Shown here: positions 1 through 64,000 of the stretch, piece after piece
Layout of the letters: every line of letters starts with the position of its first letter
Position numbering within the stretch: position 1 is the first letter of the stretch
Source of the DNA: a virus
Lineage: Duplodnaviria; Heunggongvirae; Uroviricota; Caudoviricetes
DNA length: 64,000 bases
Direction: 5' to 3' (one strand)
Virus record (IMG/VR): IMGVR_UViG_2724679237_000005
Coordinates: 1 to 64,000 of that record
Made by a program: the position numbers and the translations under genes
Notes under the pieces: generated by a model
What the model was told of the DNA's origin: nothing
Database searches by the model: none
Seen by the model: the letters and a program-made list of their open reading frames with translations, nothing else

Positions 1-31
1 AAGCAGGTCTTTAAATAAGCTCCCAGACCGA

Positions 32-298
32 TTACATCACCAGTAACTTCGCTTTGGCTCGACCTAAAGTGGTTAACCCAAGAGTTCGGCGGTGATAGCG
101 ATTGTCACTGCGTTGGCGCGTATGCCCTTTCTCCACCAGCCCCTTTTTTATCAGAGCGCGAATTGAGAACTGGATACTTTGCTTGGTTGTCTTGTACGGC
201 AAAACTTCAAGCAATTCGTCCAGATCAAGTAGATGACCTCGCTCATAACCGAGATTGAGCGTTTTGATGATGTCCTTTTGTTTATCGGTTAACGTCAT
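32..298 (-). CDS. small DNA-binding-like protein (winged-helix suspected), distal gene of the ParB-ABC-GNAT operon
   Basis: 88-aa ORF on the same strand, 9 nt after the GNAT-like ORF. The segment SIQFSIRALIKKGLVEKG looks like a wHTH recognition helix plus wing. No family recognised. Confidence 0.4.
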   Translation of the reverse strand: MTLTDKQKDIIKTLNLGYERGHLLDLDELLEVLPYKTTKQSIQFSIRALIKKGLVEKGHTRQRSDNRYHRRTLGLTTLGRAKAKLLVM

Positions 299-307
299 GG
301 CAAATCC

Positions 308-1198
308 TTATGCCGGTAAAGCAATTTCTAACGGTTTATCCAAAGGTTGTTTGTCGAATGCCAGCAGTGGCAGCGTGTCAGGCAGTCGACGACCAAAGTC
401 AGGGTTTCGGTACACACCATACAACGGAGACGTAAAGCTCAGGTTGTGAATGTCCTTGAGCAGCTTCACAATGCTGGCCTCGTCCACCAGACTGTCGGCA
501 ATGTCTTGAATTGTCGTGCCACGATTCCTCCCAGCTTTTGCCAGGGAACTGTTCTTGTGGTAGTCCGCCACCAGATCTCGCAGTGCACGGCGACGACGGG
601 ACTCGCTCATTGCGAACAACTCTTTGACGATCGCCTCGTTATCACCCGGGTCGGAACGGAAATGGCGCTGGAACACACGCAGTGCACTTTCATAGCTCTT
701 CGGTCGCTCAGGGCGGATGAACTTGAACCCTGCTTTCATGGCGAAGGGATTGTATTTGCTCATCGATGACTGGATCTCAATGATTGGCCGGTCATGCATC
801 CTGCTAACCAGGTTAATCATTCGATAAGAGACGCCTACGCCACGGTACTGGGTATCCACAACTGATCGACTGATCACCGCGAAGTTGTTATTCACGTACC
901 GACCCCAGTACTGGTTAGCCACGGTGGTATTAGTGGTTGGTTTCAACTTAGGAAACATGCGGTGGCGAGGTGCCAGCAGTAGTTTCGGGTAAGCCATAAC
1001 CACGACGCCCACCAGACGGTCATCAAGTTCGCAGCGATAGTAAGTTGGCGCGAAAGGTTTGCCGTCTGTTTTGTAGTGAAGCGACTTAAGAGCGTGCCAG
1101 TCCTCTACAGTTCCCCTTGTGACAGTCATTCGCTCCAGAAAGTCCAGATGACGCGGAAACTCTTCAGGGCGGTAGCGTTTAATGATGATGTCCGTCAT
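308..1198 (-). CDS. GNAT-like acetyltransferase-domain protein
   Basis: 296 aa. Its start overlaps the stop of the ATPase ORF (ATGA at 1195-1198). VVDTQYRGVGVSYRMINLV fits GNAT acetyl-CoA motif A (Q/R-x-x-G-x-G/A). The N-terminal ~90 aa are unassigned. Confidence 0.5.
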   Translation of the reverse strand: MTDIIIKRYRPEEFPRHLDFLERMTVTRGTVEDWHALKSLHYKTDGKPFAPTYYRCELDDRLVGVVVMAYPKLLLAPRHRMFPKLKPTTNTTVANQYWGRYVNNNFAVISRSVVDTQYRGVGVSYRMINLVSRMHDRPIIEIQSSMSKYNPFAMKAGFKFIRPERPKSYESALRVFQRHFRSDPGDNEAIVKELFAMSESRRRRALRDLVADYHKNSSLAKAGRNRGTTIQDIADSLVDEASIVKLLKDIHNLSFTSPLYGVYRNPDFGRRLPDTLPLLAFDKQPLDKPLEIALPA

Positions 1199-1860
1199 AA
1201 ATGAACCTCATCATGACTACCATTGTGATATTCCACCTTCACGCGTTCTTTGTAGTGCTTGGTGATCTGCATATCCGGGCGCAGCGCGTTCTTCAGGTCT
1301 TCGTGAGTCGTCGCCACCATTACCGTCGCACCAACCTTTCGAGCGGCACGCTGGAGGTTAGATGCCACAACCTGAGCGGTTACACGGTCTAGAACAGCAC
1401 CGAACTCGTCAGCAGCCCACACTTTAGCGCCTGACTCAATCAGTTTGGCAATCTTGAGACGATATTTCTGACCGTCTGACATTTCAGAAGGCTTGCGAAC
1501 AAACAGATATGCATCGTTCAGACCAGCCATAGATAACAACCCAAGCGCATCGCTGGTCGTTTTGCCCAACTGATCGATGACGTTAACCTCATTATCGAAG
1601 GTAAAATCATCGATGGAGGCTACAGACAGCCCTTCATCCTTCATCTGTCGTTGCAACTCGCGCAGCACAACGGATTTGCCGGAACCGGATTGGCCGGTGA
1701 TGTACACCACATCGCCCTGCTTCACTTCCAGCACCAGATTGTCGTAAAGCGTCCACTCTTTTTCGTCCAGGCCAAGCCCGAACGACTCAGCGATTTCCAA
1801 CGTGCGCGTGGTTTTATTTACGCGTGTCTGAAACGATACGTTGATGATGTATTTGCTCAT
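1195..1860 (-). CDS. soluble ABC-type ATPase
   Basis: 221 aa with Walker A GQSGSGKS, signature-like SDGQKYR, Walker B VWAADEF and H-loop TTHE. No TM partner. Overlaps both neighbours by 4 nt. Confidence 0.7.
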   Translation of the reverse strand: MSKYIINVSFQTRVNKTTRTLEIAESFGLGLDEKEWTLYDNLVLEVKQGDVVYITGQSGSGKSVVLRELQRQMKDEGLSVASIDDFTFDNEVNVIDQLGKTTSDALGLLSMAGLNDAYLFVRKPSEMSDGQKYRLKIAKLIESGAKVWAADEFGAVLDRVTAQVVASNLQRAARKVGATVMVATTHEDLKNALRPDMQITKHYKERVKVEYHNGSHDEVHL

Positions 1861-2525
1861 GCAGCCATCTCCCCGGAAGAGATCTTCTCCGCATATGCCA
1901 CAAATGCGTCTACCCCGCTTTCTCCCGTCATTTCTTCCATATGGGCAAGCAAATCACCAACAACAATGGCAGAGCCAGCAGGGAGCGTTTTAAAGCCCAA
2001 TACGTCGACAACACGTACTTCTTCCGCTGCAACTTCACGACTGATCTCGGTGTGTTCATCCTTCTGTCGTTTAGTTTCTTCGCCAAGATCGATAACTAGC
2101 GAGTCGGTGTCCATTTCTTCTGTCATACTGCCAACGAGAACATTCAACTCACGCTCTTCAAAGCCGAAAACCTCGATATCGTCCAGAACAAGCGACTCAA
2201 GCTCTTTCTGTAGCTTAATTGCATCGTAATCAATGCTGGCAAGTCGGTTATCTTCAAGGCGCTTCGCACGAACCTCGTCATCACTGAGATCATCGCGAAC
2301 AATAACCGGTACGCGCTCAAGTCCAGCAAAAATTGCAGCCTCACGGCGGCCATGACCAGTAATAATTACGTCGTTCTTATCGACCGTAATTGGCTGGTCA
2401 AATCCGCGCTTTTTAATGGCTGCGGCCAGATCTCTGATCTGCTGTTCATCATGCTTTTTGGCATTCATCTCATAGGGAATAAGATCTGCCGGGTCGCGAT
2501 ATACGATTTCAAACTTTTTGGTCAT
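1857..2525 (-). CDS. ParB/Srx-like nuclease-domain protein 1
   Basis: ATG at 2525 (MTKKFEIVYRDPADL) is preferred over the in-frame ATG at 2558. ParB-type motif ITGHGRREAAIFAGLERVPVIV. Acidic C-terminal half. Confidence 0.7.
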   Translation of the reverse strand: MTKKFEIVYRDPADLIPYEMNAKKHDEQQIRDLAAAIKKRGFDQPITVDKNDVIITGHGRREAAIFAGLERVPVIVRDDLSDDEVRAKRLEDNRLASIDYDAIKLQKELESLVLDDIEVFGFEERELNVLVGSMTEEMDTDSLVIDLGEETKRQKDEHTEISREVAAEEVRVVDVLGFKTLPAGSAIVVGDLLAHMEEMTGESGVDAFVAYAEKISSGEMAA

Positions 2526-3205
2526 TACATACGCTCCTTGTAGTAGTCGACCAGCCACACCAGAGCCTCACCAGCGTTCTCCATTTCATTACCGGTGTTA
2601 ATAGCCTGCTCTTTGATGATGTTTTTTATGGTTTCTGCAACACGATCTGACGCATCGAAGGTTACTTTGAAGCGCATGGTCTGATGTTCCGCACCGACAC
2701 GCTCGGTTTTCTCTCGTTTGTCGGTATCGACAGGCTCATCACTACCACGAGACAACGCCTCCAGTGCTTCAAGGTCGATTGCCGCCTCTTTTGCTAAAAC
2801 CATCGAGATTTCGTCGTCATACGGGGCGATTTCAGACAGTTGATAGTCAAGTTCTGACTGAATTTCTTCAATGAAGCGTTGCAATGCGATTTGGTCGTCT
2901 TCACCGTATCGCTCGTTGTCCACCAGTGACATCTGTTTTGCCACGACATCGCTAATTTTGCCCACAGAAAGCACTGGAACCGTTGAAATTCCTTGCTCAA
3001 TAGCGGCACGCCAGCGATGTTCGCCGCCGAGGATTTCAAAAAATCCATCTTCAAGTTCACGAGCCAAAATTGGCTTAAAAAAGCCCAATTTTTCGATAGA
3101 ACCTTTCAGTTTTTCAAAATTCTGCGCACCAACCGAATTGGTGTTCCAGGTATTCGGGCGAAGGTTGGCAACATCAACCTGCAAAATCGTGATTTTTACA
3201 TCCAT
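2525..3205 (-). CDS. ParB/Srx-like nuclease-domain protein 2
   Basis: ATG at 3205 (MDVKITILQVDV); a GTG at 3223 is also possible. Motif ILGGEHRWRAAIEQGISTVPVLSV. The stop shares nt 2525 with the next ORF's start. Confidence 0.7.
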   Translation of the reverse strand: MDVKITILQVDVANLRPNTWNTNSVGAQNFEKLKGSIEKLGFFKPILARELEDGFFEILGGEHRWRAAIEQGISTVPVLSVGKISDVVAKQMSLVDNERYGEDDQIALQRFIEEIQSELDYQLSEIAPYDDEISMVLAKEAAIDLEALEALSRGSDEPVDTDKREKTERVGAEHQTMRFKVTFDASDRVAETIKNIIKEQAINTGNEMENAGEALVWLVDYYKERM

Positions 3206-3223
3206 TTTATTGCTACAATACAC

Positions 3224-3241
3224 TAAGTAATCACTTACTTA
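3224..3241. promoter_or_regulatory. B-type palindromic operator-like motif
   Basis: taagtaatcacttactta lies in the 82-bp divergent region between the ParB operon and the helicase gene. It belongs to the dispersed ATAGGTAAG-N2-4-CTTACCTAT family. Confidence 0.55.
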
Positions 3242-3287
3242 TTATAATAGCCAAATAACATACAAAAGGCACTAAGGAAAGAGGTTT

Positions 3288-4847
3288 ATGACTGTTCGGA
3301 TTGTATCTAACGCAGTAAATGCGCTTATTTCTGGCGCAGATGACAAGGTAAAGCAACTGGTGCAGCAAATGTTGAGCTACGAAGTCGAGACTGGCGACTG
3401 GAAGGGCACAAGCACGATGTTCAACTGGAGTAAAAACTCGTTCCCTGCTGGCTTTGCCAAGCCTGTAGCGGCGAACTTGAACAAGTCGGGCATCAAATGT
3501 GTTCATATCCGCAAAGACAAAGCCCCGGCGCTTGGAAAGCCAAATCCGGCGGTTAACCCATTCCCATACAATCCTGATTATGCATATCAGGATCAGGCTG
3601 TGGAAACACTAGTTCGCGAGGGAATGATGATTGCCCAGATCGCTACTGGTGGTGGGAAATCTAACGTTGCCTGCAAAGCAGCTGCACGTATCGGTCGAAT
3701 GACATTATTTTTAACAACCCGCTCTGTTCTGATGTTTCAAATGGCCGAAAACTTCCAGAGGTCCATCGACTACCGCGCCGAAAATGGCGAACCGTGGTTA
3801 AAAGACCAAAAGGTTGGAGTCATTGGCTCGGGTGAGTTCCAGGTATCACGACATATCAACGTCGCTACAGTTCAAACTCTTGCAAGTTTCCTCGAAGAAC
3901 CACCACGCGATGCAACACCAGATAAGAAAAGCTACCACCTCAAACGTCGGGAGTTGGTGAAACGCTTCCTTTCAAGTGTCTCTCTTCTTATTCTGGAAGA
4001 GGCGCATGAGTCTTCAGGCTCAAATTTCTATGACATCGCCAGATTATGTGTGAACGCAGACTATCGTCTGGCGCTTACAGCCACGCCGTTCATGAAGGAT
4101 TCGACGGAAGCCAACATGCGCCTGATGGCGGTGGCCGGGCGAATTGAAATTAAAGTCACAGAAAAGTACCTGATTGATCGAGGCATTCTGGCAAAGCCGT
4201 ACTTCCTTTATCATAAAGTTGCCTACAAGCCAGACGAGGCCAGAATCAAGGCCGAACTTGCCAACAAACACCTCAATTTTAGAGTTGGTATGAGCACCGC
4301 CTACCAAAAGGCTTATCAGTTGGGGATCGTGTATAATTTGGGACGTAACGAGGCCATAGTGCGCGAGGCATTGCTTTATAAGCAACATTCACTCAACTGC
4401 ATGACTCTGGTTCGTCTTAAACGCCACGGGCAAATCCTGATGGAGATGATGAAGGAGTCAGGTCTTAGAGTTGATTTCATCTATGGGGAATCTAACCAGA
4501 CGACAAGGCAAGCAAAGCTGAACAGTTTAGCGTCTGGCGAAATAGATGTTTTAATAGGCTCGACTATTCTGGATGTCGGTGTTGATGTGCCAAGTGTGGG
4601 CGCGGTCATTCTTGCTGGTGGTGGGAAAGCAGAAGTTGAAATGAGACAGCGTGTCGGTCGTGGCTTACGAGCCAAGAAGAATCAGGCAAACGTGTGTTTT
4701 ATCACTGATTTCATTGACATTAGCAACAAATACCTGTTGTCTCACTCTTATGAGCGAAAACACATCATCGACACCACACCTGGCTTTGCAGAAGGTGTAT
4801 TGCCTATTGATGGAGCATTCGATTTTGGAGTTCTGAAACGAGATTAG
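3288..4847 (+). CDS. superfamily-2 DEAD/DEAH-like helicase
   Basis: 519 aa. Motif I ATGGGKS, motif II LILEEAHE, motif III LTATP, motif VI RQRVGRGLR. SD aggaaagagg lies upstream of the ATG. Confidence 0.8.
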   Translation: MTVRIVSNAVNALISGADDKVKQLVQQMLSYEVETGDWKGTSTMFNWSKNSFPAGFAKPVAANLNKSGIKCVHIRKDKAPALGKPNPAVNPFPYNPDYAYQDQAVETLVREGMMIAQIATGGGKSNVACKAAARIGRMTLFLTTRSVLMFQMAENFQRSIDYRAENGEPWLKDQKVGVIGSGEFQVSRHINVATVQTLASFLEEPPRDATPDKKSYHLKRRELVKRFLSSVSLLILEEAHESSGSNFYDIARLCVNADYRLALTATPFMKDSTEANMRLMAVAGRIEIKVTEKYLIDRGILAKPYFLYHKVAYKPDEARIKAELANKHLNFRVGMSTAYQKAYQLGIVYNLGRNEAIVREALLYKQHSLNCMTLVRLKRHGQILMEMMKESGLRVDFIYGESNQTTRQAKLNSLASGEIDVLIGSTILDVGVDVPSVGAVILAGGGKAEVEMRQRVGRGLRAKKNQANVCFITDFIDISNKYLLSHSYERKHIIDTTPGFAEGVLPIDGAFDFGVLKRD

Positions 4848-4849
4848 TT

Positions 4850-5128
4850 ATGAGCGAAAAGAAAACAACTTATTGCCAAGTGGCATTGTCTGATAAGGCC
4901 AATGAAAAACTTGGAAAATTTCAAATAAAACTCAAAGAGAAAAAAATCAAGATGTCTAAGGCTGAAGTTATCAATGCCATTCTGGAGACGATGACTATGG
5001 CTGAATTTGACAAAGTCACATCTGCCGTTGGGGTTTCCGCTAAGACGCGTGAGAAAATCATGCGCATCTATGAGAACTCCAATATGACAAAAAAAGATCT
5101 AGAGGAAATACTGAGCAGGTTGCCGTAA
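4850..5128 (+). CDS. hypothetical Lys-rich protein (possible ribbon-helix-helix)
   Basis: 92-aa ORF starting 2 nt after the helicase stop. The TYCQVALSDKANEKL pattern is a weak RHH-like hint only. Confidence 0.4.
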   Translation: MSEKKTTYCQVALSDKANEKLGKFQIKLKEKKIKMSKAEVINAILETMTMAEFDKVTSAVGVSAKTREKIMRIYENSNMTKKDLEEILSRLP

Positions 5129-5193
5129 CATTTCATATTTACCCCCTATCTACTAATTCTATGATGTGCTCACTTGTTAGAAAGGAGCACATC

Positions 5194-5760
5194 ATGAGTT
5201 GGTTAAAAGAATTATCATTTGTTGACACCACTGGCGCTAAGAAAAATCATTCTTTCTGGAAAGTCAGCGATCCTTCTGATTTTCTTGTTGGTGCTAATGC
5301 TGCTTTTGAATTGCTTAACTTTTATCAACGTTATCCTGAAATGAAACACAGTCCACTCCTGTACAGAATAACAAACGATATGAATAGGTCTGGTTTATTA
5401 TCAAGTGAGTCAGCGAAAGGCTTTTTTAGCAAAATTACGCCACACATATCATTCGATTCAGCAAACGAAATTGATTATCTACCCACGAAACCTCAAGAAC
5501 AATTATCTGTACCACCTGAGAAAAAAGAAAGACGAATTGCCAGCATTGAAAATATATCGAAAGAGCTTCGCACAACAACGTTGAGGCTGCTGAACTTTCT
5601 TACGCTACTTAATTGGATAGATGATCAAACATTGATTCCATCAACCGATGCGTTGGATAACAGAGTCCTTAGGCTGAACAAAAAATCGCAATTTGGTTTT
5701 GTGTTCACCAAAAAAGGTGAAGATTTAATCAAAAGAAAATATAGATTATTGAATGATTAA
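5194..5760 (+). CDS. hypothetical protein (AT-rich island)
   Basis: ATG at 5194 follows SD aaggag. The upstream in-frame ATGs at 5161/5164 lie inside an 11-bp hairpin arm. No recognisable motifs. Confidence 0.5.
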   Translation: MSWLKELSFVDTTGAKKNHSFWKVSDPSDFLVGANAAFELLNFYQRYPEMKHSPLLYRITNDMNRSGLLSSESAKGFFSKITPHISFDSANEIDYLPTKPQEQLSVPPEKKERRIASIENISKELRTTTLRLLNFLTLLNWIDDQTLIPSTDALDNRVLRLNKKSQFGFVFTKKGEDLIKRKYRLLND

Positions 5761-5766
5761 TAGTCT

Positions 5767-5796
5767 ACATGCAGGTGTATGAGAGCACCTGCATGT
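5767..5796 (+). terminator. hairpin after the 5194-5760 ORF
   Basis: acatgcaggtg / cacctgcatgt is an 11-bp perfect stem with an 8-nt loop. The T-run is displaced by ~14 nt, so intrinsic-terminator function is uncertain. Confidence 0.45.
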
Positions 5797-5905
5797 GACA
5801 TTCATCACATTTTTTGAAGTACACACCTCCGGCTGAAAAAATTTCTTGATTGGCTGAACGATATTTGTAGGCTTTTCAATTGATAACTAATGTCGGATAC
5901 TGTAG

Positions 5906-6394
5906 ATGAGTATTTCTATAAACAAAATAATTAACTCTTTACGACATAAAATATCACATGGAAAAGATGCTCTTTTTAAAGACAAATATTATCTATTCAA
6001 CTTAGAGCCGTACAAATGTACAAAATTTTATATCACTCGGAACCGTAAATATTCAGTTTCAATCACAAAAGACATGAAGAAAATCTCTTCAGAAGAGTAC
6101 TTCATATCACATATTTATATCTACCCATTTAAATTAGAACCATTAAATATAATTCTTCCAACAATAAAAGGGGTTGAACTTGAAGGTTATACTTTAAGCT
6201 CTAACTTTAATGATATGGGTGTACAAAAACCAGGGACAAGGTCATACTACGCCTACAAAGTAAAATGCAATAACTACAACGCACTTAACATGCTAATCAG
6301 CAAACTTGAAACGGAGATAGTCGAAGGAAATCTAAATGATGATCATGAAAAATTAGAACAAATAGAAAAACTTAGAAAGTGTGATGTTAAATAA
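5906..6394 (+). CDS. hypothetical protein (AT-rich island)
   Basis: 162-aa ORF, very AT-rich and Lys/Asn/Ile-rich. No motif recognised. Confidence 0.5.
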   Translation: MSISINKIINSLRHKISHGKDALFKDKYYLFNLEPYKCTKFYITRNRKYSVSITKDMKKISSEEYFISHIYIYPFKLEPLNIILPTIKGVELEGYTLSSNFNDMGVQKPGTRSYYAYKVKCNNYNALNMLISKLETEIVEGNLNDDHEKLEQIEKLRKCDVK

Positions 6395-6409
6395 TTGGAT
6401 TATCATGAT

Positions 6410-7009
6410 ATGAAAATGAAACTTTCGTTACTCCTTGCTTGTATATGCCTCCCGGCGTTTTCCGCCAACGCATTATCAGATTTCGTCTCTGACATGCAAA
6501 AAACGTACAGCATGTTTACCTCCGAAGACGTAGTAGAATACAAATCACGAGGTCTGAATCAGCCAGTTTGGTTCAGATTCTCAGACAACGCAGAAGAAAC
6601 AATACTTAATGGAGGAAAAGAAAGATTACGGTTGCAAATTAACGGGACCGCTGTACCAGAAAACGTTAATGTAAGCTCTGACGAAGCCATGAAGCCATCT
6701 GGAATTGTTTTAGAAGTTCAAGACGGCACACTTTACTGTGATGAAATGGCTACAACAGGTTGCCAAGTAAACATTAGGGTTGGCAATGAAGAGCCTATCG
6801 TTACTTACGCCAAGGCTGAAGGGAATACAAGTGGAAAGGTATTGTTTATCGATGAAAATATCTCAAAACGTATCGTTCGTGACATACAGAAAACAGCTAA
6901 CTCTAAATCCGTCGATAAAAAAATCTATGTTGAGGTTCCCTTCTTTGTCGTTGGTAACAAAGAATTTAAATTTGGGTTGCTGAAAACACCTCTAAGAGTA
7001 TCAGAATGA
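6410..7009 (+). CDS. exported protein (signal peptide; possible lipoprotein)
   Basis: ATG at 6410 gives MKMKLSLLLACICLPAFSANA. This reads as a signal peptide with either an LLAC lipobox or an ANA cleavage site. The stop overlaps the next ORF (ATGA). Confidence 0.6.
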   Translation: MKMKLSLLLACICLPAFSANALSDFVSDMQKTYSMFTSEDVVEYKSRGLNQPVWFRFSDNAEETILNGGKERLRLQINGTAVPENVNVSSDEAMKPSGIVLEVQDGTLYCDEMATTGCQVNIRVGNEEPIVTYAKAEGNTSGKVLFIDENISKRIVRDIQKTANSKSVDKKIYVEVPFFVVGNKEFKFGLLKTPLRVSE

Positions 7010-7530
7010 GAACATTGGACATCACCTACGGCATACCGGCTGAAGTCTGGCCGCGAGACTACGAACATGCTGAAAACATACTTATGTTCTGGCGGAAGAA
7101 CAACATTCCTGTAAGAGTCACGCTTGAAGACGGTCAGGTGTTTTGCATGTACGTTCAGGGGACAATGCCTTCCCGCAATAAGCTAGATTTATGCCCGCTT
7201 CCATATGATAAAGAAAATCGTATAAGACTCCCACTTGAGCGCATTAGCACAATTGAATCAGGTGTAATCGATGGCATTGCTCGCGAGTTCAAAGGTAGGC
7301 TAACAATACATCCAGACTATGTTGACAATCAGCCATCACGCCGTGACTTTTTTGCGATATGTCGCAAGGCTTATCAAAACGACCAATCTATAAGGGTCTA
7401 CATGGCAGACGGTCGTGAAATTGAAGGGGTGTCAAGAGGCGTTGATGCTTGCCAGGTCACTCTTAAGTTAGAAGACGGCAGAAAAATACTTGTTTTCTTC
7501 GATTGGGTCGAACGAATCCTTCCATTTTAA
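7006..7530 (+). CDS. protein with two Rof (Rho-binding antiterminator)-like repeats
   Basis: 174 aa. Two segments (DYEHAENILMFWRKNNIPVRVTLEDGQVF...IRLPLERISTIES and DFFAICRKAYQNDQSIRVYMADGREIEG...ILVFFDWVERI) resemble E. coli Rof as I remember it (DYDNLELAC..LTLELKDGEKLQ...LRLDKITSF). Confidence 0.45.
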   Translation: MRTLDITYGIPAEVWPRDYEHAENILMFWRKNNIPVRVTLEDGQVFCMYVQGTMPSRNKLDLCPLPYDKENRIRLPLERISTIESGVIDGIAREFKGRLTIHPDYVDNQPSRRDFFAICRKAYQNDQSIRVYMADGREIEGVSRGVDACQVTLKLEDGRKILVFFDWVERILPF

Positions 7531-7542
7531 ATCTATAAGGGT

Positions 7543-7572
7543 AATAACCGGCTAAGCCCGGTTATTATTTTA
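7543..7572 (+). terminator. rho-independent terminator
   Basis: aataaccgg-ctaagc-ccggttatt is a 9-bp stem followed by attttac. Confidence 0.8.
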
Positions 7573-7722
7573 CATGCCATTCATTTAAAACTCTTTCAAC
7601 GCCACTCTGTATAAATATATAAGGTTAAAGGCCCGAATTGATTATTTATTTAGGGAACACCTTCGACGATCTCGCTTTTATTTCTAGGACTTTCACCCCT
7701 GCAAGAAATTTAAAAAAAATAC

Positions 7723-7750
7723 TTGCAATCTTTTTTCACGTATCGATAAT
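7723..7750 (+). promoter_or_regulatory. sigma70-type promoter of the 7826-8978 operon
   Basis: TTGCAA, 16 nt, GATAAT, preceded by an A8 tract (UP-like). Confidence 0.6.
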
Positions 7751-7825
7751 TGAACTCGTCGAAAGCGAGCTAGCTAACGACAGTAAAAAATAAATTCATT
7801 TTAATTTTTCGTAAGGATGTCCATC

Positions 7826-8476
7826 ATGGCTAACATTATCATTTCTAAAAAGTCCATCATTGAAGCTGCATCTATTGTATCCGACGAGCTGCGCGAAAAA
7901 GCAGATCTGGCAACTCAAACATATAACGAACATTATAAAAATGGTACGCACACTAAAGCAGACAAAGCAAATATGCAAGCTGCGACCACTAAACTTGCTT
8001 ACTTCATCAACAACGTTGTAAACGCTGTAGAAGACGAAAAATTATGCTCTGTTTTCTACTATGCGATTAAAGCAAGCAAACAAGCGCCAGAAGTATTTTT
8101 CCGTGATGCAATGACTAATAGTTATTCTCTGGAAAAACTGGTTTATCTGGTTAAATCAATTAAATCTGGTAAATGCGTTTATTCCATCGCTGATATGTCA
8201 GGATCTCGTGTATTCGCTTTAATCGATATGATTAACGACGAGATCGACACGTTCACCAATGGCGCTGTTTTCGATTTAATGAATGAAGCTAAAAAAGCGT
8301 GCGAAATTAAATTGGACGCTGGCTATACTCAAGCTAACCAGCTAATCAATCTTTGCGAACGTCTCGGACTTGTTGAGAAAGTCAAAGGAATGGGAAGCGC
8401 CAAAGCTGGTACACAGCAATATCGCTTTATCAAGAATGATTTCTACAATTATCTAGCTGACGCTTTCAAAGCGTAA
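7826..8476 (+). CDS. hypothetical protein
   Basis: ATG at 7826 lies 9 nt after SD aagga. 216 aa, helical-looking, no motif recognised. Confidence 0.55.
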   Translation: MANIIISKKSIIEAASIVSDELREKADLATQTYNEHYKNGTHTKADKANMQAATTKLAYFINNVVNAVEDEKLCSVFYYAIKASKQAPEVFFRDAMTNSYSLEKLVYLVKSIKSGKCVYSIADMSGSRVFALIDMINDEIDTFTNGAVFDLMNEAKKACEIKLDAGYTQANQLINLCERLGLVEKVKGMGSAKAGTQQYRFIKNDFYNYLADAFKA

Positions 8477-8524
8477 TTAATGGAATTAAGCGCCCATAGT
8501 GGGCGCTTTAAAGGAGCTTTAAAG

Positions 8525-8728
8525 ATGGTCAGCTATGACAAGATCCGCGCGGAATATCGCGCAAAGTATCGCGCTTATAAACTGGAATTAATCGATGATT
8601 TGATCGCGCAACGCGACCAATTAAATTTTACGTTTTCTGATTTGCTTAACAGCAAGCGAGATTGCAAGCGTAAACGTGAATACTTACGTTTAAGCACATT
8701 AATCGGAAAACTTCAAAATTCTATTTAA
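8525..8728 (+). CDS. hypothetical small protein
   Basis: ATG at 8525 follows SD aaaggagc. The upstream part of the tracked ORF crosses a hairpin at 8489-8507. 67 aa. Confidence 0.5.
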   Translation: MVSYDKIRAEYRAKYRAYKLELIDDLIAQRDQLNFTFSDLLNSKRDCKRKREYLRLSTLIGKLQNSI

Positions 8729-8747
8729 TTTTTTAAGGAGCTTAATC

Positions 8748-8978
8748 ATGTTTGTTCTTATCGCTGGCGTTAACGTCCATAATGAATATTATGTTAATCG
8801 CATCGCTGGGATCGCTGGTTACGCTGGGCGCACAGTCGAGCTTATAGATGAAACGACGCGCAAAATTGACTTATTGAGCGACCAGGAGCGAAAAAAAGCA
8901 GACGTGAACGACGCTGATATATTTTTAATGTTAAAAGCGTTTGTAGAAATGGGATTTAAAATCAGTTTACACAAATAA
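8748..8978 (+). CDS. hypothetical small protein
   Basis: 76 aa. SD taaggagc lies 7 nt upstream. Confidence 0.5.
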   Translation: MFVLIAGVNVHNEYYVNRIAGIAGYAGRTVELIDETTRKIDLLSDQERKKADVNDADIFLMLKAFVEMGFKISLHK

Positions 8979-8983
8979 AATCG

Positions 8984-9008
8984 AGCGCCCACTATGGGCG
9001 CTTTTTTC
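8984..9008 (+). terminator. rho-independent terminator
   Basis: agcgccca-cta-tgggcgct followed by tttttt. It is the mirror copy of the hairpin at 8489-8507. Confidence 0.85.
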
Positions 9009-9028
9009 GTTTCCAATACTCCCACCAT

Positions 9029-9056
9029 AACGCGCCATCATTAGCGCGTTTTTTAT
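9029..9056 (+). terminator. second tandem terminator
   Basis: aacgcgc-catcatta-gcgcgtt followed by tttttt. Confidence 0.7.
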
Positions 9057-9468
9057 TGTCTTTAACTCACTCCAACAACATAAAAATAAGCGCCAAAATA
9101 ACGCCATAGACGCGCTTTTATATTATTGCCAGTACATACCCATTACTTAACACATTAACGCGCTTAAAACGCGTTATATTGCGCTATAGCGCATAGTTAA
9201 TCATTGGCTTTTAGTCTTGCTATGTGATCCGCGTTTAATTGTCGGCGCGGATCGGCATTTTGTTTTGTTCCGTATCCGCTCGCGTATTATGTGCGCGTGA
9301 TTTTTCACATAATCACACCACTTAATCACGTATATGATTACGCTACGAAAGAAATCTGGATGTCTCAGGCGACGAAAGTCAGCATAATTTTCCCCGCTCA
9401 CCTGTCCGACAACCGCTGGTTGGATTCCACCAGCTTCCCGATGTTTTTTCTACATAAAGGCGAATGCA

Positions 9469-9545
9469 GCCGTTTCCCGAAAAAATCCTGGCCGTTTCCC
9501 GTCGGCTCATGAATACGTTCCTCGCCGTCTCTGAAAATTTCCCTG
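9469..9545. repeat. 22-bp-periodic GCCGTTTCCC-type repeat array (minor copy)
   Basis: gccgtttcccg occurs at 9469 and 9491 (both perfect). Degenerate copies sit near 9513 (acgttcctcg) and 9535 (aatttccctg). All are in the same orientation as the array at 12600-12733. Confidence 0.5.
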
Positions 9546-9560
9546 CGGCAGCTGGTGGCT

Positions 9561-9586
9561 ATAGAGAAAGGGCCGTTTCTGGCCCT
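9561..9586 (-). terminator. rho-independent terminator of the 9595-10077 cassette
   Basis: On the minus strand, AGGGCC-agaaac-GGCCCT is followed by TTCTCTAT. Confidence 0.7.
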
Positions 9587-9594
9587 CTTCTCAG

Positions 9595-10077
9595 TTACAC
9601 GCCATCAAGGATGTGGATGCGGTTGCTTGCGTATACATTCAGCATAAAGTTAGCGCAAAACAGTTTCCATGTATCAACGCCAGCGGTATACGTAATGTTT
9701 TTGCATTTAATCGCATTGTTGGCGATCCGCATCCCCTGCGATACTGCTTCATCGTCGGAAAATTTGAACGACGATTGAGTTTTAATCCAGACAGAAATCT
9801 GCGTAGCGAACTCAATCAGCTTGGACTGGCAGAATCGCCCGGAGTGCACCGGAAAGACGAACGTTCCGAATCCAGAATTTACCACATACGCTTTCTCAAA
9901 TACCCGCGAGTAACGACGATTGCCAATGATGTCGCGTGCAATAATGCATTTTTCTTGTGCTGACAGTTCTACCGTCTCATTGTCGCGCCATGCACCAAGT
10001 ACTCGTTTTTCAATGTCAGAGAACGTTACAGCGATATTGCCATGTGCGGGTGCGTTTACAGTAGCGATAAAATTCAT
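9595..10077 (-). CDS. hypothetical protein
   Basis: 160-aa ORF with SD aaggaa and an A-type motif upstream. No motif recognised. Confidence 0.6.
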   Translation of the reverse strand: MNFIATVNAPAHGNIAVTFSDIEKRVLGAWRDNETVELSAQEKCIIARDIIGNRRYSRVFEKAYVVNSGFGTFVFPVHSGRFCQSKLIEFATQISVWIKTQSSFKFSDDEAVSQGMRIANNAIKCKNITYTAGVDTWKLFCANFMLNVYASNRIHILDGV

Positions 10078-10094
10078 GATTAATTCCTTATCGT

Positions 10095-10130
10095 AAATAA
10101 CAAATTGTTTTCTTGTTGGTGTTAATTATC
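10095..10130 (-). promoter_or_regulatory. A-type promoter/leader motif
   Basis: The plus strand reads aaataacaaattgttttcttgttggtgttaattatc. Palindromic core AACAAATTGTT. The minus strand carries a GATAAT -10-like hexamer. Confidence 0.55.
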
Positions 10131-10252
10131 GTTGTACGAATAAGGCGTCAAAGTGGAAAGTTGCGGTAGCCGGACGGGAACAGGTGGGTTTGTCGGTTGC
10201 CTGGAGGTAAGAGGTTGGTGTTTTTAGCCTGCGGGAAACAGGATGGTCATTT

Positions 10253-10276
10253 AAGGCCACCAATGCTGATGGCCTT
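10253..10276 (-). terminator. hairpin after the 10282-10425 ORF
   Basis: aaggcca-ccaatgctga-tggcctt. The U-tract is weak. Confidence 0.4.
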
Positions 10277-10281
10277 AATAA

Positions 10282-10425
10282 TTATCGACCGATTACGCTA
10301 AGGATCTTTTCCTCAACTGATTTGTTGTTGCGACTAAACTGCCTTGCGTATCTGATGACAGAAGAGGCGTTTTGCTTTCTGACCATCTCGGCTCTTTCCT
10401 TCAGGCGTTTCTTGAAATCGCCCAT
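10282..10425 (-). CDS. hypothetical 47-aa basic protein
   Basis: MGDFKKRLKERAEMVRKQNASSVIRYARQFSRNNKSVEEKILSVIGR. The start lies 2 nt after the upstream ORF's stop. It falls below the ORF-track cutoff. Confidence 0.35.
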   Translation of the reverse strand: MGDFKKRLKERAEMVRKQNASSVIRYARQFSRNNKSVEEKILSVIGR

Positions 10426-10427
10426 AT

Positions 10428-10802
10428 TTACCACCAGGCGCAGAAGGTCAGTCTGTTATTGTGAAAGTCGTGGTTCCTGATCAGGTCTTCCACAAGTTTT
10501 TTCAGCTTATCCACGTCATGCCAGTAACCTTCGTCGTACTCCTGACTGCCGAAGAAAAAACCTTCCCGAGTAGGCAAGTACTCTTCGCAATTGCTTTCGT
10601 TTATGTGCATCAAATGAGCTTTCAGAAGGCAAATGTCATTCATCGTTAATTCTAAAAGCTCACAATTTTCGACTTCACCTACGTTGCGCTCCATCCACCC
10701 AACGAGCGCATTGAACTTACGGAAGTAAGCAACCTGCTTTCTGGATGCCTCGTTATTCAGATCGTTTTTAGGCTGTGTCTCGATATAGATATCAAGTCCC
10801 AT
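10428..10802 (-). CDS. hypothetical protein
   Basis: ATG at 10802 (MGLDIYIETQ) follows the strong SD aaggaa. 124 aa. Confidence 0.6.
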   Translation of the reverse strand: MGLDIYIETQPKNDLNNEASRKQVAYFRKFNALVGWMERNVGEVENCELLELTMNDICLLKAHLMHINESNCEEYLPTREGFFFGSQEYDEGYWHDVDKLKKLVEDLIRNHDFHNNRLTFCAWW

Positions 10803-10857
10803 GATGGTTTCCTTATTAAGTTGCTTCAGTGAAATCATTTTCACAAATCAGATAAGG

Positions 10858-10888
10858 CAGAAAACAAATTGTTATCGGGCATAATAAA
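10858..10888 (-). promoter_or_regulatory. A-type promoter/leader motif
   Basis: cagaaaacaaattgttatcgggcataataaa. TATTAT on the minus strand. Confidence 0.5.
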
Positions 10889-10911
10889 ATGGCGCGGTTT
10901 GCGCGCCATTT
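10887..10911 (-). terminator. rho-independent terminator of the 10920-11315 cassette
   Basis: aaatggcgcg-gtttg-cgcgccattt is a 10-bp stem. Confidence 0.75.
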
Positions 10912-10919
10912 AAAGAGGA

Positions 10920-11315
10920 TTAAGCGAATACGCTTTCAGGGATTAAGGTGTCGGCAGGAATGCCAGAGGTAATGCGCAGACCGTACTGGCCAATCCAGGT
11001 GGTGCTGGTGTTCAGGCTGGAGGCGAATACGGTGTTAACCATATTCATCATGGTTTCAAACACCTCTTCATCAACCTGGCGGAAGTAGTTCTCGATTTTC
11101 AGCAGCAGCGGGTCAGTTGCATCGAGAATGGACTGGTATTGAGTCGCGTACTCGCCGCCGGAGGCATCACCTTTACGCACGATCGTACTGGCCTGGACTT
11201 CGGCACCAGTTTCGGTGTTGTACGTAACAACGGTGATTTTTGCCACATTCTTACCTTCGGCAGTTTCAGAGGCATAGTAAACATCAACTGTCAGTTTTTC
11301 GCGTTTAACGGTCAT
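10920..11315 (-). CDS. hypothetical protein
   Basis: ATG at 11315 (MTVKREKLTV) follows SD ggagag. 131 aa. Confidence 0.6.
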   Translation of the reverse strand: MTVKREKLTVDVYYASETAEGKNVAKITVVTYNTETGAEVQASTIVRKGDASGGEYATQYQSILDATDPLLLKIENYFRQVDEEVFETMMNMVNTVFASSLNTSTTWIGQYGLRITSGIPADTLIPESVFA

Positions 11316-11358
11316 TTCACTCTCCGTAGCGTATTGGTTATTTTTATATTCTATGATC

Positions 11359-11374
11359 GTAAGTATGTACTTAC
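11359..11374. promoter_or_regulatory. B-type operator inside a sigma70-like promoter
   Basis: gtaagtatgtacttac. The minus strand reads TTGTAA-17 nt-TAGAAT with the palindrome filling the spacer. Confidence 0.55.
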
Positions 11375-11383
11375 AATACAAAA

Positions 11384-11406
11384 AGCCCCGTAAGGATGGC
11401 GGGGCT
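11384..11406 (-). terminator. rho-independent terminator of the 11441-11752 cassette
   Basis: agccccg-taaggatgg-cggggct with TTTTGTATTG following on the minus strand. Confidence 0.75.
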
Positions 11407-11440
11407 GTCGTACTGTCGACTAATTACCACTTGCACATTA

Positions 11441-11752
11441 TCAGGCTATTGCCATCACTGATGCTCTCTGAATTTCTTGCTGGGCCACGCGGTTAACTTC
11501 CATCAAAGCCAGTTCGAGCTGATGTTCCGGCCACATTCTTTGAAATGCCACCCAGCCTTTTCCACGCTGGCGACGAACATTCATTACATAACGAGTAAAG
11601 GTGTTTTTATCGAAAGACACCGCTGTTTCACGGAACAGACGAATAGAGGTTCCATTGGCAACGATGTCCAGCAAAGTTAATTGAGCAACCAGTGCAGGCT
11701 TCTCTTTTCTCTTCTGGTCTTTGTCCAGACCAAGAACCAATGATTTTTTCAT
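11441..11752 (-). CDS. hypothetical protein
   Basis: ATG at 11752 (MKKSLVLGLD) follows SD ggag. 103 aa. Confidence 0.55.
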   Translation of the reverse strand: MKKSLVLGLDKDQKRKEKPALVAQLTLLDIVANGTSIRLFRETAVSFDKNTFTRYVMNVRRQRGKGWVAFQRMWPEHQLELALMEVNRVAQQEIQRASVMAIA

Positions 11753-11763
11753 CACAACTCCGT

Positions 11764-11797
11764 AAACAACTTGTTTTCTCAATGGCGTAAATAATAC
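11764..11797 (-). promoter_or_regulatory. A-type promoter/leader motif
   Basis: aaacaacttgttttctcaatggcgtaaataatacc. TATTAT on the minus strand. Confidence 0.5.
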
Positions 11798-11878
11798 CAG
11801 TAAGAAAACGGCTACAAAGCATATTGATCAGGTGCATAAGCGATACGCAGGTTCTTCCCTGCGGCTACAGATTAAGTT

Positions 11879-11898
11879 AAGCCAGCATTGCTGGCTTT
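11879..11898 (-). terminator. terminator of the 11906-12235 cassette
   Basis: aagccagc-att-gctggctt hairpin. Confidence 0.6.
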
Positions 11899-11905
11899 GA
11901 TTGGT

Positions 11906-12235
11906 TTACGCGAATACCTCAAGAAACTCCTGAACGTCCCAATGCTGGACAAGGTGAAGATAGACCTTAGAAATCACGTCATTCTCGCTATCGCATGTGA
12001 AGTAGTACTTCTGGCTGCGGTTGTATGTGTCCACACAAAATTCGCTCATATCCATAAAGTCAGCATCATCACCCAGGTCGCTAATCATCAAAGCAGGTGC
12101 ATCATCACGAGTCATCAGCTCCAGCACCCATCTTGAATTAATCAGAGTGGAAGACCAACCTTCCAGCTCATAAAACTGGTCAAACTCTTTTTGAGTCAAT
12201 TTCTTAATTTGGTTGATGTCGATATGTGCAAACAT
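11906..12235 (-). CDS. hypothetical acidic protein
   Basis: ATG at 12235 (MFAHIDINQ) follows SD aagga. 109 aa, Asp/Glu-rich (DLGDDADFMDMSEF). Confidence 0.55.
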   Translation of the reverse strand: MFAHIDINQIKKLTQKEFDQFYELEGWSSTLINSRWVLELMTRDDAPALMISDLGDDADFMDMSEFCVDTYNRSQKYYFTCDSENDVISKVYLHLVQHWDVQEFLEVFA

Positions 12236-12247
12236 AAAGCAATCCTT

Positions 12248-12280
12248 AAACAAGATGTTTTCTTAATGGTGTTATTATCG
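12248..12280 (-). promoter_or_regulatory. A-type promoter/leader motif
   Basis: aaacaagatgttttcttaatggtgttattatcg. GATAAT on the minus strand. Confidence 0.5.
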
Positions 12281-12599
12281 CAATAACGCACAGGCGAAAA
12301 AAGGATTTTATTCCGGTGAATGTGGTTTTGGCAGTGAGTTTTCAGGTTCAGTACAGAGTACACTTTTTACATTATTCTGATTTAGTGGCCGAAGATGGCT
12401 GGTGGGCAGAATAATCATCTCCCCGAAAACCTACTGAAATCGATTGTGACCCGTTGGCTGTCTGGCACAATTACGCTGTAACTGGGCATTCAGAGGGAAT
12501 CCAGCGGTAAGTAGGTTCGCCTTCACGTGAGCGCCTCTCTTCTTCCCGAACATTGCAGGTGGCCAGCCGCAACTCTCCCTCTCGCTATACCGGTACGCC

Positions 12600-12733
12600 G
12601 CCGTTCCTGAACCGGCATCGAGCCTTTTCCCGAAATCCACACAGGCAACTCGACCGTTTCCCTGAAAATCCCCAGCCGTTCCCCGAAGGCAACCCAGCCG
12701 TTTCTGTAGCGGGATGCAGCCTTTTCCCTGTAT
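12600..12733. repeat. iteron-like direct-repeat array, six copies of GCCGTTTCCC(t)GAA
   Basis: Copies start at 12600, 12622, 12653, 12675, 12698 and 12720, giving spacings of 22, 31, 22, 23 and 22 bp. All are in one orientation. The ORF-track ORFs crossing the array have no SD or start context. Confidence 0.65.
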
Positions 12734-12790
12734 GGACCGAAGGCTGACCGTAGGAGTGTTACGGGGGATAAAATCAGGAGTTGAATAAAT

Positions 12791-12817
12791 ACGAAAAAGG
12801 AGGCGACACCCCTCCTT
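12791..12817 (-). terminator. rho-independent terminator ending the C/A-rich transcript
   Basis: On the minus strand, aaGGAGG-ggtgtcg-CCTCCtt is followed by TTTTCGT. Confidence 0.65.
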
Positions 12818-13650
12818 CCCTCCCCACTTATACATACCTTGCTTCTTCGCTATACATGTTGTGTTTTCTTCGTGTTTTATCTGTCTCAACCTCTCTATAG
12901 GCGTTAATGCTTACTCCTTCCAGAAACTTCTATACGGCGACTATTTCTGTTGGTGAATTGGGTGTGTTGTTTTCTCTGTCGGTGTATGTGGTTTCGTTCG
13001 TTTTGCGGTGGTTCTTCTATGGGGTGTTCTCGTCGTTTTGGTGATTGTTCTTCTCCGTGTATGGAGTAATGGCAGGTGGGCGATTCCTTTCGTTATTGTG
13101 TTTGAGTTGTTTGTCTGGAGTGCGTGAAGGGCTTTTGTAGTTATTCGTGTATTGGGTAATGGCGTTTCCCGTGATTGTTATGTTTCGTGTCTTTTGGGAT
13201 TGAGAGAAACCTTGCGGTTACAGGCTTCGTTGGGGTTTCAGCGGTTCAGGTGTTTCTTCGCTGTTTGGGTAATGGCGTGTCGTGGGTATCGCGCGTATGA
13301 ATGTTTTCGGATTGCCTGTGAAAGTTAGGTTGGTTGTCCGGTAGCCTGGGGAGAAGAGGTGGGTCTTTTCGGTAGCCTGCCATAAAGAGGTTGGTTGTTT
13401 TGGGTAATGGCATATGTGTTATTTAGTTGTTTTGTTATGCCTGAAAATAAGTTGTTTATATGGTTGTGTAACGCAACGGGAGCGATTTTGAGCGTGTGTT
13501 TTTGTTGGTAGTGTGTTGAGTCGTCTGTAGTGAAAATTGGACGCTGTGGAGCTGTCTGCTGCGTAGGATTACGAGTATAAGAAGTGATGTGTGAAAACGT
13601 CAATTTTTTAGACCAAATCGGGTGAAGGCGTTGACGTTTCGTTGATCTGT
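12818..13650 (-). ncRNA. candidate ~0.85-kb non-coding transcript, C/A-rich and G/U-poor
   Basis: It is bounded by an A-type motif (13651-13683) and the terminator at 12791-12817. The only ORF (13325-13603) has a TTG start and a low-complexity Q/T/P/N product. The plus strand is strikingly G+T-rich. Confidence 0.3.
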
Positions 13651-13683
13651 TATTCAGTTGTTTTCTTATTGGTATAAATAACT
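13651..13683 (-). promoter_or_regulatory. A-type promoter/leader motif (half-palindrome) with no downstream ORF
   Basis: tattcagttgttttcttattggtataaataact. It keeps the CCAATAAGAAAAC leader, but the left half of the core is degenerate. Confidence 0.4.
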
Positions 13684-13795
13684 ATAACCTATTGATATTT
13701 AAGGATGTGATTGCGGGTATGGAGGGAGGGTAGTGGCGATCAACGGATTCTTATAGAAAAGAATCAAATTGTGACCGCCATTATCAACGGTTTGG

Positions 13796-13981
13796 TTAGA
13801 TGAGATGGTCTAATTCATCATCTATCATGGCTTTGACGCTGGAGTCATTCACTCCATATTTATTTATGAGCTGTTTCAGCTCTGGCGAAAACTGAAGGTA
13901 GATATCGTGAGCGTTTTTCACTGTAGGTTCAACGCCACGCATTTCAAGCGCCTTTAGTAGATATGAGTCTTCTTTAAGCAT
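13796..13981 (-). CDS. hypothetical small protein
   Basis: 61-aa ORF downstream of the 14018-14317 ORF. Confidence 0.45.
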   Translation of the reverse strand: MLKEDSYLLKALEMRGVEPTVKNAHDIYLQFSPELKQLINKYGVNDSSVKAMIDDELDHLI

Positions 13982-14017
13982 AAATTCTCCGTTATCTAGT
14001 ATGAAGCGATTGCCGGA

Positions 14018-14317
14018 TTACCATTGCCAGCACTCAAGCCCTTCAACGACCGGTGCGCCACAATCAAAATGTACAGAGTCAAAGCCTACATCAAGTACTT
14101 TCTGAATGTTCGCAATCGCGCCCTCGGATATACCATATCGACGCAACTCATCTTTCCAGTCATCGTCCTGTAACCCGGCGTGGACAATGCAACCGTACTC
14201 AATTTGTGAAACCCAATCCAGCTCATTGCTTGCGATCATGAATCGGCGAGCATCTTCCTCTGATGTATGAGATGAGCTGATCAATGCCACCTGGTAGGCT
14301 TGGGTAATGTTCAACAT
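14018..14317 (-). CDS. hypothetical protein
   Basis: ATG at 14317 (MLNITQAYQ) lies 8 nt after GGAG. 99 aa. Confidence 0.55.
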   Translation of the reverse strand: MLNITQAYQVALISSSHTSEEDARRFMIASNELDWVSQIEYGCIVHAGLQDDDWKDELRRYGISEGAIANIQKVLDVGFDSVHFDCGAPVVEGLECWQW

Positions 14318-14329
14318 TTCAACCACTCC

Positions 14330-14362
14330 AAAACAAGTTGTTTTCTTATGTGGTTTATTATC
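14330..14362 (-). promoter_or_regulatory. A-type promoter/leader motif
   Basis: aaaacaagttgttttcttatgtggtttattatc has a perfect 7-1-7 palindrome. GATAAT on the minus strand. Confidence 0.55.
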
Positions 14363-14379
14363 TCCATCAACAAAAGGCA

Positions 14380-14404
14380 GAAAACAAATTGTTTTAGGTA
14401 CTGT
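14380..14404 (-). promoter_or_regulatory. truncated A-type motif marking the left junction of the chromosomal-type insert
   Basis: aaggcagaaaacaaattgtt matches the copy at 10855-10875. The sequence then diverges and no -10 element follows. Confidence 0.45.
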
Positions 14405-14430
14405 GTAAATCAGAAGGGATTGTGTCTATA

Positions 14431-14459
14431 TGAAAATGCCCGGCGTGTTGCCGGGCATT
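14431..14459 (-). terminator. metG rho-independent terminator
   Basis: aatgcccggc-gtgtt-gccgggcatt with TTTTCA on the minus strand, 20 nt after the stop codon. Confidence 0.85.
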
Positions 14460-14478
14460 GCGAAGAGAGGTTGTTTAA

Positions 14479-16512
14479 TTACTTAACCTGGTGACCAGGT
14501 TTAGCACCAGCATCCGGGCTTAACAGGAAGATATCTTTCCCGCCGGGGCCAGCAGCCATCACCATGCCTTCAGAGATACCGAAGCGCATTTTACGCGGAG
14601 CCAGGTTAGCCACCATAATGGTGTGACGACCAATCAGTGCCTGTGGATCTGGATAAGCGGAACGGATGCCTGAGAAGACATTACGCTTTTCACCACCGAG
14701 ATCCAGCGTCAGGCGAAGCAGTTTGTCAGAACCTTCGACAAACTCCGCGTTTTCAATCAGCGCCACACGCAGGTCAACTTTGGCGAAGTCGTCAAAGGTG
14801 ATGGTTTCCTGAATCGGGTCGTCAGCCAGTGGGCCAGTTACCGGTGCAGCTGTGGCTTTCACTTCTTCTTTGGATGCTTCCACCAGTGCTTCCACCTGTT
14901 TCATATCGATACGGTTATACAGTGCCTTGAACGGATTCACTTTATGGCCCAGCAGCGGTTGCTGGATACCATCCCAGGTCAGTTCTGTATTCAGGAATGC
15001 TTCTGCACGTTCAGTCAGTTTCGGCAGTACCGGTTTCAGGTACGTCATCAGCACGCGGAACAGGTTAATGCCCATAGAGCAAATCGCCTGCAGATCGGCA
15101 TCGCGTCCTTCCTGCTTCGCCACCACCCACGGAGCCTGTTCATCGACATAGCGGTTAGCCAGATCAGCCAGCGCCATGATTTCACGAATCGCTTTACCAA
15201 ATTCGCGGCTTTCCCATGCTTCACCAATCACTTCAGCGGCATCAGTAAAGGTTTTGTACAGTTGCGGGTCAGCCAGTTCGCCTGCCAGCACACCGTCAAA
15301 ACGCTTATTGATAAAGCCCGCGTTACGGGACGCCAGATTCACCACTTTGTTCACGATATCGGCATTCACGCGCTGAACGAAATCCTCCAGGTTGAGATCG
15401 ATATCATCAATGCGCGAAGAGAGTTTCGCAGTGTAGTAGTAACGCAGGCTGTCAGCGTCAAAATGATTCAGCCAGGTGCTGGCTTTAATAAAGGTGCCGC
15501 GAGACTTGGACATCTTCGCACCGTTCACCGTCACATAGCCATGAACAAACAGGTTGGTCGGCTTGCGGAAGTTGCTGCCTTCCAGCATGGCAGGCCAGAA
15601 CAGGCTGTGGAAGTAAACGATATCTTTACCGATGAAGTGGTACAGCTCGGCGGTGGAATCTTTCTTCCAGTATTCATCGAAGCTTACGCTGTCGCCGCGC
15701 TTATCACACAGATTCTTGAAAGAGCCCATATAGCCAATCGGTGCGTCCAGCCAGACGTAGAAATATTTACCCGGCGCGTTCGGAATTTCAAAACCGAAGT
15801 AAGGTGCATCGCGGGAGATATCCCACTGTTGCAGACCAGATTCAAACCACTCCTGCATTTTGTTTGCCACCTGCTCCTGCAACGCACCGCTGCGGGTCCA
15901 TGCCTGCAACATTTCGCTGAAAGAGGGCAGATCAAAGAAGAAGTGTTCAGAATCACGCATTACCGGCGTAGCGCCAGAAACCACCGATTTCGGTTCGATC
16001 AATTCAGTCGGGCTATATGTTGCGCCGCAGACTTCACAGTTATCGCCATATTGATCAGGTGCTTTACATTTCGGGCAGGTGCCTTTCACAAAACGGTCCG
16101 GCAGGAACATGCCTTTTTCCGGGTCGTACAACTGAGAGATAGTGCGGTTTTTAATAAAACCGTTCTCTTTCAGGCGAGTATAGATAAGCTCAGACAACTG
16201 ACGGTTCTCTTCGCTGTGCGTCGAGTGATAGTTGTCATAGCTGATGTTAAAGCCTGCGAAATCAGTCTGGTGTTCCTGACTCATTTCGCCAATCATCTGC
16301 TCCGGTGTGATACCAAGTTGCTGTGCTTTCAGCATGATCGGCGTGCCGTGGGCATCGTCGGCACAGATGAAATTAACCTCGTGGCCGCGCATTCGTTGGT
16401 AACGAACCCAGACATCAGCCTGGATGTGCTCCAGCATATGGCCGAGGTGGATTGAGCCGTTAGCGTACGGCAGCGCGCACGTCACCAGAATTTTCTTCGC
16501 GACTTGGGTCAT
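14479..16512 (-). CDS. metG: methionine--tRNA ligase
   Basis: 677 aa from [25 protein letters not shown]. Carries the HLGH (HIGH-class) and KMSKS motifs, CPKC/CEVC zinc knuckles and a C-terminal Trbp111-like domain. It differs at only a handful of positions from E. coli MetG as I remember it. Confidence 0.97.
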
Positions 16513-16669
16513 AGTAGGCATTACTTCTTTGTAGTGAAAAGGGGCTTGATAGTAACAAAATGGCCTTATGTCTGCCATGTGATAACAGCATTTCTCATAA
16601 ATGATTAAATGTCGTAGCTGGAGTACACTACAAGGCGACAATTGCGCAAATTAAAATAAAGGAGACGGG

Positions 16670-26460: not shown

Positions 26461-26885
26461 TAGAGATAAGCATCCAGTGACAACTGAAGCGCCTGGGCGA
26501 TCTTTTTCAGTGCCTGCTCTTCTTGTTCACCAATGCCGTCCTGATCGGCAATATCAAGGCACAGACACAGAACATCGACCGCCTCTGGAGTACCCGCAAT
26601 ATCAGACAGCTCACGAATAGCCTGTGCATTAGCAGAACGAGGGGACGCTTCGTAACGAGCACGGATATTGGCGCTCATTTGGGCAATTTCACCAGCAAAC
26701 GGAGAAAACGCAGGCAGAGCTGCAATTGTCTTCTCAAGAATGGCAATTTCTTTTGCGTCACATGTGCCGTCGGCATAGGAGATCATGTACGCGCCCCACA
26801 CGGTGGCCTCAACCGCATCACGGTTCTCCATTTTTTTGACTTCGATAACAGCTTTACGAGTTTTCTTTTTGAAGAAACCTAACAT
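26460..26885 (-). CDS. TerB-like (tellurite-resistance TerB fold) protein
   Basis: 141 aa with paired acidic helices typical of TerB: ADGTCDAKEIAILEKTI and ADQDGIGEQEEQALKKIAQAL. Confidence 0.55.
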   Translation of the reverse strand: MLGFFKKKTRKAVIEVKKMENRDAVEATVWGAYMISYADGTCDAKEIAILEKTIAALPAFSPFAGEIAQMSANIRARYEASPRSANAQAIRELSDIAGTPEAVDVLCLCLDIADQDGIGEQEEQALKKIAQALQLSLDAYL

Positions 26886-26907
26886 GTGTTTTCCTTTTAT
26901 TATTTGT

Positions 26908-26940
26908 CAAAACAAGTTGTTTTCTAATTACATAAATTGC
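26908..26940 (-). promoter_or_regulatory. A-type promoter/leader motif
   Basis: caaaacaagttgttttctaattacataaattgc. Confidence 0.5.
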
Positions 26941-26978
26941 TTACGCAGAGATGGTCAATGCATATGCACTAACAGCCG

Positions 26979-27167
26979 TCAGAAATAACCAAGTACCGAA
27001 CCAACTGGAAAAACAAAAATCCCAACTACACGAGCCAAGGTCATGCCAGCCTGAAACTGGAGATCGCCAGAGCAAACAAGTTTTATAATGTTCGATACCC
27101 AACCGGCGGCCATGAGGGCCAGAATTGCCAGCCAAATTTTTCCAAAATGATTTGAAAACCAGTTCAT
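26979..27167 (-). CDS. 62-aa membrane protein
   Basis: Two hydrophobic segments (IWLAILALMAAGWV and VVGIFVFPVGSVLGYF). The start overlaps the stop of the 27164-27415 ORF (4 nt). Confidence 0.5.
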   Translation of the reverse strand: MNWFSNHFGKIWLAILALMAAGWVSNIIKLVCSGDLQFQAGMTLARVVGIFVFPVGSVLGYF

Positions 27168-27415
27168 ACAACCGCCTTAGTCACAGCATGATCCTGAGTA
27201 ACTGGATGAACTTGAGGTATCGCATCCACCGCCATCCCATCCAGAGTGACAGGACGCTCCACTGGAGTGGTGGTAATTGTCGTCGACGAAGGTGTGGTGA
27301 TGGATGAATCCGGCATCAAAAGGCTCTGACCGGCTGGAACGGCTACCGTCGCCAGTGAAACTATAATGAGAACGTAGGCCATTGGTTTCAGCCTCTTTCT
27401 TTGAAAATTTTCCAT
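27164..27415 (-). CDS. possible exported Thr/Pro-rich protein
   Basis: The internal ATG gives MAYVLIIVSLATVAVPAG, which is signal or TM-like. The stop is coupled to the next ORF. It overlaps the 27177-27671 ORF in another frame, so only one of the two may be real here. Confidence 0.35.
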   Translation of the reverse strand: MENFQRKRLKPMAYVLIIVSLATVAVPAGQSLLMPDSSITTPSSTTITTTPVERPVTLDGMAVDAIPQVHPVTQDHAVTKAVV

Positions 27416-27671
27416 CCGAACGGTCCTTGTTGTTTTTCTCCTTCACTAAAGGCCGTGCATTTTTCGCTTCACATGAAGAACTGGAGGTTACAATCGCCCC
27501 CACGTTCGCAACAACTGACGCTTGCTTATCTAAACGTGCCTTCAGCACCAGAACGGTAGTTTCCAATTCATCAAGACGTGACAGAAGGCGACCGCTAAAT
27601 AATTCGGCCAAAATTTGACGTAAAGAACGAGGGCGTTTAGTTGCAGGAGTTAAAAAAAATTGACGTGCCAT
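27177..27671 (-). CDS. hypothetical protein with a coiled-coil N-terminus and a Ser/Gly/Cys/His-rich tail
   Basis: 164 aa. The unique N-terminal part (27416-27671) has a good start context. The tail HHHTFVDDNYHHSSGASCHSGWDGGGCDTSSSSSYSGSCCD overlaps the alternative frame. Confidence 0.4.
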   Translation of the reverse strand: MARQFFLTPATKRPRSLRQILAELFSGRLLSRLDELETTVLVLKARLDKQASVVANVGAIVTSSSSCEAKNARPLVKEKNNKDRSDGKFSKKEAETNGLRSHYSFTGDGSRSSRSEPFDAGFIHHHTFVDDNYHHSSGASCHSGWDGGGCDTSSSSSYSGSCCD

Positions 27672-27800
27672 ATGGACTCCATCCAGTGTCAGAAAGAGTT
27701 GCGGCTGGCGATTGCCAGCCGCCTTTCTCGTTCCATCCTGGAACTGTGTCTTACCGACACATTGTCATCCTGACGCCGATAAGATACATGATTTAAAATG

Positions 27801-27820
27801 ATAGGTAAACACTTACTTAC
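27801..27820. promoter_or_regulatory. B-type palindromic operator-like motif
   Basis: ataggtaaacacttacttac. Confidence 0.5.
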
Positions 27821-28410
27821 TACTTGTTATAAACAAAACCAATATCTTTCTTGTGAGGCATATCTGCTGCGGAAAAAGCTGCGATCTTCGCGAGTCGATC
27901 ACATATTTCATTTTCACGATGCCCGGCGTGGCCTTTAACCCACTTCCAGCGAACATTATGTCGACTTGCGGCCTCATCCAGACGCTTCCACAGATCAACA
28001 TTCTTTACCGGTTTTTTGTCAGAAGTCATCCATCCATTGCGTTTCCACCATTTCATCCACAGTGTCATGCCGTTTTTCAGATACTGGCTATCAGAGTGCA
28101 AAATAACGTTGCATGGATATTTCAAACGCTCCAGCCCGATAAGTGCCCCCATCATCTCCATGCGGTTATTGGTGGTGCTATGAAAACCATCTGAGAACTC
28201 GCGTTCCTCTCCACGATACTGAAGAACGATACCGTAACCGCCCGGGCCACCCGGATTTTTAAGGCAAGAGCCATCACTGAAGATTTTCACGGTTTTAAGC
28301 TGGGGATTGAACTCTACGACAGGCGTTGTGGGATTGGTGCGGGGAGAATTTTTGTTTTTGGCTTTTTTGCGAGTTTTTGCTTGCGATCGGGCTGGTGTCT
28401 TCGTCGTCAT
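27820..28410 (-). CDS. ribonuclease HI with a basic N-terminal extension
   Basis: ATG at 28410 follows SD caggag. RNase H catalytic pattern is present: [34 protein letters not shown]. Confidence 0.85.
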
Positions 28411-28974
28411 ATAAACTCCTGAATCAAGCGCCGCGCCGATTTTTTCCTCGCGCGTGCGCACACGCGTGCGTGTTAATAATTATTAAAATAAACAAATTAC
28501 TTCCCAGAACAGGTTTTTATAAACCTGAACTGAACGAACGAAGTGAGTGAAGTTCACCTCGAACGAAGTGAGAGGTTGTCTTTTCAGGTAATACTCTCCC
28601 AGGGAGGTGAGTATAAAATTCCTCACCAACCTGGTCGTTTCATAACCTGAAAAGCTATGGTCTAAGTCTACTGCCAGCTTAGACTTGGGAAGTTATGGAT
28701 GACAGCACCCCAGAACCGAGATCTTCCCACACTTTATGAAGGGGAGTACTGGATTCAACCTCTCGAAACCCCCCAGACTCGACAATCATAAAGTGACCCT
28801 TGTCTCTGCTCACTTTGGTTCCCCCTTCCCCGACACCTAAACGGCACCAGTTCTACGCTGGTAGTGAGCTTTTTTAAACCTGACGCCAGTGACGCTTACC
28901 CCCACCCATCAGGTCGAGTCTCCAGTCTACGACTGGAAACTATCAGATCTTAGCACTTACAATTCATCTTATGA

Positions 28975-28993
28975 ATAGTTTGTACTTATCTAT
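28975..28993. promoter_or_regulatory. degenerate B-type motif upstream of the long non-coding leader
   Basis: atagtttgtacttatctat. Only the right half matches the consensus. Confidence 0.3.
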
Positions 28994-29223
28994 CATTGCG
29001 ATTGATTATTTTCTCGACCATGTAGTTGAACATTCAAGGCAAACACCTCGTTGATCAACTCACCTAAAAGCTGTTCAACAAGTTCGCGATGCTCCCCAAG
29101 ATGCAAGCACTTAATTGCCCATTCGTACAAGTTGAAAGCCTGCTCGCGATCTTTCATCATTTCACGGGCTTGGGCCAGAAAATCGCTCTCTACGAGCGCA
29201 ACGACATTAGTCGGGTATGACAT
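28993..29223 (-). CDS. hypothetical small protein
   Basis: 76-aa ORF, helical. Confidence 0.5.
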   Translation of the reverse strand: MSYPTNVVALVESDFLAQAREMMKDREQAFNLYEWAIKCLHLGEHRELVEQLLGELINEVFALNVQLHGRENNQSQ

Positions 29224-29329
29224 GTTAGTTTTCCTTAAAGTGGTTCATAAAATCGATTTTAAAGCGTCTGGGAAGGGGTTCTAGTGGATTCTGTAGTGAT
29301 GTTCAGGTCTGGAGTCTCTGATACAAAAC

Positions 29330-29388
29330 AGCCTGCTTCTGTATATTAATAATTAATATGTAGTTATTTATATATACAGAAGCAGGCT
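29330..29388 (-). terminator. long-stem terminator after the Dam-like gene
   Basis: agcctgcttctgtatat / atatacagaagcaggct is a 17-bp perfect stem with a 25-nt all-AT loop. GTTTTGTATC follows on the minus strand. Confidence 0.7.
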
Positions 29389-29409
29389 AATTACAGACGC
29401 CAGAACAAA

Positions 29410-30003
29410 CTAAGCAGCCTTCTTTGATGGTCTTTTTTTCCTGATCACATTCGCAGGATCATACCCTCCCAGACTTTTCATGACGTCCAAAGGGATCTTG
29501 CTTATAGAGTGCCCAGCGTCCTGACAGAATCCTCGAAAAACAACGAGCATACTGCCACCGGGGTTGATGTTTACTTCTACCTGACCCAAATTGACGTCAG
29601 GCTCGACAAACGCTACGCGGCCACCAGACAGAATAATCGTCTCATTCGCACACTCTGTTGCACGCTCATACCACTTTGTATCGAGGGATTGAGGAATTAG
29701 CATCACTGTTGTAACTCCGCGAGCCTGCTCACGTATAGCCGCATCAATCCAGGGGGAGATTTTGGAGTAGGGTGGATTGAGGAAGGCAATTGTACCTGGC
29801 TGTCCCCATTCAGATTTCAAAGCATCACGCTCAACGCCTATGAAATTAGGCAGCTTTGCATTGTCCTTGTTGCAGGCAACGTCAACATCAAATGTCACTC
29901 CAAGATAACGTTGAATGGCAGAAAACAGCCAGTCAGGTGTTCTCCAGAGGTCACGAAGAGAGTTGTCGCGCTTTCGCTGTTTGATTTTTTCGGCTGCAAT
30001 CAT
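29410..30003 (-). CDS. phage-type DNA N6-adenine methyltransferase (Dam-like)
   Basis: 197 aa. DLWRTPDWLF...FDVDVACNKDNAKL...AFLNPPYS matches the phage Dam family pattern. Confidence 0.8.
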   Translation of the reverse strand: MIAAEKIKQRKRDNSLRDLWRTPDWLFSAIQRYLGVTFDVDVACNKDNAKLPNFIGVERDALKSEWGQPGTIAFLNPPYSKISPWIDAAIREQARGVTTVMLIPQSLDTKWYERATECANETIILSGGRVAFVEPDVNLGQVEVNINPGGSMLVVFRGFCQDAGHSISKIPLDVMKSLGGYDPANVIRKKRPSKKAA

Positions 30004-30014
30004 CTTCTTTCTCG

Positions 30015-30034
30015 ATAGGTAAGTGATTACCTAT
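30015..30034. promoter_or_regulatory. B-type palindromic operator-like motif
   Basis: ataggtaagtgattacctat has perfect 8-bp arms and a 4-bp spacer, 12 nt upstream of the Dam-like start. Confidence 0.6.
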
Positions 30035-30186
30035 TTTTGCATTTGATTTTATGTCTGGCAATCAAATAAAACGCGCCAGAAATGCAAACGAGAAGCTCTC
30101 TGGCGCGTTTTTGTGGTGCTGGGTATGTGATTGGCTTACCCAGCACTATAAAGCTCTCTATGGGCTTTATTTTCAGTAGGGGAACG

Positions 30187-30996
30187 TCATCCAATAGTGT
30201 ACTCCGCGACAAACTTCTTAACGATCGGTGATTCTTCGTTCAATGTTAGATTTCCACCGTCTCTAACGGCAATTCCTGTCGCTGGAAATACAGCCATCAT
30301 TTGACCAGCCTGAGTTGACGCAGTGTTAAGCGGATACGGTTTTTCTGGATTGCTCATTAAAGCAATCTTAATACTATTACTTGTAGCCTTCTTTTCTGTG
30401 AGAAGGTGTCTCATGGAAATTACCGTGTAAACACTAATATCTGGACCTCCGCTAAACCAATTAAGAAGGTTTAATATCTTATCCTTCGCTTTGACAGGCG
30501 CGTTTTCGTAAGCGTCTAAGAAAGTATCTTTTTCTAAGCCTGCTTTATTGAAAAACGAATCATCTTTATCACTTAAAGTGAAACGAGGACCTCTTGCAGT
30601 ACGAGCTTTTTTATTTGTATTGCTATCATTTGACTGTTGAACTTTTAATTCTTCATTAACCTCAACACACCCTTCAACCTCAATAAATCCCAATTGTTCT
30701 GGCTCGTTTACGGCAGCTTCAACACTTTCAGCGTTAATTACGTTTATAGGCTCATGCGCTAACTCCAACTCATTTAAAGCAGAGCTGAAATCACCTGCTT
30801 TTTCTTCATTGAACAGTTCTTCGGCAACATCATCAGAACTCATGGCTACGCCAGCATCGAGGCCGAGCAGCAGATCGTCAATATCATCAGTATTTTCAAC
30901 CTGTGCAGCTTTTTTTACTGGTTCATCAAGTGATTGCAACATGGCTGTCAGCTCGTCCAGATCATCATTTGTCATTACAGTTTCAACCGAACTCAT
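30187..30996 (-). CDS. hypothetical protein with a highly acidic N-terminal half
   Basis: 269-aa ORF. The first ~110 aa are Asp/Glu-rich. Confidence 0.55.
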   Translation of the reverse strand: MSSVETVMTNDDLDELTAMLQSLDEPVKKAAQVENTDDIDDLLLGLDAGVAMSSDDVAEELFNEEKAGDFSSALNELELAHEPINVINAESVEAAVNEPEQLGFIEVEGCVEVNEELKVQQSNDSNTNKKARTARGPRFTLSDKDDSFFNKAGLEKDTFLDAYENAPVKAKDKILNLLNWFSGGPDISVYTVISMRHLLTEKKATSNSIKIALMSNPEKPYPLNTASTQAGQMMAVFPATGIAVRDGGNLTLNEESPIVKKFVAEYTIG

Positions 30997-31154
30997 GTAA
31001 GTCTCCTTCTGTTTGGTTACATTTGCGTTTCGATGGCTACATTTTGACTAAACCTATCAGGCGGAAAAGTATTAAATACAGGCAGGAAATGATTGAAAGG
31101 CGACTGTTCTTTAAAAGAAAGCCTACTTTAAACTTTTTAAAGTAGGCTTTTGTT

Positions 31155-31715
31155 TTACACAATTTCAGAGGGTAATTTAAAAAATCCGTACTTGTTACGT
31201 GCCTTAAAAAAGCATTGCATCATTAAGTTTGTGTCATATAAGGCACTATGTGCTTTGGCATGATCGTATATAAAGCCAAGAGAGAAGGCCAATTCTTCAA
31301 GGCGAGGACGTTTACCGTCTTCTGTGGCCCACAATCCCGATAACATAGTATCTATAACGGGAACGTCTGGCAGTCTTACTCCATACCCTGAAAACTCGTG
31401 TCTAATAAATGGTATATCAAACGCTTCGCCGTTATGAGCAACCCACGCACTACATGCCTCCATATAAGCGCCAATTTCGCTGGCATGATTTGACAACAAA
31501 GGTTCAGCTGCCAGCTGTTCTAATGAAATGCCATGAACGGCCTGAGCTTTCGGATCTATGTTTCTGCGAGGGTTAAAACGCATCTCCAGACTATCAATAT
31601 GTCTCTGTGTCTCCAGTTCATAGCGGGTAATTGCGATTTCAATAATTTTATGACCAGCAAGGAAATCCAGCCCCGTAGACTCGATATCGATGCCTGCAAC
31701 AATCGTTGTCATCAA
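31155..31715 (-). CDS. DnaQ-like 3'-5' exonuclease (DEDDh)
   Basis: Exo I GIDIESTG, Exo II HNGEAFDIPF, Exo III HSALYDTN. Confidence 0.75.
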   Translation of the reverse strand: MMTTIVAGIDIESTGLDFLAGHKIIEIAITRYELETQRHIDSLEMRFNPRRNIDPKAQAVHGISLEQLAAEPLLSNHASEIGAYMEACSAWVAHNGEAFDIPFIRHEFSGYGVRLPDVPVIDTMLSGLWATEDGKRPRLEELAFSLGFIYDHAKAHSALYDTNLMMQCFFKARNKYGFFKLPSEIV

Positions 31716-31721
31716 AACTCC

Positions 31722-32141
31722 TTACAACTTCTTAGCGCCCTTAAGTAGTGCGCTACGTACAAATTGAGCCGCTTTTTTCAAAGTTTCTTCACTGGTTTCA
31801 CATACAACCGGATCTTTCCACTTACCTGACGCCGTGTTGAGAATGTTGATTTGGTTGCTATCCAGACAAACAGAGACGTAAAGCACCGTGCCACCAGCCA
31901 GCATCAAATGCATAGGAAACAGAGGCTTTTTACTGCCTTCACTGAACTGAGACATGGCGATGTCAATGGCTTCACCTACTTGTGCGCCAACAAGCCCCTG
32001 CACAGTTTCGAATATGGCACGAATAGCCAGACGAGCCTCTCGATCGCTCATAAGCGACCGGGAATGTTCGTCCGCTACACGAATCAAAGCCTCTGTTGTT
32101 TTCCGATCCAGTTCATCTTCAAGCAACAGTTCACTAAACAT
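31722..32141 (-). CDS. hypothetical protein
   Basis: 139-aa ORF, 6 nt upstream of the exonuclease gene. Confidence 0.5.
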   Translation of the reverse strand: MFSELLLEDELDRKTTEALIRVADEHSRSLMSDREARLAIRAIFETVQGLVGAQVGEAIDIAMSQFSEGSKKPLFPMHLMLAGGTVLYVSVCLDSNQINILNTASGKWKDPVVCETSEETLKKAAQFVRSALLKGAKKL

Positions 32142-32202
32142 TTTTTATCCTTAACCCATTTTGAGAGTTTTATTGTCGCAATGTCGAAGAGGCGAACAAT
32201 TT

Positions 32203-32847
32203 CTAATGAACGGTTACTCGGCCACAGAAGCGGTTTTCTATCTTTTCTACCGCGTTATCGAGCATTCTCATCACTGATCTGGCTCTTGCTTCAACCGTGC
32301 GATATCGGTTGGAAACGACGAAGGTTTGCAGATCTCCCCTTTGCGGATGCAGGTGAATTTTTGTCAGTTCCCCGCACATCAACGCATCAATACGAGCGAC
32401 ATACAGACGGTCTAATGATGCTCGTTGTGATCGCAAGTAATCTCGCTCTGAGAGAGCGACTCCCGGGCGTAAGCCAGCAATGGCGTTAAAGTTTGAAATA
32501 GCAGTTTTGTGGCAAAACTTTTCGATATCGAGGGCTAACTCAATACACCGATCTTCATTTGTATGGCCGACCAAATCCAACGTGTAGGCCATAACATCAG
32601 CAGGTGTGCGATCGATAACAAAGCCTTCAACACCACGTGTAAGTAGCTCTATATGCTTTGCTATTTCCATTTGAATCTGAAGCCGCTCATATAGAGGCAT
32701 AGACTCACCTACTCGAACACCGAGGCGGCTCATCAAACTTCCGACACCAGCATCCACGTAAGGGATTCCGTAATGTTTGTCGATATATTTAGCCAGGGTT
32801 GTTTTCCCACTGCCCTGAGCACCAGTGATCCCAATCCGGTAATCCAT
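32203..32847 (-). CDS. P-loop nucleotide-kinase-like protein
   Basis: 214 aa. Walker A GAQGSGKTT at the N-terminus and DRTP as a Walker B/lid-like element. Sits among nucleotide-metabolism genes. Confidence 0.5.
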   Translation of the reverse strand: MDYRIGITGAQGSGKTTLAKYIDKHYGIPYVDAGVGSLMSRLGVRVGESMPLYERLQIQMEIAKHIELLTRGVEGFVIDRTPADVMAYTLDLVGHTNEDRCIELALDIEKFCHKTAISNFNAIAGLRPGVALSERDYLRSQRASLDRLYVARIDALMCGELTKIHLHPQRGDLQTFVVSNRYRTVEARARSVMRMLDNAVEKIENRFCGRVTVH

Positions 32848-33323
32848 TACGACCTTCTGTATACGATCTGCGAAAAGCCAGGCTCTTCCTCGCTGGCTCG
32901 TTGGGTATAAGCTGTTTCAACAGGCACAAAGCCTAAGTTACGCATCATGCTTGCCGGGAAGAATGCATCAGCGTTTGGTACATCAACGCCGATGTGGGAG
33001 AGCCAAATCTCTTCAACATGCGGCATGAATAGCGAGTAAATTTGTTCCCCGCCAATCACCCACACAGGCTCTGGTAATCGCAACACATCATCCACACCAG
33101 CAGGGTAGAATCCATTTGGTACAAAGCCATGAGAGCGCGTCAAAACGAGGTTATGACGCTCTGGAAGAGGGCGTTTGAGACTTTCCATCGTTTTACGCCC
33201 CATAACGACAGTGGCGTTTTTGGTGAGTCTCTTAAATAGCTTCAGATCGGTAGAACAGCGCCAGGGCAGTTCGTTCGCTATGCCGATCTCATAGTTACGG
33301 CCAACAGCAGCTATCATCTTCAT
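32847..33323 (-). CDS. folA: dihydrofolate reductase
   Basis: 158 aa. IGIANELPWR, VVMGRKTMESL and VWVIGGEQIY are typical DHFR motifs. Confidence 0.85.
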   Translation of the reverse strand: MKMIAAVGRNYEIGIANELPWRCSTDLKLFKRLTKNATVVMGRKTMESLKRPLPERHNLVLTRSHGFVPNGFYPAGVDDVLRLPEPVWVIGGEQIYSLFMPHVEEIWLSHIGVDVPNADAFFPASMMRNLGFVPVETAYTQRASEEEPGFSQIVYRRS

Positions 33324-33733
33324 TTGCTCACCTCATAGATGACCGGTCTATGATGAGAGTCAGCTAAAGCGGCACGGAGTCGAGGATCGTGCACCAGCGC
33401 AGCGATAAGCAGATCGCCTTTATGCTCCGCTAATGTGCGTTTAATATGCTTCTCATAACTGGTGCTATTCGGTACGAGATGAAGCCAGTCGTAATCAACG
33501 CCAAAATCTTTCAGCCATCGTTTAGTGGGCGCTTCAAGAGTTTCAGAGCGGCTACTGATAAGCACCACTTCAGCCCCTGAGCGAGCAAAACCACGCAACA
33601 TACGGCTGGTGGGGAAAATGAGTTCATCACCGGCAATGAGCTGGCCTGCATCCGCGTCAGATACAGATTTACGATGGCTGGTATTTGCCAGCACACCTTC
33701 AATTTCGCATAAGACATACATACCTCTTGCCAT
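33320..33733 (-). CDS. hypothetical protein (weak HAD-like pattern)
   Basis: ATG at 33733 (MARGMYVLCEIEGVL). The layout resembles HAD motif I, but the catalytic Asp residues are replaced by Glu. Confidence 0.4.
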   Translation of the reverse strand: MARGMYVLCEIEGVLANTSHRKSVSDADAGQLIAGDELIFPTSRMLRGFARSGAEVVLISSRSETLEAPTKRWLKDFGVDYDWLHLVPNSTSYEKHIKRTLAEHKGDLLIAALVHDPRLRAALADSHHRPVIYEVSK

Positions 33734-33734
33734 A

Positions 33735-34838
33735 TCACACCGCCACTGGAACCTTGATCCACGGTAGAGGGTCATAGCCAAGAATTAAAACCTCGTCCCA
33801 TTTGAAATCATCCAACTCTGACCATTCATGAGGGAAAATAACGACCGGATCTGAATGCTCTGGAGCCTGTCGTTTCATTAGCTCACACACACCTTCCATG
33901 TGGTTGTTGTACAAATGCACGTCAAAGCCAAAATGCACAAATGCACCGGCCATGTGACCCGTAATCTTCGCGAGAAAATGAGTGAGAATGCCATAGCCAG
34001 CAATATTGAATGGCATACCAACAAAAGTGTCTACGCTACGCTGTACGAGGCAGGAGTTGAGGATGCGTTTGGGGATTCCAAGTTCATCCAGTTCGGCTTC
34101 AGTAACACTGCCGTCCATCTCCAGATCGTATAGCATCTTGGTGTAGATAGACTCGTAACCGAGGCGACTGTGTTGAAGACCAATGTCAGTTGCCATCGTT
34201 AAACGGGTTTCAAAATCCAGCTCACGACTCCACAAAGAGAAGACAAAGTGGCAAGGTGGCAGCTTCATATCCTCAAGCTCGCCTACGTTCCATGCGTTAA
34301 GCATGATGCGACGATCGGTAGGGTTCGTGCGCAGTGTATCGACAATACGCTGTAGCTGATCGATTTCACGGGACAGCACTACGCGATCTTCACAGATACC
34401 CAGGTATCCCTCGACTTTGTACCCGCGTTCACGGAAAGTAGCGATCTTGCTCAGATATTCACTATGGCTCACGATGCGGGTATCTTCCCATCGACGCCAC
34501 TGCTTACCGTAAACCGGCCCCAAATCGCCATTCTCATCGGCCCATGCATCCCAAATCTTAACGCCGTTATCCTTGAGAAATTGGATGTTGCCCGTGCCTT
34601 TCAGATACCACTCAAGTTCGACAAGTAGTGGCTTAAGATTTACCGCCTTTCCAGAAATAAGCGGCACAGTCCCACCAGTAAGCATGTAGTAAGAGGGAAC
34701 GTAGCAGGTGCTTAAAGTACCAGTGCCTGTGCGATCATCAGCCTGCACGCCGCTTTTAAGCACCGTCTCAATAACTTTTGCATACGATGCGTTTGTTACC
34801 TGACCGTTCGTATGCTCACGATTCAAAAGGAGTGACAC
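33735..34838 (-). CDS. thyA: thymidylate synthase (ThyA family, with insertions)
   Basis: 367 aa with a GTG start. DRTGTGT, catalytic LPPCH, GMPFNIAGY (Asn = dUMP-type) and DVHLYNNH. About 100 aa longer than E. coli ThyA. Confidence 0.8.
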   Translation of the reverse strand: MSLLLNREHTNGQVTNASYAKVIETVLKSGVQADDRTGTGTLSTCYVPSYYMLTGGTVPLISGKAVNLKPLLVELEWYLKGTGNIQFLKDNGVKIWDAWADENGDLGPVYGKQWRRWEDTRIVSHSEYLSKIATFRERGYKVEGYLGICEDRVVLSREIDQLQRIVDTLRTNPTDRRIMLNAWNVGELEDMKLPPCHFVFSLWSRELDFETRLTMATDIGLQHSRLGYESIYTKMLYDLEMDGSVTEAELDELGIPKRILNSCLVQRSVDTFVGMPFNIAGYGILTHFLAKITGHMAGAFVHFGFDVHLYNNHMEGVCELMKRQAPEHSDPVVIFPHEWSELDDFKWDEVLILGYDPLPWIKVPVAV

Positions 34839-34853
34839 AATAACCTCACAAAG

Positions 34854-34869
34854 ATAAGTAATTACTTAT
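34854..34869. promoter_or_regulatory. B-type palindromic operator-like motif
   Basis: ataagtaattacttat is a perfect 16-bp palindrome ~15 nt upstream of the thyA start. Confidence 0.6.
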
Positions 34870-35009
34870 TCATTGCGTGAGTTTACATTTATTGAGGGGA
34901 CAAGGCCAGATAGATAAAAAAATGGTGGCCATAGGCCACCAAAAACGAATAGTTGTTTCAGGAATTTAACGCGCCAACACAATATACATAGATAGATAAC
35001 TACCTACAA

Positions 35010-35879
35010 TTATTTTTTGATCATTCCATACATTGCTGAGGATTTAGCTTGCTCAACAAAGGAGGATAAATCGACATCACTATAGGTTGGAGACTTCAGA
35101 ATCTTTCCATCGGAAATTCGAAAACCGATCATCTTATCGGTGCCATCAGCATGGCGGAATCCCAGATCTGAAGAGTCGTATTTGCAGTTGGCCACAGCCT
35201 GGCGACGTTCCTCGACATCAGCAGGCCATAATTTTGTCATGTTCGACCGATGAATTTCGCCAACCAGCTCGACTACATTGATACCGAGGAAATCAGCCAG
35301 TCGATAGGTCATCATGCACGCCACATAGATTTTGTTCATGACACGGCGCAGTTCCTGAATCAGTTCAGAATCCTTAACAGTCTTGTTCTCAAGTTTATCT
35401 GCCAGCTCTTCGAGCATACATGACGCCTCACGAGCTTCCTGAAATGGCATTGCCATATCATCGAAAACAGTGTTACCGGGCACAAAAATTGTCTGCATAA
35501 AGCGATCAATGCTCTGTTCCTGCGTGTAATAGGTCATGCCGGTAGAAATACCACCTTTGATGGCGACCATCGTACCAACACCAACGTATAAAAAGTCGGC
35601 CATTGCATCCAGCAGTTGCTCAATATCCCCATTCATTGCGGCTGGAATACCTTCCACTACAGCTTCTTCATGAATCAGGCTTGCACGGAGACGAAGCAGC
35701 TCTGGTGTCGGCATAACGCGTCTCGGATGCTGGAAGAGTTCATGAAACTGATCGACCATCTTGTAAATACTTTCAGTAGCTACACCATGACCTTCATGCA
35801 ACTCATATGGTTCTGGCTTAAATCCAATGAGACGATCGGTGGCAAGTTTCAGGTGGTCAGTCAGTTTGGTAAAGTTCAT
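35010..35879 (-). CDS. MazG-like nucleoside triphosphate pyrophosphohydrolase candidate
   Basis: ATG at 35879 (MNFTKLTDHL) follows SD aaggaa. LIHEEAVVE...LLDAMADFLYV fits the EExxE...D metal-binding pattern. The longer tracked ORF overlaps the nrdB 3' end. Confidence 0.45.
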   Translation of the reverse strand: MNFTKLTDHLKLATDRLIGFKPEPYELHEGHGVATESIYKMVDQFHELFQHPRRVMPTPELLRLRASLIHEEAVVEGIPAAMNGDIEQLLDAMADFLYVGVGTMVAIKGGISTGMTYYTQEQSIDRFMQTIFVPGNTVFDDMAMPFQEAREASCMLEELADKLENKTVKDSELIQELRRVMNKIYVACMMTYRLADFLGINVVELVGEIHRSNMTKLWPADVEERRQAVANCKYDSSDLGFRHADGTDKMIGFRISDGKILKSPTYSDVDLSSFVEQAKSSAMYGMIKK

Positions 35880-35956
35880 GCTAGTTTTGTTCCTTCTTAA
35901 TTCTTGTGATCCATTGTGGCCCAGCGTTGCCAGGCCACATAATGCTTTGTATCGGT

Positions 35957-37099
35957 TTACAGGTCTGCAAACTGGCTTAGAGAAGCCTTGTCCACGGTAG
36001 AATCGATCTGACCTACCAGATATGTGCTTTGCTCTGCCTCTTGTGGTGCAATTTGCAGTGTGTCGGTTAACAACCACTTGTTCATCCAGACCAGCGGATC
36101 TGTGGTAACTTCTGGAAATAAAGCCTTCAGGCCAAGACGATTCATAGCCAGATTGGTTCGGTATTTTACATAGGTCTTCAGAATATCCGCGTTTAAACCA
36201 ATCATCGAACCGTCTTTGAAGAGATAGTCTGCCCAGTTCATTTCTTGTTCGGCGACTGATTTCATGGTGTCGTAAATGACGTTTTCTTCATCAGCAGCAA
36301 TCTCTTTCCACAATAAACCTTCGCGACCGGTACGCATGAAGCGGATCATGCGTTCAGTTCCTTCGCAATGCAGAGCTTCATCACGGGCAATAAAGCGCAT
36401 AATTTTGGTGTTACCCTCAAGCAACTTCCGTTCGCCAAAGGCAAACGTACATGCAAAACTTACATAGAAACGGATCGCCTCAAGCGCATTAATGGACACC
36501 AACGTGCGGAAAAGCTGACGGTGCAAAGGGTATGGCTCCCAGCCATATTCATTTACGTACAGACGTTCAAACTCTTTCTCACCTAACGACTGGCGCTCGC
36601 AGGTCATCCCATAAAGCCTGTCATATTCAGCAGAGATACTGATCGCTCGGTTGATGATTTCTTCATCCGTAACAATACCGTCAAAAACAATGCTCGGATC
36701 GTCCACCATGCCACGAATAATGTGGGTGTAGCTGCGGCTATGGATAGTCTCAGAGAAAGACCATGTTTCAACCCACGTTTCCAGTTCAGGAATAGAGATA
36801 AGCGGCAGCAGCGTTGCATTTGGGCTACGTCCCTGAACTGAATCGAGTAACGTTTGATAACGGAGATTGCTCAGAAAAATGTGACGTTCGTGGTCCCGCA
36901 GCTTCGTGTTGAAGTCGATACGATCGCTCGAAATATCAACTTCTTCCGGCCGCCAGAAGAAAGACAATTGACGTTCAATCAACTTTTCAAAATCACGGTA
37001 TTTTTGCTGATCGTAACGTGCCACGTTGACAGATTGTCCGAGGAACATAGGTTCTTTGGTTGCATCATTAGCACCCAAACGGAACGTTGAATATGACAT
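35957..37099 (-). CDS. nrdB: ribonucleotide reductase class Ia beta subunit
   Basis: ATG at 37099. [55 protein letters not shown] parallels E. coli NrdB. ExxH iron ligands are present ([16 protein letters not shown]). Confidence 0.93.
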
Positions 37100-37127
37100 G
37101 TGTTTTTCCTTTTGTTTTTTGATGTGT

Positions 37128-37162
37128 TTAAACAAGTTGTTATCTTATTTGTTTAAACAAGG
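37128..37162 (-). promoter_or_regulatory. A-type promoter/leader motif
   Basis: taaacaagttgttatcttatttgtttaaacaagg, between nrdA and nrdB. Confidence 0.45.
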
Positions 37163-37180
37163 CTTACAAATCAAAGAGAA

Positions 37181-37199
37181 GGTGGGGATACACCCCACC
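37181..37199 (-). terminator. terminator after nrdA
   Basis: ggtgggg-ataca-ccccacc with TTCTCTTTGATTT on the minus strand. Confidence 0.7.
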
Positions 37200-37204
37200 A
37201 TATG

Positions 37205-39520
37205 TCAGATTTTGCAGGCTCCGTCGCACTCATCTTCTGGCTCGACGGCTACAGCTTGCGTCAGTGGATTCTGCGGTTCGTCGTCATCACGCTTTCCTGC
37301 CCCATCTCTGGTGTTGTGGTAGTAAAGCGTTTTAACTCCCATCTTGTAGGCGAGAAGCAAATCTGACAGTAGCGTCATCATTGGGACTTTATCGCCTTCA
37401 AAGCGAGAAGGGTCATAGTTGGTATTGGCTGAAATAGCCTGGTCAAAGAACTTCTGGATGATCGCCACCTTTGTCAGATAGCCGCGGTTGTCCGGCATAT
37501 CCCACAGGTATTCATACTGTTCCTTCAGTTTTTCAAACTCAGGCACGACCATCTTAACGATGCCGTCCTTAGAAGATTTCACCGACACCGGGCCACGAGG
37601 CGGTTCGATGCCGTTGGTGGAATTAGTGATCTGGCTGGAAGTCTCGCATGGCATTTGTGCCGTCAGTGTGGAGTTGCGAAGGCCGTATTTTGCAATACGT
37701 TCACGCAGTTCTTCCCACGGCATCTTTAACTCAAAGTTGGTTTCGCCACTTTCGTCTAATGAAGAACGGTAATGGTCGATCGGCAACTGACCAATTGCGT
37801 ACTTGGTCTGCTCAAACCAGTCACACTCACCTTTTGCTTCAGCAAGTCGGCAGCTGGCATCAAGAAGGTAATACTGGATAGCTTCGAACGTTTCATGCAC
37901 CAGTTTATTGCCAGCGGTATCAGAATAACGAACGCCATTCTTTGCCAGGTAATAAGCAAAGTTGGTTACACCAATTCCCAAGCTACGACGAGCTTTGGCA
38001 GGCACTTCGGCTGCCTCCATCGGATAGTCTTGATAATCCAGTAACGAATCCAGTGCAGCAACGGCATAGAACGCCACCTCTTTAAGAGACTCCAGTGAAC
38101 GGATAGCTCCGAGGTTAAAAGCGGATAAAGTGCATAGCGCGATCTCACCGTTCGGGTCGTCGGTAAATGCCAGTGGACGAGTGGGTAGAGTGATCTCCAT
38201 GCACAGGTTTGACTGGCGGACAGGTGCAAGAGCAGGAATGAAAGCGCCATGCTCATTAATATGATCTACGTTCGCAATATAAATTCGGCCCGTGGACGCT
38301 CGTTCCTGCATCAGAGATGAGAACAGCTCAATGGCAGGTACTGACTTCTTGCGAATTGAATCATCGGCTTCGTATTTATGGTACAGCTTTTCAAACAGCT
38401 CCTGGTCTGTGAAGAAGGCTTCGTACATATCAGGCACATCATGCGGGCTGAACAGAGTGATGTTCTCGCTTCTGACGAGTCGACGGTACATTAGACGGTT
38501 ACTCATGACGCCGTAATCAAGATGGCGAACGCGGTTTTCATCAATACCACGGTTATTTTTCACCACCAGCAGACTTTCAACTTCAAGATGCCATATCGGG
38601 TAAAACGCTGTTGCTGCGCCACCACGAACACCTCCTTGCGAGCAAGATTTAACAGCAGTCTGGAAATGCTTCAGGAATGGAATAACTCCGGTATGGGTGG
38701 CTTCACCATTGCGGATCTCGCTGCCCAGCGCACGGATACGGCCAAAACCAATACCAATTCCAGCACGACGTGAAACGTAGTCGATAATTGCGGCTGAAGC
38801 TGCACTAATCCCTTTCAGACTATCGCCAGACTCAATCAGCACACAACTGGAGAACTGACGGGTTGGAGTACGGACGCCGGCCATGATTGGTGTGGGCAGA
38901 GACAGTTTGAACGTACTTGTAACGTCATAGAAACCTTTGACCATCTCCATACGTGTTTTGCCAGCGCAGTCGTCTTCCCAATTCTGGAACAGACACATGC
39001 CCACCAGCATATAGATATGTTGCGGCCCCTCATGAATCTCACCAGTAACACGGTTTTGAACGAGGTATTTGCTTTGCAATTGCACCGTAGCCGCATAGCC
39101 AAAAAGATCGTCACGTTTAGGCTTAATGTAATTGCCGAGTTCTTCGATCTCTTCAAATGAATAATGTGTCAGCAAATCCTTGTCATAAACGCCCTTGTTA
39201 ACGTTCTTGATAATGTGTTGGTAGAAGTTCGGATAGTCGTAACGACCGAAGGCATCTTTGCGGATTTTAAAAATGTTCAGGCGGGCAGCCACCTGTGAGT
39301 AATTTGGTGCTTCTGGTGAGATCAAATCAGCGGCAGATTTAACCAAAGCCTCATGCAACTGGCTGGTGGTAATCCCATCAAAAATGCTGGCCGCAGCTCC
39401 CATTGCTACAGCGGATGCGCTTACACCACGAATGCCTTCTACGCCATACATTACGACGCGGTTGTATTTTTCTTCGGATAACGGCTCTGTTTGGCCGTTA
39501 CGTTTTACGATGCTTATCAT
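37205..39520 (-). CDS. nrdA: ribonucleotide reductase class Ia alpha subunit
   Basis: 771 aa. N-terminal ATP-cone (VKRNGQTEPLSEEK), active-site SNLCMEI and a C-terminal CDGAC redox tail. Confidence 0.95.
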   Translation of the reverse strand: MISIVKRNGQTEPLSEEKYNRVVMYGVEGIRGVSASAVAMGAAASIFDGITTSQLHEALVKSAADLISPEAPNYSQVAARLNIFKIRKDAFGRYDYPNFYQHIIKNVNKGVYDKDLLTHYSFEEIEELGNYIKPKRDDLFGYAATVQLQSKYLVQNRVTGEIHEGPQHIYMLVGMCLFQNWEDDCAGKTRMEMVKGFYDVTSTFKLSLPTPIMAGVRTPTRQFSSCVLIESGDSLKGISAASAAIIDYVSRRAGIGIGFGRIRALGSEIRNGEATHTGVIPFLKHFQTAVKSCSQGGVRGGAATAFYPIWHLEVESLLVVKNNRGIDENRVRHLDYGVMSNRLMYRRLVRSENITLFSPHDVPDMYEAFFTDQELFEKLYHKYEADDSIRKKSVPAIELFSSLMQERASTGRIYIANVDHINEHGAFIPALAPVRQSNLCMEITLPTRPLAFTDDPNGEIALCTLSAFNLGAIRSLESLKEVAFYAVAALDSLLDYQDYPMEAAEVPAKARRSLGIGVTNFAYYLAKNGVRYSDTAGNKLVHETFEAIQYYLLDASCRLAEAKGECDWFEQTKYAIGQLPIDHYRSSLDESGETNFELKMPWEELRERIAKYGLRNSTLTAQMPCETSSQITNSTNGIEPPRGPVSVKSSKDGIVKMVVPEFEKLKEQYEYLWDMPDNRGYLTKVAIIQKFFDQAISANTNYDPSRFEGDKVPMMTLLSDLLLAYKMGVKTLYYHNTRDGAGKRDDDEPQNPLTQAVAVEPEDECDGACKI

Positions 39521-39565
39521 GTATCACCAAATAAAGAGGGCCACTATATTTAGTGGCCCATGTTA

Positions 39566-39585
39566 ATAGATAAGCACTTACCTAT
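39566..39585. promoter_or_regulatory. B-type operator within a sigma70-like promoter upstream of nrdA
   Basis: atagataagcacttacctat. The minus strand reads TTGATA-17 nt-TAACAT with the operator filling the spacer. A GGGCCACTA/TAGTGGCCC hairpin follows. Confidence 0.55.
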
Positions 39586-39593
39586 CAATGAGA

Positions 39594-40163
39594 TCAAATG
39601 AGAGACTTGAGAACATCGCGCACCTGGCGAAACTGATCCGTTTGCATACCGGTATGGATGGCAGCCACCGCATCAGCCAAATGTTCGTTTTTGTTCACGA
39701 GAACATCCTGTCCAGATTGCTTACGACGCAGCCACGGTGCTTTAGGGTGTTTTTTCGTAGCCCACTGGATAATCTCTTCTTTCGATGTAGTAAGTTTATT
39801 GCCGACAAAATGCTTAATTTCGTTTGGAGTAACCTGGATCAATGGCTTATCCACACACGCAAGTACACCGATACAAATACCGTAAGACGTCTGCGAACGA
39901 GAGTTTTGGCTCCCAACCGGTAGCTCACAAAAAACCATATTCGCCTTATCAATGATTGGCTTCGCAACACGCCATATTTCACTGGCACGGCGCAGATCGT
40001 CACTGTTCACACGAACGGTCTTTTTGTTACTCCCCGCTTTAGTCTCAACAAGAGTAAGGCCGTGAATCTCAAGTTCGTCCGTTTCAAGGTCTAAAGTGCC
40101 CACAGCAAGCCCAAAGTTGCTCATCGAGGGATCAACACCAACTACGCTGATTTTTTTACTCAT
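39594..40163 (-). CDS. RuvC-like Holliday-junction resolvase
   Basis: 189 aa. VVGVDPS, VFCELP and NEHLADAVAAIH correspond to the RuvC acidic catalytic positions. Confidence 0.65.
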   Translation of the reverse strand: MSKKISVVGVDPSMSNFGLAVGTLDLETDELEIHGLTLVETKAGSNKKTVRVNSDDLRRASEIWRVAKPIIDKANMVFCELPVGSQNSRSQTSYGICIGVLACVDKPLIQVTPNEIKHFVGNKLTTSKEEIIQWATKKHPKAPWLRRKQSGQDVLVNKNEHLADAVAAIHTGMQTDQFRQVRDVLKSLI

Positions 40164-40172
40164 ATAGTCTCC

Positions 40173-40916
40173 TTACCATGTTCCCCATAGAGGGTTTTCC
40201 AATAATCTCGCCTCCAACGAATTGGCTACTATTGCCGTTTGCAACGTTGGTTGGGGATAGTTTGCAAAGTCTGAATACTCATTTTCCTGCGTGACACGTT
40301 TATCTACGGCATGTTTAACGCCACTTGCTATGAAATGACGCATGATGCCCAACAGCCTCCGACTGTCTGCACTATCGTTTGCTAAAACATGAGGGAGCTG
40401 AAGTTCGATTTCTACCATTTCTCCATACTTACCAACAAACTGTAGTTTGTCCGCACTGTACTTTTTATCCCTCCTTTGGATAAGGAAACCAGTAAAAGCA
40501 TCACCTGGCGATGCCAAACTATCCACCCGCTTATTGGCAAGTCGAATAAGGTTCGTGAAAGCCATACAGTGATGCGCACCCATTCCCCCAAAGAACCCTT
40601 CGCTATTAATGTTAAGATCTTCAGTTTCATGGGATGCAATAAACCCAGGCCCGACGTTGGGAAGATATCCCCCCTCAACAAAAGGATTAATCAGGATCGG
40701 CGCAATACATCCAGGTGGTAGTGATTTCAAACTTTGCATCAATGGCGTCTCGGATATTAGACCAAGCAACGCGGCGAATTGTACTCCGTCAATATTGTTG
40801 CTGCCCCACAGAATACGTGGAGCCGCACCATTGGAAGTATGCCCATTGATCAGTTTTATCGACTGCATCACTGCAAATACCTGCAAAAACTGCGAGCGGC
40901 TTAATTTAAACGACAT
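40173..40916 (-). CDS. hypothetical protein
   Basis: 247-aa ORF. Its start overlaps the SbcC-like 3' end. Confidence 0.55.
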   Translation of the reverse strand: MSFKLSRSQFLQVFAVMQSIKLINGHTSNGAAPRILWGSNNIDGVQFAALLGLISETPLMQSLKSLPPGCIAPILINPFVEGGYLPNVGPGFIASHETEDLNINSEGFFGGMGAHHCMAFTNLIRLANKRVDSLASPGDAFTGFLIQRRDKKYSADKLQFVGKYGEMVEIELQLPHVLANDSADSRRLLGIMRHFIASGVKHAVDKRVTQENEYSDFANYPQPTLQTAIVANSLEARLLENPLWGTW

Positions 40917-42822
40917 AGCTGCGCCCCTCTTTAACTTCCAGCGTAATAGTTTCCCGGAACCATGACTTCATCTCTTTATGGGAGATAATCAGCACAGTAC
41001 CTCGCTCGCGAGCTTTGGACTCCAGAATACCCATGAGGCGTTCAAGACCGGCTGTATCGAGTGCATCGTCAATTTCGTCGCCGATAAACAAATCGATGTT
41101 TTTACTCGCCCGGTTACTAACCAGATCCTGCAATGCCAAAGAACACGCAATGCGAACCTTCCGCTTCTCACCACCAGAGAGGGTCTGGAACGACTTACTT
41201 GAACCTTTCTTCTGCACACTAATGTTGAATTTGTCGCGATACTCACCTTTTTTAGTGACATCCATCGTCGACCACTCAGCAGTAATATTCCCGTCAGACA
41301 ACGTATTGAGATACTCGGCTGTGCGTGTATTCAGGAAAGGCGTAACAGACGTCAAAATATGAGAACGCACCCCGGCAGGAGAGTAGACCTGACGAGCTTT
41401 TTCCAATAGCAACGTTTGTTCCTGAATAGCCTTTAACTCGTCTTTTAAGGACTTGAAGGTAGACTTACTGGATGCCAGGTTATCTTCGTGTCTGGCGATA
41501 AGAGCAATAAACGGATTAATCTCTTTTGATATACGATCGACCTCAGTACGAGCACGAGTAACAAGAGACTCAATAGCAACAACCTCCTTCTCACGATGAC
41601 GCAAAGTTGAGAGTTGTTTAGTAAGCTCTTCAATCCGGGCAATGATAGCCGTTACATCAGGTGTCGTTTTAACAAGGGCAGACTCAATGCTTAACGCCTT
41701 CTCAAGATTCGTTTTGTGTTTAGCCATTGCCTCTGCAAGTGTCTTCGCCTGACCAATTTCCTGACGTGCTTGTTCAATGAAACTCTCCTTCACCGTTGAT
41801 AGATCTTCTTCGCAGTAGGCTTTGCCACAAGTAGGGCATGGTGATCCCACTTTAGTACCAACCTCTTCTGCTTTGGTCTTAAAATTACGCGCGCGGTTCA
41901 TTGCATCAGCCTGACTATTTTCTGTAGCTTTGATGCTTGCCCGAATATCAGTTATCGCACCACGCACTTTGAGCAACTTGGCATCATGTTCTTCTTTTGA
42001 GGCTAACTTTTTGCGCTCACTTTCGATTGCCTTCTCGGTATCACGGATCTGTTCGGGAAGAGTGCGGATCTCAAGTTCAACTTCCGTTAACTCAACTTCG
42101 GCACTTGCCAACCCAGCTAGGGCATCGTCATAACGTTTAGAACGCTCTTGCTCCCATGATTCAGAGGAGGCTTTCGCGGACTCAATTTCTGACTGTGTTG
42201 CCTCAATGGTCGAGATTGTCGACTCCAATTTGGTTTTAATCACGTCCATACGTGCGGCAGCTGCGTTAGCTCGTTCACGAGCAATAGCGTAGGCGCGTGT
42301 CAGTCTGTCAACGCCAGCGGCTTCTTCTACGATGGTTTTGAGATTTTTGTCGGACATTCCAGGTAGATCTGGCATAGCTTCTTGGCTTGCATAGATGGAA
42401 GCCATGAAAACTTCTTTAGATGCACCGATCAGACGCTCGACGAACTCCTGCGTCAGCGCATCTTTGCCTTTCGTCATATCGCCATCTTCACCACGAACGA
42501 TAAGACGATTTTTGAACTCTTTGTGTTTACGGTGACGAATGATCGCGTATCTCTTGCCTTCATCCTCGATGGTTACTGCAACACGACAGTTCTTTTCATG
42601 GTCGGTAGACAACACATCGTCACCCTTCACACCATGAGCTGTTTCGCCATAAAGACACCACATCAGGCTATTCATTAGCGTTGACTTTCCAGAGCCATTG
42701 CTTGATGCGGAACTATCATCACTATTAACGCCCTGAATTAGCACTAAACCACGCTGATCTAACTCGACCTCCGCGCTGGCGATAGCCATAAAATTCTCAA
42801 CCTGGAGTTTTAAAAACTTCAT
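40906..42822 (-). CDS. SbcC/Rad50-like ATPase
   Basis: 638 aa. Walker A NGSGKST, long coiled coil with a CPTC zinc hook, signature LSGGEKR and Walker B LFIGDEID. Confidence 0.85.
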   Translation of the reverse strand: MKFLKLQVENFMAIASAEVELDQRGLVLIQGVNSDDSSASSNGSGKSTLMNSLMWCLYGETAHGVKGDDVLSTDHEKNCRVAVTIEDEGKRYAIIRHRKHKEFKNRLIVRGEDGDMTKGKDALTQEFVERLIGASKEVFMASIYASQEAMPDLPGMSDKNLKTIVEEAAGVDRLTRAYAIARERANAAAARMDVIKTKLESTISTIEATQSEIESAKASSESWEQERSKRYDDALAGLASAEVELTEVELEIRTLPEQIRDTEKAIESERKKLASKEEHDAKLLKVRGAITDIRASIKATENSQADAMNRARNFKTKAEEVGTKVGSPCPTCGKAYCEEDLSTVKESFIEQARQEIGQAKTLAEAMAKHKTNLEKALSIESALVKTTPDVTAIIARIEELTKQLSTLRHREKEVVAIESLVTRARTEVDRISKEINPFIALIARHEDNLASSKSTFKSLKDELKAIQEQTLLLEKARQVYSPAGVRSHILTSVTPFLNTRTAEYLNTLSDGNITAEWSTMDVTKKGEYRDKFNISVQKKGSSKSFQTLSGGEKRKVRIACSLALQDLVSNRASKNIDLFIGDEIDDALDTAGLERLMGILESKARERGTVLIISHKEMKSWFRETITLEVKEGRSYVV

Positions 42823-43010
42823 ATAACACCTCTGATACCGTGTGTTAGCTTTTGGCCTTCTTTCAATCTGAACTCCGTATGCGCCGGGAAGGATCTACGC
42901 CTCAATACGCCTTTTTTGGTTAACCTTCCTAGATAAAACGCTACGGGATTTCCTTGTGGCGGGTAGGGCTTGTGAAACATCACCGTCTGGCCTCGTTCAA
43001 GTCTTTTCAT
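42819..43010 (-). CDS. possible small basic protein between the sbcD-like and sbcC-like genes
   Basis: 63 aa from ATG 43010. It fills the intergenic gap, and its stop overlaps the SbcC-like start (4 nt). No motif recognised. Confidence 0.35.
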   Translation of the reverse strand: MKRLERGQTVMFHKPYPPQGNPVAFYLGRLTKKGVLRRRSFPAHTEFRLKEGQKLTHGIRGVI

Positions 43011-43051
43011 CGTGATGGCAAAGTCTCGAAAGCTCCCATAACGACTTTGCC

Positions 43052-44137
43052 TCACACAGCCTCCGAACTCTCCGCTTCGGTGAGGATTTCCTGACACAAA
43101 ATATCCAACTTGCTCAGATCAAATCCGCCGTCAGTATCGTGAACAATCTTGCAATAAGCAGATACCGACTCTCCTAGGCTATCGATTTTGCTGGTTTCCG
43201 TTGTGCTTGCTGTCCCTTCCATCATTGATGACTTACGGATGAAGTTGCACACGACACCTTTTGCACCCATTGTTTTGAGGATGTTCTGGTACTTAATGCC
43301 TTCTTCATCGTTCTCAATTACGGCGCGGAAACGCACGTAGTTGCCGCGAATTTGGTCATCAGCAACATAATCTTCCAGGTTAATGAATTTAGGCGCACTG
43401 GTTTCGTAGTGACTGAAACTGCCGTCCGGGTTTACGATCATGTAACCAGCCAGAGATCCAACATCTCCCCAATTTTGATGGGTCAGTGCACCGACACTGA
43501 TAACTCCAGGAATGACCTCTTTGTGGTTGTGGTAATGCCCACTAAGCACGAGACGAAAGCCGATATCCTTTAACTCCTGCGCATCGATACCGACGTCAGG
43601 CATTGTTGGAATGGCTTTGTTAATGGATGTATGGATAACAACGTCATGATTATCACCTTCTACGCTCTTACGTAATGCTTTCAGATCGCTGATAAGCTCC
43701 GCATGATTGTTACGCCAGCTAATCAGGTGGACAGTCACATCACCAATTTTTATTGAGTGTGGGCGCTTGCCACATACGATTACCACGCCGATAGAACTCA
43801 GCGATGCTGCTGCGTTGGCGCTATATACTGAATCGTTGGTTTCAAGATCGTGATTACCGGCCAGCATTACTACTGTCAGATCAAGCTCGTTGATAATCCA
43901 CTTGTACGTTTCAGTTACGTAATGCAAAACAGAAGGGGACACAGTTCCTCGGACGTGAAATGTATCACCGGCAACCAACATGTACTTACAACCGGCCTTC
44001 TTCATGGCGATGGCTGCTTCTTTCGTTGCTTCCAACTGTATTTCAAGTCTGGAGTTAAGCCCCTCAGCGTTCGTCGTGGAGAACGCATCCCATTTGTGGT
44101 AGTGGCAGTCAGAAATGACGCCGTATGGCAAAGTCAT
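43052..44137 (-). CDS. SbcD/Mre11-like nuclease
   Basis: 361 aa. Calcineurin-type phosphoesterase motifs DCHYH, GDTFH, GNHD and GHYH. Confidence 0.85.
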   Translation of the reverse strand: MTLPYGVISDCHYHKWDAFSTTNAEGLNSRLEIQLEATKEAAIAMKKAGCKYMLVAGDTFHVRGTVSPSVLHYVTETYKWIINELDLTVVMLAGNHDLETNDSVYSANAAASLSSIGVVIVCGKRPHSIKIGDVTVHLISWRNNHAELISDLKALRKSVEGDNHDVVIHTSINKAIPTMPDVGIDAQELKDIGFRLVLSGHYHNHKEVIPGVISVGALTHQNWGDVGSLAGYMIVNPDGSFSHYETSAPKFINLEDYVADDQIRGNYVRFRAVIENDEEGIKYQNILKTMGAKGVVCNFIRKSSMMEGTASTTETSKIDSLGESVSAYCKIVHDTDGGFDLSKLDILCQEILTEAESSEAV

Positions 44138-44249
44138 GTGTTTTTCCTTTGTGGTTATTTTGATACAAATTTTAAGAGCAATGAGAAGGTAAACAACTAT
44201 GCATAACGGTATGTTAGGAATGAAACGAGCGTCTTAATATACAAAATTT

Positions 44250-44269
44250 ATAAGTAAGTATATACCTAT
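44250..44269. promoter_or_regulatory. B-type palindromic operator-like motif
   Basis: ataagtaagtatatacctat, upstream of the sbcD-like gene. Confidence 0.5.
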
Positions 44270-44391
44270 TTGTTGTGGCGCAACTTTGCTTGTCTGTATG
44301 ACTAAAAATAAGACAGGATCACTGTAGAACGCTATGAGAGCTATTTTGAGGGGGCGTAGATTCTATCTACGCCAATATACGATCTGGAGGG

Positions 44392-45036
44392 TTACAGCGC
44401 GTCAGTGGGCTTTTTACGCGCTGCGTTTATGCTTATGACGCCAGCTTTTGGACGTGGGTCAACAAGGTTAAGCTCTTCTTCGCTGTGGTATTCGAGGTCG
44501 AACTCACGTTTTACATGTCTGATGTAGATTGCGGTGAGCAGGCTATCTTTGGTCAGAAAGTGTCCGTAGGATTTGCGGATCACTTCTTCTACCTTCTCGA
44601 TTTTCTCACCACCCATACAGAGATGATTAAACCGGCTGTGTTTCCGCAACATTTCGTCTACTGGGCCTGAGTAAACCTTGTCTACTTTCCCAAAACGGAT
44701 GATTTTCCCTGTGTCTGCGGATACGAGGCAAATCAGCTTGTCTGGTGATAAACGATCTCGCCACGTCACACCTGAACGGAGTGTGTTGAAGTAGGGAGCA
44801 TCCAATCCGATGATCGGTTTACGAAATGCGAGTAATGGAACGTACCTGATGCAACTGTTTAAATGAAAATTCACACCAGCCTTATCAAGTTTAATTCTGG
44901 TTTCGTAGATCGGGCACTTCGCCGCTATACCGCAGATGTCACAAAGCAACTTCTGCTTATTCAGGTTGGAATTTGATTCGATAGTGTAGGAGCCGTCTTC
45001 AAGACGACGAACCCAGCGCGTGCGTTTTAGATCCAT
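44392..45036 (-). CDS. hypothetical protein
   Basis: 214-aa ORF with a Cys cluster CDICGIAAKC. No family recognised. Confidence 0.55.
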   Translation of the reverse strand: MDLKRTRWVRRLEDGSYTIESNSNLNKQKLLCDICGIAAKCPIYETRIKLDKAGVNFHLNSCIRYVPLLAFRKPIIGLDAPYFNTLRSGVTWRDRLSPDKLICLVSADTGKIIRFGKVDKVYSGPVDEMLRKHSRFNHLCMGGEKIEKVEEVIRKSYGHFLTKDSLLTAIYIRHVKREFDLEYHSEEELNLVDPRPKAGVISINAARKKPTDAL

Positions 45037-45114
45037 ATGTCATTTTTCTGTGATTGTTAGCCGAGGCAACGATAACCCACCAGGTGCGCCGAAGGTAGTA
45101 AATGCCTGTTTTAA

Positions 45115-45337
45115 TTATTCACATATCCACAGGATAGATCCTAATAAAGAGATCCATAGATAGATCCTTGTATAGATCAAATAAGATCCCCGATCGCTGT
45201 AAGCCGCTCCACGACTGGTCTGAAGCCATGTTCATGTATGCTGCCAGCGGTAATTGATAGTCTGTCAACGGTTCGCCGTATGCTGCCAACTGTTTTTGGT
45301 ATGCTGCCAGCGGCAAATCAAGTATGCTGTCAGCGGT
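45115..45337 (+). other. P1-oriR-like plasmid replication origin
   Basis: Tandem DnaA boxes ttattcaca (45115-45123) and atatccaca (45123-45131). Six GATC sites between 45137 and 45195, five of them in AGATC(C) repeats spaced 10-14 bp apart. Four iterons TATGCTGYCARCKGT at 45237, 45279, 45300 and 45323, just upstream of repA. Confidence 0.8.
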
Positions 45338-45357
45338 TGAATGACAAAGGTGTCCAC

Positions 45358-46452
45358 ATGTCCACAAAAAATAAAAAAGGTAAAAATAACAAAGAAGTAG
45401 AAGATAATCTCGACAACTTTGAAGAAGGTTCCCTTGAATTGTACACAGGGGAACTTGTCCCTAATAGCAACAATACAGTCCAACCAATTGCGTTGATGCG
45501 GCTGGGGTTGTTCGTGCCCACGCTCAAGGGGACAAAATACAGCAAGCGTAACAAGCCAAATGAGATCGATGCTTCAAAGGAGCTTGTTCAGCTCGAAGTA
45601 GCCCGTTCTGAAGGCTATTCCGATATCAAGATAACCGGTCCTCGTCTCGACATGGATCATGATTTCAAAACGTGGGTGGGCGTTGTGCGTTCGCTGGCAG
45701 AATACGGCGAACCTAACGGTCGTGTCGAGTTAAGCATCACGAAATTTGCGAAGTTTTGTGGCTATCCATCGTCACAGATCCGCAAAACACTCCGCGACCG
45801 GCTTACAAACAGTCTTTTGAAGATCATGCGTACAACTCTGTCTTTCCAGAGAACGTATGAAGAAAAGAACGTCGACGGCTCTAACAAGATCTCGCTTCTG
45901 ATGGTGCACCTCATCAATAGCGTGGACTACAACGAGCAGAAAGATACGGTGGTGTTCTATGCAGAACCGAAGCTGGCCGAACTATATCGCTTTGACCATA
46001 AGGTTCTTTTGCAGTTAAAGGTTATCAATAAGCTACCACGCAAAGAAACAGCACAGGCTCTGTACACCTTCATCGAAAGTCTTCCAACCAAGCCTGCGCC
46101 GGTATCGCTTGCTCGATTGCGTGCGCGACTCAATTTGAGTAGTAGGAATGTCAGCTCGCAGAATCAGACTATACGTAACGGCTTAAAAGCTCTCCAAGAT
46201 TTGGGCTATCTCGAATACAGCGAGATTAAGCGTGGGCGGTCGATCTATATCCAGATTCACAGCCGCAATCCAAAACTCAAAGTCGCACCGCCAAAACCTG
46301 AAGACATCGAACCCAAAAAACCAGATGAGAAAGCTGGGGAAATTGATGCCAAACAGAACATTATCAACAAGATAACCGAACTTTCGCAGAATTTGACGCC
46401 TGAAAATATCAAGATGATTGAGATCCTTTCCAATAGTCTCAAACTGCTTTGA
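45358..46452 (+). CDS. repA: iteron-binding replication initiator RepA (P1/RepFIB type)
   Basis: ATG at 45358. 364 aa. NNTVQPIALMRLGLFVPTLK, ITGPRLDMDHDFKTWVGV, LLQLKVINKLPRKETAQALYTFIESLP and LARLRARLNL match my memory of RepFIB/P1 RepA. The upstream part of the tracked ORF just reads through the iterons. Confidence 0.9.
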   Translation: MSTKNKKGKNNKEVEDNLDNFEEGSLELYTGELVPNSNNTVQPIALMRLGLFVPTLKGTKYSKRNKPNEIDASKELVQLEVARSEGYSDIKITGPRLDMDHDFKTWVGVVRSLAEYGEPNGRVELSITKFAKFCGYPSSQIRKTLRDRLTNSLLKIMRTTLSFQRTYEEKNVDGSNKISLLMVHLINSVDYNEQKDTVVFYAEPKLAELYRFDHKVLLQLKVINKLPRKETAQALYTFIESLPTKPAPVSLARLRARLNLSSRNVSSQNQTIRNGLKALQDLGYLEYSEIKRGRSIYIQIHSRNPKLKVAPPKPEDIEPKKPDEKAGEIDAKQNIINKITELSQNLTPENIKMIEILSNSLKLL

Positions 46453-46983
46453 TATGCTGTCAGCGGTGAAATGTATGCTATCAGCGGCTATTTTTCTGAA
46501 AAGTATGCTGTGAACGGTTAAAGATATGCTACCAGCGGTATAGTGAGATGAACGTATGCTGTGAGCGGTAAATCATCTATCACCACTCAATGCTCTGTCA
46601 TACCTCCCCAGTGGTTACTAACCTCGAAGAGTGCATTCCATATAGGTTTGCGCTCACTAACATTCTATTGCTATTGCGCTGATTGCTTGTAGTGAAAGGC
46701 ATTTATTGCCTGCTGCTCCTGATAGAACGTATGCTGTCAGAGGTGTTTTATTGAGGAATTTTTGTTTGGATATGCTATCAGCGGTAATTAATGGCATATG
46801 TCAGACCTTCGTATGCTGCCAGCGGTAATTTTGTTCTGGTTATACCCATACCGGTACATATTATTCATGCAATGTCTTAAGTATGCTGTCAGCGGTAAAA
46901 AATCGAGTAAAGTATGCTGTGAGCGGTGAGATAGACTCTCGATATGCTATCAGCGGCAGTTGATTGTGTATGCTGTCAGCGGT
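46453..46983 (+). repeat. incA-like downstream iteron array (12 copies)
   Basis: TATGCTNNNARNGGY copies (TATGCT and GG invariant) start at 46453, 46474, 46504, 46525, 46555, 46729, 46770, 46812, 46882, 46913, 46944 and 46969. All are in the same orientation as the four upstream copies. Confidence 0.85.
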
Positions 46984-47030
46984 GACGACTATGAAATATG
47001 ACTGCGGAACGAGCCGCAGTCAGTTTGCAT

Positions 47031-47243
47031 TTAGTGTATTTTCTTCAACAGACCCCAAAGTGTTCCGGCTTTTGTAGTCAGTTTTCCTGTTTCTGGATCG
47101 TACATACGCCATTCACGCCGCTGGTGGACGATATACCCATCTTCACGTTCCAGACGCTCAAGAACGCCAGGCTGCTTGAAACCCTTAGCACGCCAGTATC
47201 CGCTTGTTTTCTCGATTTCCAGACCTGCTAGTGTTAATGCCAT
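47031..47243 (-). CDS. hypothetical small protein
   Basis: 70-aa ORF whose start abuts the stop of the upstream ORF. Confidence 0.5.
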   Translation of the reverse strand: MALTLAGLEIEKTSGYWRAKGFKQPGVLERLEREDGYIVHQRREWRMYDPETGKLTTKAGTLWGLLKKIH

Positions 47244-47578
47244 TATCCAACCTCCTTGCAGTCATCGAAAAGGTAGCTTTGCTGAGAAGCGTGAACGCCA
47301 TAGAAGCCCTTGTATTTGTTGTATACGAAGTGATCTTCTCCGACGCCGGTTAATTTGCCATTACGGTTTGTGAGATATGGGGATGACAATACTCGATCGT
47401 CACGCACAACATAGAACTGGTCGCCGCTGTCTACGACCATCGCGCCATATGGTGCTTTTATGACGTCGGTAAGAGCGCCATTCTTAACGTCGGCTACAGA
47501 CATTTCACACTGATAAACAGTGGTGTCGGCCACAACGATCGAAGAAAGGAACAACAGCGCGAATGGGATGGCCTTCAT
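47243..47578 (-). CDS. secreted protein
   Basis: 111 aa. Signal peptide MKAIPFALLFLSSIVVADT. Confidence 0.6.
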   Translation of the reverse strand: MKAIPFALLFLSSIVVADTTVYQCEMSVADVKNGALTDVIKAPYGAMVVDSGDQFYVVRDDRVLSSPYLTNRNGKLTGVGEDHFVYNKYKGFYGVHASQQSYLFDDCKEVG

Positions 47579-47754
47579 GCTGCCACCTCTTTGATTACAT
47601 CAAATGCTGAATTAAATACGAGCACGATAGCCAAAGCGTTTATGACTACGTCGTTCACCGGGGAAAAGACTTTACGAATGACACCAGTGAAAATGCTGTC
47701 GATGACAAAAGCTATTGACACGATGAGTAACAAGTATTCAATAAAAATCTTCAT
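47575..47754 (-). CDS. 59-aa membrane protein
   Basis: MKIFIEYLLLIVSIAFVIDSIF...ALAIVLVFNSAF. The stop overlaps the next start (ATGA). It falls below the ORF-track cutoff. Confidence 0.45.
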   Translation of the reverse strand: MKIFIEYLLLIVSIAFVIDSIFTGVIRKVFSPVNDVVINALAIVLVFNSAFDVIKEVAA

Positions 47755-47755
47755 G

Positions 47756-47775
47756 ATAGGTAGATACTAACTTAT
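47756..47775. promoter_or_regulatory. B-type palindromic operator-like motif
   Basis: ataggtagatactaacttat. Confidence 0.45.
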
Positions 47776-47793
47776 ATAAATTTTACTGTAAAC

Positions 47794-48069
47794 TCACTCA
47801 AAAGTGCTGATGCTTAAAATACGCTCAAGATGTGCGGCATCTTCATCACTGATTTGTTGAGTCTCTTCTACGTACCAACAGTTGCCGTTATGCCAACAAA
47901 CACCATCATCATCAACCATCACTGAATCAGCGTCATGACCTGTATATTCAACGAGAATACGCTGGATCAGCGCGTCAGTTTCCTCGTCGTTAAGGCCATT
48001 GGCTTTGACCATAAAAAGCGGAAACACGTCATAGACAGTGCTGGTAACGATTCGAACTAAAACTCTCAT
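47794..48069 (-). CDS. hypothetical small acidic protein
   Basis: 91-aa ORF with the backbone start context catgtattttt. Confidence 0.55.
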   Translation of the reverse strand: MRVLVRIVTSTVYDVFPLFMVKANGLNDEETDALIQRILVEYTGHDADSVMVDDDGVCWHNGNCWYVEETQQISDEDAAHLERILSISTFE

Positions 48070-48124
48070 GTATTTTTCCTTTTGTGGTTAGTGTTTACTT
48101 ATTTTGTTAGTTATGAATAGGCGA

Positions 48125-48550
48125 TCAATCTTCTTGTTTAGGGAAAAACTGTTCAATAACTCTGTCAACGGCTGTGTCTATATGGAGTAGATGCCACACA
48201 ACCATATCTTTGCTCCCCATGCCTTGTGTGAATATCACGTCATACTTACGCCATGCGCAGTGGAACCAATATGCTGAGTCATCAATTGGTAAATCCTCTC
48301 CCGCCTCTTTGAAGTATTTCAGCAGCATTGCTTGCTCTGCCGTTGGCGTTGGGCCTATTTCCTGAGCGTACATACGGATAAATCGCTGCCAGTCTGTCTC
48401 GTCGGTGGTCGGATCTGGTGGATTCATTTCGGCGATAGCGTTTCGTAGCTGATGCGCCCAATCAGGTTCAGGAAAGCCTTTTGATACTTCATCATCAATA
48501 ACATCCAGAGCCGCGTTTGCGGCATCGTAGAGTTTCTTAATTGCTGCCAT
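48125..48550 (-). CDS. hypothetical protein
   Basis: 141-aa ORF. Confidence 0.55.
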   Translation of the reverse strand: MAAIKKLYDAANAALDVIDDEVSKGFPEPDWAHQLRNAIAEMNPPDPTTDETDWQRFIRMYAQEIGPTPTAEQAMLLKYFKEAGEDLPIDDSAYWFHCAWRKYDVIFTQGMGSKDMVVWHLLHIDTAVDRVIEQFFPKQED

Positions 48551-48613
48551 GTTTTACTTCTCCTTATAAATAGGAAAATAATCACCTTTGAAAAAAATAA
48601 AGCAAAGATATAT

Positions 48614-48880
48614 TCACTCCGATACAAGACGTTTATATGCTTCAATATCTCGCCGTGCTTCACCGAGCTTCCTCCTTAGATCCATATTTTCCAATTCAAG
48701 TTTCTCCATGTCTTTTTGGTATCGATCGCGGTGTTCTTTCCATGCTTTTCGATACGCCTTCATGTATGTCGTATTAGCTTTTCTCTTTGCCTGACGAACA
48801 GCATGGTGGTTTTCTATAAACCAGTCAGGGTCGTTAAATGCGACCAACGCCAACCACTTCACCAATCCCTTTGTCTTCAC
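48614..48880 (-). CDS. hypothetical coiled-coil protein (start uncertain)
   Basis: The tracked ORF begins at a GTG and overlaps the small lipoprotein ORF by 47 nt. The real start may lie further downstream. Confidence 0.4.
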   Translation of the reverse strand: MKTKGLVKWLALVAFNDPDWFIENHHAVRQAKRKANTTYMKAYRKAWKEHRDRYQKDMEKLELENMDLRRKLGEARRDIEAYKRLVSE

Positions 48881-48989
48881 CTAATTTGTTTACTTTGATG
48901 CCAACGTATCCAGGCTCCACGCGATCGCAGCCAGTAAGACCCATTGTGCAAATAGCCGCCAGAGCAACTGCAAGTAAACCTTTCTTCAT
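48834..48989 (-). CDS. 51-aa putative lipoprotein
   Basis: MKKGLLAVALAAICTMGLTGC has the lipobox LTGC. It starts 3 nt after the upstream ORF's stop and falls below the ORF-track cutoff. Confidence 0.4.
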   Translation of the reverse strand: MKKGLLAVALAAICTMGLTGCDRVEPGYVGIKVNKLGEDKGIGEVVGVGRI

Positions 48990-48992
48990 TAC

Positions 48993-49193
48993 TTATTTCC
49001 CCTTTGCTTTGATTAATGAGTTGATAAACTTACGACCAGCAATAAGACCGATTACAGGAGCACCAAAACCAACGATAACTCCAAACATGACGGCTAAATC
49101 ACTCTTGGTAGAAATCAGCGACGGAACCAGTAAACCGTAGATGAGAGCCACTGAAAGGCCTGTGGCTACTGCCAATAGATAGATTTTGATCAT
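48993..49193 (-). CDS. 66-aa membrane protein (two TM segments)
   Basis: IYLLAVATGLSVALIYGLLV and LAVMFGVIVGFGAPVIGLIA. Confidence 0.55.
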   Translation of the reverse strand: MIKIYLLAVATGLSVALIYGLLVPSLISTKSDLAVMFGVIVGFGAPVIGLIAGRKFINSLIKAKGK

Positions 49194-49225
49194 GTGTTTT
49201 CCTATGTGGTTGTTATGCGAAAATA

Positions 49226-49241
49226 ATAAGTAAGTACTTAT
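49226..49241. promoter_or_regulatory. B-type palindromic operator-like motif
   Basis: ataagtaagtacttat. Confidence 0.55.
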
Positions 49242-49285
49242 ATATTTTCAAGAGATAAAAAAGGCGTCCTGTGGACGCCTTGTGT

Positions 49286-50359
49286 TTACTCTTCTACTGA
49301 CTCGGTGGGGTTGTCTTTTGCTCTTCGGTCGTCGATTGCCTGCAAAGCCGCAATGATTTCAGCCAGTGGCTTCTCCCGATACATCTCGACGATCTGCGAT
49401 TTGGTGTATTTCTTGTCACCAATTTCAACTCGCCCGCTGGCGTTCTTTGGCAGGTATCCTTCTTCCAGCATGTACTCGACGAGCGATTCGATAACGTCGA
49501 GGCCACGAGTAGGATCGAAGTAGAATTTCCAGGTGCATTTGCCATACGGTGGTGCAACTTTGTTTTTGATGCATTCTGCGCCTACGTCCTGGCCGATCTT
49601 CTCTTTACCATCCTTCATCACCGATGCACCAAGACGGATACGTACAGAAGCGTAGAACTTCGGTGAATCCCCACCTGGCGACGTAGTAGGGTCGCCAAAC
49701 ATTACACCGATTTTTGTGCGAACCTGATTCAAGAAGATGATGCAGGCGTTGTATTTGCGTGCCCACAAAGCCAGAGTAGGGAAGTTCGCACTCGTCGCAC
49801 GAGCCAGTGCCGTATTGTCGTTCATGTTTAGCTGATCTTTGTCTTTGGCAGTGCCTTCAGCCATCTTTTCGAACTTCTCGGCTTTGGAGTTCGGAACCAT
49901 AGACGCAAGAGAGTCAGCCACGATACAGATTGGTGCTGATTCGGGGATAAGCTCTTCATCACGAACCAATTTAAGTATTGTGCCGATCAACTCTACAGAG
50001 TCTTCGAAGGTATCTGGCTGCTTGTATACCCACTGACCGTCATCCTCATCTGCGTTCAGGCCATTGGCGACAGCCAGGCCAACGTCAAAACTGTTTTCAT
50101 GATCGAGGAATACCGCCAGACCATCTTGTTTTTGAGCGGAGATCATCGCTGCTGTTGCAAGGAACGTTTTCCCTGCACTTGGAGGACCGAATACTTCGAC
50201 GATACGACCACATGGGAAGCCGCCATCGTAACGACCAGAAATAGCTTTGTTTAACGGTGGAAAGCCTGTATCAATCCAATGAGTTACTTTCTGAATTTCG
50301 TCGTTGCTACCGATTTTCTTTTTCAGAGCAAGTGCCAGTGCGGATTTTCCTTTTGCCAT
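49286..50359 (-). CDS. RecA-family recombinase
   Basis: 357 aa. PPLNKAISGRYDGGFPCGRIVEVFGPPSAGKT (Walker A), ICIVADS (Walker B) and a RecA-like layout. Confidence 0.8.
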   Translation of the reverse strand: MAKGKSALALALKKKIGSNDEIQKVTHWIDTGFPPLNKAISGRYDGGFPCGRIVEVFGPPSAGKTFLATAAMISAQKQDGLAVFLDHENSFDVGLAVANGLNADEDDGQWVYKQPDTFEDSVELIGTILKLVRDEELIPESAPICIVADSLASMVPNSKAEKFEKMAEGTAKDKDQLNMNDNTALARATSANFPTLALWARKYNACIIFLNQVRTKIGVMFGDPTTSPGGDSPKFYASVRIRLGASVMKDGKEKIGQDVGAECIKNKVAPPYGKCTWKFYFDPTRGLDVIESLVEYMLEEGYLPKNASGRVEIGDKKYTKSQIVEMYREKPLAEIIAALQAIDDRRAKDNPTESVEE

Positions 50360-50361
50360 GA

Positions 50362-50634
50362 TCAGGCTCCTTTTGTTTCGTTGATTCGTTTTAAAGCGGC
50401 GGATTCATCGAATACAATCGCATCGTGGTTAAGGAGTCTGGATACACGAGCGAGGATTTTTACGACCTGCTCGCTGACTAATCCAAACTCGCGATCTGTC
50501 GCTTTCATTCCGGCAGCGCCTAGAATTGACGGCAGTGCGATGACAGCGTACTCACCGTGATAAAAGACAATCTCTTTTGCCAGTTGGGCAGGGGTGGTTG
50601 TAGCGCCATTGATAATCGATTTAAGCATTAGCAA
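50362..50634 (-). CDS. hypothetical small protein
   Basis: 90-aa ORF tightly packed between the FEN and RecA-like genes. Confidence 0.5.
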   Translation of the reverse strand: MLMLKSIINGATTTPAQLAKEIVFYHGEYAVIALPSILGAAGMKATDREFGLVSEQVVKILARVSRLLNHDAIVFDESAALKRINETKGA

Positions 50635-51623
50635 TACCTTTCGAATGGAAGAACAAACACTTCAAGGTCTTCAAGGAACGAACGGAAATTCAGCTCGTAG
50701 CACAGTTGCTCGAATGCTTTCACGTCACGATTGCCTTTGATTGTTTCGATTTCGGTAGGCGGAAACTTCGTCTCAATCAGGTTCATTAGCGTGATGTTTC
50801 TCTTGAACGCTTCGAGCATTCGACAGCCTGTTTTCTCGTTGAAGGCATTCTTCGCTAGTTTGTTGAAGGCGGTCTTATGACGCCCTTTATTAACCACGAT
50901 TGAGCCGTCGTTGATGCCGCGTACCATCGTTGCGACACTTCCCCATTCATGCAGCAGCTCTTTCGCACCGCCAGCACCAATGCCACCAACACCGCTAATG
51001 TTGTCCGAGTTATCGCCTTGTAATGCTTTTGCTTCCAAAAATGCGCGAGGCGTGGCGAATCCTGTCAGCTCCGCAAATTGCTCAAAATTAACCTGCTTGT
51101 TTTTGGCGTCTTCACGCAGGCTTACCCAGCTTACGTTTTCACGAACTAACTGAAGCCAGTCGCTATCGCCTGTTAACAGATAGATGTGTTCAACGGTTGG
51201 CTGCGGTGCCATGCGGGATACCAGCAGCCCGGCCAGATCATCCGCTTCTGCATCTTTTGCAATGAGTTGGGTAACTCCAAGCGCGGTCATCATTTTGAGG
51301 ATGTATGGCTTCTGGATAGCAAAGCCTTCCTTCATCTTTTTCATATCAGGATCGTCGTCGCGATTTGCTTTGTAGTCCGGGTAAAAGTCGCGACGCTTGT
51401 CACTAAATCCATCCCAAAGAATCATAGGTCGGGCATGGAGGATGGAGGCATAACGACGGACGTTCTTAACAAAGCCGAAAGCAGCCTGTACTTCCATTTC
51501 GCCGTTGTGCAATTTGTCAGATTGTTGGTGGTAATAACCCAGGCTATTGCCATCTACGAAGAGATAATTCACCGGTACATTCCTTCCAAAAAGTAAGGCG
51601 TCCGTAGACGCCTTACTGGTCAC
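50628..51623 (-). CDS. 5'-3' exonuclease / flap endonuclease (T5 D15 / Pol I N-terminal type)
   Basis: 331 aa. LLTGDSDWLQLV and GDNSDNISGVGGIGAGGAKELL (H3TH). Confidence 0.85.
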   Translation of the reverse strand: MTSKASTDALLFGRNVPVNYLFVDGNSLGYYHQQSDKLHNGEMEVQAAFGFVKNVRRYASILHARPMILWDGFSDKRRDFYPDYKANRDDDPDMKKMKEGFAIQKPYILKMMTALGVTQLIAKDAEADDLAGLLVSRMAPQPTVEHIYLLTGDSDWLQLVRENVSWVSLREDAKNKQVNFEQFAELTGFATPRAFLEAKALQGDNSDNISGVGGIGAGGAKELLHEWGSVATMVRGINDGSIVVNKGRHKTAFNKLAKNAFNEKTGCRMLEAFKRNITLMNLIETKFPPTEIETIKGNRDVKAFEQLCYELNFRSFLEDLEVFVLPFERYC

Positions 51624-51632
51624 GTAATGGGA

Positions 51633-52661
51633 TTACAGAGAGTCCAGCTCTCTCAGTAGGTCATCCAGACCTTCATCTTCCGTCGCAGATGCGGTTGCTA
51701 CAGATGTCGCTGCGACTGCTTCAGACTCTTTGACTGATACGGCAACGGCAGCGGAACTTGCCTCTGGTTTAAATTCAGTTTCAACGGCACGGAGGATTTC
51801 TTCATCAACCAGACTGGTTGGTTCAGAAGCCGGTGTGTGCGCGGTTGCTACAGCCGTCGCTCCTTCTGTATGACCAGTGACAGAGCCAAATCCAGGTAGT
51901 GCCGCAGCCGATGTTTTCGCGGTTGAGGAAATTGCTGGTGCAGATGCTGCGGCAGTTGGTGCAGCGATGCCAATCAGACGACCCATAGTGCGAACTGTCG
52001 ACAGAAGACGAGTTTCATCAGCCTGATTTGCGTATGCGATCAGATCATGCTGGGTGTTCCAGAATTTATCTTCGATATCGCCTTTGTAGACTTTACGCTT
52101 AGGCGAGACGTCATATTTGGTATCGCGACCAGAGCCAGTACGTTTAATCAGGAATGCGTAGCCTTCCTCTTTGCTCAGTGGATTGCCGATATCATCAGCG
52201 ATGTCTTCGGTGATTGCTTTGCAGATATCATCGAATACAGTAGACGGCAGCTCGATTAACTGGCATTTCTCAGCATCTGCGAAATCCTCACGAGCAGAAA
52301 GAATGCCGTTGACCAGGTAGCGAGGAGTGGCACGCATTTGACCGATGCGTTCTTCCATTGCTTTGTTACCCTTGTGACGAGCGCGACCTTCCATCACCAT
52401 TTCGCATAGCTGACAAGCGCGACCGTGAGTATGTTGCTCACAAATATAAGCGTTGGTTGCTTCTTTACCTTCCTCGTTCTGATACTTAACGTAGTGCATA
52501 CCGAAAGTCTGGAAGAACTTACCGTTTGGGTCGTCTTTATTCGGGAAGATGCGGATATAGTTGACGCCGTCTTTTAAGCGAGTCAGATCAACGTTGTTAC
52601 CACGTTTGGCGGCAATGTCTTCACGAGTTTTGTTAAGCAAATCAAGTAATGTCTTAGACAT
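51633..52661 (-). CDS. single-stranded DNA-binding protein candidate (gp32-like)
   Basis: 342 aa. Zn-type cluster CEQHTHGRACQLC, an Ala/Ser/Thr-rich linker and an acidic tail EDEGLDDLLRELDSL. Sits among replication genes. Confidence 0.5.
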   Translation of the reverse strand: MSKTLLDLLNKTREDIAAKRGNNVDLTRLKDGVNYIRIFPNKDDPNGKFFQTFGMHYVKYQNEEGKEATNAYICEQHTHGRACQLCEMVMEGRARHKGNKAMEERIGQMRATPRYLVNGILSAREDFADAEKCQLIELPSTVFDDICKAITEDIADDIGNPLSKEEGYAFLIKRTGSGRDTKYDVSPKRKVYKGDIEDKFWNTQHDLIAYANQADETRLLSTVRTMGRLIGIAAPTAAASAPAISSTAKTSAAALPGFGSVTGHTEGATAVATAHTPASEPTSLVDEEILRAVETEFKPEASSAAVAVSVKESEAVAATSVATASATEDEGLDDLLRELDSL

Positions 52662-52745
52662 GTGTTTCTCCTTGTTGTGATTTGGCCGATGGCGCTATGC
52701 GCGTTGGGCTTTCGTTCATTCGTGGCTCTTTCGAGCTGTTAAATG

Positions 52746-52765
52746 ATAGATCAGTACTTACTTAT
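52746..52765. promoter_or_regulatory. B-type palindromic operator-like motif
   Basis: atagatcagtacttacttat. Confidence 0.45.
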
Positions 52766-52778
52766 TATCTATCAAAAA

Positions 52779-53234
52779 TCAACGGGGAGTAATAAAGCGT
52801 TCAGAGCCTAATCGCTCTAATTCAACGATGGCCATCTTTGACGCCTGAACGATCATGTCTCGGCGATGCGAAAAGGCGGCGACAGCATGTTTGTATATGT
52901 CTGCGATGTGCCGTGCTTCATCCAACTTCTGCCGTTTAGACAGATACTGTGGGTTTGTTTTAACCTTAGCGTCCAGTACAGATTCGTTGAACTTAATGCC
53001 GTTCATACTCAAGTTCTTACGCTCTGTGTCGTATAGCTTTGCTTCAACAGCTTCAAGGTTAAGTTTTGCTTCTGCGACACTTCTTTCTGCATGGGCGAGT
53101 TTTGAGCCATATTCCATCAACAGGCGGGGTTGTCTACGCCAGACTTCTTCCAGATTGTCTCGGTCAAACTCGAGATCAGACATTATTTTCTCGTAAATAT
53201 CGGCGATCATGCGCATTTCCTTATCACTTATCAT
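52779..53234 (-). CDS. hypothetical coiled-coil protein
   Basis: 151-aa ORF. Confidence 0.5.
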   Translation of the reverse strand: MISDKEMRMIADIYEKIMSDLEFDRDNLEEVWRRQPRLLMEYGSKLAHAERSVAEAKLNLEAVEAKLYDTERKNLSMNGIKFNESVLDAKVKTNPQYLSKRQKLDEARHIADIYKHAVAAFSHRRDMIVQASKMAIVELERLGSERFITPR

Positions 53235-53335
53235 TTTGTATTGATTATATCATTGTAATGATGAGGCAATGAGCTTGAAGATAGGGGGGGGAGGGGATAA
53301 GGGAAAACATGGCCTTTATGGCCATGTTTATTGGA

Positions 53336-54505
53336 TCACGTCTTAATAGTTTCTGCTACGTCGGCTAATATCGCTTCTAGTCGTTCTCCCTCTTCAGGTC
53401 TGAAGTAAAGAATGTTGGGGTTAAACCCGTAAAAGACAGTAACGTCAAGGTCTGGAAGATACTCCTTCCTGCCGACCAAATCGGATGGCTTGTTTTTGTT
53501 GTTAAACAATGCCGTTGCCCGGCTGCCACACGTCAGCACATAGGTCGGACGCACCAGATTGATCTCTTCACGTATAAAGTCGGTGAACTGGCCGATCTCG
53601 TCTTTGGTGTAGTCTTTTTCTTTGTCTTTAACCTTCTTGCAAACGCCTGTGACATAGAGATCGCCCATGCGTAAATCTCCAGCCGTCAATAGCTTGGCCT
53701 TAAAGTCGTCGTATCCGTTCTCCATAAAGTAACCGGTTCGAGCATCATTGCCGTTCGCATTGTCCAGAATGATCATGATTTTCGGCTTAATACCAATGCT
53801 GGGGCGGATTAGTTCATCACCTAAGCCCATTTCAGCCGCCATCCGCGTCATGAGTACGTTAATTTCAGCCGAACGTTTGGGGTTCATCTCAAACGAACGT
53901 GAGGCTTTAACTGCGTCTATGACAAGATTTCCCATCAATTCAGCCTGGTCGCGTAGGCGCTCTGGAGCAGTTGCTGGCAGACTACCTGGCTCGATGGATG
54001 CAAACGCCCCTACTTTTTGCAGCGATTCGCGCACTCGACTATTACAGGCACGTTTCTCGACAGCTTCTTCGAATTGCGCCAGTGACTCGAATTTGCCGCC
54101 AACTTTTTCTCGCGCTCTCATGATGGCTTGGCAGCCATTCTCAGAACACCCCTTCACAGCAGAGAATGGCGCATACAGCACCTGGCTGCCATCTTCAAGC
54201 GTGCGGATCTCGATTCGGTTAGATGACACGTTAACGTCTGGTGGCAATACGCGAATTCCATAGGTCAGCGCATCTTTAACCAGCCCTTGGTGTTTATCTT
54301 CGCCAAGAATAGTGAGAGCAGCAGCGAAAAACTCTGCGGGATAATGAGTTTTCAACCACATAGATTGATAACTGATTAAGGAGTAAGCAACAGAGTGTGA
54401 TTTGTTGAAGGCATACGCGCCGGATTTCTCAAACATATTCCAGATTTCTTCGGCTCGTTCGTGCGTCAGGCCATTGCTCTCTTCAACTACACTGGTAATT
54501 TTCAT
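53336..54505 (-). CDS. dnaE: DNA polymerase III alpha, C-terminal fragment, fused to a UDG-fold-like domain
   Basis: 389 aa. AYAFNKSHSVAYSLISYQSMWLKTHYPAEF is the DnaE finger/HhH region. The C-terminal ~150 aa (KIMIILDNANGND...LYVTGVCKK...TCGSRATALF...FNPN) follow a family-4 UDG-like pattern without the catalytic motifs. The start overlaps the HNH gene's stop. Confidence 0.8.
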   Translation of the reverse strand: MKITSVVEESNGLTHERAEEIWNMFEKSGAYAFNKSHSVAYSLISYQSMWLKTHYPAEFFAAALTILGEDKHQGLVKDALTYGIRVLPPDVNVSSNRIEIRTLEDGSQVLYAPFSAVKGCSENGCQAIMRAREKVGGKFESLAQFEEAVEKRACNSRVRESLQKVGAFASIEPGSLPATAPERLRDQAELMGNLVIDAVKASRSFEMNPKRSAEINVLMTRMAAEMGLGDELIRPSIGIKPKIMIILDNANGNDARTGYFMENGYDDFKAKLLTAGDLRMGDLYVTGVCKKVKDKEKDYTKDEIGQFTDFIREEINLVRPTYVLTCGSRATALFNNKNKPSDLVGRKEYLPDLDVTVFYGFNPNILYFRPEEGERLEAILADVAETIKT

Positions 54506-55236
54506 TCAGTCACCTCATCAATCTTCACGAACTCATACCCATTGGAGGCCAGCCAGTCCCGCTGGCGCTCCCAGCTCCATACCTTTTCACGCATTTCGCT
54601 ATGCAGGCGAATGTGGGCGTCTTCTGGAAGTGCCACCAGATTCCCAGGGGCGTTATCTACCGTATCGCGGTTAATATGGTGGACATGTTCATCGTCACGT
54701 AGCTCCCGACCGAGACGTTCTTTCGCTATCAACCGATGAACGTATTCGTATTGCGAAACGCCATTGTTACCAACCAGCTGCATCATGTAGCCGTTGGTTT
54801 TTACGATGATGCCATCTTTGTAGTTGTTCGCTTCTTCTCCGATCTTTCCGCGTTTGGCAGCCGCCAGCTTTTCCTTCGTCTCCGCGCGGATTGTTCTGCC
54901 GGTTAGCTTTTTCGAAACGGTGGCCACTCGCTCATCGATATCAGCACGCAGACCGGCATTCCACGAGGTTTTCCCATACATAGGGTTGCCAGTGCCAGTC
55001 CGGGCTTCGGAGAGTCGCTTCATACGTTCGTCATTATTTTTGTTTTTGCCACGATTCCAGGCTGGGGTAGCGGAGATCCGCGCGTTTCCGCGCCTGATCC
55101 CCCATTTGGCTAATAAGCGGTCAATATTTGCCTTGCTGCAACCAGCTTCGGCGGCAATGTCTTCTTTTCTCATCAGGTCAACCATGTAACGCTGACGTAA
55201 CCATTCTTCTGTGATTTTGTACTTCGTACTCGGCAT
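54502..55236 (-). mobile_element. free-standing HNH homing endonuclease gene inside dnaE
   Basis: 244 aa. NUMOD3-like repeats (WNRGKNKNNDERMKRLSEARTG, NPMYGKTSWNAGL, TKEKLAAAKRG) and an HNH core EYVHRLIAKE...HVHHINRDTVDNAPGNLVAL. It has its own A-type motif upstream. Confidence 0.8.
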
Positions 55237-55249
55237 TTCTAAGACTCAC

Positions 55250-55285
55250 TAAACAAATTGTTTTCTTATCTTATAAATTAATTCT
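55250..55285 (-). promoter_or_regulatory. A-type promoter/leader motif in front of the HNH gene
   Basis: taaacaaattgttttcttatcttataaattaattc. Confidence 0.5.
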
Positions 55286-57648
55286 CAAATATCGAAGCTC
55301 GTTATGTCGGCATTTATTGCCATTGCTTCGGCATAAGTGCGACGCTCACCATCAGCACAAAGTAGGCGTGCTGCTTTATGGATTTTTCTCGTAGAACCGT
55401 CATCCAGTGACACTGTCACCCAGCCTTCCTCCGCTCGCTTAATGAAGTCGCCGCCAATGGATTTCATTTTCTCCATATCTTTTTTCCCGATCGCTTTCCT
55501 GACCGAGTCTGCTTCCGCCATTGAGAACCCCGCCAAGATTCGCGTAGCAGCCATGATCTGTTCCTGATAAATCAGAACACCGTTTGTGTCGCGAGAGATG
55601 TCGTCCAGCATAGGGTGTAAGGAATGTGGAGCCATGAAGCCTTTGGCCACGGAGACATAGTCGTCCAACATGCCGGATTGAATCGGGCCTGGTCGGAAGA
55701 GTGCGGTCGTGGCGACAACGGTCTTGAAGCTCATTGGCTCGATGCCACCGCCCAGATCTTTAAGCAACTTACGCATGGGGCCGGACTCCAGCTGGAATAC
55801 GCCCTGCGTGTACCCTGCAGCGAACCCATCCAGAACCTTGCGATCGTCCAGTGGGATAGCGTCGAGATTGATATCTTCACCTGTGTTCTCTTTTATGTAG
55901 CGTTTTGCACTATCGAGCAAATCGAGAGTTGCCAGGCCAAGCACGTCCAGCTTAATTAGGCCCATAGCCTCGCAGTAACGCTTGTCAAATGCGATACAAC
56001 GCGCGTCACCACGTCGTTCAACCGGTGTACGTTCTGTCAGAGGAACACCTGCTACGATCATCCCTGCCGCATGTCTACCAAAGCCACGCATAAGGCTTTG
56101 TAACTTGCAGGCTGCATTGAATGCATCAGGATATTTTGTTGCGTATTTGTCGAGACTTGCCAGTTGTTCGCGCAGTTCTTCCAATGGAAGGCTATCATCC
56201 TCAGCGTTCTTCAGTTCTTTTGATACCGCCATATCTGCGGACTCCACACCATAAATACGAGCGGTGTCACGTAGTGCAGAGGCTGCGCCCAGGTAGGTGA
56301 AGTTCGGAATGCCTGCAACGTAATCTTCGCCGTAGCGTTCATTCAGATACTCGATCACCTCATGGCGACGTGCCTGGCTGAAGTCCAAATCCGCATCTGG
56401 CAAGTCGAGACGCTCAGGGTTGATGAAACGCTCAAACAGAAGACCGTGACGGATTGGGTCGACGTTGGTTATGCCTATGCACCACGCCACCAGAGAACCG
56501 GCAGAGGAACCACGACCAGGCCCAACGGGAATGCCAGTTTCACGACTATGATTCATCAGATCGCGCACCATCAGGAAGTAACCACAGAATCCCAGGCGAG
56601 TCAGCGTGTCCATTTCGTACTTTAGCCGCTCAACATAAACCCTGTTCTCAGAAGCAGGTGGTGTGTATCCAAACTCTTTTGTGGTAAGACGTTTACGCAG
56701 CCCTGCAACAGCCAGTTTCATCAGCGTTGCAGGTTCGTCGTCTGCCATCTTGGGCAGTGCTGGTGGCAATTCATGCCAGCGCCATGTGCAGGAATCGATA
56801 ATGGTATCCTGCGTTGTTGAGGCCATTGCAGCTGTTACAGGCACATCCATGCGAACGGAGAAGGCTTTAAGCGCCTCAAGGAGATGGCGGCGACCATTGA
56901 CGGCGTTATCTCGCTGGTGGGGGATACGCAGACGATGCGGCTGGTCGATTTTGATGTTGTTCGTAACCATGTGCGCAATGTCTTTAATGTCTGCATCGTC
57001 GATCGATTCGTAATAAGCGGGATAGAACGCCACTGGCTCTATTTTCAATGCGCTGGCGACTTTCATCGCCCGGACGTTAATCTGGTCGTAGAATGGGGTA
57101 GGGTGCGGATAAACCACACTATAGAAGTTGTCTTTTCCACCCGCTGTAATCAGTGTGCTTATGATTTTTGCAAAATCGTTGCGTTGGAACACGCTACCGA
57201 TGTCGGAAGTAAGCAGGATGATGTTGCCTTTGGCATATGTAGAAACCAACTGTTCGAGCGAGAGACGCGGTACAAAGTAGAACTGTTCTCGTGTGTTGGC
57301 CGCCGTCATTAGTTCGCAGATGTCGCGATATCCTTGCTCATTTTTAATTAGAGCGGTAAACGAGTAGTTACGTCCCCGCTCTAATGATTCCATACATCTC
57401 ATAGATTCTTTAGCAAGTTTAGCCCGGTGCTCGTATGTGGGATCATCAACAATGTTTAGTTTCACACCACAAATAACCGCCATGTCGTCACCAGCGGCAC
57501 GTTGTAGTGGAATAACGCTCGCAATATTCATGCTATCTGCTGAAATTACAGCGGTGTAGCCAGCTTCTCTGGCAATCTTCACCGCGTTTTCTGCTTTTAG
57601 AGCCGACTCCCCAAGTGAGAAGTCAGTTCGAACCATCAGTGCCTTCAT
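55285..57648 (-). CDS. dnaE: DNA polymerase III alpha, N-terminal fragment (PHP, palm, thumb, part of fingers)
   Basis: 787 aa. GSSAGSLVAWCIGITNVDP and the catalytic LPDADLDF are present. DnaE homology ends at FIKRAEEG and is followed by a 45-aa unrelated tail. Confidence 0.85.
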   Translation of the reverse strand: MKALMVRTDFSLGESALKAENAVKIAREAGYTAVISADSMNIASVIPLQRAAGDDMAVICGVKLNIVDDPTYEHRAKLAKESMRCMESLERGRNYSFTALIKNEQGYRDICELMTAANTREQFYFVPRLSLEQLVSTYAKGNIILLTSDIGSVFQRNDFAKIISTLITAGGKDNFYSVVYPHPTPFYDQINVRAMKVASALKIEPVAFYPAYYESIDDADIKDIAHMVTNNIKIDQPHRLRIPHQRDNAVNGRRHLLEALKAFSVRMDVPVTAAMASTTQDTIIDSCTWRWHELPPALPKMADDEPATLMKLAVAGLRKRLTTKEFGYTPPASENRVYVERLKYEMDTLTRLGFCGYFLMVRDLMNHSRETGIPVGPGRGSSAGSLVAWCIGITNVDPIRHGLLFERFINPERLDLPDADLDFSQARRHEVIEYLNERYGEDYVAGIPNFTYLGAASALRDTARIYGVESADMAVSKELKNAEDDSLPLEELREQLASLDKYATKYPDAFNAACKLQSLMRGFGRHAAGMIVAGVPLTERTPVERRGDARCIAFDKRYCEAMGLIKLDVLGLATLDLLDSAKRYIKENTGEDINLDAIPLDDRKVLDGFAAGYTQGVFQLESGPMRKLLKDLGGGIEPMSFKTVVATTALFRPGPIQSGMLDDYVSVAKGFMAPHSLHPMLDDISRDTNGVLIYQEQIMAATRILAGFSMAEADSVRKAIGKKDMEKMKSIGGDFIKRAEEGWVTVSLDDGSTRKIHKAARLLCADGERRTYAEAMAINADITSFDI

Positions 57649-57832
57649 GTGTTTTTACCTTTCTGGTTTTTTTGATTTTGTCATTGGGGAAGCCTACGAA
57701 CTTCCCATGCATCGAAATCGCAACTTCTTTTGCTGATTGGTGACAATCGGGCTTGTCTGGACACACCAGACAAGCCTTACCAGTTTCAGAAGCAGCGATA
57801 AGAGAGCCGAAACATCCTTTACGCACGATCAA
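57623..57832 (-). CDS. possible small Cys-rich protein
   Basis: 69-aa ORF with a TTG start overlapping the AAA+ gene's stop. Contains CLVCPDKPDC and overlaps the dnaE start by 26 nt. Confidence 0.25.
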   Translation of the reverse strand: MIVRKGCFGSLIAASETGKACLVCPDKPDCHQSAKEVAISMHGKFVGFPNDKIKKTRKVKTHEGTDGSN

Positions 57833-59064
57833 CCAAATATTTTTTGAACAACTTCACGAGCCGCTTGTGCAGAAGCTGAAGGGAGTTTGTTAATGAAAGA
57901 ACGCTCAATACCTGTCACAAAGTCGCCTCGCATCATTCCAATCTTGGCCGACAACAAAAGTTCACGAGGGCCAATTGGCTGACTGATAAGGTGTTCTTCG
58001 TATCCATCGCGAACGATACCGGCAAACTTAACCATCTTTTCTGCGTATTCATCCACGATACCGGCATTTATCAACATGTTGATCTCTGCCTCTTTGCTCA
58101 TGTATTTCACATTCGAAACGATGCCAAAACGCGAAAAGTTCGCGGCGTTCTGGATGTTTGTACCCTGGTACAAGCCGGTTTCATCACCAGATCCGTTCGT
58201 GTTGCCAGTGCCAATGAAAGCAAACCGTTCATGCGGAGTAATGCGACGCCATTCTGGAGTCGCCTCTTTGATGACCAACGCTTCACCTTCCAGCACTGGC
58301 TGATACACGCCAAGAATCTGTGGAAACGCAAAGTCGTATTCATCCGCGAGGTAAACCCAGCCATGCTTCATTGCGAGCGCAAGCAAGCCAGGTTCGAAAT
58401 ACGTAGAGCCATCACGCGCCAGAATTTGCCCCGTAACATGTGCCTCTTCCATTGATGCTGTATGTTGGGCACGGATCAACGGACGATTGAGCAAAGCACA
58501 TAGCTGTGTAGGCAATGACGATTTGCCTGTTCCTGCATGACCCCACAAATAGCCAGGTATGCCAAGTTCAAGCATCATGAAAATATCTTTGATCAGTTCG
58601 AAGTCGCCATATACGTAGCCTTTCTTCACTTCGGGAACGAACTCTGGAAACGGCGTATTGACGTTGACGCTAACCATGAGCGGCGTCCCACGTTTTGTTC
58701 CGAGTTCTTCCACCGTTACGTCTAGCAGTTCGTGAGCTGCGACCAGATCTGTCTTGTACTCAACTGTGCCTGTGTAGCCTGGGCTACTGGTCACGCCAGA
58801 TGATTTGGCCATTTCGCTTTTTTGCTCGGCACGTTTAGCTTGAATTGCATCAAGTGCCTTTTTCGATAGCGTTGGCTCATCTGGAAACTGTGTTGTGTAC
58901 ATTTTCAGTACGGTGTCAGGATCGGCATCTTTTACTGACTCAGGAATGCCCTCGCAATTACCATTGGCTACATGGGACTTAAAATAGTGAAATGATTTTC
59001 CGCACCACTTGCAAACAAGGTAATCAGAAGGATTTTTTTCATTTTGCAGTGCAGTAGTCGTCAT
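57829..59064 (-). CDS. AAA+ ATPase (CobS/MoxR-like)
   Basis: 411 aa. N-terminal Cys cluster CKWCGKSF, Walker A GHAGTGKSS and Walker B VYLADEYD. Confidence 0.7.
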   Translation of the reverse strand: MTTTALQNEKNPSDYLVCKWCGKSFHYFKSHVANGNCEGIPESVKDADPDTVLKMYTTQFPDEPTLSKKALDAIQAKRAEQKSEMAKSSGVTSSPGYTGTVEYKTDLVAAHELLDVTVEELGTKRGTPLMVSVNVNTPFPEFVPEVKKGYVYGDFELIKDIFMMLELGIPGYLWGHAGTGKSSLPTQLCALLNRPLIRAQHTASMEEAHVTGQILARDGSTYFEPGLLALAMKHGWVYLADEYDFAFPQILGVYQPVLEGEALVIKEATPEWRRITPHERFAFIGTGNTNGSGDETGLYQGTNIQNAANFSRFGIVSNVKYMSKEAEINMLINAGIVDEYAEKMVKFAGIVRDGYEEHLISQPIGPRELLLSAKIGMMRGDFVTGIERSFINKLPSASAQAAREVVQKIFG

Positions 59065-59122
59065 GCGTTTTTCCTTTGTTTTCTAATGAGCGTTCAACTT
59101 CTTATATAAATATATCATTAAC

Positions 59123-59142
59123 TATCGTAAGTGGTTACTTAT
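59123..59142. promoter_or_regulatory. B-type palindromic operator-like motif
   Basis: tatcgtaagtggttacttat. Confidence 0.45.
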
Positions 59143-59159
59143 CATTAAGGCTGTTTTGT

Positions 59160-61268
59160 TCACTTTAAAATGATACGAGATAGTTCAGTAACTACAGATG
59201 AACCAAGACTATCAACGCTCGTTACCAGGGCATGATTTGAGTAAAATCTCTCCGGTGCGTCAGTCATGATGCCAATTGCCATCAAATCAATGTCAGTCTG
59301 CGTTTCAATTTGTTTCGCAACCGAACGCAAATGAGCGTCAAAACCTCTCCCAACAGCCCACGGCGCGCCATCACTCAGAACAAGCATGATCTTCCTGTCC
59401 TCCATGCGACCGGAAAATAACGATGCAAGGCTGGCTATGCTTTCACCATCCACGTTATTAAGAAGTGGGAATGTGTAGCCTACGCACCCCATACGTGAGC
59501 GAACTTCGCGAGAATTTACCTTTTCATTCCAATTTTTGATGATAGGTAGCATTAAAGATTCAAAGCGAGAGAACTCATACTTGACAGCCTTAAGTTCTCC
59601 TGCCGCCATATGACTACCAAATGTAGTGAAGCCGGTGATAATGTTGGGAACATTTATTCGATCAAGGGCATCGGCGATGGTATATGCACTTGCAAGAGCC
59701 AATTGTATCGTTATACCACTCATTGAACCTGATAAATCAATCACTTGTTGAACACAGGCGTTAACGGCTTTAGATTCTTCTTTTTTACGAAACACGCGAT
59801 CATCATTCATTGCTAATCTGTAGATACTAGAACCATGAATGCGCCCCCGACGCTGGCCCGGTATAAACTGAACTCTGTTTCTGCTTGCTATTGCTCGCTC
59901 TAGGTCTTTTGCCAGCGTCGACGAAACACCTGACGAAAGATGCTTTTCAATATATTTGTCGAAGAGCTGGTTGCCTTCAGGAACGATGCGATAGCGGCTG
60001 ATTGGATATCCTCCCAAATCAATATCGGAGAATGTTTTAATAAGCCGTTTGATATGGGCTTCTGCCTGATCAATCGAGCCGATGAAGTCGTATGAGCGAT
60101 TGTATGGCCTGTATTCGCTTTTCGAGCTTTCTGTTAACTCGCTTTTAATCGTTTCGGATAGAGCATCTTCTGTCATGCCTCCGACTTCATCTTCTATGCT
60201 ATCCAGCTCCTCTAAAGCCTCTTCCAGACTCATTTTTGACGGAGTTGGAATATCTGAAGAGCCGTCTTCTGTCGTTTTTCTTTTTTCGTGGTCAGCGGTT
60301 AATGATTCTGACGCCGCGTTATCAGAAGCATCAGAATCTGATACCTCTTCATCATTTTCTGTATCATCGAATATTGTTTCTGATGATTCAGAATTATCTG
60401 AATCATCACTGTCGTTATTATCATGTTTGTGCTTACTGTGTGATTCTGGTTTGATAGATTTGTGATTATCTAACGCTGAGGGTGTCTCATAATCTTCGTT
60501 ATCTTCATTGTTTTCTCCAGAGGCATCCGTCTGGTCAGCGTCTGAAGGATCGGAAGTTTTTCCCGGAGCTGACTCCTTACCTTTGCTTTCACTTTCAGTG
60601 TCTTTGAGGATCTTAGCTATGGTCGCAGCCACCTTTACACAATCCTCGGTGCAAGACATGTTACGCACAGCCACATCGATACCATGTTCTTTTAATAATG
60701 AAATTGGTTTCTCAATGACAGGCCAGTATTCATCCATGAAATCTACGAACGGTGCTTGGCCATCCCAGGCTCTTACAACCGGACAGAGAAAGAAGTTTAG
60801 AAAAAGCGCGCGCTGATCTTTGCCACAATAAGCAATAGCCTCTGAAGCCTTTGGTTTAAAGACTTTTTCGATTATAAGGCGCTGAGTTGCCATCAGATTA
60901 CGTCTTGTTCCGTTAAAGACCTGCCCCATTTTTCGCTCGATGAACACGTCTTCTAAGGCATTCCATAGCGACCAGGAAGGAACGCGTCCTTTTTCTCTCA
61001 TTTTGTTGGACACACGAATATCGGTAAACAAAATGTGAGCAACCTCATGATCGAGAAATCCGCGCACAGCATTCATCAATGCCGGTGTTGCGTTATCCGG
61101 GATTGATGGGATGTTTACGAGAATTGGCTCTCCATCATCGTTATAGCGTACATAAGCGTCGTCCCCTCGTTCTGCAACAGGGATGTTTTTACCTGAAAGG
61201 AGAGCGACAACTCGTTTTACACTGTCACGGAAGTCCTGAACCTCTTTGATGGAACGTTTTTTAGACAT
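59160..61268 (-). CDS. VWA-domain protein (CobT-like)
   Basis: 702 aa. A central Asp/Ser/Glu-rich low-complexity region and a C-terminal VWA domain with MIDAS DLSGSMSG. Confidence 0.7.
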   Translation of the reverse strand: MSKKRSIKEVQDFRDSVKRVVALLSGKNIPVAERGDDAYVRYNDDGEPILVNIPSIPDNATPALMNAVRGFLDHEVAHILFTDIRVSNKMREKGRVPSWSLWNALEDVFIERKMGQVFNGTRRNLMATQRLIIEKVFKPKASEAIAYCGKDQRALFLNFFLCPVVRAWDGQAPFVDFMDEYWPVIEKPISLLKEHGIDVAVRNMSCTEDCVKVAATIAKILKDTESESKGKESAPGKTSDPSDADQTDASGENNEDNEDYETPSALDNHKSIKPESHSKHKHDNNDSDDSDNSESSETIFDDTENDEEVSDSDASDNAASESLTADHEKRKTTEDGSSDIPTPSKMSLEEALEELDSIEDEVGGMTEDALSETIKSELTESSKSEYRPYNRSYDFIGSIDQAEAHIKRLIKTFSDIDLGGYPISRYRIVPEGNQLFDKYIEKHLSSGVSSTLAKDLERAIASRNRVQFIPGQRRGRIHGSSIYRLAMNDDRVFRKKEESKAVNACVQQVIDLSGSMSGITIQLALASAYTIADALDRINVPNIITGFTTFGSHMAAGELKAVKYEFSRFESLMLPIIKNWNEKVNSREVRSRMGCVGYTFPLLNNVDGESIASLASLFSGRMEDRKIMLVLSDGAPWAVGRGFDAHLRSVAKQIETQTDIDLMAIGIMTDAPERFYSNHALVTSVDSLGSSVVTELSRIILK

Positions 61269-61284
61269 GGCTAATCCTTTGTTA

Positions 61285-61318
61285 TGAAAACAAATTATTT
61301 ACTAGTGTGTTTAATGTA
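61285..61318 (-). promoter_or_regulatory. A-type promoter/leader motif (degenerate)
   Basis: gaaaacaaattatttactagtgtgtttaatgtag. Confidence 0.35.
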
Positions 61319-61366
61319 GCACTGCGCGAACAGGGAACTAAGCCATTCGCGCAGGGAGAAGAGGGG

Positions 61367-61579
61367 TTAACAGATTCTGACGGCTAAAGACCCGGAGCCG
61401 GTATTGAGAAGCGTGAAGCGTTTGTTGTTAAGTTCGAATATAAAGCCAGTTGTGTCATTCACACCAACCTGAATCTGCTCATTCGGTAGATCGGTGAGGA
61501 TGTCAGCTACACACTCATCAGCTAATTTCTGTACGTGTCCGATCTCAAGAGCGATTAGGCTGGAAATAGTGGTTTTCAT
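61367..61579 (-). CDS. hypothetical small protein, divergent from the XRE gene
   Basis: 70-aa ORF. Confidence 0.45.
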   Translation of the reverse strand: MKTTISSLIALEIGHVQKLADECVADILTDLPNEQIQVGVNDTTGFIFELNNKRFTLLNTGSGSLAVRIC

Positions 61580-61782
61580 TCAATCAATCCATTCTAACTT
61601 ATACTATGGTAAGGAATACTACTAAAATTTGTATCAATACTGAATACATCTATATCAGATGCAAGTTAATTTTCTTACCTATTTTGGGCTGGTTTTTCTC
61701 CATGCATGGACCTTTGCTCGGTCTTACAAGTGCCTGCCGAAAAAAATGATAATAGCTTTACAACCCTAATCTTTGATGTAAT

Positions 61783-61802
61783 ATCGGTAAGCACTTACCA
61801 GA
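61783..61802. promoter_or_regulatory. B-type operator immediately upstream of the XRE repressor gene
   Basis: atcggtaagcacttaccaga. A further half-site, cttacctat, lies at 61673-61683. Confidence 0.5.
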
Positions 61803-61830
61803 GAGAATTAAACGCGCAAAGGTTGTAATA

Positions 61831-62217
61831 ATGTCTGACAACAAGATTGAATTTATAGAAAGTCGCTATGCTGCTTTTATCGCAGGGCTGATTGAATCCT
61901 CACCTATGAGTCAGGCCCAAATAGCCAGACTTATTGGTTATAAAAATGCCAACAACCTTTCTTTAATTAAAAGTGGCAAAATTCCTTTGCCTATCGATAA
62001 GGTTCGTCCGCTGGCGCTGGCGCTGGGTATTGAGCCAAGTCGTCTTATGATGATGGTGCTGGAAGAACGCCAACCTGAACTCGCAGCATTTTTATACAAA
62101 GAAGGCACCGCTCCTCTTAACGAGGACGAAAAACAGGTTCTTGCTGCATATAACGAGCGATTCGGTAAAGAGAAAGGCGCATCACAAAAGGTTGTTGAGG
62201 CCATAAAGTCTCTATGA
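61831..62217 (+). CDS. XRE/Cro-CI-family HTH regulator
   Basis: 128 aa. HTH segment MSQAQIARLIGYKNANNLSLIKSGK. Confidence 0.75.
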   Translation: MSDNKIEFIESRYAAFIAGLIESSPMSQAQIARLIGYKNANNLSLIKSGKIPLPIDKVRPLALALGIEPSRLMMMVLEERQPELAAFLYKEGTAPLNEDEKQVLAAYNERFGKEKGASQKVVEAIKSL

Positions 62218-63315
62218 AAAATTTACACGAATAAGCTCTGTTGATAGACGATCTCCCTTGAATTTGTGGTCAATTTCGTCTAAATCCGGTTGCTCTACGA
62301 TTGATGCGATGTACGTCGAGAAACTTTCTAAGGCGTCTCGCATCTCGTCCATATAATCGTGCCGGTCGTAGACCCGATCTATCCCCTCAAGACTGTGGTT
62401 CATGATTTTGCGTGATACCTCCTGGCTTATGCCTAATGCTGGGAAGTAACTACGCGCAGTACGGCGCAAATCTCGGGGTGTAAATGGCTCAAGCTCCATC
62501 AGTTCTGGTCGTTCCAGAATACGACGTAATGCCTGGGCTATTGCCACTTTAGACATAGGAAGGTCTTTCCCGATTTTTTTATTCGAAGGCACGAGCCACT
62601 GGCTATCTTTACCGTATTCGAACAACTCTTCAATGCATGTGCGCATTAATGTGCTTAAAGGCAGCGAATGCTCACGTGCTGACTTGTTTCTTTTGCCTTG
62701 ATTCCAAACCCCACGCTTAAGATTGAACTCACTTTTTTTAGCCCGCAGTACTTCGTCAGGTCGTCTTGCTGATACAAGACACAGCCTGGCCGCCCATTTT
62801 GTACCAGCGCACACATTGAAGTAGTCCCATATATTCCAGAACACCCATACCTCTGCGTCGGTCAGCTTCCGCTCGCGAGGTGTGGGCTTTGCGCCACCGG
62901 CAACTTTGTTTAGTGACATATCGTTTAACGGTGACACGTCTATCATTCCCTGGAAGGCGCACCAGCTAAGGAACTGCTTCATCAGAGAGAAAACGCGGCG
63001 GCCCATAACAATTTTGCCATCCAGTATTAGTGGGTTGACCAGTTGGTTCACCATGAACCTATTAATGTCACTTACTTTTACATCGGCAATGTGCGGCAAA
63101 ACATGTATCAAAATACAATGAACAGCGATCTCTGGCCGACGTCTTGTTATCAGCAGAGATAAGCGAGTGAATAACATGAATGCGTCCGAGAATCTCATGT
63201 CATTGCTGACCTGGGAGATCATAACGGCCTGCATTTGAGATGCTCTTTCGAGATACTCAATCGCCTCTTTTGAGGTGTTCTCCGCAGCGCGTGCTCTGTC
63301 AAAGCTATTTTTCAT
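62212..63315 (-). CDS. tyrosine site-specific recombinase
   Basis: 367 aa. Arg (ARRPDEV), LPL, TPRDLRRTARS and HSLEGIDRVYDRHDY cover the R-H-R-Y catalytic layout. Confidence 0.85.
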   Translation of the reverse strand: MKNSFDRARAAENTSKEAIEYLERASQMQAVMISQVSNDMRFSDAFMLFTRLSLLITRRRPEIAVHCILIHVLPHIADVKVSDINRFMVNQLVNPLILDGKIVMGRRVFSLMKQFLSWCAFQGMIDVSPLNDMSLNKVAGGAKPTPRERKLTDAEVWVFWNIWDYFNVCAGTKWAARLCLVSARRPDEVLRAKKSEFNLKRGVWNQGKRNKSAREHSLPLSTLMRTCIEELFEYGKDSQWLVPSNKKIGKDLPMSKVAIAQALRRILERPELMELEPFTPRDLRRTARSYFPALGISQEVSRKIMNHSLEGIDRVYDRHDYMDEMRDALESFSTYIASIVEQPDLDEIDHKFKGDRLSTELIRVNFS

Positions 63316-63341
63316 ATGACAATCACCGAGTTACGCCGATG

Positions 63342-63361
63342 TACTGTATAAGTAAACAGTA
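63342..63361. promoter_or_regulatory. LexA (SOS) box
   Basis: tactgtataagtaaacagta matches 17/20 positions of TACTGTATATATATACAGTA, with perfect CTGT-N8-ACAG spacing. Confidence 0.7.
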
Positions 63362-63389
63362 TATTAGGCATAGATTCTTATAGGATCAA
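63361..63389 (-). promoter_or_regulatory. sigma70-type promoter of the recombinase gene
   Basis: The minus strand reads TTGATC-17 nt-TAATAT. The LexA box starts at the last base of the -10 hexamer. Confidence 0.6.
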
Positions 63390-63403
63390 GAGTAAAAGTA
63401 ACT

Positions 63404-64000: not shown

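Follow-up and report, generated by a model that had tools for sequence, protein, structure and literature searches.

A conserved strand-skewed, non-coding region at the accessory-gene junction of SSU5-type phage-plasmids: a candidate Rho-loading barrier

Rho utilization (rut) sites, such as lambda tR1, trp t′, and timm of phage P4, yield RNA that is C-rich, G-poor, unstructured, and untranslated. The same is true of the predicted transcript of the locus described here, found at 12,791–13,683 of a 64 kb window (the whole stretch of DNA that was analyzed): it contains C-rich, G-poor tracts longer than the ~80 nt that such a site needs, has little structure, and is untranslated. As at rut sites, the locus lies downstream of genes, and an upstream stem-loop could mark a trimmed 3′ end. 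However, the locus is ~10 times longer, its RNA would be depleted of U as well, and repeated motifs that are conserved, together with sites resembling operators, are found in it; its use by Rho is a prediction.

RNA sponges offer another comparison. Like CsrB/CsrC, Pseudomonas CrcZ, and the sRNA sponges SroC/AgvB, the locus is non-coding and repeats a short motif four to six times in a single orientation. Unlike them, it yields no detectable transcript in lysogens, is not enriched in GGA or (ARN)n, and has a promoter and terminator that are not kept across the family.

Iteron origins and accessory sites (lambda ori, P1 oriR/incA, P4 ori/crr, and F sopC) resemble the locus in being non-coding, in having phased direct and inverted repeats, and in lying near repressor-controlled transcription. 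Helically phased direct repeats are present here as a mostly 22-bp-spaced set (12,601–12,727) and as units of ~30 bp (13,312–13,395). In contrast to these origins, the locus lacks a DnaA box and an adjacent initiator gene, RepB being 32 kb away and having different iterons. To our knowledge, none of these sites shows a strand skew of 0.7 kb.

The T4 origins oriF and oriG are also similar in part. At the present locus, a promoter points toward sequence whose transcript might remain paired with the template, and the phage encodes a helicase named UvsW by its source, an RNase H-like protein, and RecA. T4 unwinding elements, however, are A+T-rich and ~100 bp long (PMC3016281), whereas the skewed region is 45% G+C and extends over 700 bp. 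The RfaH ops element (GGCGGTAGnnTG on the non-template leader strand) was rejected as a match; only its core, CGGTAGCCTG, occurs twice, and no plus-strand operon lies downstream.

Distribution and gene context

The window derives from a widespread family of phage-plasmids. Across the locus and the DNA on either side of it, identity is 97% to Escherichia phages PhiR41_1 and Cyrano (pLF82) and 71% to Salmonella phage SSU5. These identities place the window among the SSU5/pHCM2-type phage-plasmids of E. coli. It carries a plasmid replicon with a RepB-family initiator and TATGCTGYCAGCGGT iterons (45.2–47.0 kb), together with the accessory genes metG and apbC/mrp (14,479–17,770). We found the skewed region in 838 PLSDB plasmids from at least nine genera (Klebsiella, 430; Escherichia, 224; Enterobacter, 90; Salmonella, 49; Citrobacter, 25; Cronobacter, 9; and others). 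It is present in 246 of 5,426 complete E. coli genomes (4.5%), on a plasmid every time and never on the chromosome, and we found no similarity or complementarity of the region to the E. coli chromosome. A search for more distant relatives via neighboring proteins returned the same family only, at protein identities of at least 53%, and scans with the motif patterns matched only SSU5-like contigs.

The region occupies a gap in current annotation. PGAP leaves 1.4–1.8 kb empty at the locus in all RefSeq homologues examined, and no annotated feature lies beneath the skewed region among the E. coli matches listed. We found no description or documented function of it in the literature on SSU5, pHCM2, and phage-plasmids. 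The initial annotation, which held that standard annotation leaves the locus unexplained, was thus correct for the relatives examined. The neighboring genes match only PHROGs of unknown function.

The region is located exactly at the junction between the conserved backbone and a variable accessory-gene hotspot. Homology to Cyrano stops at ~13,795, which is the boundary between backbone and accessory genes, and variable accessory genes lie directly upstream of the region in annotated homologues. In the window, and likewise in all seven homologues for which annotation was retrieved, the genes directly upstream and downstream lie on the minus strand. SSU5-type phage-plasmids are common in clinical Enterobacteriaceae, and resistance and accessory genes sit at the hotspot that the region borders. 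A link to the plasmid leading region was considered and rejected; the match beside psiA in large Klebsiella plasmids is a 750 bp IS-truncated fragment.

Strand skew, coding potential, and conservation

The region is an extreme compositional outlier. Its skewed non-coding core (12,830–13,560) has a G+T-rich plus strand; an RNA read from it in the minus sense would be C/A-rich and G/U-poor and would fold weakly. Across 12.83–13.56 kb, G and T make up 70–76% of the plus strand, which departs by ~7 sd from the remainder of the window. Base composition is A 17.1, C 15.2, G 28.8, and T 38.9% at 12,791–13,683 (G+T 0.676) and A 14.2, C 12.4, G 33.0, and T 40.4% at 12,940–13,560 within the core (G+T 0.734). 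In 300-nt windows, G+T peaks at 0.76 (12,951–13,250) against a 64 kb mean of 0.502 (sd 0.042); once the skewed region is removed, the range is only 0.387–0.607 (sd 0.036). GC skew reaches +0.51 and AT skew −0.59. The asymmetry first described for this locus is therefore real, and the 60-mer at 12,961–13,020 contains 2 A and 8 C, exactly as had been counted. No comparable region exists in the whole 94.8 kb genome of phage P1 (G+T 0.383–0.617).

The skew is shared by all lineages examined, Buttiauxella included. Full-length homologues have a G+T of 0.65–0.70 over 750–900 bp, and two IS-truncated Klebsiella fragments have 0.66 over 550 bp. The skew does not appear to be a by-product of a recent tandem array: TRF found none, and self-BLAST returned only motifs of 12–28 nt. 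Stretches between the motifs are unique in sequence and yet equally skewed. The core contains no Chi sites or DnaA boxes, with no TTWTNCACA in 12,200–13,900. GATC is absent from 12,200–13,643, compared with a window average of one per 236 bp. Two short segments within or beside the region score near or above the G4Hunter threshold of 1.2.

Protein coding was rejected for both strands. Variable sites are distributed over the three codon phases as 23/37/34 in the core, compared with 22/8/10, 23/2/7, and 27/4/11 in neighboring genes. Indels of 1, 2, 4, 5, 8, 16, and 40 nt in the region would break any frame, and its internal ORFs match no family in Pfam or PHROG. The TTG start of the only sizeable ORF (13,325–13,603) coincides with the first three bases of a −35 box, TTGACG.

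Structured RNA was likewise rejected. Neither strand of the region folds better than shuffled sequence; for the minus-sense RNA of 773 nt, the minimum free energy is −119.8 kcal/mol (−0.155 kcal/mol per nt; z −0.76), which shuffles equal. A search of the whole window against Rfam gave no match at the gathering score, and the sole match up to E=5 has E=4. The alignment fold, made in the plus sense, has a covariation term of +3 and thus no covariation support. The region offers a clear natural case in which to test what an RNA or DNA strand with minimal pairing capacity does in the cell.

The sequence is conserved. Identity to SSU5 is 68% across 12,567–13,794, compared with 67–69% in the flanking genes. 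Among 23 distinct E. coli-lineage copies, variability per site is 0.13 in the core, 0.22 in adjacent non-coding DNA, and 0.08–0.12 in conserved neighboring genes. These comparisons indicate that constraint on the sequence of the region is real.

Base composition itself does not seem to be the target of this constraint. Within the E. coli lineage, substitutions show an ordinary spectrum, with 66% transitions and 18% G-T plus A-C exchanges. For changes polarized in nested lineages (SSU5, Klebsiella, and E. asburiae), G/T to A/C substitutions occur at 0.14 per site and the reverse at 0.13; these rates derive from per-lineage counts, and the window's own branch cannot be polarized. G-T exchanges are thus not in excess, and rates are equal in both directions, so composition as such bears no mark of continuing selection. 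Together, the ordinary spectrum and the symmetric rates indicate that the skew is an old property held by sequence-level constraint, rather than one renewed by composition selection or strand-biased mutation.

Repeated motifs, operators, and transcription signals

Several families of short repeats are embedded in and around the core. A ~26-nt motif, TTCTCCGTGTATGGAGTAATGGC, occurs four times in the window and six times in SSU5-type relatives, always in one orientation. Its plus-strand copies are at 13,051–13,076, 13,141–13,166, 13,254–13,279, and 13,396–13,411, and they are among the best-conserved bins of the homologue alignment. The four copies of GGGTAATGGC noted in the initial annotation correspond to exact occurrences at 13,154, 13,267, and 13,402 and a copy with one mismatch at 13,064.

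Three tandem units of ~30 bp, T(A/T)GCCTG-N7-(G/T)AGGT(G/T)GGT, lie on the plus strand at 13,312–13,395, and their GTAGCCTG cores are invariant across genera. A paralogous array of three such units is found at 10,167–10,247 (plus strand) in a different spacer between genes of the same cluster, confirming an earlier report of a block repeated near 10,165–10,250. The unit pattern has seven matches in the window against 0.84 expected and is otherwise seen only in SSU5-like contigs. Just past the terminator described below, six plus-strand repeats of CC(G/T)TT(T/C)C(C/T) occupy 12,601–12,741, with start-to-start distances of 22, 31, 22, 22, and 22 bp. Two more occur at 9,470 and 9,492, and the repeats are kept in SSU5-type relatives. 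These 22-bp-spaced repeats were rejected as RepB copy-control iterons because they differ from TATGCTGYCAGCGGT.

A conserved right-hand block of ~200 bp (13,594–13,795) contains five CGTTGAY motifs in both orientations. These form two inverted repeats, 13,594–13,603 with 13,631–13,639 and 13,640–13,647 with 13,738–13,745. The minus-sense RNA of the block is predicted to fold into a two-tier stem-loop of −13 to −20 kcal/mol. The minus-sense fold beats the plus-sense fold in seven of nine homologues, G-U pairs in the former being A-C mismatches in the latter. IHF sites were rejected as a feature of this block; they are present in the window, and their consensus is not kept in the corresponding sequences of the alignment.

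Operator-like sequences occur in and near the region. The full operator palindrome, AAACAAnTTGTTT, has 13 sites in the window against 0.46 expected, several of them in promoters of small minus-strand genes. A degenerate internal promoter/operator copy (13,414–13,462, minus strand) includes an operator-like palindrome at 13,445–13,457 (AAATAAGTTGTTT). The next operator-controlled promoter on the minus strand is at 12,303–12,249. A copy of the repeated early ("A-type") promoter/operator had been proposed to point into the region; it is indeed present on the minus strand at 13,645–13,683, with its ACCAATAAGAAAACAAC part intact, but its second operator half is degenerate and its −35 box is poor.

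A better sigma-70 match than the A-type copy is TTGACG-18-TATACT, a 10-of-12 match aimed into the core from 13,603 to 13,574 on the minus strand. Its −35 box is invariant and preceded by an A-tract. The TATACT −10 box is found in this window only; the other 22 of the 23 distinct E. coli-lineage copies, Cyrano, and SSU5 have TATACC, which lacks the critical last T. A promoter scan found none at the counterpart position in SSU5, Klebsiella, and Cyrano. An alternative for these bases is to pair in the plus sense as a hairpin with a T-run after it (13,583–13,612; −10.1 kcal/mol in the window, −16.0 kcal/mol in SSU5, and weak in Klebsiella), which makes their reading ambiguous.

The downstream end of the core carries a predicted intrinsic terminator on the minus strand (12,794–12,820), in which AGGAGG, a loop, and CCTCCT are followed by U5. 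Its stability (−17.9 kcal/mol; z −3.5) supports the earlier view that a good terminator closes the region, and it is identical in 19 of 23 E. coli-lineage copies. It is not family-wide: SSU5 has no minus-strand terminator in our scan, and the Klebsiella counterpart is weak (−14.7 kcal/mol; z −0.68). The terminator thus appears to be specific to the E. coli lineage. The promoter and terminator give the locus the appearance of a discrete RNA gene in the window, although comparison across the family does not support one.

Silence in lysogens and candidate functions

RNA-seq from a close relative indicates that the locus is silent in lysogens. The data come from an E. coli LF82 lysogen in five conditions (S1 table of PMC9928086); its phage-plasmid, Cyrano, is 96.9% identical at the locus and stands in for the window element. 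Reads were counted with featureCounts, with strandedness unstated. CYRAN_103, which corresponds to 13,325–13,681 of the window, is at the floor value of log2(5) = 2.32 in LB (2.32/2.32) and at 2.7–4.3 in the other conditions, while the upstream gene CYRAN_102 reaches 5.6–9.2 log2 units and downstream early genes climb to 7–8 in some conditions (PMC9928086). CYRAN_103 is at or near the floor in all five conditions, and the locus is therefore silent in LF82/Cyrano lysogens. This also excludes an abundant lysogenic sponge RNA for that strain, within the lysogenic growth sampled.

The initial annotation had proposed a sponge RNA with its own promoter and terminator. An abundant RNA of this kind is not supported, given the TATACC box in 22 of 23 copies, the lack of a terminator in SSU5 in our scan, and the LF82 reads at or near floor. 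Its suggestion of ARN repeats for the distal face of Hfq also finds no support, runs of at least four ARN triplets numbering one against 1.7 expected. ACA and AAC in the minus-sense RNA are only slightly above the expectation from composition. The description of the RNA as C/A-rich and G/U-poor does hold for the predicted minus-sense transcript of 12,821–13,566 (A 0.40, C 0.30, G 0.15, and U 0.15).

The region has the compositional hallmarks of a site for Rho. If C>G tracts are defined as runs in which C exceeds G by at least 15%, no tract elsewhere in the window, on whichever strand, is as long as the two on the minus strand of the region, at 13,186–13,616 (431 nt) and 13,029–13,227 (199 nt). 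The third-longest minus-strand tract (10,099–10,276) is the intergenic spacer that holds the same ~30-bp units. The pairing of a C>G tract with these units in two spacers points to a recurring design between transcription units. The idea of a giant rut site is thus upheld as far as the long C>G tracts, weak folding, and absence of a coding signal are concerned, with Rho use itself predicted only. As to minus-sense transcription, all annotated neighbors are oriented this way and the entry stem-loop favors this sense, and the RNA-seq of the relative is without reads over 13,325–13,681.

Our preferred reading, which we hold tentatively, is that the region acts in cis at the backbone/accessory junction, as a control region and a barrier at which Rho loads, and not as an abundant sponge. 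From the sequence, we infer both the dependence on Rho and the insulating role. RNA polymerase exiting the accessory genes would first transcribe the conserved stem-loop at 13,745–13,790 and would then enter ~0.7 kb of untranslated RNA. Such RNA is poor in G and U, so its abundant C and A would have few pairing partners. It could be an ideal loading site for Rho: transcripts would end within the tract and then be shortened as far as the stem-loop, with the intrinsic terminator as a backstop in the E. coli lineage. The outcome would be to insulate the repressor-controlled early genes (11,906–12,253 and beyond) from accessory inserts upstream.

A barrier does not account for everything at the locus. 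A rut site needs ~80 nt, not 700. Composition alone leaves the sequence-level constraint and the motifs (26-nt, four to six copies; 30-bp, three; CGTTGAY, five) unexplained, and promoter-like and operator elements aimed into a mere barrier are also without explanation. RNA-seq is already at floor over the initial 350 nt, and transcription may therefore end ahead of the point at which the C-rich tract would be required. Passages in two reports describe untranslated nascent RNA as prone to R-loops unless Rho removes it (PMC3977913 and PMC11551753), so an R-loop mechanism could draw on this property as well. No single reading covers every feature; hardest to accommodate are the length of 700 bp and the sequence-specific motifs.

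Almost as probable as the barrier, though still on balance unlikely, is that the region works instead as DNA, with phage proteins bound to its repeats; it could then be an origin for lytic replication, a hub of regulation, or an accessory site for partition or silencing. The C/A-rich strand would be unstructured when unwound and might aid helicase loading or R-loop priming from a repressor-controlled promoter. Such an array would suit the presence of four kinds of short repeat within 1.4 kb (22-bp-spaced, ~30 bp, 26-nt, and CGTTGAY), two sites resembling operators of the master repressor, constraint that goes beyond composition, silence in lysogens, and the GATC-free stretch. The phage also encodes a DnaB-like helicase, DnaE, ligase, RecA, and a DEAD/DEAH-box helicase (UvsW in the table of the Cyrano authors), the lytic origin is unannotated in the record examined, and T4 origins combine a promoter with an R-loop-forming unwinding element (PMC3016281). 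However, those T4-type elements are short and A+T-rich rather than 700 bp of G/T skew (PMC3016281), no DnaA box is present, and the repeats are unlike the RepB iterons. Furthermore, no initiator gene adjoins the region, the helicase/primase module is ~50 kb away, the likely partition pair is located elsewhere, and binding sites fail to explain why the unique sequence between motifs is equally skewed. An insulator or origin at the junction, if real, would explain how accessory genes are expressed without switching on lytic genes and would provide a handle to engineer or cure these elements. The sponge idea of the initial annotation can also be shifted to the lytic cycle, as a 0.75 kb trans-acting RNA, rich in C and A, that is produced in lytic growth or upon entry. 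It would be a decoy for a host factor with affinity for single-stranded RNA, which could be Rho, Hfq with G/U-rich sRNAs such as GcvB, or an ACA-cutting toxin. The 10-of-12 promoter and strong terminator of the window, the invariant −35 box with its A-tract, and repeated conserved motifs that could be binding sites all fit, and nearby repressor operators would explain the silence of lysogens. We nevertheless regard it as improbable: the strong −10 box is confined to this window, the terminator is not kept across the family, (ARN)n is unenriched, ACA and AAC barely exceed composition, E. coli chromosomes hold nothing similar or complementary, and CYRAN_103 barely moves in LF82 while neighboring early genes rise 10- to 30-fold. 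Rho, moreover, leaves RNA by translocation and is not retained on it. The joint proposal of a 0.75 kb RNA of induction or infection, made from the repressor-controlled promoters of the element and G/U-poor with little structure, that is either a decoy for Rho or another single-stranded-RNA-binding protein or an R-loop that starts lytic replication, seems to us a distinctly long shot. If true, such a composition-based RNA device, decoy or R-loop, would be undescribed so far in phages.

Transcription in the plus sense is the least probable alternative, and we give it very little credence. Here a G/U-rich RNA or the displaced non-template strand would matter, and deamination (C to T and A to G) would have created the skew, since single-strand deamination is expected to strip C and A from an exposed strand. 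The plus strand does carry CGGTAGCCTG twice, resembling the RfaH ops core, and the hairpin and T-run at 13,583–13,612. But the ops-like matches are at chance level (three observed, 1.3 expected), the hairpin is weak in Klebsiella, and the alignment fold has its covariation term of +3. There is also no plus-strand promoter found in the core, no plus-strand gene downstream, no ongoing strand-asymmetric substitution in the nested lineages, and RNA-seq is at floor. A functionless relic, such as a low-complexity gene that has decayed or a repeat that expanded long ago and is simply carried along, is very doubtful too. The symmetric rates between G/T and A/C would mean a skew that is slowly decaying and not renewed, and the literature searched documents no function. 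Against a relic, the region aligns across genera at the identity of coding genes, varies within its lineage about half as much as adjacent non-coding DNA, persists in 838 plasmids, and retains motifs that are invariant across genera.

Hybrid and truncated copies of the skewed region

Recombination occurs within the skewed region, the non-coding, G+T-rich core at 12830-13560. We conclude this from a hybrid copy in the E. coli plasmid a7 (NZ_CP122497.1, 2501-3435; locus L003), which is SSU5-type on its left and window-type on its right. The switch between the two types lies near the third of the 30-bp units, which stand in tandem at 13312-13395 of the window. IncFIB/IncHI1B-type plasmids of 140-430 kb carry a fragment of 750 bp from the region, which lies at approximately 3205-3950 of loci L009 and L010, both from large Klebsiella plasmids. 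Its left end has been cut by an insertion sequence, and the right-hand boundary is unchanged.

Sequence signals in and around the skewed region

The interval 12200-13643 (1.44 kb) contains zero GATC sites, against a window average of one per 236 bp. The sole two GATC sites nearby are located one per arm of an inverted repeat, CGTTGATC/GATCAACG, at 13640-13647 and 13738-13745. To the left of the core, CC(G/T)TT(T/C)C(C/T) repeats form an array at 12601-12741, with further copies at 9470-9513, and are mostly spaced at 22 bp. This array is kept in SSU5-type relatives, and its repeats differ from the iterons of the RepB plasmid replicon.

A -10-like box at 13574-13579 points into the skewed region. 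It reads TATACT in the window only, and TATACC in the others among 23 distinct E. coli-lineage copies. The C-to-T substitution, one base only, is expected to make the promoter facing the region stronger.

A dispersed palindrome with the layout of an operator

The palindrome AAACAAnTTGTTT has 13 sites in the window (10098, 10862, 11764, 12248, 13445, 14331, 14382, 25467, 26181, 26910, 37130, 55251, and 61288), compared with 0.46 expected. Several copies are positioned directly downstream of the -10 box in promoters of small minus-strand genes. AAACAAnTTGTTT is probably the operator of a putative master repressor with dispersed sites, a layout that we liken to that of P1, where a master repressor likewise acts through dispersed operator sites.

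Accessory genes and expression on Cyrano

The accessory genes adjoining the skewed region include a full-length metG (methionyl-tRNA synthetase) and apbC/mrp (14479-17770), a pair common to the window, its close relatives Cyrano and PhiR41_1, and p503025_100. In E. coli LF82, the mrp homologue is listed among the lysogeny-expressed genes (a ‘moron’). The accessory-gene portion of the window also contains a 1211-aa ORF on the minus strand (18258-21893). Also on the minus strand, at 13796-13981, is a 61-aa acidic ORF (phrog_11467) with a weak, below-threshold Pfam match to the T7 Gp5.9 RecBCD inhibitor (E 0.006; 17 bits, the cut-off being 24.5 bits).

On Cyrano, the phage-plasmid of LF82, the strongest signal by a wide margin comes from the hypothetical gene CYRAN_43, reportedly at 723-fold over prophage background in LB (PMC9928086, Table 1).

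Follow-up and report, generated by a model that had tools for sequence, protein, structure and literature searches.

A conserved and expressed structured RNA, most probably an independent gene, upstream of rnhA in SSU5/pHCM2-type phage-plasmids

The 64,000-nt stretch of viral DNA analysed here (the window) contains a 581-nt gap in a neighbourhood where all genes lie on the minus strand. Along the direction of transcription, dam methylase comes first, then a 76-aa ORF, the gap and rnhA, and beyond rnhA lie a TerB-like gene and genes without known function. Over 801 bases around the gap, identity is 99% both to Escherichia phage CMS-2020a and to non-mobilizable E. coli and Shigella plasmids of about 110 kb of the pO104 type, 97-98% to the phages PhiR41_1 and Cyrano, and 86% to Salmonella phage SSU5, hence we assign the window to the SSU5/pHCM2-type phage-plasmids. 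Elements of this kind carry resistance genes and have S. Typhi among their hosts; to our knowledge, their lysogeny control is essentially unknown. The genes and palindromes at the edges of the gap are:

27820..28410, minus strand: rnhA, RNase HI with a basic N-terminal extension (PF00075, E=7.6e-44)
28441..28466, no strand: G+C-rich palindrome of alternating purines and pyrimidines, CACGCACGCGTGTGCGCACGCGCG, after which the minus strand has GAGG-A6 and then the rnh SD
28979..28992, no strand: degenerate palindrome copy that directly follows the stop of the 76-aa ORF and lies shortly ahead of the predicted RNA promoter
28993..29223, minus strand: 76-aa ORF (phrog_5343), the upstream neighbour in all clades

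A first-pass annotation of the sequence had placed an rnh start codon with a strong SD at the end of the gap, and a GGAG is indeed found 7 nt ahead of the ATG. At the opposite edge, what had been called a degenerate B-type motif proved to be an imperfect copy of a 20-bp palindrome, ATA-GGTAAGTACTTACC-TAT, that recurs in 11 copies where 1.5 are expected; SSU5 and the Klebsiella and Enterobacter relatives have a perfect GGTAAGTACTTACC at this position. The palindrome at 28441-28466, of which CGCGCGAG(G)AAA is seen again in a distant clade described below, may lie outside the RNA proper.

The gap had further been described as hairpin-dense and free of any ORF longer than 36 codons with an SD. Positions 28412-28992 indeed hold no conserved ORF, and both strands fold better than shuffled sequences (z=-3.8 for the minus and z=-3.6 for the plus strand). 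ORFs of 44 and 48 codons are present, but these are hit by 1- and 2-nt indels in relatives, and no ORF of at least 20 aa on either strand was intact in all 20 relatives tested. A small-protein gene was rejected on this ground. An mRNA of a type I toxin-antitoxin system (hok/sok-like) was rejected as well, there being no conserved ORF, no hydrophobic product and no Sok match. The sole annotation inside the gap among the records of relatives is a 44-aa 'hypothetical protein' of Cyrano, CYRAN_81, and no annotated feature was present at the region in 30 sampled E. coli matches.

When the window was aligned with 10 relatives, comprising diverse Salmonella, Klebsiella, Enterobacter and Cronobacter elements, the identity over 28501-28900 was 85-99% in 50-nt bins, whereas the flanks were less conserved (rnh 67-86%, the 76-aa ORF 66-84% and dam 68-79%). 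The gap is the most conserved DNA of its neighbourhood, and the megablast matches in Klebsiella span 28395-28918 only and leave the genes uncovered. By blastn the region was detected in 687 PLSDB plasmids, 658 of which match at least 80% of its length, and in 232 of 5426 complete E. coli genomes (about 4%), nearly always as a single copy and nearly always on a plasmid. No second genomic copy of the RNA was found, also when searching with the covariance model R1 introduced below.

The sequences fall into a main clade of 89-100% identity, an intermediate clade (L237) of 82% identity and a distant clade of about 69% identity over the alignable core and lower end to end. The distant clade comprises Cronobacter sp. 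JZ38 (L004), the IMG/VR loci L017, L030 and L088, and the metagenome loci L221, L222, L227 and L232. Distant homologues were sought via the neighbouring 76-aa protein, which proved to have a narrow family (29 clusters, at least 61% identity); L237 was reached in this way. A loose pattern scan of genome contigs returned 120 mostly random loci, with L134 and L192 as the real ones, and L240 was dropped since it is a bisulfite-converted assembly. In the main clade, and likewise in the L238 lineage, the next gene downstream of the locus is rnhA; it is not rnh in Cronobacter sp. JZ38, in L241 or in the metagenomic loci of the distant clade, and according to clade the downstream gene is rnhA, a 103-aa ORF or a 207-aa ORF.

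The first-pass annotation had suggested covariation as a check on its stems, and such covariation was found. RNAalifold applied to an alignment (A3) of 20 non-redundant sequences gave 101 pairs in 17 helices, 32 of the pairs having compensatory double changes, and 99.4% of the alignment cells in the predicted structure were canonical (13% G-U). None of 500 shuffles reached the observed pairing or covariation, and sliding the 3' partners by 1-3 columns left 33-49% pairing and 1-4 compensatory pairs. If the same pairs are read as a plus-strand RNA, 86.3% are canonical, as against 99.4% on the minus strand, where invariant G-U pairs are present; based on these two observations we place the RNA on the minus strand. 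Compensatory pairing is maintained across the three clades (about 100%, 82% and 69% identity). The independent compensatory events are modest in number, since most trace to one deep split between the main and the distant clade, but compensation goes beyond this split. Inside the main clade the H2 stem changes from ACCUGAUG/CGUCAGGU to GUCUGGUG/CACCAGAC and to AUCUGAUG/CAUCAGAU, and H3, H4, H7 and H12 vary likewise; in L237, both H3 and the long helix 28654-28642 / 28592-28580 show paired single-base deletions. The region thus has the compensated, strand-specific pairs and the lack of coding potential by which a structured ncRNA gene is generically recognised.

The core of the RNA extends over 28499-28940 on the minus strand, about 440 nt, and is made up of a 5' domain, a multi-helix centre and two 3' hairpins. 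Its features, together with the predicted promoter and the tail, are listed in the order of transcription:

28970..28975, minus strand: predicted -35, TTCATA, its TT invariant within a variable stretch
28947..28955, minus strand: predicted extended -10, TGcTAAGAT, the pattern TGnTAnnAT being present in all three clades
28918..28940, minus strand: predicted transcription start G28940 (invariant G, 7 nt after the -10) and 5'-terminal stem-loop
28802..28918, minus strand: domain I, from covariation, with closing helix CUC/GAG, H2, H3, H4 and H5
28580..28800, minus strand: domain II, with H7, H8, H10, H11, H12 and H14, plus H13 or a rival long helix
28756..28763, minus strand: candidate pseudoknot, 5' half AGAGGUUG, in the H8 loop
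28571..28578, minus strand: candidate pseudoknot, 3' half CAACCUCU, in the linker before H15
28526..28575, minus strand: twin hairpins, H15 at 28575-28557 and H16 at 28556-28526, with the direct repeat CUCACUUCGUUCG as their loops
28499..28513, minus strand: H17 (CCU..GGG, 28513-28503) and the conservation limit UUCUGGG, from the alignment
28470..28498, minus strand: U-rich (A+T-rich) tail, of variable sequence in every clade

In domain I the long hairpin H2 (28914-28878) is followed by H3 (28868-28863 / 28814-28809), which encloses H4 (28850-28830) and H5, and the junctions ACCAGCG and GGGGAAGGGGGAACCAAAG are invariant. The covariance model built on this domain (R1) scored the window with 136 bits, L237 with 118 and the distant clade with 88. 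In domain II, H7 (28795-28787 / 28738-28730) carries the hairpin H8 and H10 (28729-28723 / 28692-28686) carries H11, while H12 (28684-28660) and H14 (28634-28599) are hairpins of their own. Four of the stems listed in the first-pass annotation reappear here with support from covariation: ggtgag/ctcacc as the inner stem of H14, gtctaag/cttagac as H12, tgggaag/cttccca as H10 and ccagt/actgg as the 5' hairpin. A fifth, gtgaa/ttcac with a 1-nt loop, found no support, its bases belonging to H16 (stem UGAACU/AGUUCA). The stretch CATAGCTTTTC, which had been taken as terminator-like, is the 5' strand of H13, and the terminator scan was negative on the minus strand.

Two pairs of elements within the fold compete. 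H13 (28659-28641) is incompatible with the long helix 28654-28642 / 28592-28580 formed around H14, and both are conserved. The candidate pseudoknot between AGAGGUUG and CAACCUCU has 8 bp of perfect complementarity that are invariant in 20 sequences, with one compensatory change from G-C to U-A in L237; as CAACCUCU overlaps the 5' strand of H15, the pseudoknot and H15 are mutually exclusive. With two conserved pairs of exclusive helices, a switch fits the data as well as a static fold. Alternative pairings among four CUCAC/GUGAG segments were also considered; two clades seemed to keep them, and we regard them as coincidence because they fail in the third, L237. A giant terminator helix pairing a 3' UGGGAAG with CUUCCCA was discarded, as it is not conserved in the distant clade.

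The direct repeat CGAACGAAGTGAG reported earlier was retrieved as two exact 13-nt copies (28535-28547 and 28560-28572), which form the loops of the adjacent H15 and H16. All three clades share CUUCGYUC as the loop motif, with one loop position varying freely among members of the distant clade. Further, the junction and loop sequences ACCAGCG, GGGGAAGGGGGAACCAAAG, AGAGGUUG, GAUCUYGRUUCUGGGGU and ACAACCUCUCACUnCGUUCGAGG are invariant between clades. The RNA has G-runs (GGGUGGGGG and GGGGAAGGGGG), and only two of the G-runs are conserved.

In the otherwise variable DNA upstream of the core only a TT, a 17-nt spacing and (G)TGnTAnnAT are kept. The distant clade has TTTACC as -35 at the identical 17-nt spacing, and the extended -10 elements of the clades, TGATAAAAT, TGCTAACAT and TGTTAACAT, all fit TGnTAnnAT. 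By hexamer score the promoter is weak (8/12) and it was not called by the promoter scan; from its conservation we predict a sigma-70 promoter with an extended -10 that would drive the RNA. The sole plus-strand promoter-like site, at 28934-28963, is directed away from the RNA and lies within the non-conserved hairpin region. Exactly at G28940 the 5' stem-loop begins. Among 26 distinct variants its stem is built from at least 7 unrelated sequences, and all 26 fold, with energies from -4.5 to -16.8 kcal/mol (-15.0 for the window, about -4 for shuffles). Judged from these sequences, such a drifting sequence with a kept fold is the signature of a 5'-terminal protective stem-loop.

At the other end, conservation reaches its limit at UUCUGGG, around 28499. 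Every clade then has a U-rich tract of variable sequence, and the RNA probably has its 3' end within 28470-28498 or beyond. The terminator scan detected no intrinsic terminator on the minus strand of the region, hence the transcript could run on into rnh as a leader. It should be noted that conservation stops 90-230 nt ahead of the next start codon, the spacer being variable.

That a stable transcript is made in lysogens is seen from published data on E. coli LF82, where RNA-seq was re-analysed over phage Cyrano (PMC9928086); the values are per-gene counts and not per-base or per-strand coverage, and they refer to an element 97% identical to the window and not to the window itself. The feature CYRAN_81 (78657-78791), which lies inside domain II of the RNA, was listed there as a 'moron' with an expression 12-fold above the prophage median in LB (PMC9928086, Table 1). 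Its log2(fpkm+5) was 6.8-6.9 in LB, 9.0-9.3, 6.9 and 8.2-9.0 in other conditions, and 10.3-10.35 in macrophages at 6 h (PMC9928086, S1 Table), as compared to 3.1-5.8 for the upstream neighbour CYRAN_80 and 2.6-5.0 for rnh (PMC9928086). From these counts the segment is expressed 12-40x above both adjacent genes in lysogens; by the working definition of that study CYRAN_81 is a moron, with its neighbours at background. Few Cyrano features were strongly expressed, among them CYRAN_81 and the S24 LexA-like repressor gene CYRAN_98 (PMC9928086). The combination of high CYRAN_81 and low rnh points to a stable transcript that is not co-expressed with rnh.

No Rfam family accounts for this transcript. 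The Rfam scan, also suggested by the first-pass annotation, gave no family match; with the 4227 models of Rfam 15 at gathering thresholds there were 0 matches in the whole window, and the best permissive hit, an HCV element, scored 21 bits where 56 are required (E=0.07), as expected by chance. The models searched include GOLLD, ROOL, OLE, HEARO, C4, RNAI, Sok, 6S, tmRNA, RNase P and riboswitches. A tRNA/tmRNA scan was likewise negative, and our literature search found no description of such an ncRNA for SSU5/pHCM2-type phage-plasmids.

We consider it very probable that the minus strand from about 28940 to about 28499 encodes a structured RNA as an independent gene, and is neither mainly an rnh leader nor a DNA site, because the segment is expressed so far above both of its neighbours. 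The RNA is untranslated and is not tied to rnh. The independent ncRNA was one of the readings offered earlier, and it is the one borne out by the conserved promoter, the covarying 5' stem-loop, about 100 pairs, the 12-40x expression and the existence of a clade in which rnh is not adjacent. As to what kind of RNA this is, we favour, with moderate confidence, an autonomous ncRNA gene of about 440 nt with a tertiary-folded product that acts in trans or within a ribonucleoprotein and uses the twin CUUCGYUC loops as recognition elements. Transcribed in lysogens far above both of its neighbours, the segment resembles an 'RNA moron' set in an early/replication operon that is otherwise silent. The RNA would work through a defined tertiary fold, including the candidate pseudoknot of the H8 loop with the linker before H15; we infer such a fold because many junction and loop sequences do not change between clades in which about 1 position in 3 of the alignable core differs. 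Acting in trans, it might bind a protein or ligand or form a ribonucleoprotein, with the twin loop-displayed motifs as the most likely recognition sites, and its role would probably concern the plasmid or lysogenic state (maintenance, immunity, host interaction) and not RNase H expression. The trans-acting folded RNA or ribonucleoprotein is favoured since the invariance resembles that of tertiary-folded RNAs, such as ribozymes, riboswitch aptamers and RNAs of the GOLLD/ROOL/OLE type, more than that of base-pairing sRNAs or simple protein sponges.

An alternative that we regard as unlikely is a cis-regulatory leader of rnh and the genes beyond, sensing a ligand or protein and deciding on read-through by alternative folds, in which case the abundant short RNA of lysogens would be the terminated OFF-state product. 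The co-orientation of the RNA with the downstream genes in every clade agrees with this, as does the combination of high RNA and low gene expression, which is the pattern of an OFF-state riboswitch; what keeps the leader alive is the missing terminator between RNA and rnh together with the conserved exclusive helices (H13 and its rival long helix; H15 and the pseudoknot). The leader with an internal attenuator proposed in the first-pass annotation stands to this extent, but its supposed terminator is one strand of a helix, and rnh is not a constant companion of the RNA. The class of the downstream gene is not constant, being rnhA in some elements and unrelated ORFs in Cronobacter JZ38 and L241, and a leader sits poorly with a conservation that ends so far ahead of the next start codon, with a 3' edge lacking any conserved terminator or anti-terminator, with a size (440 nt, about 17 helices) far above that of known leaders and with the absence of an Rfam riboswitch or leader match. 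That there is no RNA gene at all, and the gap is instead a cis-acting DNA site (pac, partition or origin), a missed small protein or a recently recombined segment, seems extremely improbable. The plus strand folds well too, recombination could yield a conservation higher than that of the flanks, and the Cyrano annotators did call a 44-aa ORF; yet the constraint is strand-asymmetric and involves G-U pairs, compensatory changes are held across clades of 69-82% identity, indels and stop codons break the ORFs in relatives, and no iterons, DnaA-box-like or other repeats exist apart from the loop motif. As a main explanation, the cis DNA site or lytic origin suggested earlier is contradicted by the invariant G-U pairs and the difference between 99.4% and 86.3% canonical pairing on the two strands.

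The RNA could also prime replication in the manner of ColE1 RNA II or a T4 ori, hybridizing with the A+T-rich DNA just downstream, where the adjacent RNase HI would process it and DNA synthesis would be primed. Its location within a replication-gene cluster, with rnhA directly downstream in the main clade and the L238 lineage, would suit such an R-loop origin, and so would its length of about 440 nt with multiple hairpins as in RNA II, the succession of G-runs, A+T-rich tract and G+C palindrome, and the T4-like UvsW, UvsY and gp32 functions encoded by the element. We nevertheless find a primer very improbable: the replicon carries its own RepA (IncFIB-type) plasmid origin elsewhere, no GC-skew change or origin signature was found, the invariance of loops and junctions is well above what hybrid formation needs, the conserved G-runs number only two, the distant clade has no adjacent rnh, and neither a conserved RNA I-like antisense promoter nor an Rfam RNAI match was detected. 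Quite improbable, too, is an immunity RNA of the type of P4 CI, P1 c4 or N15 CB, where the RNA or a processed fragment would pair with mRNAs of the phage-plasmid and block antirepressor or replication genes in lysogens. The precedent comes from P1, P4 and N15, all of them phage-plasmids or satellite plasmids that employ RNAs of this type; in addition, the RNA is expressed in lysogeny alongside the S24 repressor CYRAN_98, it displays a duplicated 13-nt motif in hairpin loops, and a sister lineage has an unrelated RNA at the locus, as would be expected of a specificity determinant. Against this, the 64-kb window has no complement of the loop motif, the motif itself occurring only at the two loop copies, a search of the window allowing up to 2 mismatches gave hits at chance level, and an 11-mer antisense search on both strands of the 108-kb Cyrano genome gave matches at chance level, the longest being 13 nt and none reaching 14 nt. 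Extended antisense regulation of the element's own genes is not the mode of the RNA. Moreover, one loop position is free to vary in the distant clade, there is no Rfam C4 match, and the RNA is 5-6x larger than those immunity RNAs.

In the sister lineage just mentioned (L238/L239), the flanking proteins share 56-72% identity with their counterparts in the window. Between a 74-aa gene and RNase H, and thus in the corresponding place, it has an unalignable gap of 712 nt that folds with z=-5.4 and in which a good -35/-10 pair (TTGAAG, 17 nt, TATTAT), read by eye, lies 7 nt ahead of a long 5' hairpin. The gap has no match in Rfam, to the covariance model R1 or in the plasmid and phage collections. 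As L238 thus appears to carry an unrelated structured RNA with its own promoter and 5' hairpin in the same place, the comparison suggests that the locus is a positional 'RNA slot'. Going further, we tentatively propose, as a possibility that we hold to be rather unlikely, that the autonomous RNA is the first representative of a new class of large tertiary-folded RNAs with a function in lysogeny or the plasmid state, exerted alone or as ribonucleoprotein from a modular slot; candidate functions of such a class would be RNA-based immunity, copy-number control, anti-defence, ligand sensing or catalysis.

What is most conserved in this part of the element, some 400 nt, is thus no protein gene but an RNA that is abundant and unannotated, and this RNA was once mis-annotated as a 44-aa 'moron' protein. 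The family is new, widespread and expressed, occurs in clinically common phage-plasmids and is missing from Rfam and from annotation pipelines. With tractable hosts available (E. coli LF82 with Cyrano and Salmonella with SSU5), the RNA is directly testable.

Among known systems, ColE1 RNA II is likewise a multi-hairpin RNA of several hundred nt with G-rich segments, located upstream of an A+T-rich tract and associated with RNase H. Here, in contrast, no antisense RNA I was found, there is no likeness in sequence or structure, replication has a RepA origin and the loops are conserved above the needs of a primer. With P4 CI, P1/P7 c4 and N15 CB the present RNA shares that it is a phage-plasmid RNA of lysogens with a constitutive promoter in a lytic operon whose downstream genes are off, and a short motif is duplicated here; those RNAs are, however, 70-80 nt long with complementary target boxes nearby, and no such boxes were found here. 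Prophage morons resemble it in having their own promoter and being expressed in lysogens beside silent neighbours, and the different cassette of L238 in the slot is also moron-like; unlike them, the product is a structured RNA and not the annotated 44-aa protein, and it is core to its lineage (687 plasmids), not accessory.

GOLLD, ROOL, OLE and the HEARO/omega-RNA class differ from the RNA in that none of their Rfam models matches it, that it occurs in one enterobacterial phage-plasmid lineage only and that it has no adjacent tRNAs or partner protein gene, and we know of no twin CUUCGYUC loops in GOLLD, ROOL, OLE or HEARO RNAs. The likenesses are a size in the range of 400-600 nt, many covarying helices, invariant junctions and loops that suggest a tertiary fold, a transcription unit of its own, abundance, and occurrence in mobile elements, phages and prophages. 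Other large and similarly complex ncRNAs have repeatedly proved to be ribozymes, ribonucleoprotein scaffolds or self-assembling machines.

The stretch between the structured RNA gene and rnh, the promoter region of the RNA and other places in the window hold the following elements:

28441-28466: G+C-rich alternating purine/pyrimidine palindrome CACGCACGCGTGTGCGCACGCGCG
28934-28963, plus strand: promoter-like site, TGGAAA, 18 nt, TACAAT (9/12)
28979-28992: degenerate copy of the palindrome ATA-GGTAAGTACTTACC-TAT
11362, 23753, 27804, 30018, 34853, 39569, 44253, 49229, 52510, 52749 and 61786: 14-mers of the palindrome ATA-GGTAAGTACTTACC-TAT

The palindrome CACGCACGCGTGTGCGCACGCGCG is followed, on to 28412, by GAGG-A6-TCGGCGCGGCGC, which lies directly 5' of the rnh SD, and the distant clade (copies of the RNA about 69% identical) also has CGCGCGAG(G)AAA, about as far away from the RNA. 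Read on the plus strand, the palindrome gives a hairpin, CGCAC-ACGC-GTGCG, and as a T-rich run stands 3' of it we suggest that the two together may form a terminator for antisense transcription. The plus-strand promoter-like site overlaps the promoter region of the RNA and points away from that promoter; its -35 sits within the non-conserved 5' hairpin, hence the site is probably a chance match.

The palindrome of about 20 bp, ATA-GGTAAGTACTTACC-TAT, is found 11 times in the window against 1.5 expected, and nearly all copies sit in short intergenic gaps within the long early/replication operon on the minus strand, just 3' of a stop codon or just 5' of the next RBS. At 27804 the right half of the palindrome, TTTACC, is followed by 17 nt and then TATCTT. 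The palindrome might serve as an operator, as an RNA hairpin that acts in processing or termination, or as a promoter component.

Buttiauxella gaviniae ATCC 51604 (NZ_LXEP01000001, L134 4782-5163) has a copy of the RNA region that is 91% identical but truncated at the 5' side, without the 5' domain (domain I). A 387-aa SbcD-like ORF carries this copy fused in frame at its 3' end, and the copy resembles a phage-plasmid remnant left by recombination. Further, 12 unrelated metagenome contigs from peat, bog and other sources (L218-L220, L223-L226, L228-L231 and L233) share only the 22-nt pattern AACCTCTCACNNCGTTCGAGGV, the rest of the RNA being absent. The nhmmer matches to these span 23-29 nt, or 68 nt in L226, and probably represent a conserved segment of a different gene. 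The copy of the locus in Logan assembly SRR8137545 (L240) carries T in place of essentially every C. This suggests that bisulfite-converted reads were assembled here and that the copy is no natural variant; it was left out of the analysis.

In a more distant SSU5-like element (L238 and L239, identical sequences from Logan assemblies SRR28417476 and SRR28417470) the same slot, between a 74-aa gene and RNase H, holds a 712-nt gap unrelated to the RNA (L238 2726-3437). This gap folds with a z of -5.4 and contains a -35/-10 of its own, with a 5' hairpin after it; it gave no match in Rfam, to the covariance model of domain I (R1), or in the plasmid, phage and IMG/VR collections. The gap may thus encode another RNA, analogous to the first.

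Phage Cyrano (OV696614, L234-L236), in the counterpart of the window's replication cluster, encodes a T4-like recombination/replication set of UvsW, UvsY, a gp32-like SSB, a RecA/UvsX-like protein and Pnkp, and with it Pol III alpha, a DnaQ-like exonuclease, helicase, primase, ligase and RNase HI, along with MetRS and three tRNAs.

Follow-up and report, generated by a model that had tools for sequence, protein, structure and literature searches.

Introduction

Fractured genes, described by Dassa, London, Stoddard, Schueler-Furman and Pietrokovski (2009, NAR 37:2560; PMC2677866), comprise eight gene types, DnaE included. At these loci a DNA-replication gene is present as two adjacent ORFs with a free-standing homing endonuclease gene (HEG) between them, in a phage-associated context and with HINT-derived peptides at both new termini. 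The inteins concerned are complete split inteins (N part 88–105 aa, six HINT motifs, five catalytic residues) with predicted trans-splicing, and the HEGs are GIY-YIG or Vsr-like. In a second system, nrdA of Aeromonas phage Aeh1 (Friedrich et al. 2007; Crona et al. 2011, NAR 39:1381; PMC3045599), the free-standing HNH-family gene mobE divides an essential DNA-metabolism gene into two ORFs. Neither RNA nor protein splicing takes place there, and short tails at the break, reported to be unique and to have originated with the insertion of mobE, are required for non-covalent assembly of the active enzyme. In a third, the cyanobacterial split DnaE (Ssp/Npu; Wu et al. 1998; PDB 2keq, 4kl5, 1zd7), Pol III alpha is encoded by two genes (~775–790 aa and ~390–420 aa) at separate loci with no HEG, and complete, catalytically active inteins inserted immediately before FNKSHS ligate the halves.

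The locus reported here shares features with all three. Like the fractured genes, it has a replication gene as two adjacent ORFs, a free-standing HEG between them, HINT-like peptides at both new termini and a phage-associated context. It resembles nrdA/mobE in that a free-standing HNH-family gene lies between the two ORFs of an essential DNA-metabolism gene, and cyanobacterial dnaE in having two genes for Pol III alpha, interrupted within the same region of the fingers; here the halves are adjacent, with a HEG.

Results

The polymerase gene and its break

The window (the whole 64,000-nt stretch of DNA analysed) is an SSU5/pHCM2-type phage-plasmid of E. coli. Its dnaE gene, for the replicative polymerase Pol III alpha, consists of two pieces separated by a homing endonuclease gene, HEG1:

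55285–57648, minus strand: dnaE N-terminal fragment ORF (DnaE-N), 787 aa; PHP, palm/NTPase and finger domains plus a 45-aa tail (ORF list, Pfam, NCBIfam)
54502–55236, minus strand: HEG1, free-standing homing endonuclease gene, 244 aa (Pfam; phrog_21964, full length)
53336–54505, minus strand: dnaE C-terminal fragment ORF (DnaE-C), 389 aa (ORF list, Pfam, NCBIfam)

Pfam matched DnaE-N to PHP (3e-13), DNA_pol3_alpha (4e-74) and DNA_pol3_finger (2e-45, model positions 1–164 of 166), and DnaE-C to HHH_6 (5e-17). DnaE-C contains the remaining fingers from FNKSHS on, the HHH_6 beta-binding region and a UDG-family-4-like C-terminal domain. In the alignment with NCBIfam PRK05673, residues 4–741 of DnaE-N correspond to model positions 9–726 and residues 9–173 of DnaE-C to positions 725–886; the model positions thus run on from one fragment to the other, and canonical DnaE is contiguous across the break. 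Beyond canonical DnaE there are ~56 residues, made up of a 45-codon tail (55422–55288) and ~11 head codons. An earlier sequence-only reading of this DNA had described two dnaE ORFs of these sizes separated by a free-standing NUMOD3+HNH endonuclease gene, with DnaE homology, one unbroken stretch in E. coli DnaE, ending at ~55423 and resuming at ~54478. The ORF list, Pfam and the PRK05673 alignment bear out this description, and both homology limits were right to within one codon.

After DnaE-N, the DNA continues with a TGA stop, a 48-nt spacer and the HEG1 ATG at 55236. The stop codon, backbone motif copy, 244-aa endonuclease and ATGA overlap named in that reading are all present in the DNA:

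55237–55284, minus strand: spacer, 48 nt, from the N-fragment stop codon to the HEG1 start (sequence)
55251–55265, minus strand: palindrome GAAAACAATTTGTTT, a copy of the recurrent backbone promoter/leader or operator motif, 21 nt upstream of the HEG1 ATG
54502–54516, minus strand: translational coupling region, GAGGTG Shine-Dalgarno plus ATGA overlap (sequence)

The ATGA at 54505–54502 joins the HEG1 stop to the C-fragment start, and the GAGGTG (54516–54511) lies inside the HEG1 3′ end, 5 nt before the C-fragment ATG. An overlap between HEG and downstream half of the same kind is reported for 15 fractured loci, and a hairpin or palindrome ahead of the HEG, retained in HEG-less derivatives, is likewise common to both systems (Dassa et al., PMC2677866). 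The backbone A-type promoter/leader motif claimed for the break proved real: for GAAAACAAnTTGTTT, 1.67 strand-matches were expected and 25 were counted, at ~14 sites. None of 100 shuffles had as many, and those sites with a called ORF all lie 18–38 nt upstream of a minus-strand ORF start. Among relatives, the empty spacer of L009 carries two copies of the motif and one copy lies upstream of the Acinetobacter gap ORF. In HEG1 alleles from Enterobacter and Cronobacter as well as E. coli the 48-nt spacer is conserved, and HEG-less split alleles have its homolog in the 5′ portion of their own spacer.

The gap is a variable slot

HEG1 matched NUMOD3 (2.7e-6) and HNH_3 (7.9e-8) in Pfam. An N-terminal HTH-like region is followed by NUMOD3 (residues 73–90, 54967–55020) and a C-terminal HNH_3 domain (residues 165–205, 54622–54744); this order, HTH–NUMOD3–HNH with the predicted nuclease C-terminal, is the reverse of that in I-HmuI. 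In its HNH_3 and NUMOD3 DNA-binding repeats, its presence/absence polymorphism at one conserved target gene and its flank co-conversion, HEG1 resembles I-HmuI, I-TevIII and MobE-type enzymes. Twenty-five plasmids carry it, every time at the dnaE break, with the ORF unbroken in all alleles (dN/dS 0.17–0.33), and its nearest phage homologs are <40% identical.

The dnaE gap is a variable slot among relatives. The same 787|389 break occurs with HEG1, with the unrelated HEG2 (NUMOD4, N-terminal HNH and HTH; ~243 plasmids, in Klebsiella and Enterobacter), with other ORFs, among them three non-HEG ORFs and a NUMOD4 ORF in Acinetobacter, or with a spacer alone (71, 72 and 84 nt); such empty gaps are present in several deep lineages. 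Uninterrupted alleles of 1168–1172 aa, with the same tail and head inside, outnumber split ones in E. coli, Salmonella and Yersinia; the split is present in >350 plasmids and in most deep cluster representatives, the deeply divergent ones being mostly N fragments of 756–790 aa that end at the tail-plus-head module.

The sequence-only reading had proposed that an intein with its own endonuclease decayed, that the endonuclease became HEG1 and that this event split a contiguous dnaE. HEG1 indeed lies exactly at the break with HINT-like residues on either side, and a 38%-identical homolog in the same Aeromonas gap indicates that the association of HEG1 with the gap is old. However, HEG2 occupies the identical break in about ten times as many plasmids, and the break also occurs with non-HEG ORFs or, in several deep lineages, with an empty spacer; HEG1 is therefore a secondary mobile occupant rather than the cause of the split. 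HEG1 alleles keep the upstream half of the empty spacer (palindrome plus TAGTGAG) and HEG2 alleles the downstream half (TAATGAC plus RBS), and these complementary halves argue for independent entry into a pre-existing gap. Like invading free-standing HEGs elsewhere, HEG1 also supplies a 5′ motif, stop codon and start codon of its own. No fewer than two free-standing HEGs of unrelated architecture use the slot, a pattern that fits invasion and not the release of a nuclease domain by an intein. The two-ORF layout itself is found in relatives without any HEG, close to what the earlier reading had named as evidence against itself. We therefore consider an origin of the split through a liberated intein endonuclease improbable.

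The age of the cassette bears on the same question:

54415–56450, no strand: imported (co-converted) tract around the HEG1 cassette (identity profile against the HEG-less allele PhiR41_1)

The HEG1 cassette shows a co-conversion gradient. On the N side, identity to PhiR41_1 falls from 98–100% beyond 56450 to ~60% beside the insert, and on the C side it returns abruptly to 98–100% at the FNKSHS codons (~54415). Between HEG1 alleles from different hosts the cassette tract is 92–98% identical and the flanks and backbone 74–89%, with HEG1 dS of 0.12–0.38 against backbone dS of 0.6–1.4. Tail and backbone phylogenies are discordant, the window being 97–98% identical to intact alleles in the backbone and 37–47% in the tail. 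The HEG1 cassette and its flanks are of more recent origin than their backbones, with which their phylogeny disagrees; this also speaks against HEG1 as the source of the split.

Selection on the two halves

Sequence comparison indicates that purifying selection acts on the tail as well as on each half. Both halves gave dN/dS of 0.02–0.06, a whole-gene value that partly records history preceding the cassette import, and changes in the tail numbered 3 nonsynonymous against 13 synonymous. Both ORFs were intact in the seven split alleles compared for selection, and the same was true of every split allele examined, even at 54% identity and lower. These values, together with the spread of the split, speak against the reading of the interrupted dnaE as a non-functional pseudogene, with the host polymerase in use and the ORFs intact merely because the interruption is recent. 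Such a reading could draw on PGAP annotation, where the N fragment is often absent or flagged in E. coli records and the C fragment goes by the name 'uracil-DNA glycosylase', on the clearly frameshifted L008 allele and on the existence of deletion fusions (P0074, P0091, P0117); we judge it very improbable.

A HINT-like module at the break

The residues beyond canonical DnaE form two segments:

55288–55422, minus strand: tail, DnaE-N residues 743–787, WVTVSLDDGSTRKIHKAARLLCADGERRTYAEAMAINADITSFDI, N-side of a HINT-like mini-domain
54473–54505, minus strand: head, DnaE-C residues 1–11, MKITSVVEESN, C-side strand of the mini-domain

Together, tail and head are a small beta-rich module that is family-wide and contiguous in intact alleles, where it is one folded mini-domain set between two finger helices. 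A view of the module as decaying debris in a single allele is not sustained, given this distribution and the purifying selection on the tail. AF2 modelled the mini-domain with pLDDT >90 (76–91 for the same module in the full-length model), the head being strand E68–73, and the head pattern MK[IV]xx[VI][IV]SE is kept in all split alleles.

Profile–profile alignment (hhalign) of the module with the Npu DnaE intein scored 31.6 to 40.0 (P 1e-5 to 1.2e-7). A column-shuffle null gave ~10 ± 2 (maximum 18.6) and a real-protein null 10.7 ± 2.7 (maximum 18.9), and neither any of the 1000 shuffles nor any of the 71 proteins reached the real score. Of the eight sequences in the intein alignment, only Npu was verified, against PDB, and the key statistics refer to this intein only. 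The score climbs as more divergent tails join the profile. The tail aligns to Npu residues ~56–102, the latter half of IntN, but lacks the catalytic T-x-x-H, and the head aligns to the first IntC strand (Npu M103-IKIATRK), so that the alignment spans intein columns 56–110, with the gene break at the transition from IntN to IntC. By this alignment, the dnaE break coincides with the split point of DnaE-type inteins. The order of secondary-structure elements agrees element by element. The sequence-only reading was thus right that HINT-like sequences flank the break, but they match the central part of the fold (Npu ~56–110, from the strand ahead of block B through block B itself and the helix and strand after it to the first strand of IntC), not its first and last strands.

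The module could instead be a lineage-specific beta-hairpin insert with no intein ancestry, its likeness to inteins being convergence of small beta-rich peptides; the split would still be functional and HEG1 secondary, with the halves joining via the ordinary finger-domain interface. Several results point that way. Plain HMMER with the module found no intein in Pfam or PDB at E<=10, nor among 1.8 billion representatives. Foldseek on the mini-domain returned mini-inteins as best matches, with the NpuDnaE, halophilic DnaE, MchDnaB-1, gp41-1, Msm DnaB and Ssp DnaE inteins at the top (probability <=0.98), yet with E-values of 0.04–0.5 and TM-scores of ~0.35–0.40 (TMq <0.4), none at E<=0.001, and with Hfq/Sm and Tudor folds in the same list. 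Sequence likeness is confined to DnaE-type inteins, those of DnaB, RecA, GyrA, NrdJ and IMPDH being at or near the null, and the N-terminal hairpin motif WxVxLxDG is generic and matches repeat proteins. The insertion point is also not that of the cyanobacterial DnaE intein, which lies ~24 residues downstream of the module, and the three DnaE loci among the fractured genes have other integration points (PMC2677866). Against convergence stand the hhalign statistics with the verified intein and their growth with profile diversity, the score of only 6.4 for Hfq, the agreement in secondary-structure order, the break on the canonical split-intein point and the fractured-gene architecture of the locus. 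On balance, we regard a beta-hairpin insert as unlikely, though to be taken seriously.

Tail and head look like the remains of a DnaE-type split intein that has lost its catalytic function, nearest in profile and predicted fold to the cyanobacterial DnaE family specifically; the proposed link to HINT holds at the profile–profile and fold level only. The module lacks block A (Cys1), the block-B T-x-x-H and blocks F/G (His-Asn plus the +1 nucleophile). As the earlier reading had noted, there is no Cys/Ser nucleophile and no HN-C junction: no Cys or Ser stands at the module start, no His-Asn at its end, and the +1 residue is Gly.

Protein products

HNH/NUMOD endonucleases are often intron-encoded. 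With HINT-like peptides flanking the gap, a contiguous polymerase might be restored by RNA splicing of a group I intron with an HNH ORF, as with SPO1 I-HmuI, or by protein trans-splicing. An Rfam search of the dnaE gap for a group I intron, however, returned nothing even at E<=10, the non-coding sequence is just 48 nt with ORFs that abut or overlap, and the frame of intact alleles is colinear with tail and head, leaving nothing removable but the HEG and the spacer. Nor is there a splicing-competent intein at the break, since the catalytic blocks are missing from the module. Restoration by splicing is extremely improbable, and two separate DnaE polypeptides joined non-covalently are the most likely outcome, in line with what had been predicted from the sequence.

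Discussion

We favour, with moderate confidence, a 'fractured gene' dnaE in which a split intein has been cut down to a ~56-aa non-catalytic core, the halves assemble non-covalently and HEG1 is a later selfish occupant. Unlike the complete split inteins of the published fractured-gene loci, the ~45 + 11 aa here lack block A, the catalytic residues and blocks F/G, which excludes splicing; the HEGs here are HNH (NUMOD3 or NUMOD4), and the remnant is also fused in frame within uninterrupted alleles (PMC2677866). It differs likewise from the active cyanobacterial inteins in being non-catalytic. The closest functional analogy for the proposed mechanism would be Aeh1 nrdA/mobE, although here the module is older, family-wide, HINT-like and contiguous in intact alleles, and the split, known from sequence alone, is common to hundreds of elements with several gap occupants (PMC3045599).

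In the fractured-gene model, the 787-aa and 389-aa polypeptides would be made separately, the C fragment by translational coupling through the ATGA overlap and the strong Shine-Dalgarno within the HEG. HEG1, presumably expressed from the backbone-type promoter/leader motif, would be a selfish latecomer that cuts HEG-less alleles and is copied in with co-converted flanks. The two fragments would assemble non-covalently into an active polymerase, with the dead-intein strands as a clasp in which the head strand completes the beta-sheet of the tail, besides the ordinary finger-domain interface. Judged from its sequence, the module now probably just holds the DnaE halves together.

Architecture of the split dnaE locus

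The dnaE gene of this SSU5/pHCM2-type phage-plasmid, coding for the Pol III alpha subunit, occupies two open reading frames with the gene of a predicted endonuclease, HEG1, between them:

57648..55285, minus strand: dnaE N fragment, 787 aa (Pfam PHP, DNA_pol3_alpha and DNA_pol3_finger)
55236..54502, minus strand: HEG1, 244 aa (Pfam NUMOD3 and HNH_3), with its own start and stop codons
54505..53336, minus strand: dnaE C fragment, 389 aa (Pfam HHH_6 and a weak UDG match)

The ORF list, the Pfam matches and the alignment to the NCBIfam DnaE model PRK05673 bear out the sequence-only reading, which had a free-standing NUMOD3+HNH gene between two dnaE ORFs. Residues 4–741 of the N fragment cover positions 9–726 of PRK05673 and residues 9–173 of the C fragment cover positions 725–886; because the two ranges join, the canonical polymerase is, by this alignment, exactly contiguous over the gene break. 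Beyond canonical DnaE there are 45 extra residues ending the N fragment (the tail) and about 11 opening the C fragment (the head). At the junction the DNA runs from a TGA stop through a 48-nt spacer to the HEG1 ATG, which has a weak ribosome-binding site. At the 3' end of HEG1, a strong GAGGTG Shine-Dalgarno sequence inside the gene is followed after 5 nt by the C-fragment ATG, which overlaps the HEG1 stop (ATGA) as previously read. A palindrome lies in the gap, 21 nt upstream of the HEG1 ATG. These three elements (palindrome, ATGA overlap and internal Shine-Dalgarno sequence) correspond to the control elements of the 'fractured genes' of Dassa et al. 2009 (PMC2677866), namely a 5'-UTR hairpin and an overlap of endonuclease gene and downstream half.

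Residues 269–385 of the C fragment (53351–53701, minus strand) resemble a family-4 uracil-DNA glycosylase (TIGR00758, E=5e-8, below the cutoff of that model; Pfam UDG, 0.0034). This domain lies at the C-terminus of this DnaE family, where canonical Pol III alpha instead has an OB-fold and a tau-binding C-terminus, and because of it pipelines label the C half 'uracil-DNA glycosylase'. A CobS-like AAA_5/MoxR ATPase precedes dnaE (57829–59064, minus strand, and upstream), in relatives together with a CobT-like protein; this pairing beside dnaE was kept throughout the phage-plasmid lineages that were examined, which range from E. coli to Acinetobacter.

The same break occurs with different gap contents

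The region is 98–99% identical to SSU5/pHCM2-type E. coli phage-plasmids and, outside the insert, the window is 85–95% identical to phages SSU5, PhiR41_1, Cyrano and CMS-2020a. In these four phages and in hundreds of plasmids dnaE is a single uninterrupted gene of 1172 or 1168 aa. Alignment with such intact relatives, proposed earlier as a way to define the insertion site, revealed that tail and head are already contiguous there. The intact DnaE contains a segment homologous to both (for example GWIDVELEDGTTQRIHRAEHFKCEDGTLKTVEEALEHGAKLPINAVRVTASHPGLSE), and therefore tail and head are, on this sequence comparison, not debris from endonuclease insertion.

Among the split alleles, the 787|389 break, to within a few residues, was common to several different gap contents:

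Contents of the gap between the dnaE halves
HEG1: 25 plasmids (E. coli, Enterobacter, Cronobacter), single copy, only at this site
HEG1 homolog, 38% identical: one Aeromonas plasmid
HEG2 (NUMOD4, N-terminal HNH, C-terminal HTH): ~243 plasmids (Klebsiella, Enterobacter, Citrobacter)
HEG2 relative, 43% identical: ~94 Acinetobacter plasmids
Three non-endonuclease ORFs of 172, 95 and 184 aa: one divergent lineage (locus L013, 5389–6762)
Empty, 71–84-nt spacer: several lineages, with backbone identities of 79%, 68% and 62%

HEG1 is thus carried by 25 of about 800 SSU5-type plasmids. It aligns with HEG2, the other endonuclease found in the gap, over the HNH core only and is otherwise unrelated to it. 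The three small ORFs of the divergent lineage, the first of which matches phrog_3806 (a family of unassigned function), show that endonuclease genes are not the sole cargo of the gap. Since the identical break is found with HEG2, with other ORFs and with empty spacers, the earlier proposal that the endonuclease made the break had to be abandoned: as judged from these alleles, HEG1 did not split dnaE and is one tenant among several. Of the empty spacer, the HEG1 allele retains the 5' portion (palindrome and TAGTGAG) and the HEG2 allele the 3' portion (TAATGAC, ribosome-binding site and ATG). The simplest account of these complementary remnants is that the two endonuclease genes entered independently, each into a gap that already lay between the cistrons. 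A protein search returned N fragments of 784–792 aa mixed with intact forms over the whole identity range of 92% to 54%, and among module-bearing representatives of 50%-identity clusters, N fragments of 756–790 aa ending at the tail-and-head module predominated. A split allele from Xenorhabdus (P0106) was not traced to a contig.

Intact alleles come in three kinds, whose length differences fall exactly at the break point. On this ground the sequences suggest that some intact dnaE genes arose secondarily, when split halves fused again. The 1168-aa intact alleles (E. coli pSCMY1, 1537–5043; database proteins P0001 and P0090) have a split-type sequence flavour, and their last strand is shortened (…SDGIDYVEIVSEQE).

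Several individual alleles deserve mention. In E. coli pAMPD1 (NZ_CP058356), a dnaE resembling the 1168-aa type carries a frameshift in the module region; its ORF stops at 779 aa and a proper C fragment is missing. This allele is apparently a true pseudogene. The gap ORF of Acinetobacter baumannii NZ_CP043470 (locus L015, 4498–5073) is a shorter NUMOD4 protein of 191 aa that shares 43% identity with HEG2; the HNH region appears degenerate, and the protein may be a decaying endonuclease. The RecA-like gene of the window (49286–50359, minus strand) has no intein (GPPSAGKT|FLATAAM), while some relatives carry one at that P-loop position, ending ...SNGIISHN|T. Three database proteins (P0074, P0091 and P0117) are in-frame DnaE::RecA-like deletion fusions, and in P0074 the join lies inside the DnaE HINT-like module, which there runs into the last residues of the RecA-like intein.

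HEG1 bears signatures of homing with co-conversion

HEG1 matched HNH_3 (7.9e-8) and NUMOD3 (2.7e-6) in Pfam and phrog_21964 'HNH endonuclease' (5.7e-158). No close homolog was present among 50,697 phage records, the best match being below 40% identity. Compared with the HEG-less PhiR41_1, identity is 98–100% beyond 56450 and declines stepwise to ~60% beside the insert; on the C side it returns abruptly to 98–100% at the FNKSHS codons (~54415). At the protein level the backbone of the window is 97–98% identical to intact alleles but the tail only 37–47%, and this tail is nearest to tails of split alleles whose backbones are 59–74% identical. In HEG1 alleles from E. coli and from Enterobacter, the cassette with ~500 bp upstream and ~150 bp downstream is 92–98% identical, against 74–89% for the other parts of dnaE. 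Synonymous divergence (dS) is 0.12–0.38 in HEG1 and 0.6–1.4 in the backbone, so that the cassette, on these rates, is younger than the backbones carrying it. Every allele has an unbroken HEG1 ORF, and its dN/dS is 0.17–0.33. The identity gradient, the discordance of tail and backbone, the shared cassette, the dS contrast and the intact ORF are together the sequence signatures of homing with co-conversion by a predicted endonuclease. As expected of a homing endonuclease, presence or absence of HEG1 among otherwise homologous alleles is site-specific, with co-converted flanks.

A recurrent palindrome and expression of the locus

The palindrome in the gap, GAAAACAAnTTGTTT, had been read as a copy of an A-type promoter or leader motif of the backbone, and its recurrence agrees with that reading: the window holds 25 strand-matches at about 14 sites, where 1.67 are expected. 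The sites lie 18–38 nt upstream of minus-strand ORF starts, usually with a GATAAT-like box ahead.

Site centres of the palindrome in the window
4868, 7489, 10104, 10868, 11770, 12255, 13450, 14337, 14388
25474, 26187, 26916, 37137, 55257, 61294

The motif is probably a promoter/leader of the phage-plasmid or a candidate operator for some regulator. The Klebsiella (L009) and Acinetobacter (L015) elements have variants of it in their dnaE gaps. A sigma-70 promoter scan of the junction returned no promoter-like site, and a terminator scan gave no sense-strand terminator and two antisense terminator-like hairpins only, at chance level. With no sense-strand terminator in the scan, the N fragment, HEG1 and the C fragment are probably co-transcribed. 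A putative extra promoter/leader of the backbone type would stand ahead of HEG1, and translation of the C fragment would start from the strong Shine-Dalgarno sequence within HEG1 by ATGA coupling.

Neither RNA nor protein splicing is indicated

A group I or group II intron would rejoin the halves at the RNA level. It was rejected, as an Rfam scan of 54300–55700 found no intron family and non-coding sequence amounts to just 48 nt. The sequences likewise exclude protein splicing, because the catalytic residues are missing: the splicing nucleophile at position 1, the terminal Asn and the +1 nucleophile were absent in every allele examined. The earlier observation that the Cys/Ser nucleophile and the His-Asn junction are lacking was thus confirmed, position 1 being Trp and position +1 Gly. 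With intron and splicing residues both missing, two predicted polypeptides are most likely the outcome, as anticipated from the sequence.

The tail and head form a module probably related to DnaE-type inteins

The view that no intein relic exists was held at first, as intact SSU5 and PhiR41_1 DnaE contain the tail and Pfam and PDB profile searches gave no HINT family match even at E<=10; it was overturned by fold and profile-profile tests. In an AlphaFold2 model of an uninterrupted allele the segment is a confidently modelled mini-domain (pLDDT 76–91) between two finger helices. The isolated region of a long-hairpin allele, modelled at pLDDT >90, has four strands and one helix, all short, and ends in a beta-hairpin, in whose turn the gene break falls. 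The top Foldseek matches of the module were the mini-inteins NpuDnaE, halophilic DnaE, MchDnaB-1, gp41-1, Msm DnaB and Ssp DnaE, with probabilities up to 0.98 but E-values of only 0.04–0.5.

Profile-profile comparison was made with the Npu DnaE split intein (Npu; parts IntN and IntC), the one intein whose reference sequence was checked against PDB (2keq and 4kl5).

Profile-profile comparison of the module with Npu
All-allele module profile: score 31.6; P 1.1e-5
Split tail+head profile: score 34.7; P 3.3e-6; column shuffles 10.1 +/- 2.0, max 18.0 (0/300)
21 divergent tails: score 40.0; P 1.2e-7, probability 94%; column shuffles 9.8 +/- 2.2, max 18.6 (0/300)

Against an eight-intein alignment, the all-allele profile scored 24.1 (column shuffles 10.0 +/- 2.0, max 17.8; 0/400). 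As controls, 71 real window proteins scored 10.7 +/- 2.7 (max 18.9) and Hfq scored 6.4. The similarity was limited to DnaE-type inteins: Ssp DnaE scored 31–32, gp41-1 and Ssp DnaB were marginal and aligned at block-B regions, and other inteins stayed at null level.

The module aligns to Npu residues 56–98, and to 110 with the intein alignment. Within this stretch fall block B and the strand ahead of it, the next helix and strand, and the first IntC strand beyond the IntN|IntC boundary, where '...ADITS-FD-I|MKITSVVEE' of the window lies over '...ELDLMR-VDNLPN|MIKIATR' of Npu; secondary-structure elements match one for one. Block A with Cys1 is absent, the module beginning with Trp; the catalytic T-x-x-H of block B is lost, T and H aligning to H..E or H..A; and blocks F and G with His-Asn are absent. 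Of the six HINT motifs with catalytic residues in the loci of Dassa et al. (PMC2677866), only the equivalent of Npu ~56–110 is present. The module lies ~24 residues upstream of the cyanobacterial DnaE intein site. A HMMER search of the module profile against 1.84 billion representatives found no intein and no relative with a complete intein at the site; its matches were DnaE fragments and generic beta-hairpin repeat proteins only. Large repeat proteins (P0121, P0136, P0140, P0143–P0146 and others) match the first hairpin, WxVxLxDG..., in 5–15 stretches each, so the module includes a beta-hairpin motif that is generic. On the fold and profile-profile evidence we regard HINT ancestry of the module as likely. 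The sequence-only reading was probably right to suspect an intein relic, but the parts it named, the first and last HINT strands, were not those that aligned, which correspond to Npu 56–110.

Maintenance and assembly of the two halves

Both dnaE ORFs were intact in 7/7 split alleles compared, with dN/dS of 0.02–0.06. Because homing brings the cassette into backbones that have already diverged, we discounted whole-gene dN/dS for post-split function and placed weight on the codons of tail and head and on whether the ORFs stay intact in deep lineages. Tail codons of the window and Cronobacter differ by 13 synonymous and 3 nonsynonymous changes, and very divergent lineages keep full-length N fragments ending at the module. 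By these measures of selection the split dnaE is maintained.

Given the purifying selection on both halves and the tail, and the mini-domain that the models show as folded, we infer that the 787- and 389-aa products would be assembled into an active enzyme, for which the tails would be required. The two polypeptides would join non-covalently, the head strand completing the sheet of the tail, with a contribution from the finger-domain interface. The retained segment (second half of IntN and start of IntC) is the part of Npu DnaE that reportedly brings about the initial 'capture' between split-intein halves, and such a role would fit that of a clasp. Taken together, a split dnaE with a dead-intein clasp and HEG1 as a later occupant is an explanation we lean towards; its weakest links are the HINT ancestry of the module and the clasp function, the latter an inferred one.

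Comparison with known systems and implications

In the fractured genes of Dassa et al. 2009 (PMC2677866), whose hosts include DnaE, a hairpin precedes the endonuclease gene and this gene overlaps the downstream half; derivatives that lack the endonuclease gene also occur. The architecture is that of the window locus: a broken enzyme ORF with an endonuclease gene between its halves, a hairpin and an overlap. The endonuclease gene lies between the halves in both, yet is optional among the relatives of the window, and the complete, catalytically competent split intein that defines the loci of Dassa et al. is lacking here. In Aeh1 nrdA/mobE there is no splicing, and the halves need the tails at the break in order to assemble (PMC3045599); by analogy the split dnaE should resemble this system functionally. 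However, the Aeh1 tails are insertion-derived, whereas those of the window belong to an old HINT-like module that is contiguous in uninterrupted alleles. In the I-HmuI type the HNH ORF lies inside a group I intron with a conserved RNA core, and Rfam found no intron at the window junction.

We tentatively propose that a catalytically dead split-intein remnant was domesticated as a non-covalent clasp in a deep phage-plasmid/phage DnaE clade, and that the gap it created became a landing pad cycling unrelated endonuclease genes through gain, replacement, loss and occasional re-fusion. Such a clasp and landing pad would be an end state predicted for the intein/HEG life cycle; the searchable literature gave no prior description of this split dnaE or of such a domesticated intein remnant. 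If this is true, annotation would be corrected, the C half now being called 'uracil-DNA glycosylase' or 'hypothetical' and the N half a partial or pseudogene dnaE. For split-protein engineering, Pol III alpha would supply a split site already validated in nature, along with a small heterodimerisation module; this module would stem from Npu/Ssp DnaE, the intein family on which such engineering mainly relies. Hundreds of clinical-isolate plasmids (E. coli, Klebsiella, Enterobacter, Cronobacter, Aeromonas, Acinetobacter) would offer a natural series at one locus, spanning intact, empty split and re-fused alleles, two unrelated HEGs and other cargo, in which the HEG life cycle and co-conversion become quantifiable. 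The 'gene-breaking' model of Dassa et al. would gain one further step, linked to the 'tails' solution of Aeh1, and the fate of a split intein after loss of splicing would be that the association half of the HINT fold is kept as a clasp while the chemistry is discarded.

Follow-up and report, generated by a model that had tools for sequence, protein, structure and literature searches.

Upstream of the tyrosine recombinase gene int in a 64,000-nucleotide stretch of phage DNA (all of which we refer to as the window) lies a sequence that resembles an operator of the SOS response, and this raises two questions: whether the int promoter is a direct target of LexA and, if so, what a recombinase under DNA-damage control would do for the element that carries it. 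To judge from its sequence, the window is part of a phage-plasmid of ~110 kb of the SSU5/pHCM2/pMT1/pSLy3 type. Its closest plasmids (98–99% identity to the window) include many from E. coli and E. albertii, among them pG749_2; phage Cyrano, which is pLF82 of E. coli LF82, is 96–98% identical, and relatives with 73–79% identity are found in Klebsiella, Enterobacter, Salmonella, and Yersinia. The features of the int locus on which the analysis draws are collected in Table 1.

Table 1 Features at the int locus (positions in the window)
Feature	Position	Strand	Remarks
Convergent HTH regulator gene, 128 aa	61831..62217	+	'putative repressor' in Cyrano; 3' ends of this gene and int share 6 nt
Tyrosine recombinase gene int, 367 aa	62212..63315	-	core-binding and catalytic domains, no arm-binding domain
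Likely ribosome-binding site	63323..63327	-	GGTGA; 7 nt 5' of the ATG; read from sequence
LexA (SOS) operator, predicted	63342..63361	-	TACTGTTTACTTATACAGTA on the gene strand; plus-strand reading TACTGTATAAGTAAACAGTA
Predicted -10	63361..63366	-	TAATAT, 4/6; last T is the first operator base
Predicted -35	63384..63389	-	TTGATC, 4/6; 17 nt from -10; includes a GATC (Dam) site
Candidate core recombination site, 13-7-13	63414..63446		AATGATTCCATAC-CTACTAT-GTATGGAATCATT; 24 nt upstream of -35
Intrinsic-terminator-like hairpin	63496..63520	-	CGGCTC-ACAG-GAGCCG, then TTTTTATT; after grxA; read from sequence

The original prediction held that, on the minus strand, a near-consensus promoter is immediately followed by a strong SOS box. 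Both elements could be read directly at 63389..63361 and 63361..63342, and because the ATG of the recombinase occupies 63315..63313, where it is the first in-frame start after a stop, the box lies 27–46 nt upstream of the gene, as had been stated. A recount against the consensus TACTGTATATATATACAGTA likewise gave agreement at 17/20 positions with a perfect CTGT-N8-ACAG. As a further measure of operator quality, we calculated the heterology index (HI) with an approximate matrix for which 26 E. coli operators served as input, following Lewis et al. (1994) and Fernandez de Henestrosa et al. (2000). On this approximate matrix the int box scored 3.7, compared with 3.8 for the sulA and 6.0 for the recA operator, and the second-best LexA-like site in the window scored 10.6. 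The limit for operators reportedly given by Lewis et al. in 1994 is ~12.6. An HI of 3.66 or lower has an analytic chance of 8e-9 per position, corresponding to 0.001 expected sites per 64 kb on both strands, and only one site with three or fewer mismatches to the consensus was present in the window compared with none in 100 shuffles. The statement that this is the only SOS box in the window thus stands; a second CTGT-N8-ACAG, at 11623, gave no HI signal, its spacer is rich in GC, and we treated it as a chance occurrence. We note that "only" applies to the window and not to the whole element, because the complete relative pG749_2 carries a second strong LexA box, upstream of a UmuD'-like S24 gene that in the window is a disrupted remnant without a box. 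The centre of the LexA motif is AT-rich and may be imitated by promoter regions of similar composition, and this would favor the view that the box is a chance or vestigial resemblance without a regulatory role; the expectation of 0.001 such sites per window speaks against that view, and further evidence on it is given below.

The box abuts the predicted -10 of the only plausible promoter and would cover the predicted +1, which would fall within the box at about 63354. The two promoter hexamers together match the consensus at 8/12 positions and are separated by the optimal 17-nt spacer, and the promoter was not listed by a consensus scanner. The description of the promoter as near-consensus was therefore overstated given that each hexamer matches at 4/6 positions, and we regard the predicted int promoter as plausible and of moderate strength. 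A terminator-like hairpin follows the upstream gene grxA and implies a separate promoter for int. A terminator scanner missed this hairpin, and our guess is that the T-run was consumed by extension of the stem. The hairpin would shield the int promoter from upstream transcription, and grxA is not co-induced with int in Cyrano, where grxA also lies upstream of int and its expression is flat from B6 to MB6 (conditions of the dataset described below). No known RNA families were found within 61200–64000.

We then asked how far the operator is shared by relatives and examined the DNA preceding int in homologous loci of 20 lineages. Where the recombinase is at least 58% identical to that of the window, 15/16 lineages keep the -35, the -10, and CTGT-N8-ACAG, and these lineages span ten genera; the single exception within this clade is Nissabacter. 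Carriers of the box include several types of Escherichia, Klebsiella pJN2-26, Kluyvera, Y. pestis pMT1, and S. Typhi pHCM2 as well as Enterobacter, Cronobacter, Citrobacter, and Serratia. The kept pattern consists of a -35 reading TTGAT(C) or TTGACG, a spacer of 17 nt (16 in one lineage), and a -10 reading TAA(T/C)A(T/C), the latter found in 14/15 aligned lineages and abutting ACTGT-N8-ACAG. Among the carriers, the eight inner bases of the box, the promoter spacer, and the 5'UTR vary, and most relatives have an AGTGA or GGTGA ribosome-binding site. The Citrobacter box (TACTGGTTATTCATCCAGTA) is the symmetric CTGG..CCAG variant, which also occurs at ruvAB and cho. The int ORF of Buttiauxella is intact but is preceded by a -35, a -10, and a box that have decayed jointly. 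That CTGT and ACAG are kept over ten genera while the interior of the box drifts, and that box and promoter decay together in Buttiauxella, both argue against a chance or vestigial resemblance.

No LexA box was found upstream of int in the more distant lineages Nissabacter, Photorhabdus, Xenorhabdus, and Providencia, all of which keep the recombinase and the palindrome that precedes it (see below); in these four lineages, the distance from the palindrome to the ATG is 42–64 nt vs 94–106 nt elsewhere. That some lineages manage without the box could be held in favor of a vestigial element. Because the four lineages retain recombinase and palindrome without a box, the system does not depend on LexA control. 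Based on its conservation in a large clade and its absence from the box-less lineages, the predicted operator is under selection in this clade and yet an add-on to an older module.

Next, we considered expression of int in public RNA-seq data. The dataset GSE154648 has been tabulated for Cyrano, whose int-carrying element is 97–98% identical, and for its host LF82 (PMC9928086). It comprises stationary LB cultures (BLB) and macrophages at 1 h and 6 h post-infection (MB1 and MB6), together with B1 and B6, which from their labels appear to be 1-h and 6-h samples of bacteria alone; values are log2(fpkm+5). The macrophage is described by the authors of the LF82 study as an SOS-inducing environment (PMC9928086). 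In the order BLB, B1, B6, MB1, and MB6, the values are 5.6, 7.9, 6.1, 8.9, and 10.3 for Cyrano int (CYRAN_44); 7.2, 6.1, 7.3, 8.4, and 9.85 for sulA; 7.3, 7.5, 5.8, 9.1, and 10.2 for dinI; and 5.4, 4.8, 4.1, 8.2, and 8.9 for umuD. Thus, int rises ~20-fold from B6 to MB6 in parallel with sulA, dinI, and umuDC, and in macrophages int and the host SOS genes alike climb further between 1 h and 6 h. The UmuD'-like S24 gene of Cyrano, which in relatives has its own LexA box, increases by 3.1. Several other Cyrano genes rise as much as int, i.e. hicAB, kacAT, CYRAN_46, 60, 61, and some structural genes; parA rises by ~2.3 log2, a hint that part of the change may be general or due to copy number, and int is raised in B1 too, where host SOS genes are not. 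Because other Cyrano genes and parA also increase, as does int in B1, the support from RNA-seq is correlative; moreover, macrophages impose many stresses.

The SOS-like expression of int is a further point against a chance or vestigial box, a reading that we consider barely credible. In silico, operator strength, a position over the predicted -10/+1 region, phylogenetic conservation, and correlated RNA-seq all agree with the proposal that the recombinase is under direct LexA control, and they support that the 20-mer is likely a genuine LexA operator of the recombinase promoter.

Which reaction, then, would be under SOS control? The recombinase matches PF00589 (Phage_integrase) with 39.9 bits vs a cutoff of 27.1 over residues 172–320, and a weak match to a central domain (PF22022) was also found. 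Among 20 homologs, the catalytic residues R185, K211, R284, and H307 and the nucleophile Y316 show little or no variation. In the HxxR motif, most of the outgroup has the usual initial His, where the recombinase clade has Arg (R281), a point against the recombinase role. Substitutions of this His occur in active tyrosine recombinases. An AF2 model (pLDDT 85) has the two-domain C-clamp fold, and in Foldseek searches λ Int was the best match (1z1b/1z19, residues 75–356, E 4e-7 to 1e-6), followed by Xer, Tn1549 Int, and IntI. By sequence, the nearest outgroup comprises the P4-type (CP4-57/SlpA-like) integrases at 25–34% identity, which share with int the central domain PF22022, the catalytic domain, and the motifs ...DLRRT... 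and ...NH-x8-Y-x-R/H-x-Y. Unlike the int clade, P4-type integrases carry an N-terminal PF13356 and integrate into chromosomes; in the recombinase clade the PF13356 arm-binding domain gave no match, and an unrelated helical N-terminus of ~55 aa takes its place.

The annotation of the protein as 'site-specific integrase', its match to phrog_1 (integrase), the λ-Int-like fold, and the P4-type outgroup would all be in line with a conventional phage integrase that mediates chromosomal insertion and excision, with SOS triggering excision. The genomic distribution of the gene points in another direction. In 5,426 complete E. coli genomes, we found the int locus in 252 (4.6%) with 262 copies, and the replicon was a plasmid in 262/262 cases and a chromosome in 0/262. 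PLSDB contains ~790 plasmids with the locus, including pHCM2 of S. Typhi and pMT1 of Y. pestis, and resistance-carrying phage-plasmids of Klebsiella and Enterobacter are also among the carriers. Of the four places listed for the recombinase homolog P0006, two are on ~106-kb records and the others on short contigs, and all four have a phage-plasmid gene context. Consistently, SSU5-like elements are exclusively extrachromosomal in a published survey (PMC9600943), and the tyrosine recombinase has been described as a persistent gene of the SSU5 supergroup without demonstrated function (PMC7969092). Besides this distribution, the missing arm-binding domain, the lack of an annotated excisionase-like gene beside int in the records examined, and the symmetric-arm palindrome kept intact beside int all count against a conventional integrase, which we regard as very unlikely.

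This palindrome, located just upstream of the int promoter, was present in 17/17 lineages analysed, in each of them a short way upstream of int. Its 13-bp arms are perfect (z = -8.2 vs shuffles), and changes in the arms are symmetric and follow the recombinase lineage; in Morganellaceae, position 7 has changed from T·A to C·G and position 12 from T·A to G·C. The central 7-mer is asymmetric and varies freely, with 12 distinct forms. Based on this anatomy, the palindrome is most likely a simple tyrosine-recombinase core site and a candidate substrate of the recombinase. We considered two other assignments and rejected both: the arms are unlike dif, which disfavors an Xer/dif-type site, and no T-run follows the palindrome in register, as a terminator would have.

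Together, these lines of evidence lead us to favor, with a probability of roughly 0.7, a reading in which a LexA-repressed sigma-70 promoter drives a recombinase that acts in a Cre/loxP-like manner in multimer resolution, and possibly in cyclisation, rather than as a chromosomal integrase. A Cre/lox-like role is favored over chromosomal integration because all 262 E. coli copies are on plasmids and because surveys describe the elements as extrachromosomal. Of the roles offered by the original prediction, dimer resolution is therefore the one that is retained, with cyclisation as an alternative, whereas chromosomal integration or excision fits poorly with 0/262 chromosomal copies, the lack of an arm-binding domain, and a simple palindrome. 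In an undamaged cell, LexA bound over the -10/+1 region would keep the recombinase low. Upon DNA damage, RecA would become active, LexA would undergo self-cleavage, and int would be transcribed; the recombinase would then act on the 13-7-13 palindrome ~25 nt upstream of its own promoter to resolve plasmid multimers and possibly to circularise incoming phage DNA. SOS control of a resolvase would make sense because multimers arise by RecA-dependent recombination, which is enhanced in the SOS response: under LexA, the resolvase would be produced when needed and otherwise be low, so that spurious recombination would be limited. In this scheme, we infer LexA binding, the transcription start, the palindrome as substrate, and the physiological purpose as well as the presumed Cre-like role of the recombinase.

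The parallel with Cre/loxP of P1 extends to several features. Like int, cre encodes a recombinase of a phage-plasmid with a simple inverted-repeat site near the gene and without arm-type sites, and both sites have 13-bp arms and a short asymmetric spacer, which is 8 bp in loxP vs 7 bp here. The role of Cre in P1 is in multimer resolution and cyclisation (PMC7969092). The likeness does not make int a member of the Cre family, an assignment that the data do not support: there was no sequence match in PDB, and Cre ranked at best 36th among the fold matches, with E 0.01–0.07. The -35 of int, TTGATC, includes a GATC site, which may be compared with an effect of Dam methylation on the cre promoters that was reportedly described by Sternberg et al. 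in 1986. We know of no report of LexA control of cre. As a separate observation, concatemer packaging could suffer if a resolvase were induced just as lytic growth begins, which counts against a Cre-like role.

The region on the far side of the palindrome bears on a further reading. Synteny is kept on the int side and broken at the palindrome in all relatives, and in complete E. coli plasmids with differing flanks homology begins at 63446–63448, i.e. at the outer edge of an arm. All ARG insertions of SSU5-like elements are reported to lie at one locus, between phoH and a ligase gene (PMC9600943), and this phoH-ligase locus is the variable region that begins at the palindrome. Moreover, the variable region of relatives contains exact copies of a single arm, with their orientation preserved and kilobases from the palindrome. 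The break in synteny, the single ARG-insertion locus, and the single-arm copies could together suggest that recombinase and palindrome form an SOS-controlled platform for cargo exchange, with integron-like logic, that swaps or captures the adjacent variable block. We consider this quite improbable. The ARGs are reported beside IS and transposon genes (PMC9600943), and these suffice to explain them. The single-arm copies carry ATCTCAT or ATCACAT, unlike the CTACTAT of the core, and two of them sit inside conserved genes; they misfit simple recombination products, and we rejected them as recombination scars. The central 7-mers differ among lineages, which would block recombination between elements, and cassette-like repeated units are absent.

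Integrons are nevertheless the closest precedent for the regulatory wiring. LexA control of the integron integrase promoter PintI was reportedly described by Guerin et al. in 2009. Like the predicted int promoter, PintI is a sigma-70 promoter of a tyrosine recombinase gene with a -10 that is overlapped by a gammaproteobacterial LexA box; in both systems, the primary recombination site adjoins the gene and some lineages have lost LexA control. For the integrase promoters of class 1 integrons and the Vibrio cholerae superintegron, the LexA box over the -10 was validated by EMSA and RT-PCR, and the logic of a LexA-gated resolvase is that proposed for integron integrases (Cambray et al. 2011, PMC3108266). 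The recombinases themselves differ: the IntI structure 2a3v is only the 22nd fold match of int, at ~15% identity, with λ Int the best, and int matched no IntI-specific family, its best NCBIfam match being a generic integrase domain at 33.7 bits vs a cutoff of 434. Unlike in integrons, the int site is a duplex 13-7-13 palindrome rather than attI/attC, the likely role is in maintenance and not in gene capture, and int sits on a phage-plasmid among ordinary phage and plasmid genes with no cassette array seen.

Finally, we considered that the output of a LexA-controlled int promoter may not be the recombinase. The gene for the convergent HTH regulator is arranged tail-to-tail with int in all relatives, and because the 3' ends of the two genes overlap, int transcripts must enter the HTH gene in antisense. 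No convincing terminator was found after int; a weak hairpin at 61991–61975 had a fold z of -1.0, and the count of such hairpins was no better than in shuffles. These observations raise the possibility that the promoter senses DNA damage on behalf of the lysis-lysogeny switch and acts via antisense transcription or read-through over the HTH repressor gene, with read-through possibly reaching the 70-aa ORF on the same strand and the cobT-cobS early operon. In such a scheme, the repressor would fall by transcriptional interference or antisense RNA, or a repressed early promoter would be bypassed. A real LexA operator is compatible with this scheme, which differs from the favored Cre-like reading in its output.

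The element family responds to DNA damage. Cyrano has been published to be 39-fold induced by ciprofloxacin, and SSU5-like elements are inducible by mitomycin C (PMC9600943). The candidate HTH repressor has no S24 self-cleavage domain. We also considered the S24 protein as a cleavable repressor and rejected it, as it has 129 aa, starts like pre-cleaved UmuD'/HumD, and has no HTH. Nor is there a LexA box before any antirepressor-like gene: in the window only int has one, and in pG749_2 only int and the UmuD'-like gene. In coliphage 186, LexA controls the antirepressor gene tum. P1 and N15, by contrast with the elements studied here, also place LexA on an antirepressor: in N15, a LexA box controls the antirepressor gene antC, and in P1 a LexA site overlaps the promoter of the antirepressor gene coi (PMC4713147). 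The contrast with antirepressor control that was drawn in the original prediction is thus apt. As with P1 coi and N15 antC, the direct input from DNA damage at int would come from host LexA rather than from a self-cleaving phage repressor; the difference is that the box here precedes the gene for a 367-aa recombinase and not one for a small antirepressor.

The expression data cut both ways with regard to a sensor function. On the same strand and downstream of int, the 70-aa ORF CYRAN_46 follows the course of int over all five RNA-seq conditions (BLB 4.3, B1 7.0, B6 6.0, MB1 8.65, and MB6 10.8), which speaks for read-through; however, its transcript level equals or exceeds that of int, and this points to a promoter of its own rather than to attenuated read-through. 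In macrophages, HTH mRNA rises by 2.4 log2 rather than falling. Moreover, according to published data Cyrano virions are not above background in macrophages despite the ~20-fold increase in int, and int transcription is therefore insufficient for lytic growth. The box-less lineages share the same convergent int/HTH geometry, and read-through RNA, being untranslated, would be exposed to Rho termination. On balance, we consider a sensor function of the int promoter unlikely, and we retain the Cre-like reading of the recombinase.

The LexA wiring of int is of a known type. In the literature that we covered on SSU5, pHCM2, pMT1, and other phage-plasmids, i.e. outside subscription journals, we found no description of a LexA box at the recombinase, and we found no earlier description of this wiring for the SSU5/pHCM2/pMT1 family. 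If the operator only tunes a resolvase, it would extend the SOS regulon of mobile elements in a solid but unsurprising way. If, on the other hand, the int promoter were to act as a sensor of the lytic switch, these elements would be induced by convergent transcription or read-through and not by repressor cleavage or an antirepressor protein. The recombinase and its 33-bp site, with arms and spacers that have diverged naturally, could serve as orthogonal Cre/lox-like tools. The element family is common and medically relevant, with members in E. coli, S. Typhi, Y. pestis, and resistant Klebsiella and Enterobacter, and the SOS response of their hosts is triggered by quinolones, trimethoprim, and macrophages. 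For this family, the conserved predicted LexA operator provides the first concrete and testable link between the SOS response of the host and a function of these plasmids, be it their stability, their induction, or recombination at a hot spot for cargo.

The interval separating the grxA terminator from the promoter of int, the tyrosine recombinase gene, contains a perfect 13-7-13 palindrome, AATGATTCCATAC-CTACTAT-GTATGGAATCATT (see table), and a palindrome upstream of int was found in all relatives. Its arms show symmetric co-variation that is matched to the recombinase, while the centre is free to vary. On the basis of these sequence comparisons, we consider the palindrome a candidate lox-like core site. 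Additional copies of a single arm, exact or with one mismatch and followed by ATC(T/A)C, occur in the window and in its relatives, including two beyond the window end in the variable region upstream of int; the copies upstream of int are oriented toward it, and those downstream face back. The copy inside int falls at codons V-W-N-Q, and another lies within a dnaE-like gene, where 17 nt are kept between E. coli and Citrobacter against a surrounding identity of 78%. Some single-arm copies coincide with the start of an ORF reading MIPYI... Possible explanations for the copies are accessory sites, scars and coincidence.

The DNA immediately preceding the palindrome on its upstream side is a variable cargo region (window 63447-64000; L001 5650-8800; L002 5230-7000). 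In the window, grxA adjoins int; Cyrano (pLF82 of E. coli LF82) has the moron CYRAN_43, expressed at a very high level (723 times background), and in other relatives there are genes for YafO toxins or Gp38-like genes. This is also the locus to which the published ARG insertions of SSU5-like elements map.

Coordinates of recombination-site, operator-like and promoter-like features. L-numbers are loci of relatives.
Feature	Location	Position	Strand	Remark
Palindrome	window	63414-63446		between grxA terminator and int promoter
Single-arm copies	window	57383-57402, 62698-62709	+	second copy inside int
Single-arm copies	pG749_2, L020	5817, 6817	-	correspond to Cyrano L001 7781, 8793 (-)
Single-arm copies	Citrobacter, L028	6607, 12151	-	
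Divergent region	window	61580-61830		flanked by HTH gene (+) and 70-aa ORF/cobT operon (-)
Candidate HTH promoter, TTTACA-16-TAATAT	window	61757-61784		
Near-palindrome GGTAAG-TG-CTTACC	window	61783-61796		starts on final base of candidate HTH promoter
Further GGTAAG/CTTACC motifs	window	about 61607-61616, 61675-61680		
TTCTGTATATATA(A/T)ATAA	window	29362-29381	-	
TTCTGTATATATA(A/T)ATAA	pG749_2, L019	4509, 37002, 37029		

LexA-like sequences also occur away from the int promoter. The complete relative pG749_2 has an intact UmuD'/HumD-like S24 gene preceded by a strong predicted LexA box, TACTGTATATGCATACAGTA (L021 15631-15650), whereas in the window this box has been lost and the S24 gene is a disrupted remnant (17811-18108) adjoined by an inserted gene for a 1211-aa Ig-repeat adhesin/invasin-like protein (18258-21893). 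Host-like housekeeping genes adjoin the S24 locus, namely apbC in the window (16670-17770 (+)) and, in pG749_2 (L021 11896-15187), metG as well. The recurrent motif TTCTGTATATATA(A/T)ATAA resembles half a LexA box and has several intergenic occurrences in the element; its heterology index (HI, from an approximate matrix) of 10.8-12 makes a LexA site unlikely, and the motif may instead belong to a promoter or operator of the phage. Nissabacter, in which the promoter box is absent, has a fairly good LexA-like site, CACTGTACAAATACTCAGTA (HI 6.4; L010 3477-3496), within the 3' part of int and close to the overlap with the HTH gene, a putative repressor gene.

The 250-nt divergent region beside the HTH gene looks like a cI/cro-type switch, in which the GGTAAG/CTTACC motifs, including the near-palindrome, are possible operators.

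The int -35 hexamer TTGATC (63384-63389) contains a GATC Dam-methylation site that is kept in most lineages, and the phage-plasmid itself encodes an N6-adenine methyltransferase; the cre promoters of P1 are methylation-sensitive. In Serratia, a 10-nt insertion (L012 2394-2403), one helical turn, separates the palindrome from the -35 hexamer. In Nissabacter (L010), Photorhabdus (L014), Xenorhabdus (L016) and Providencia (L018), which are without the LexA box, only 42-64 nt separate the palindrome from the ATG and, therefore, the int promoter may overlap the recombinase site. Such an overlap would make autoregulation possible in these lineages in place of LexA control.
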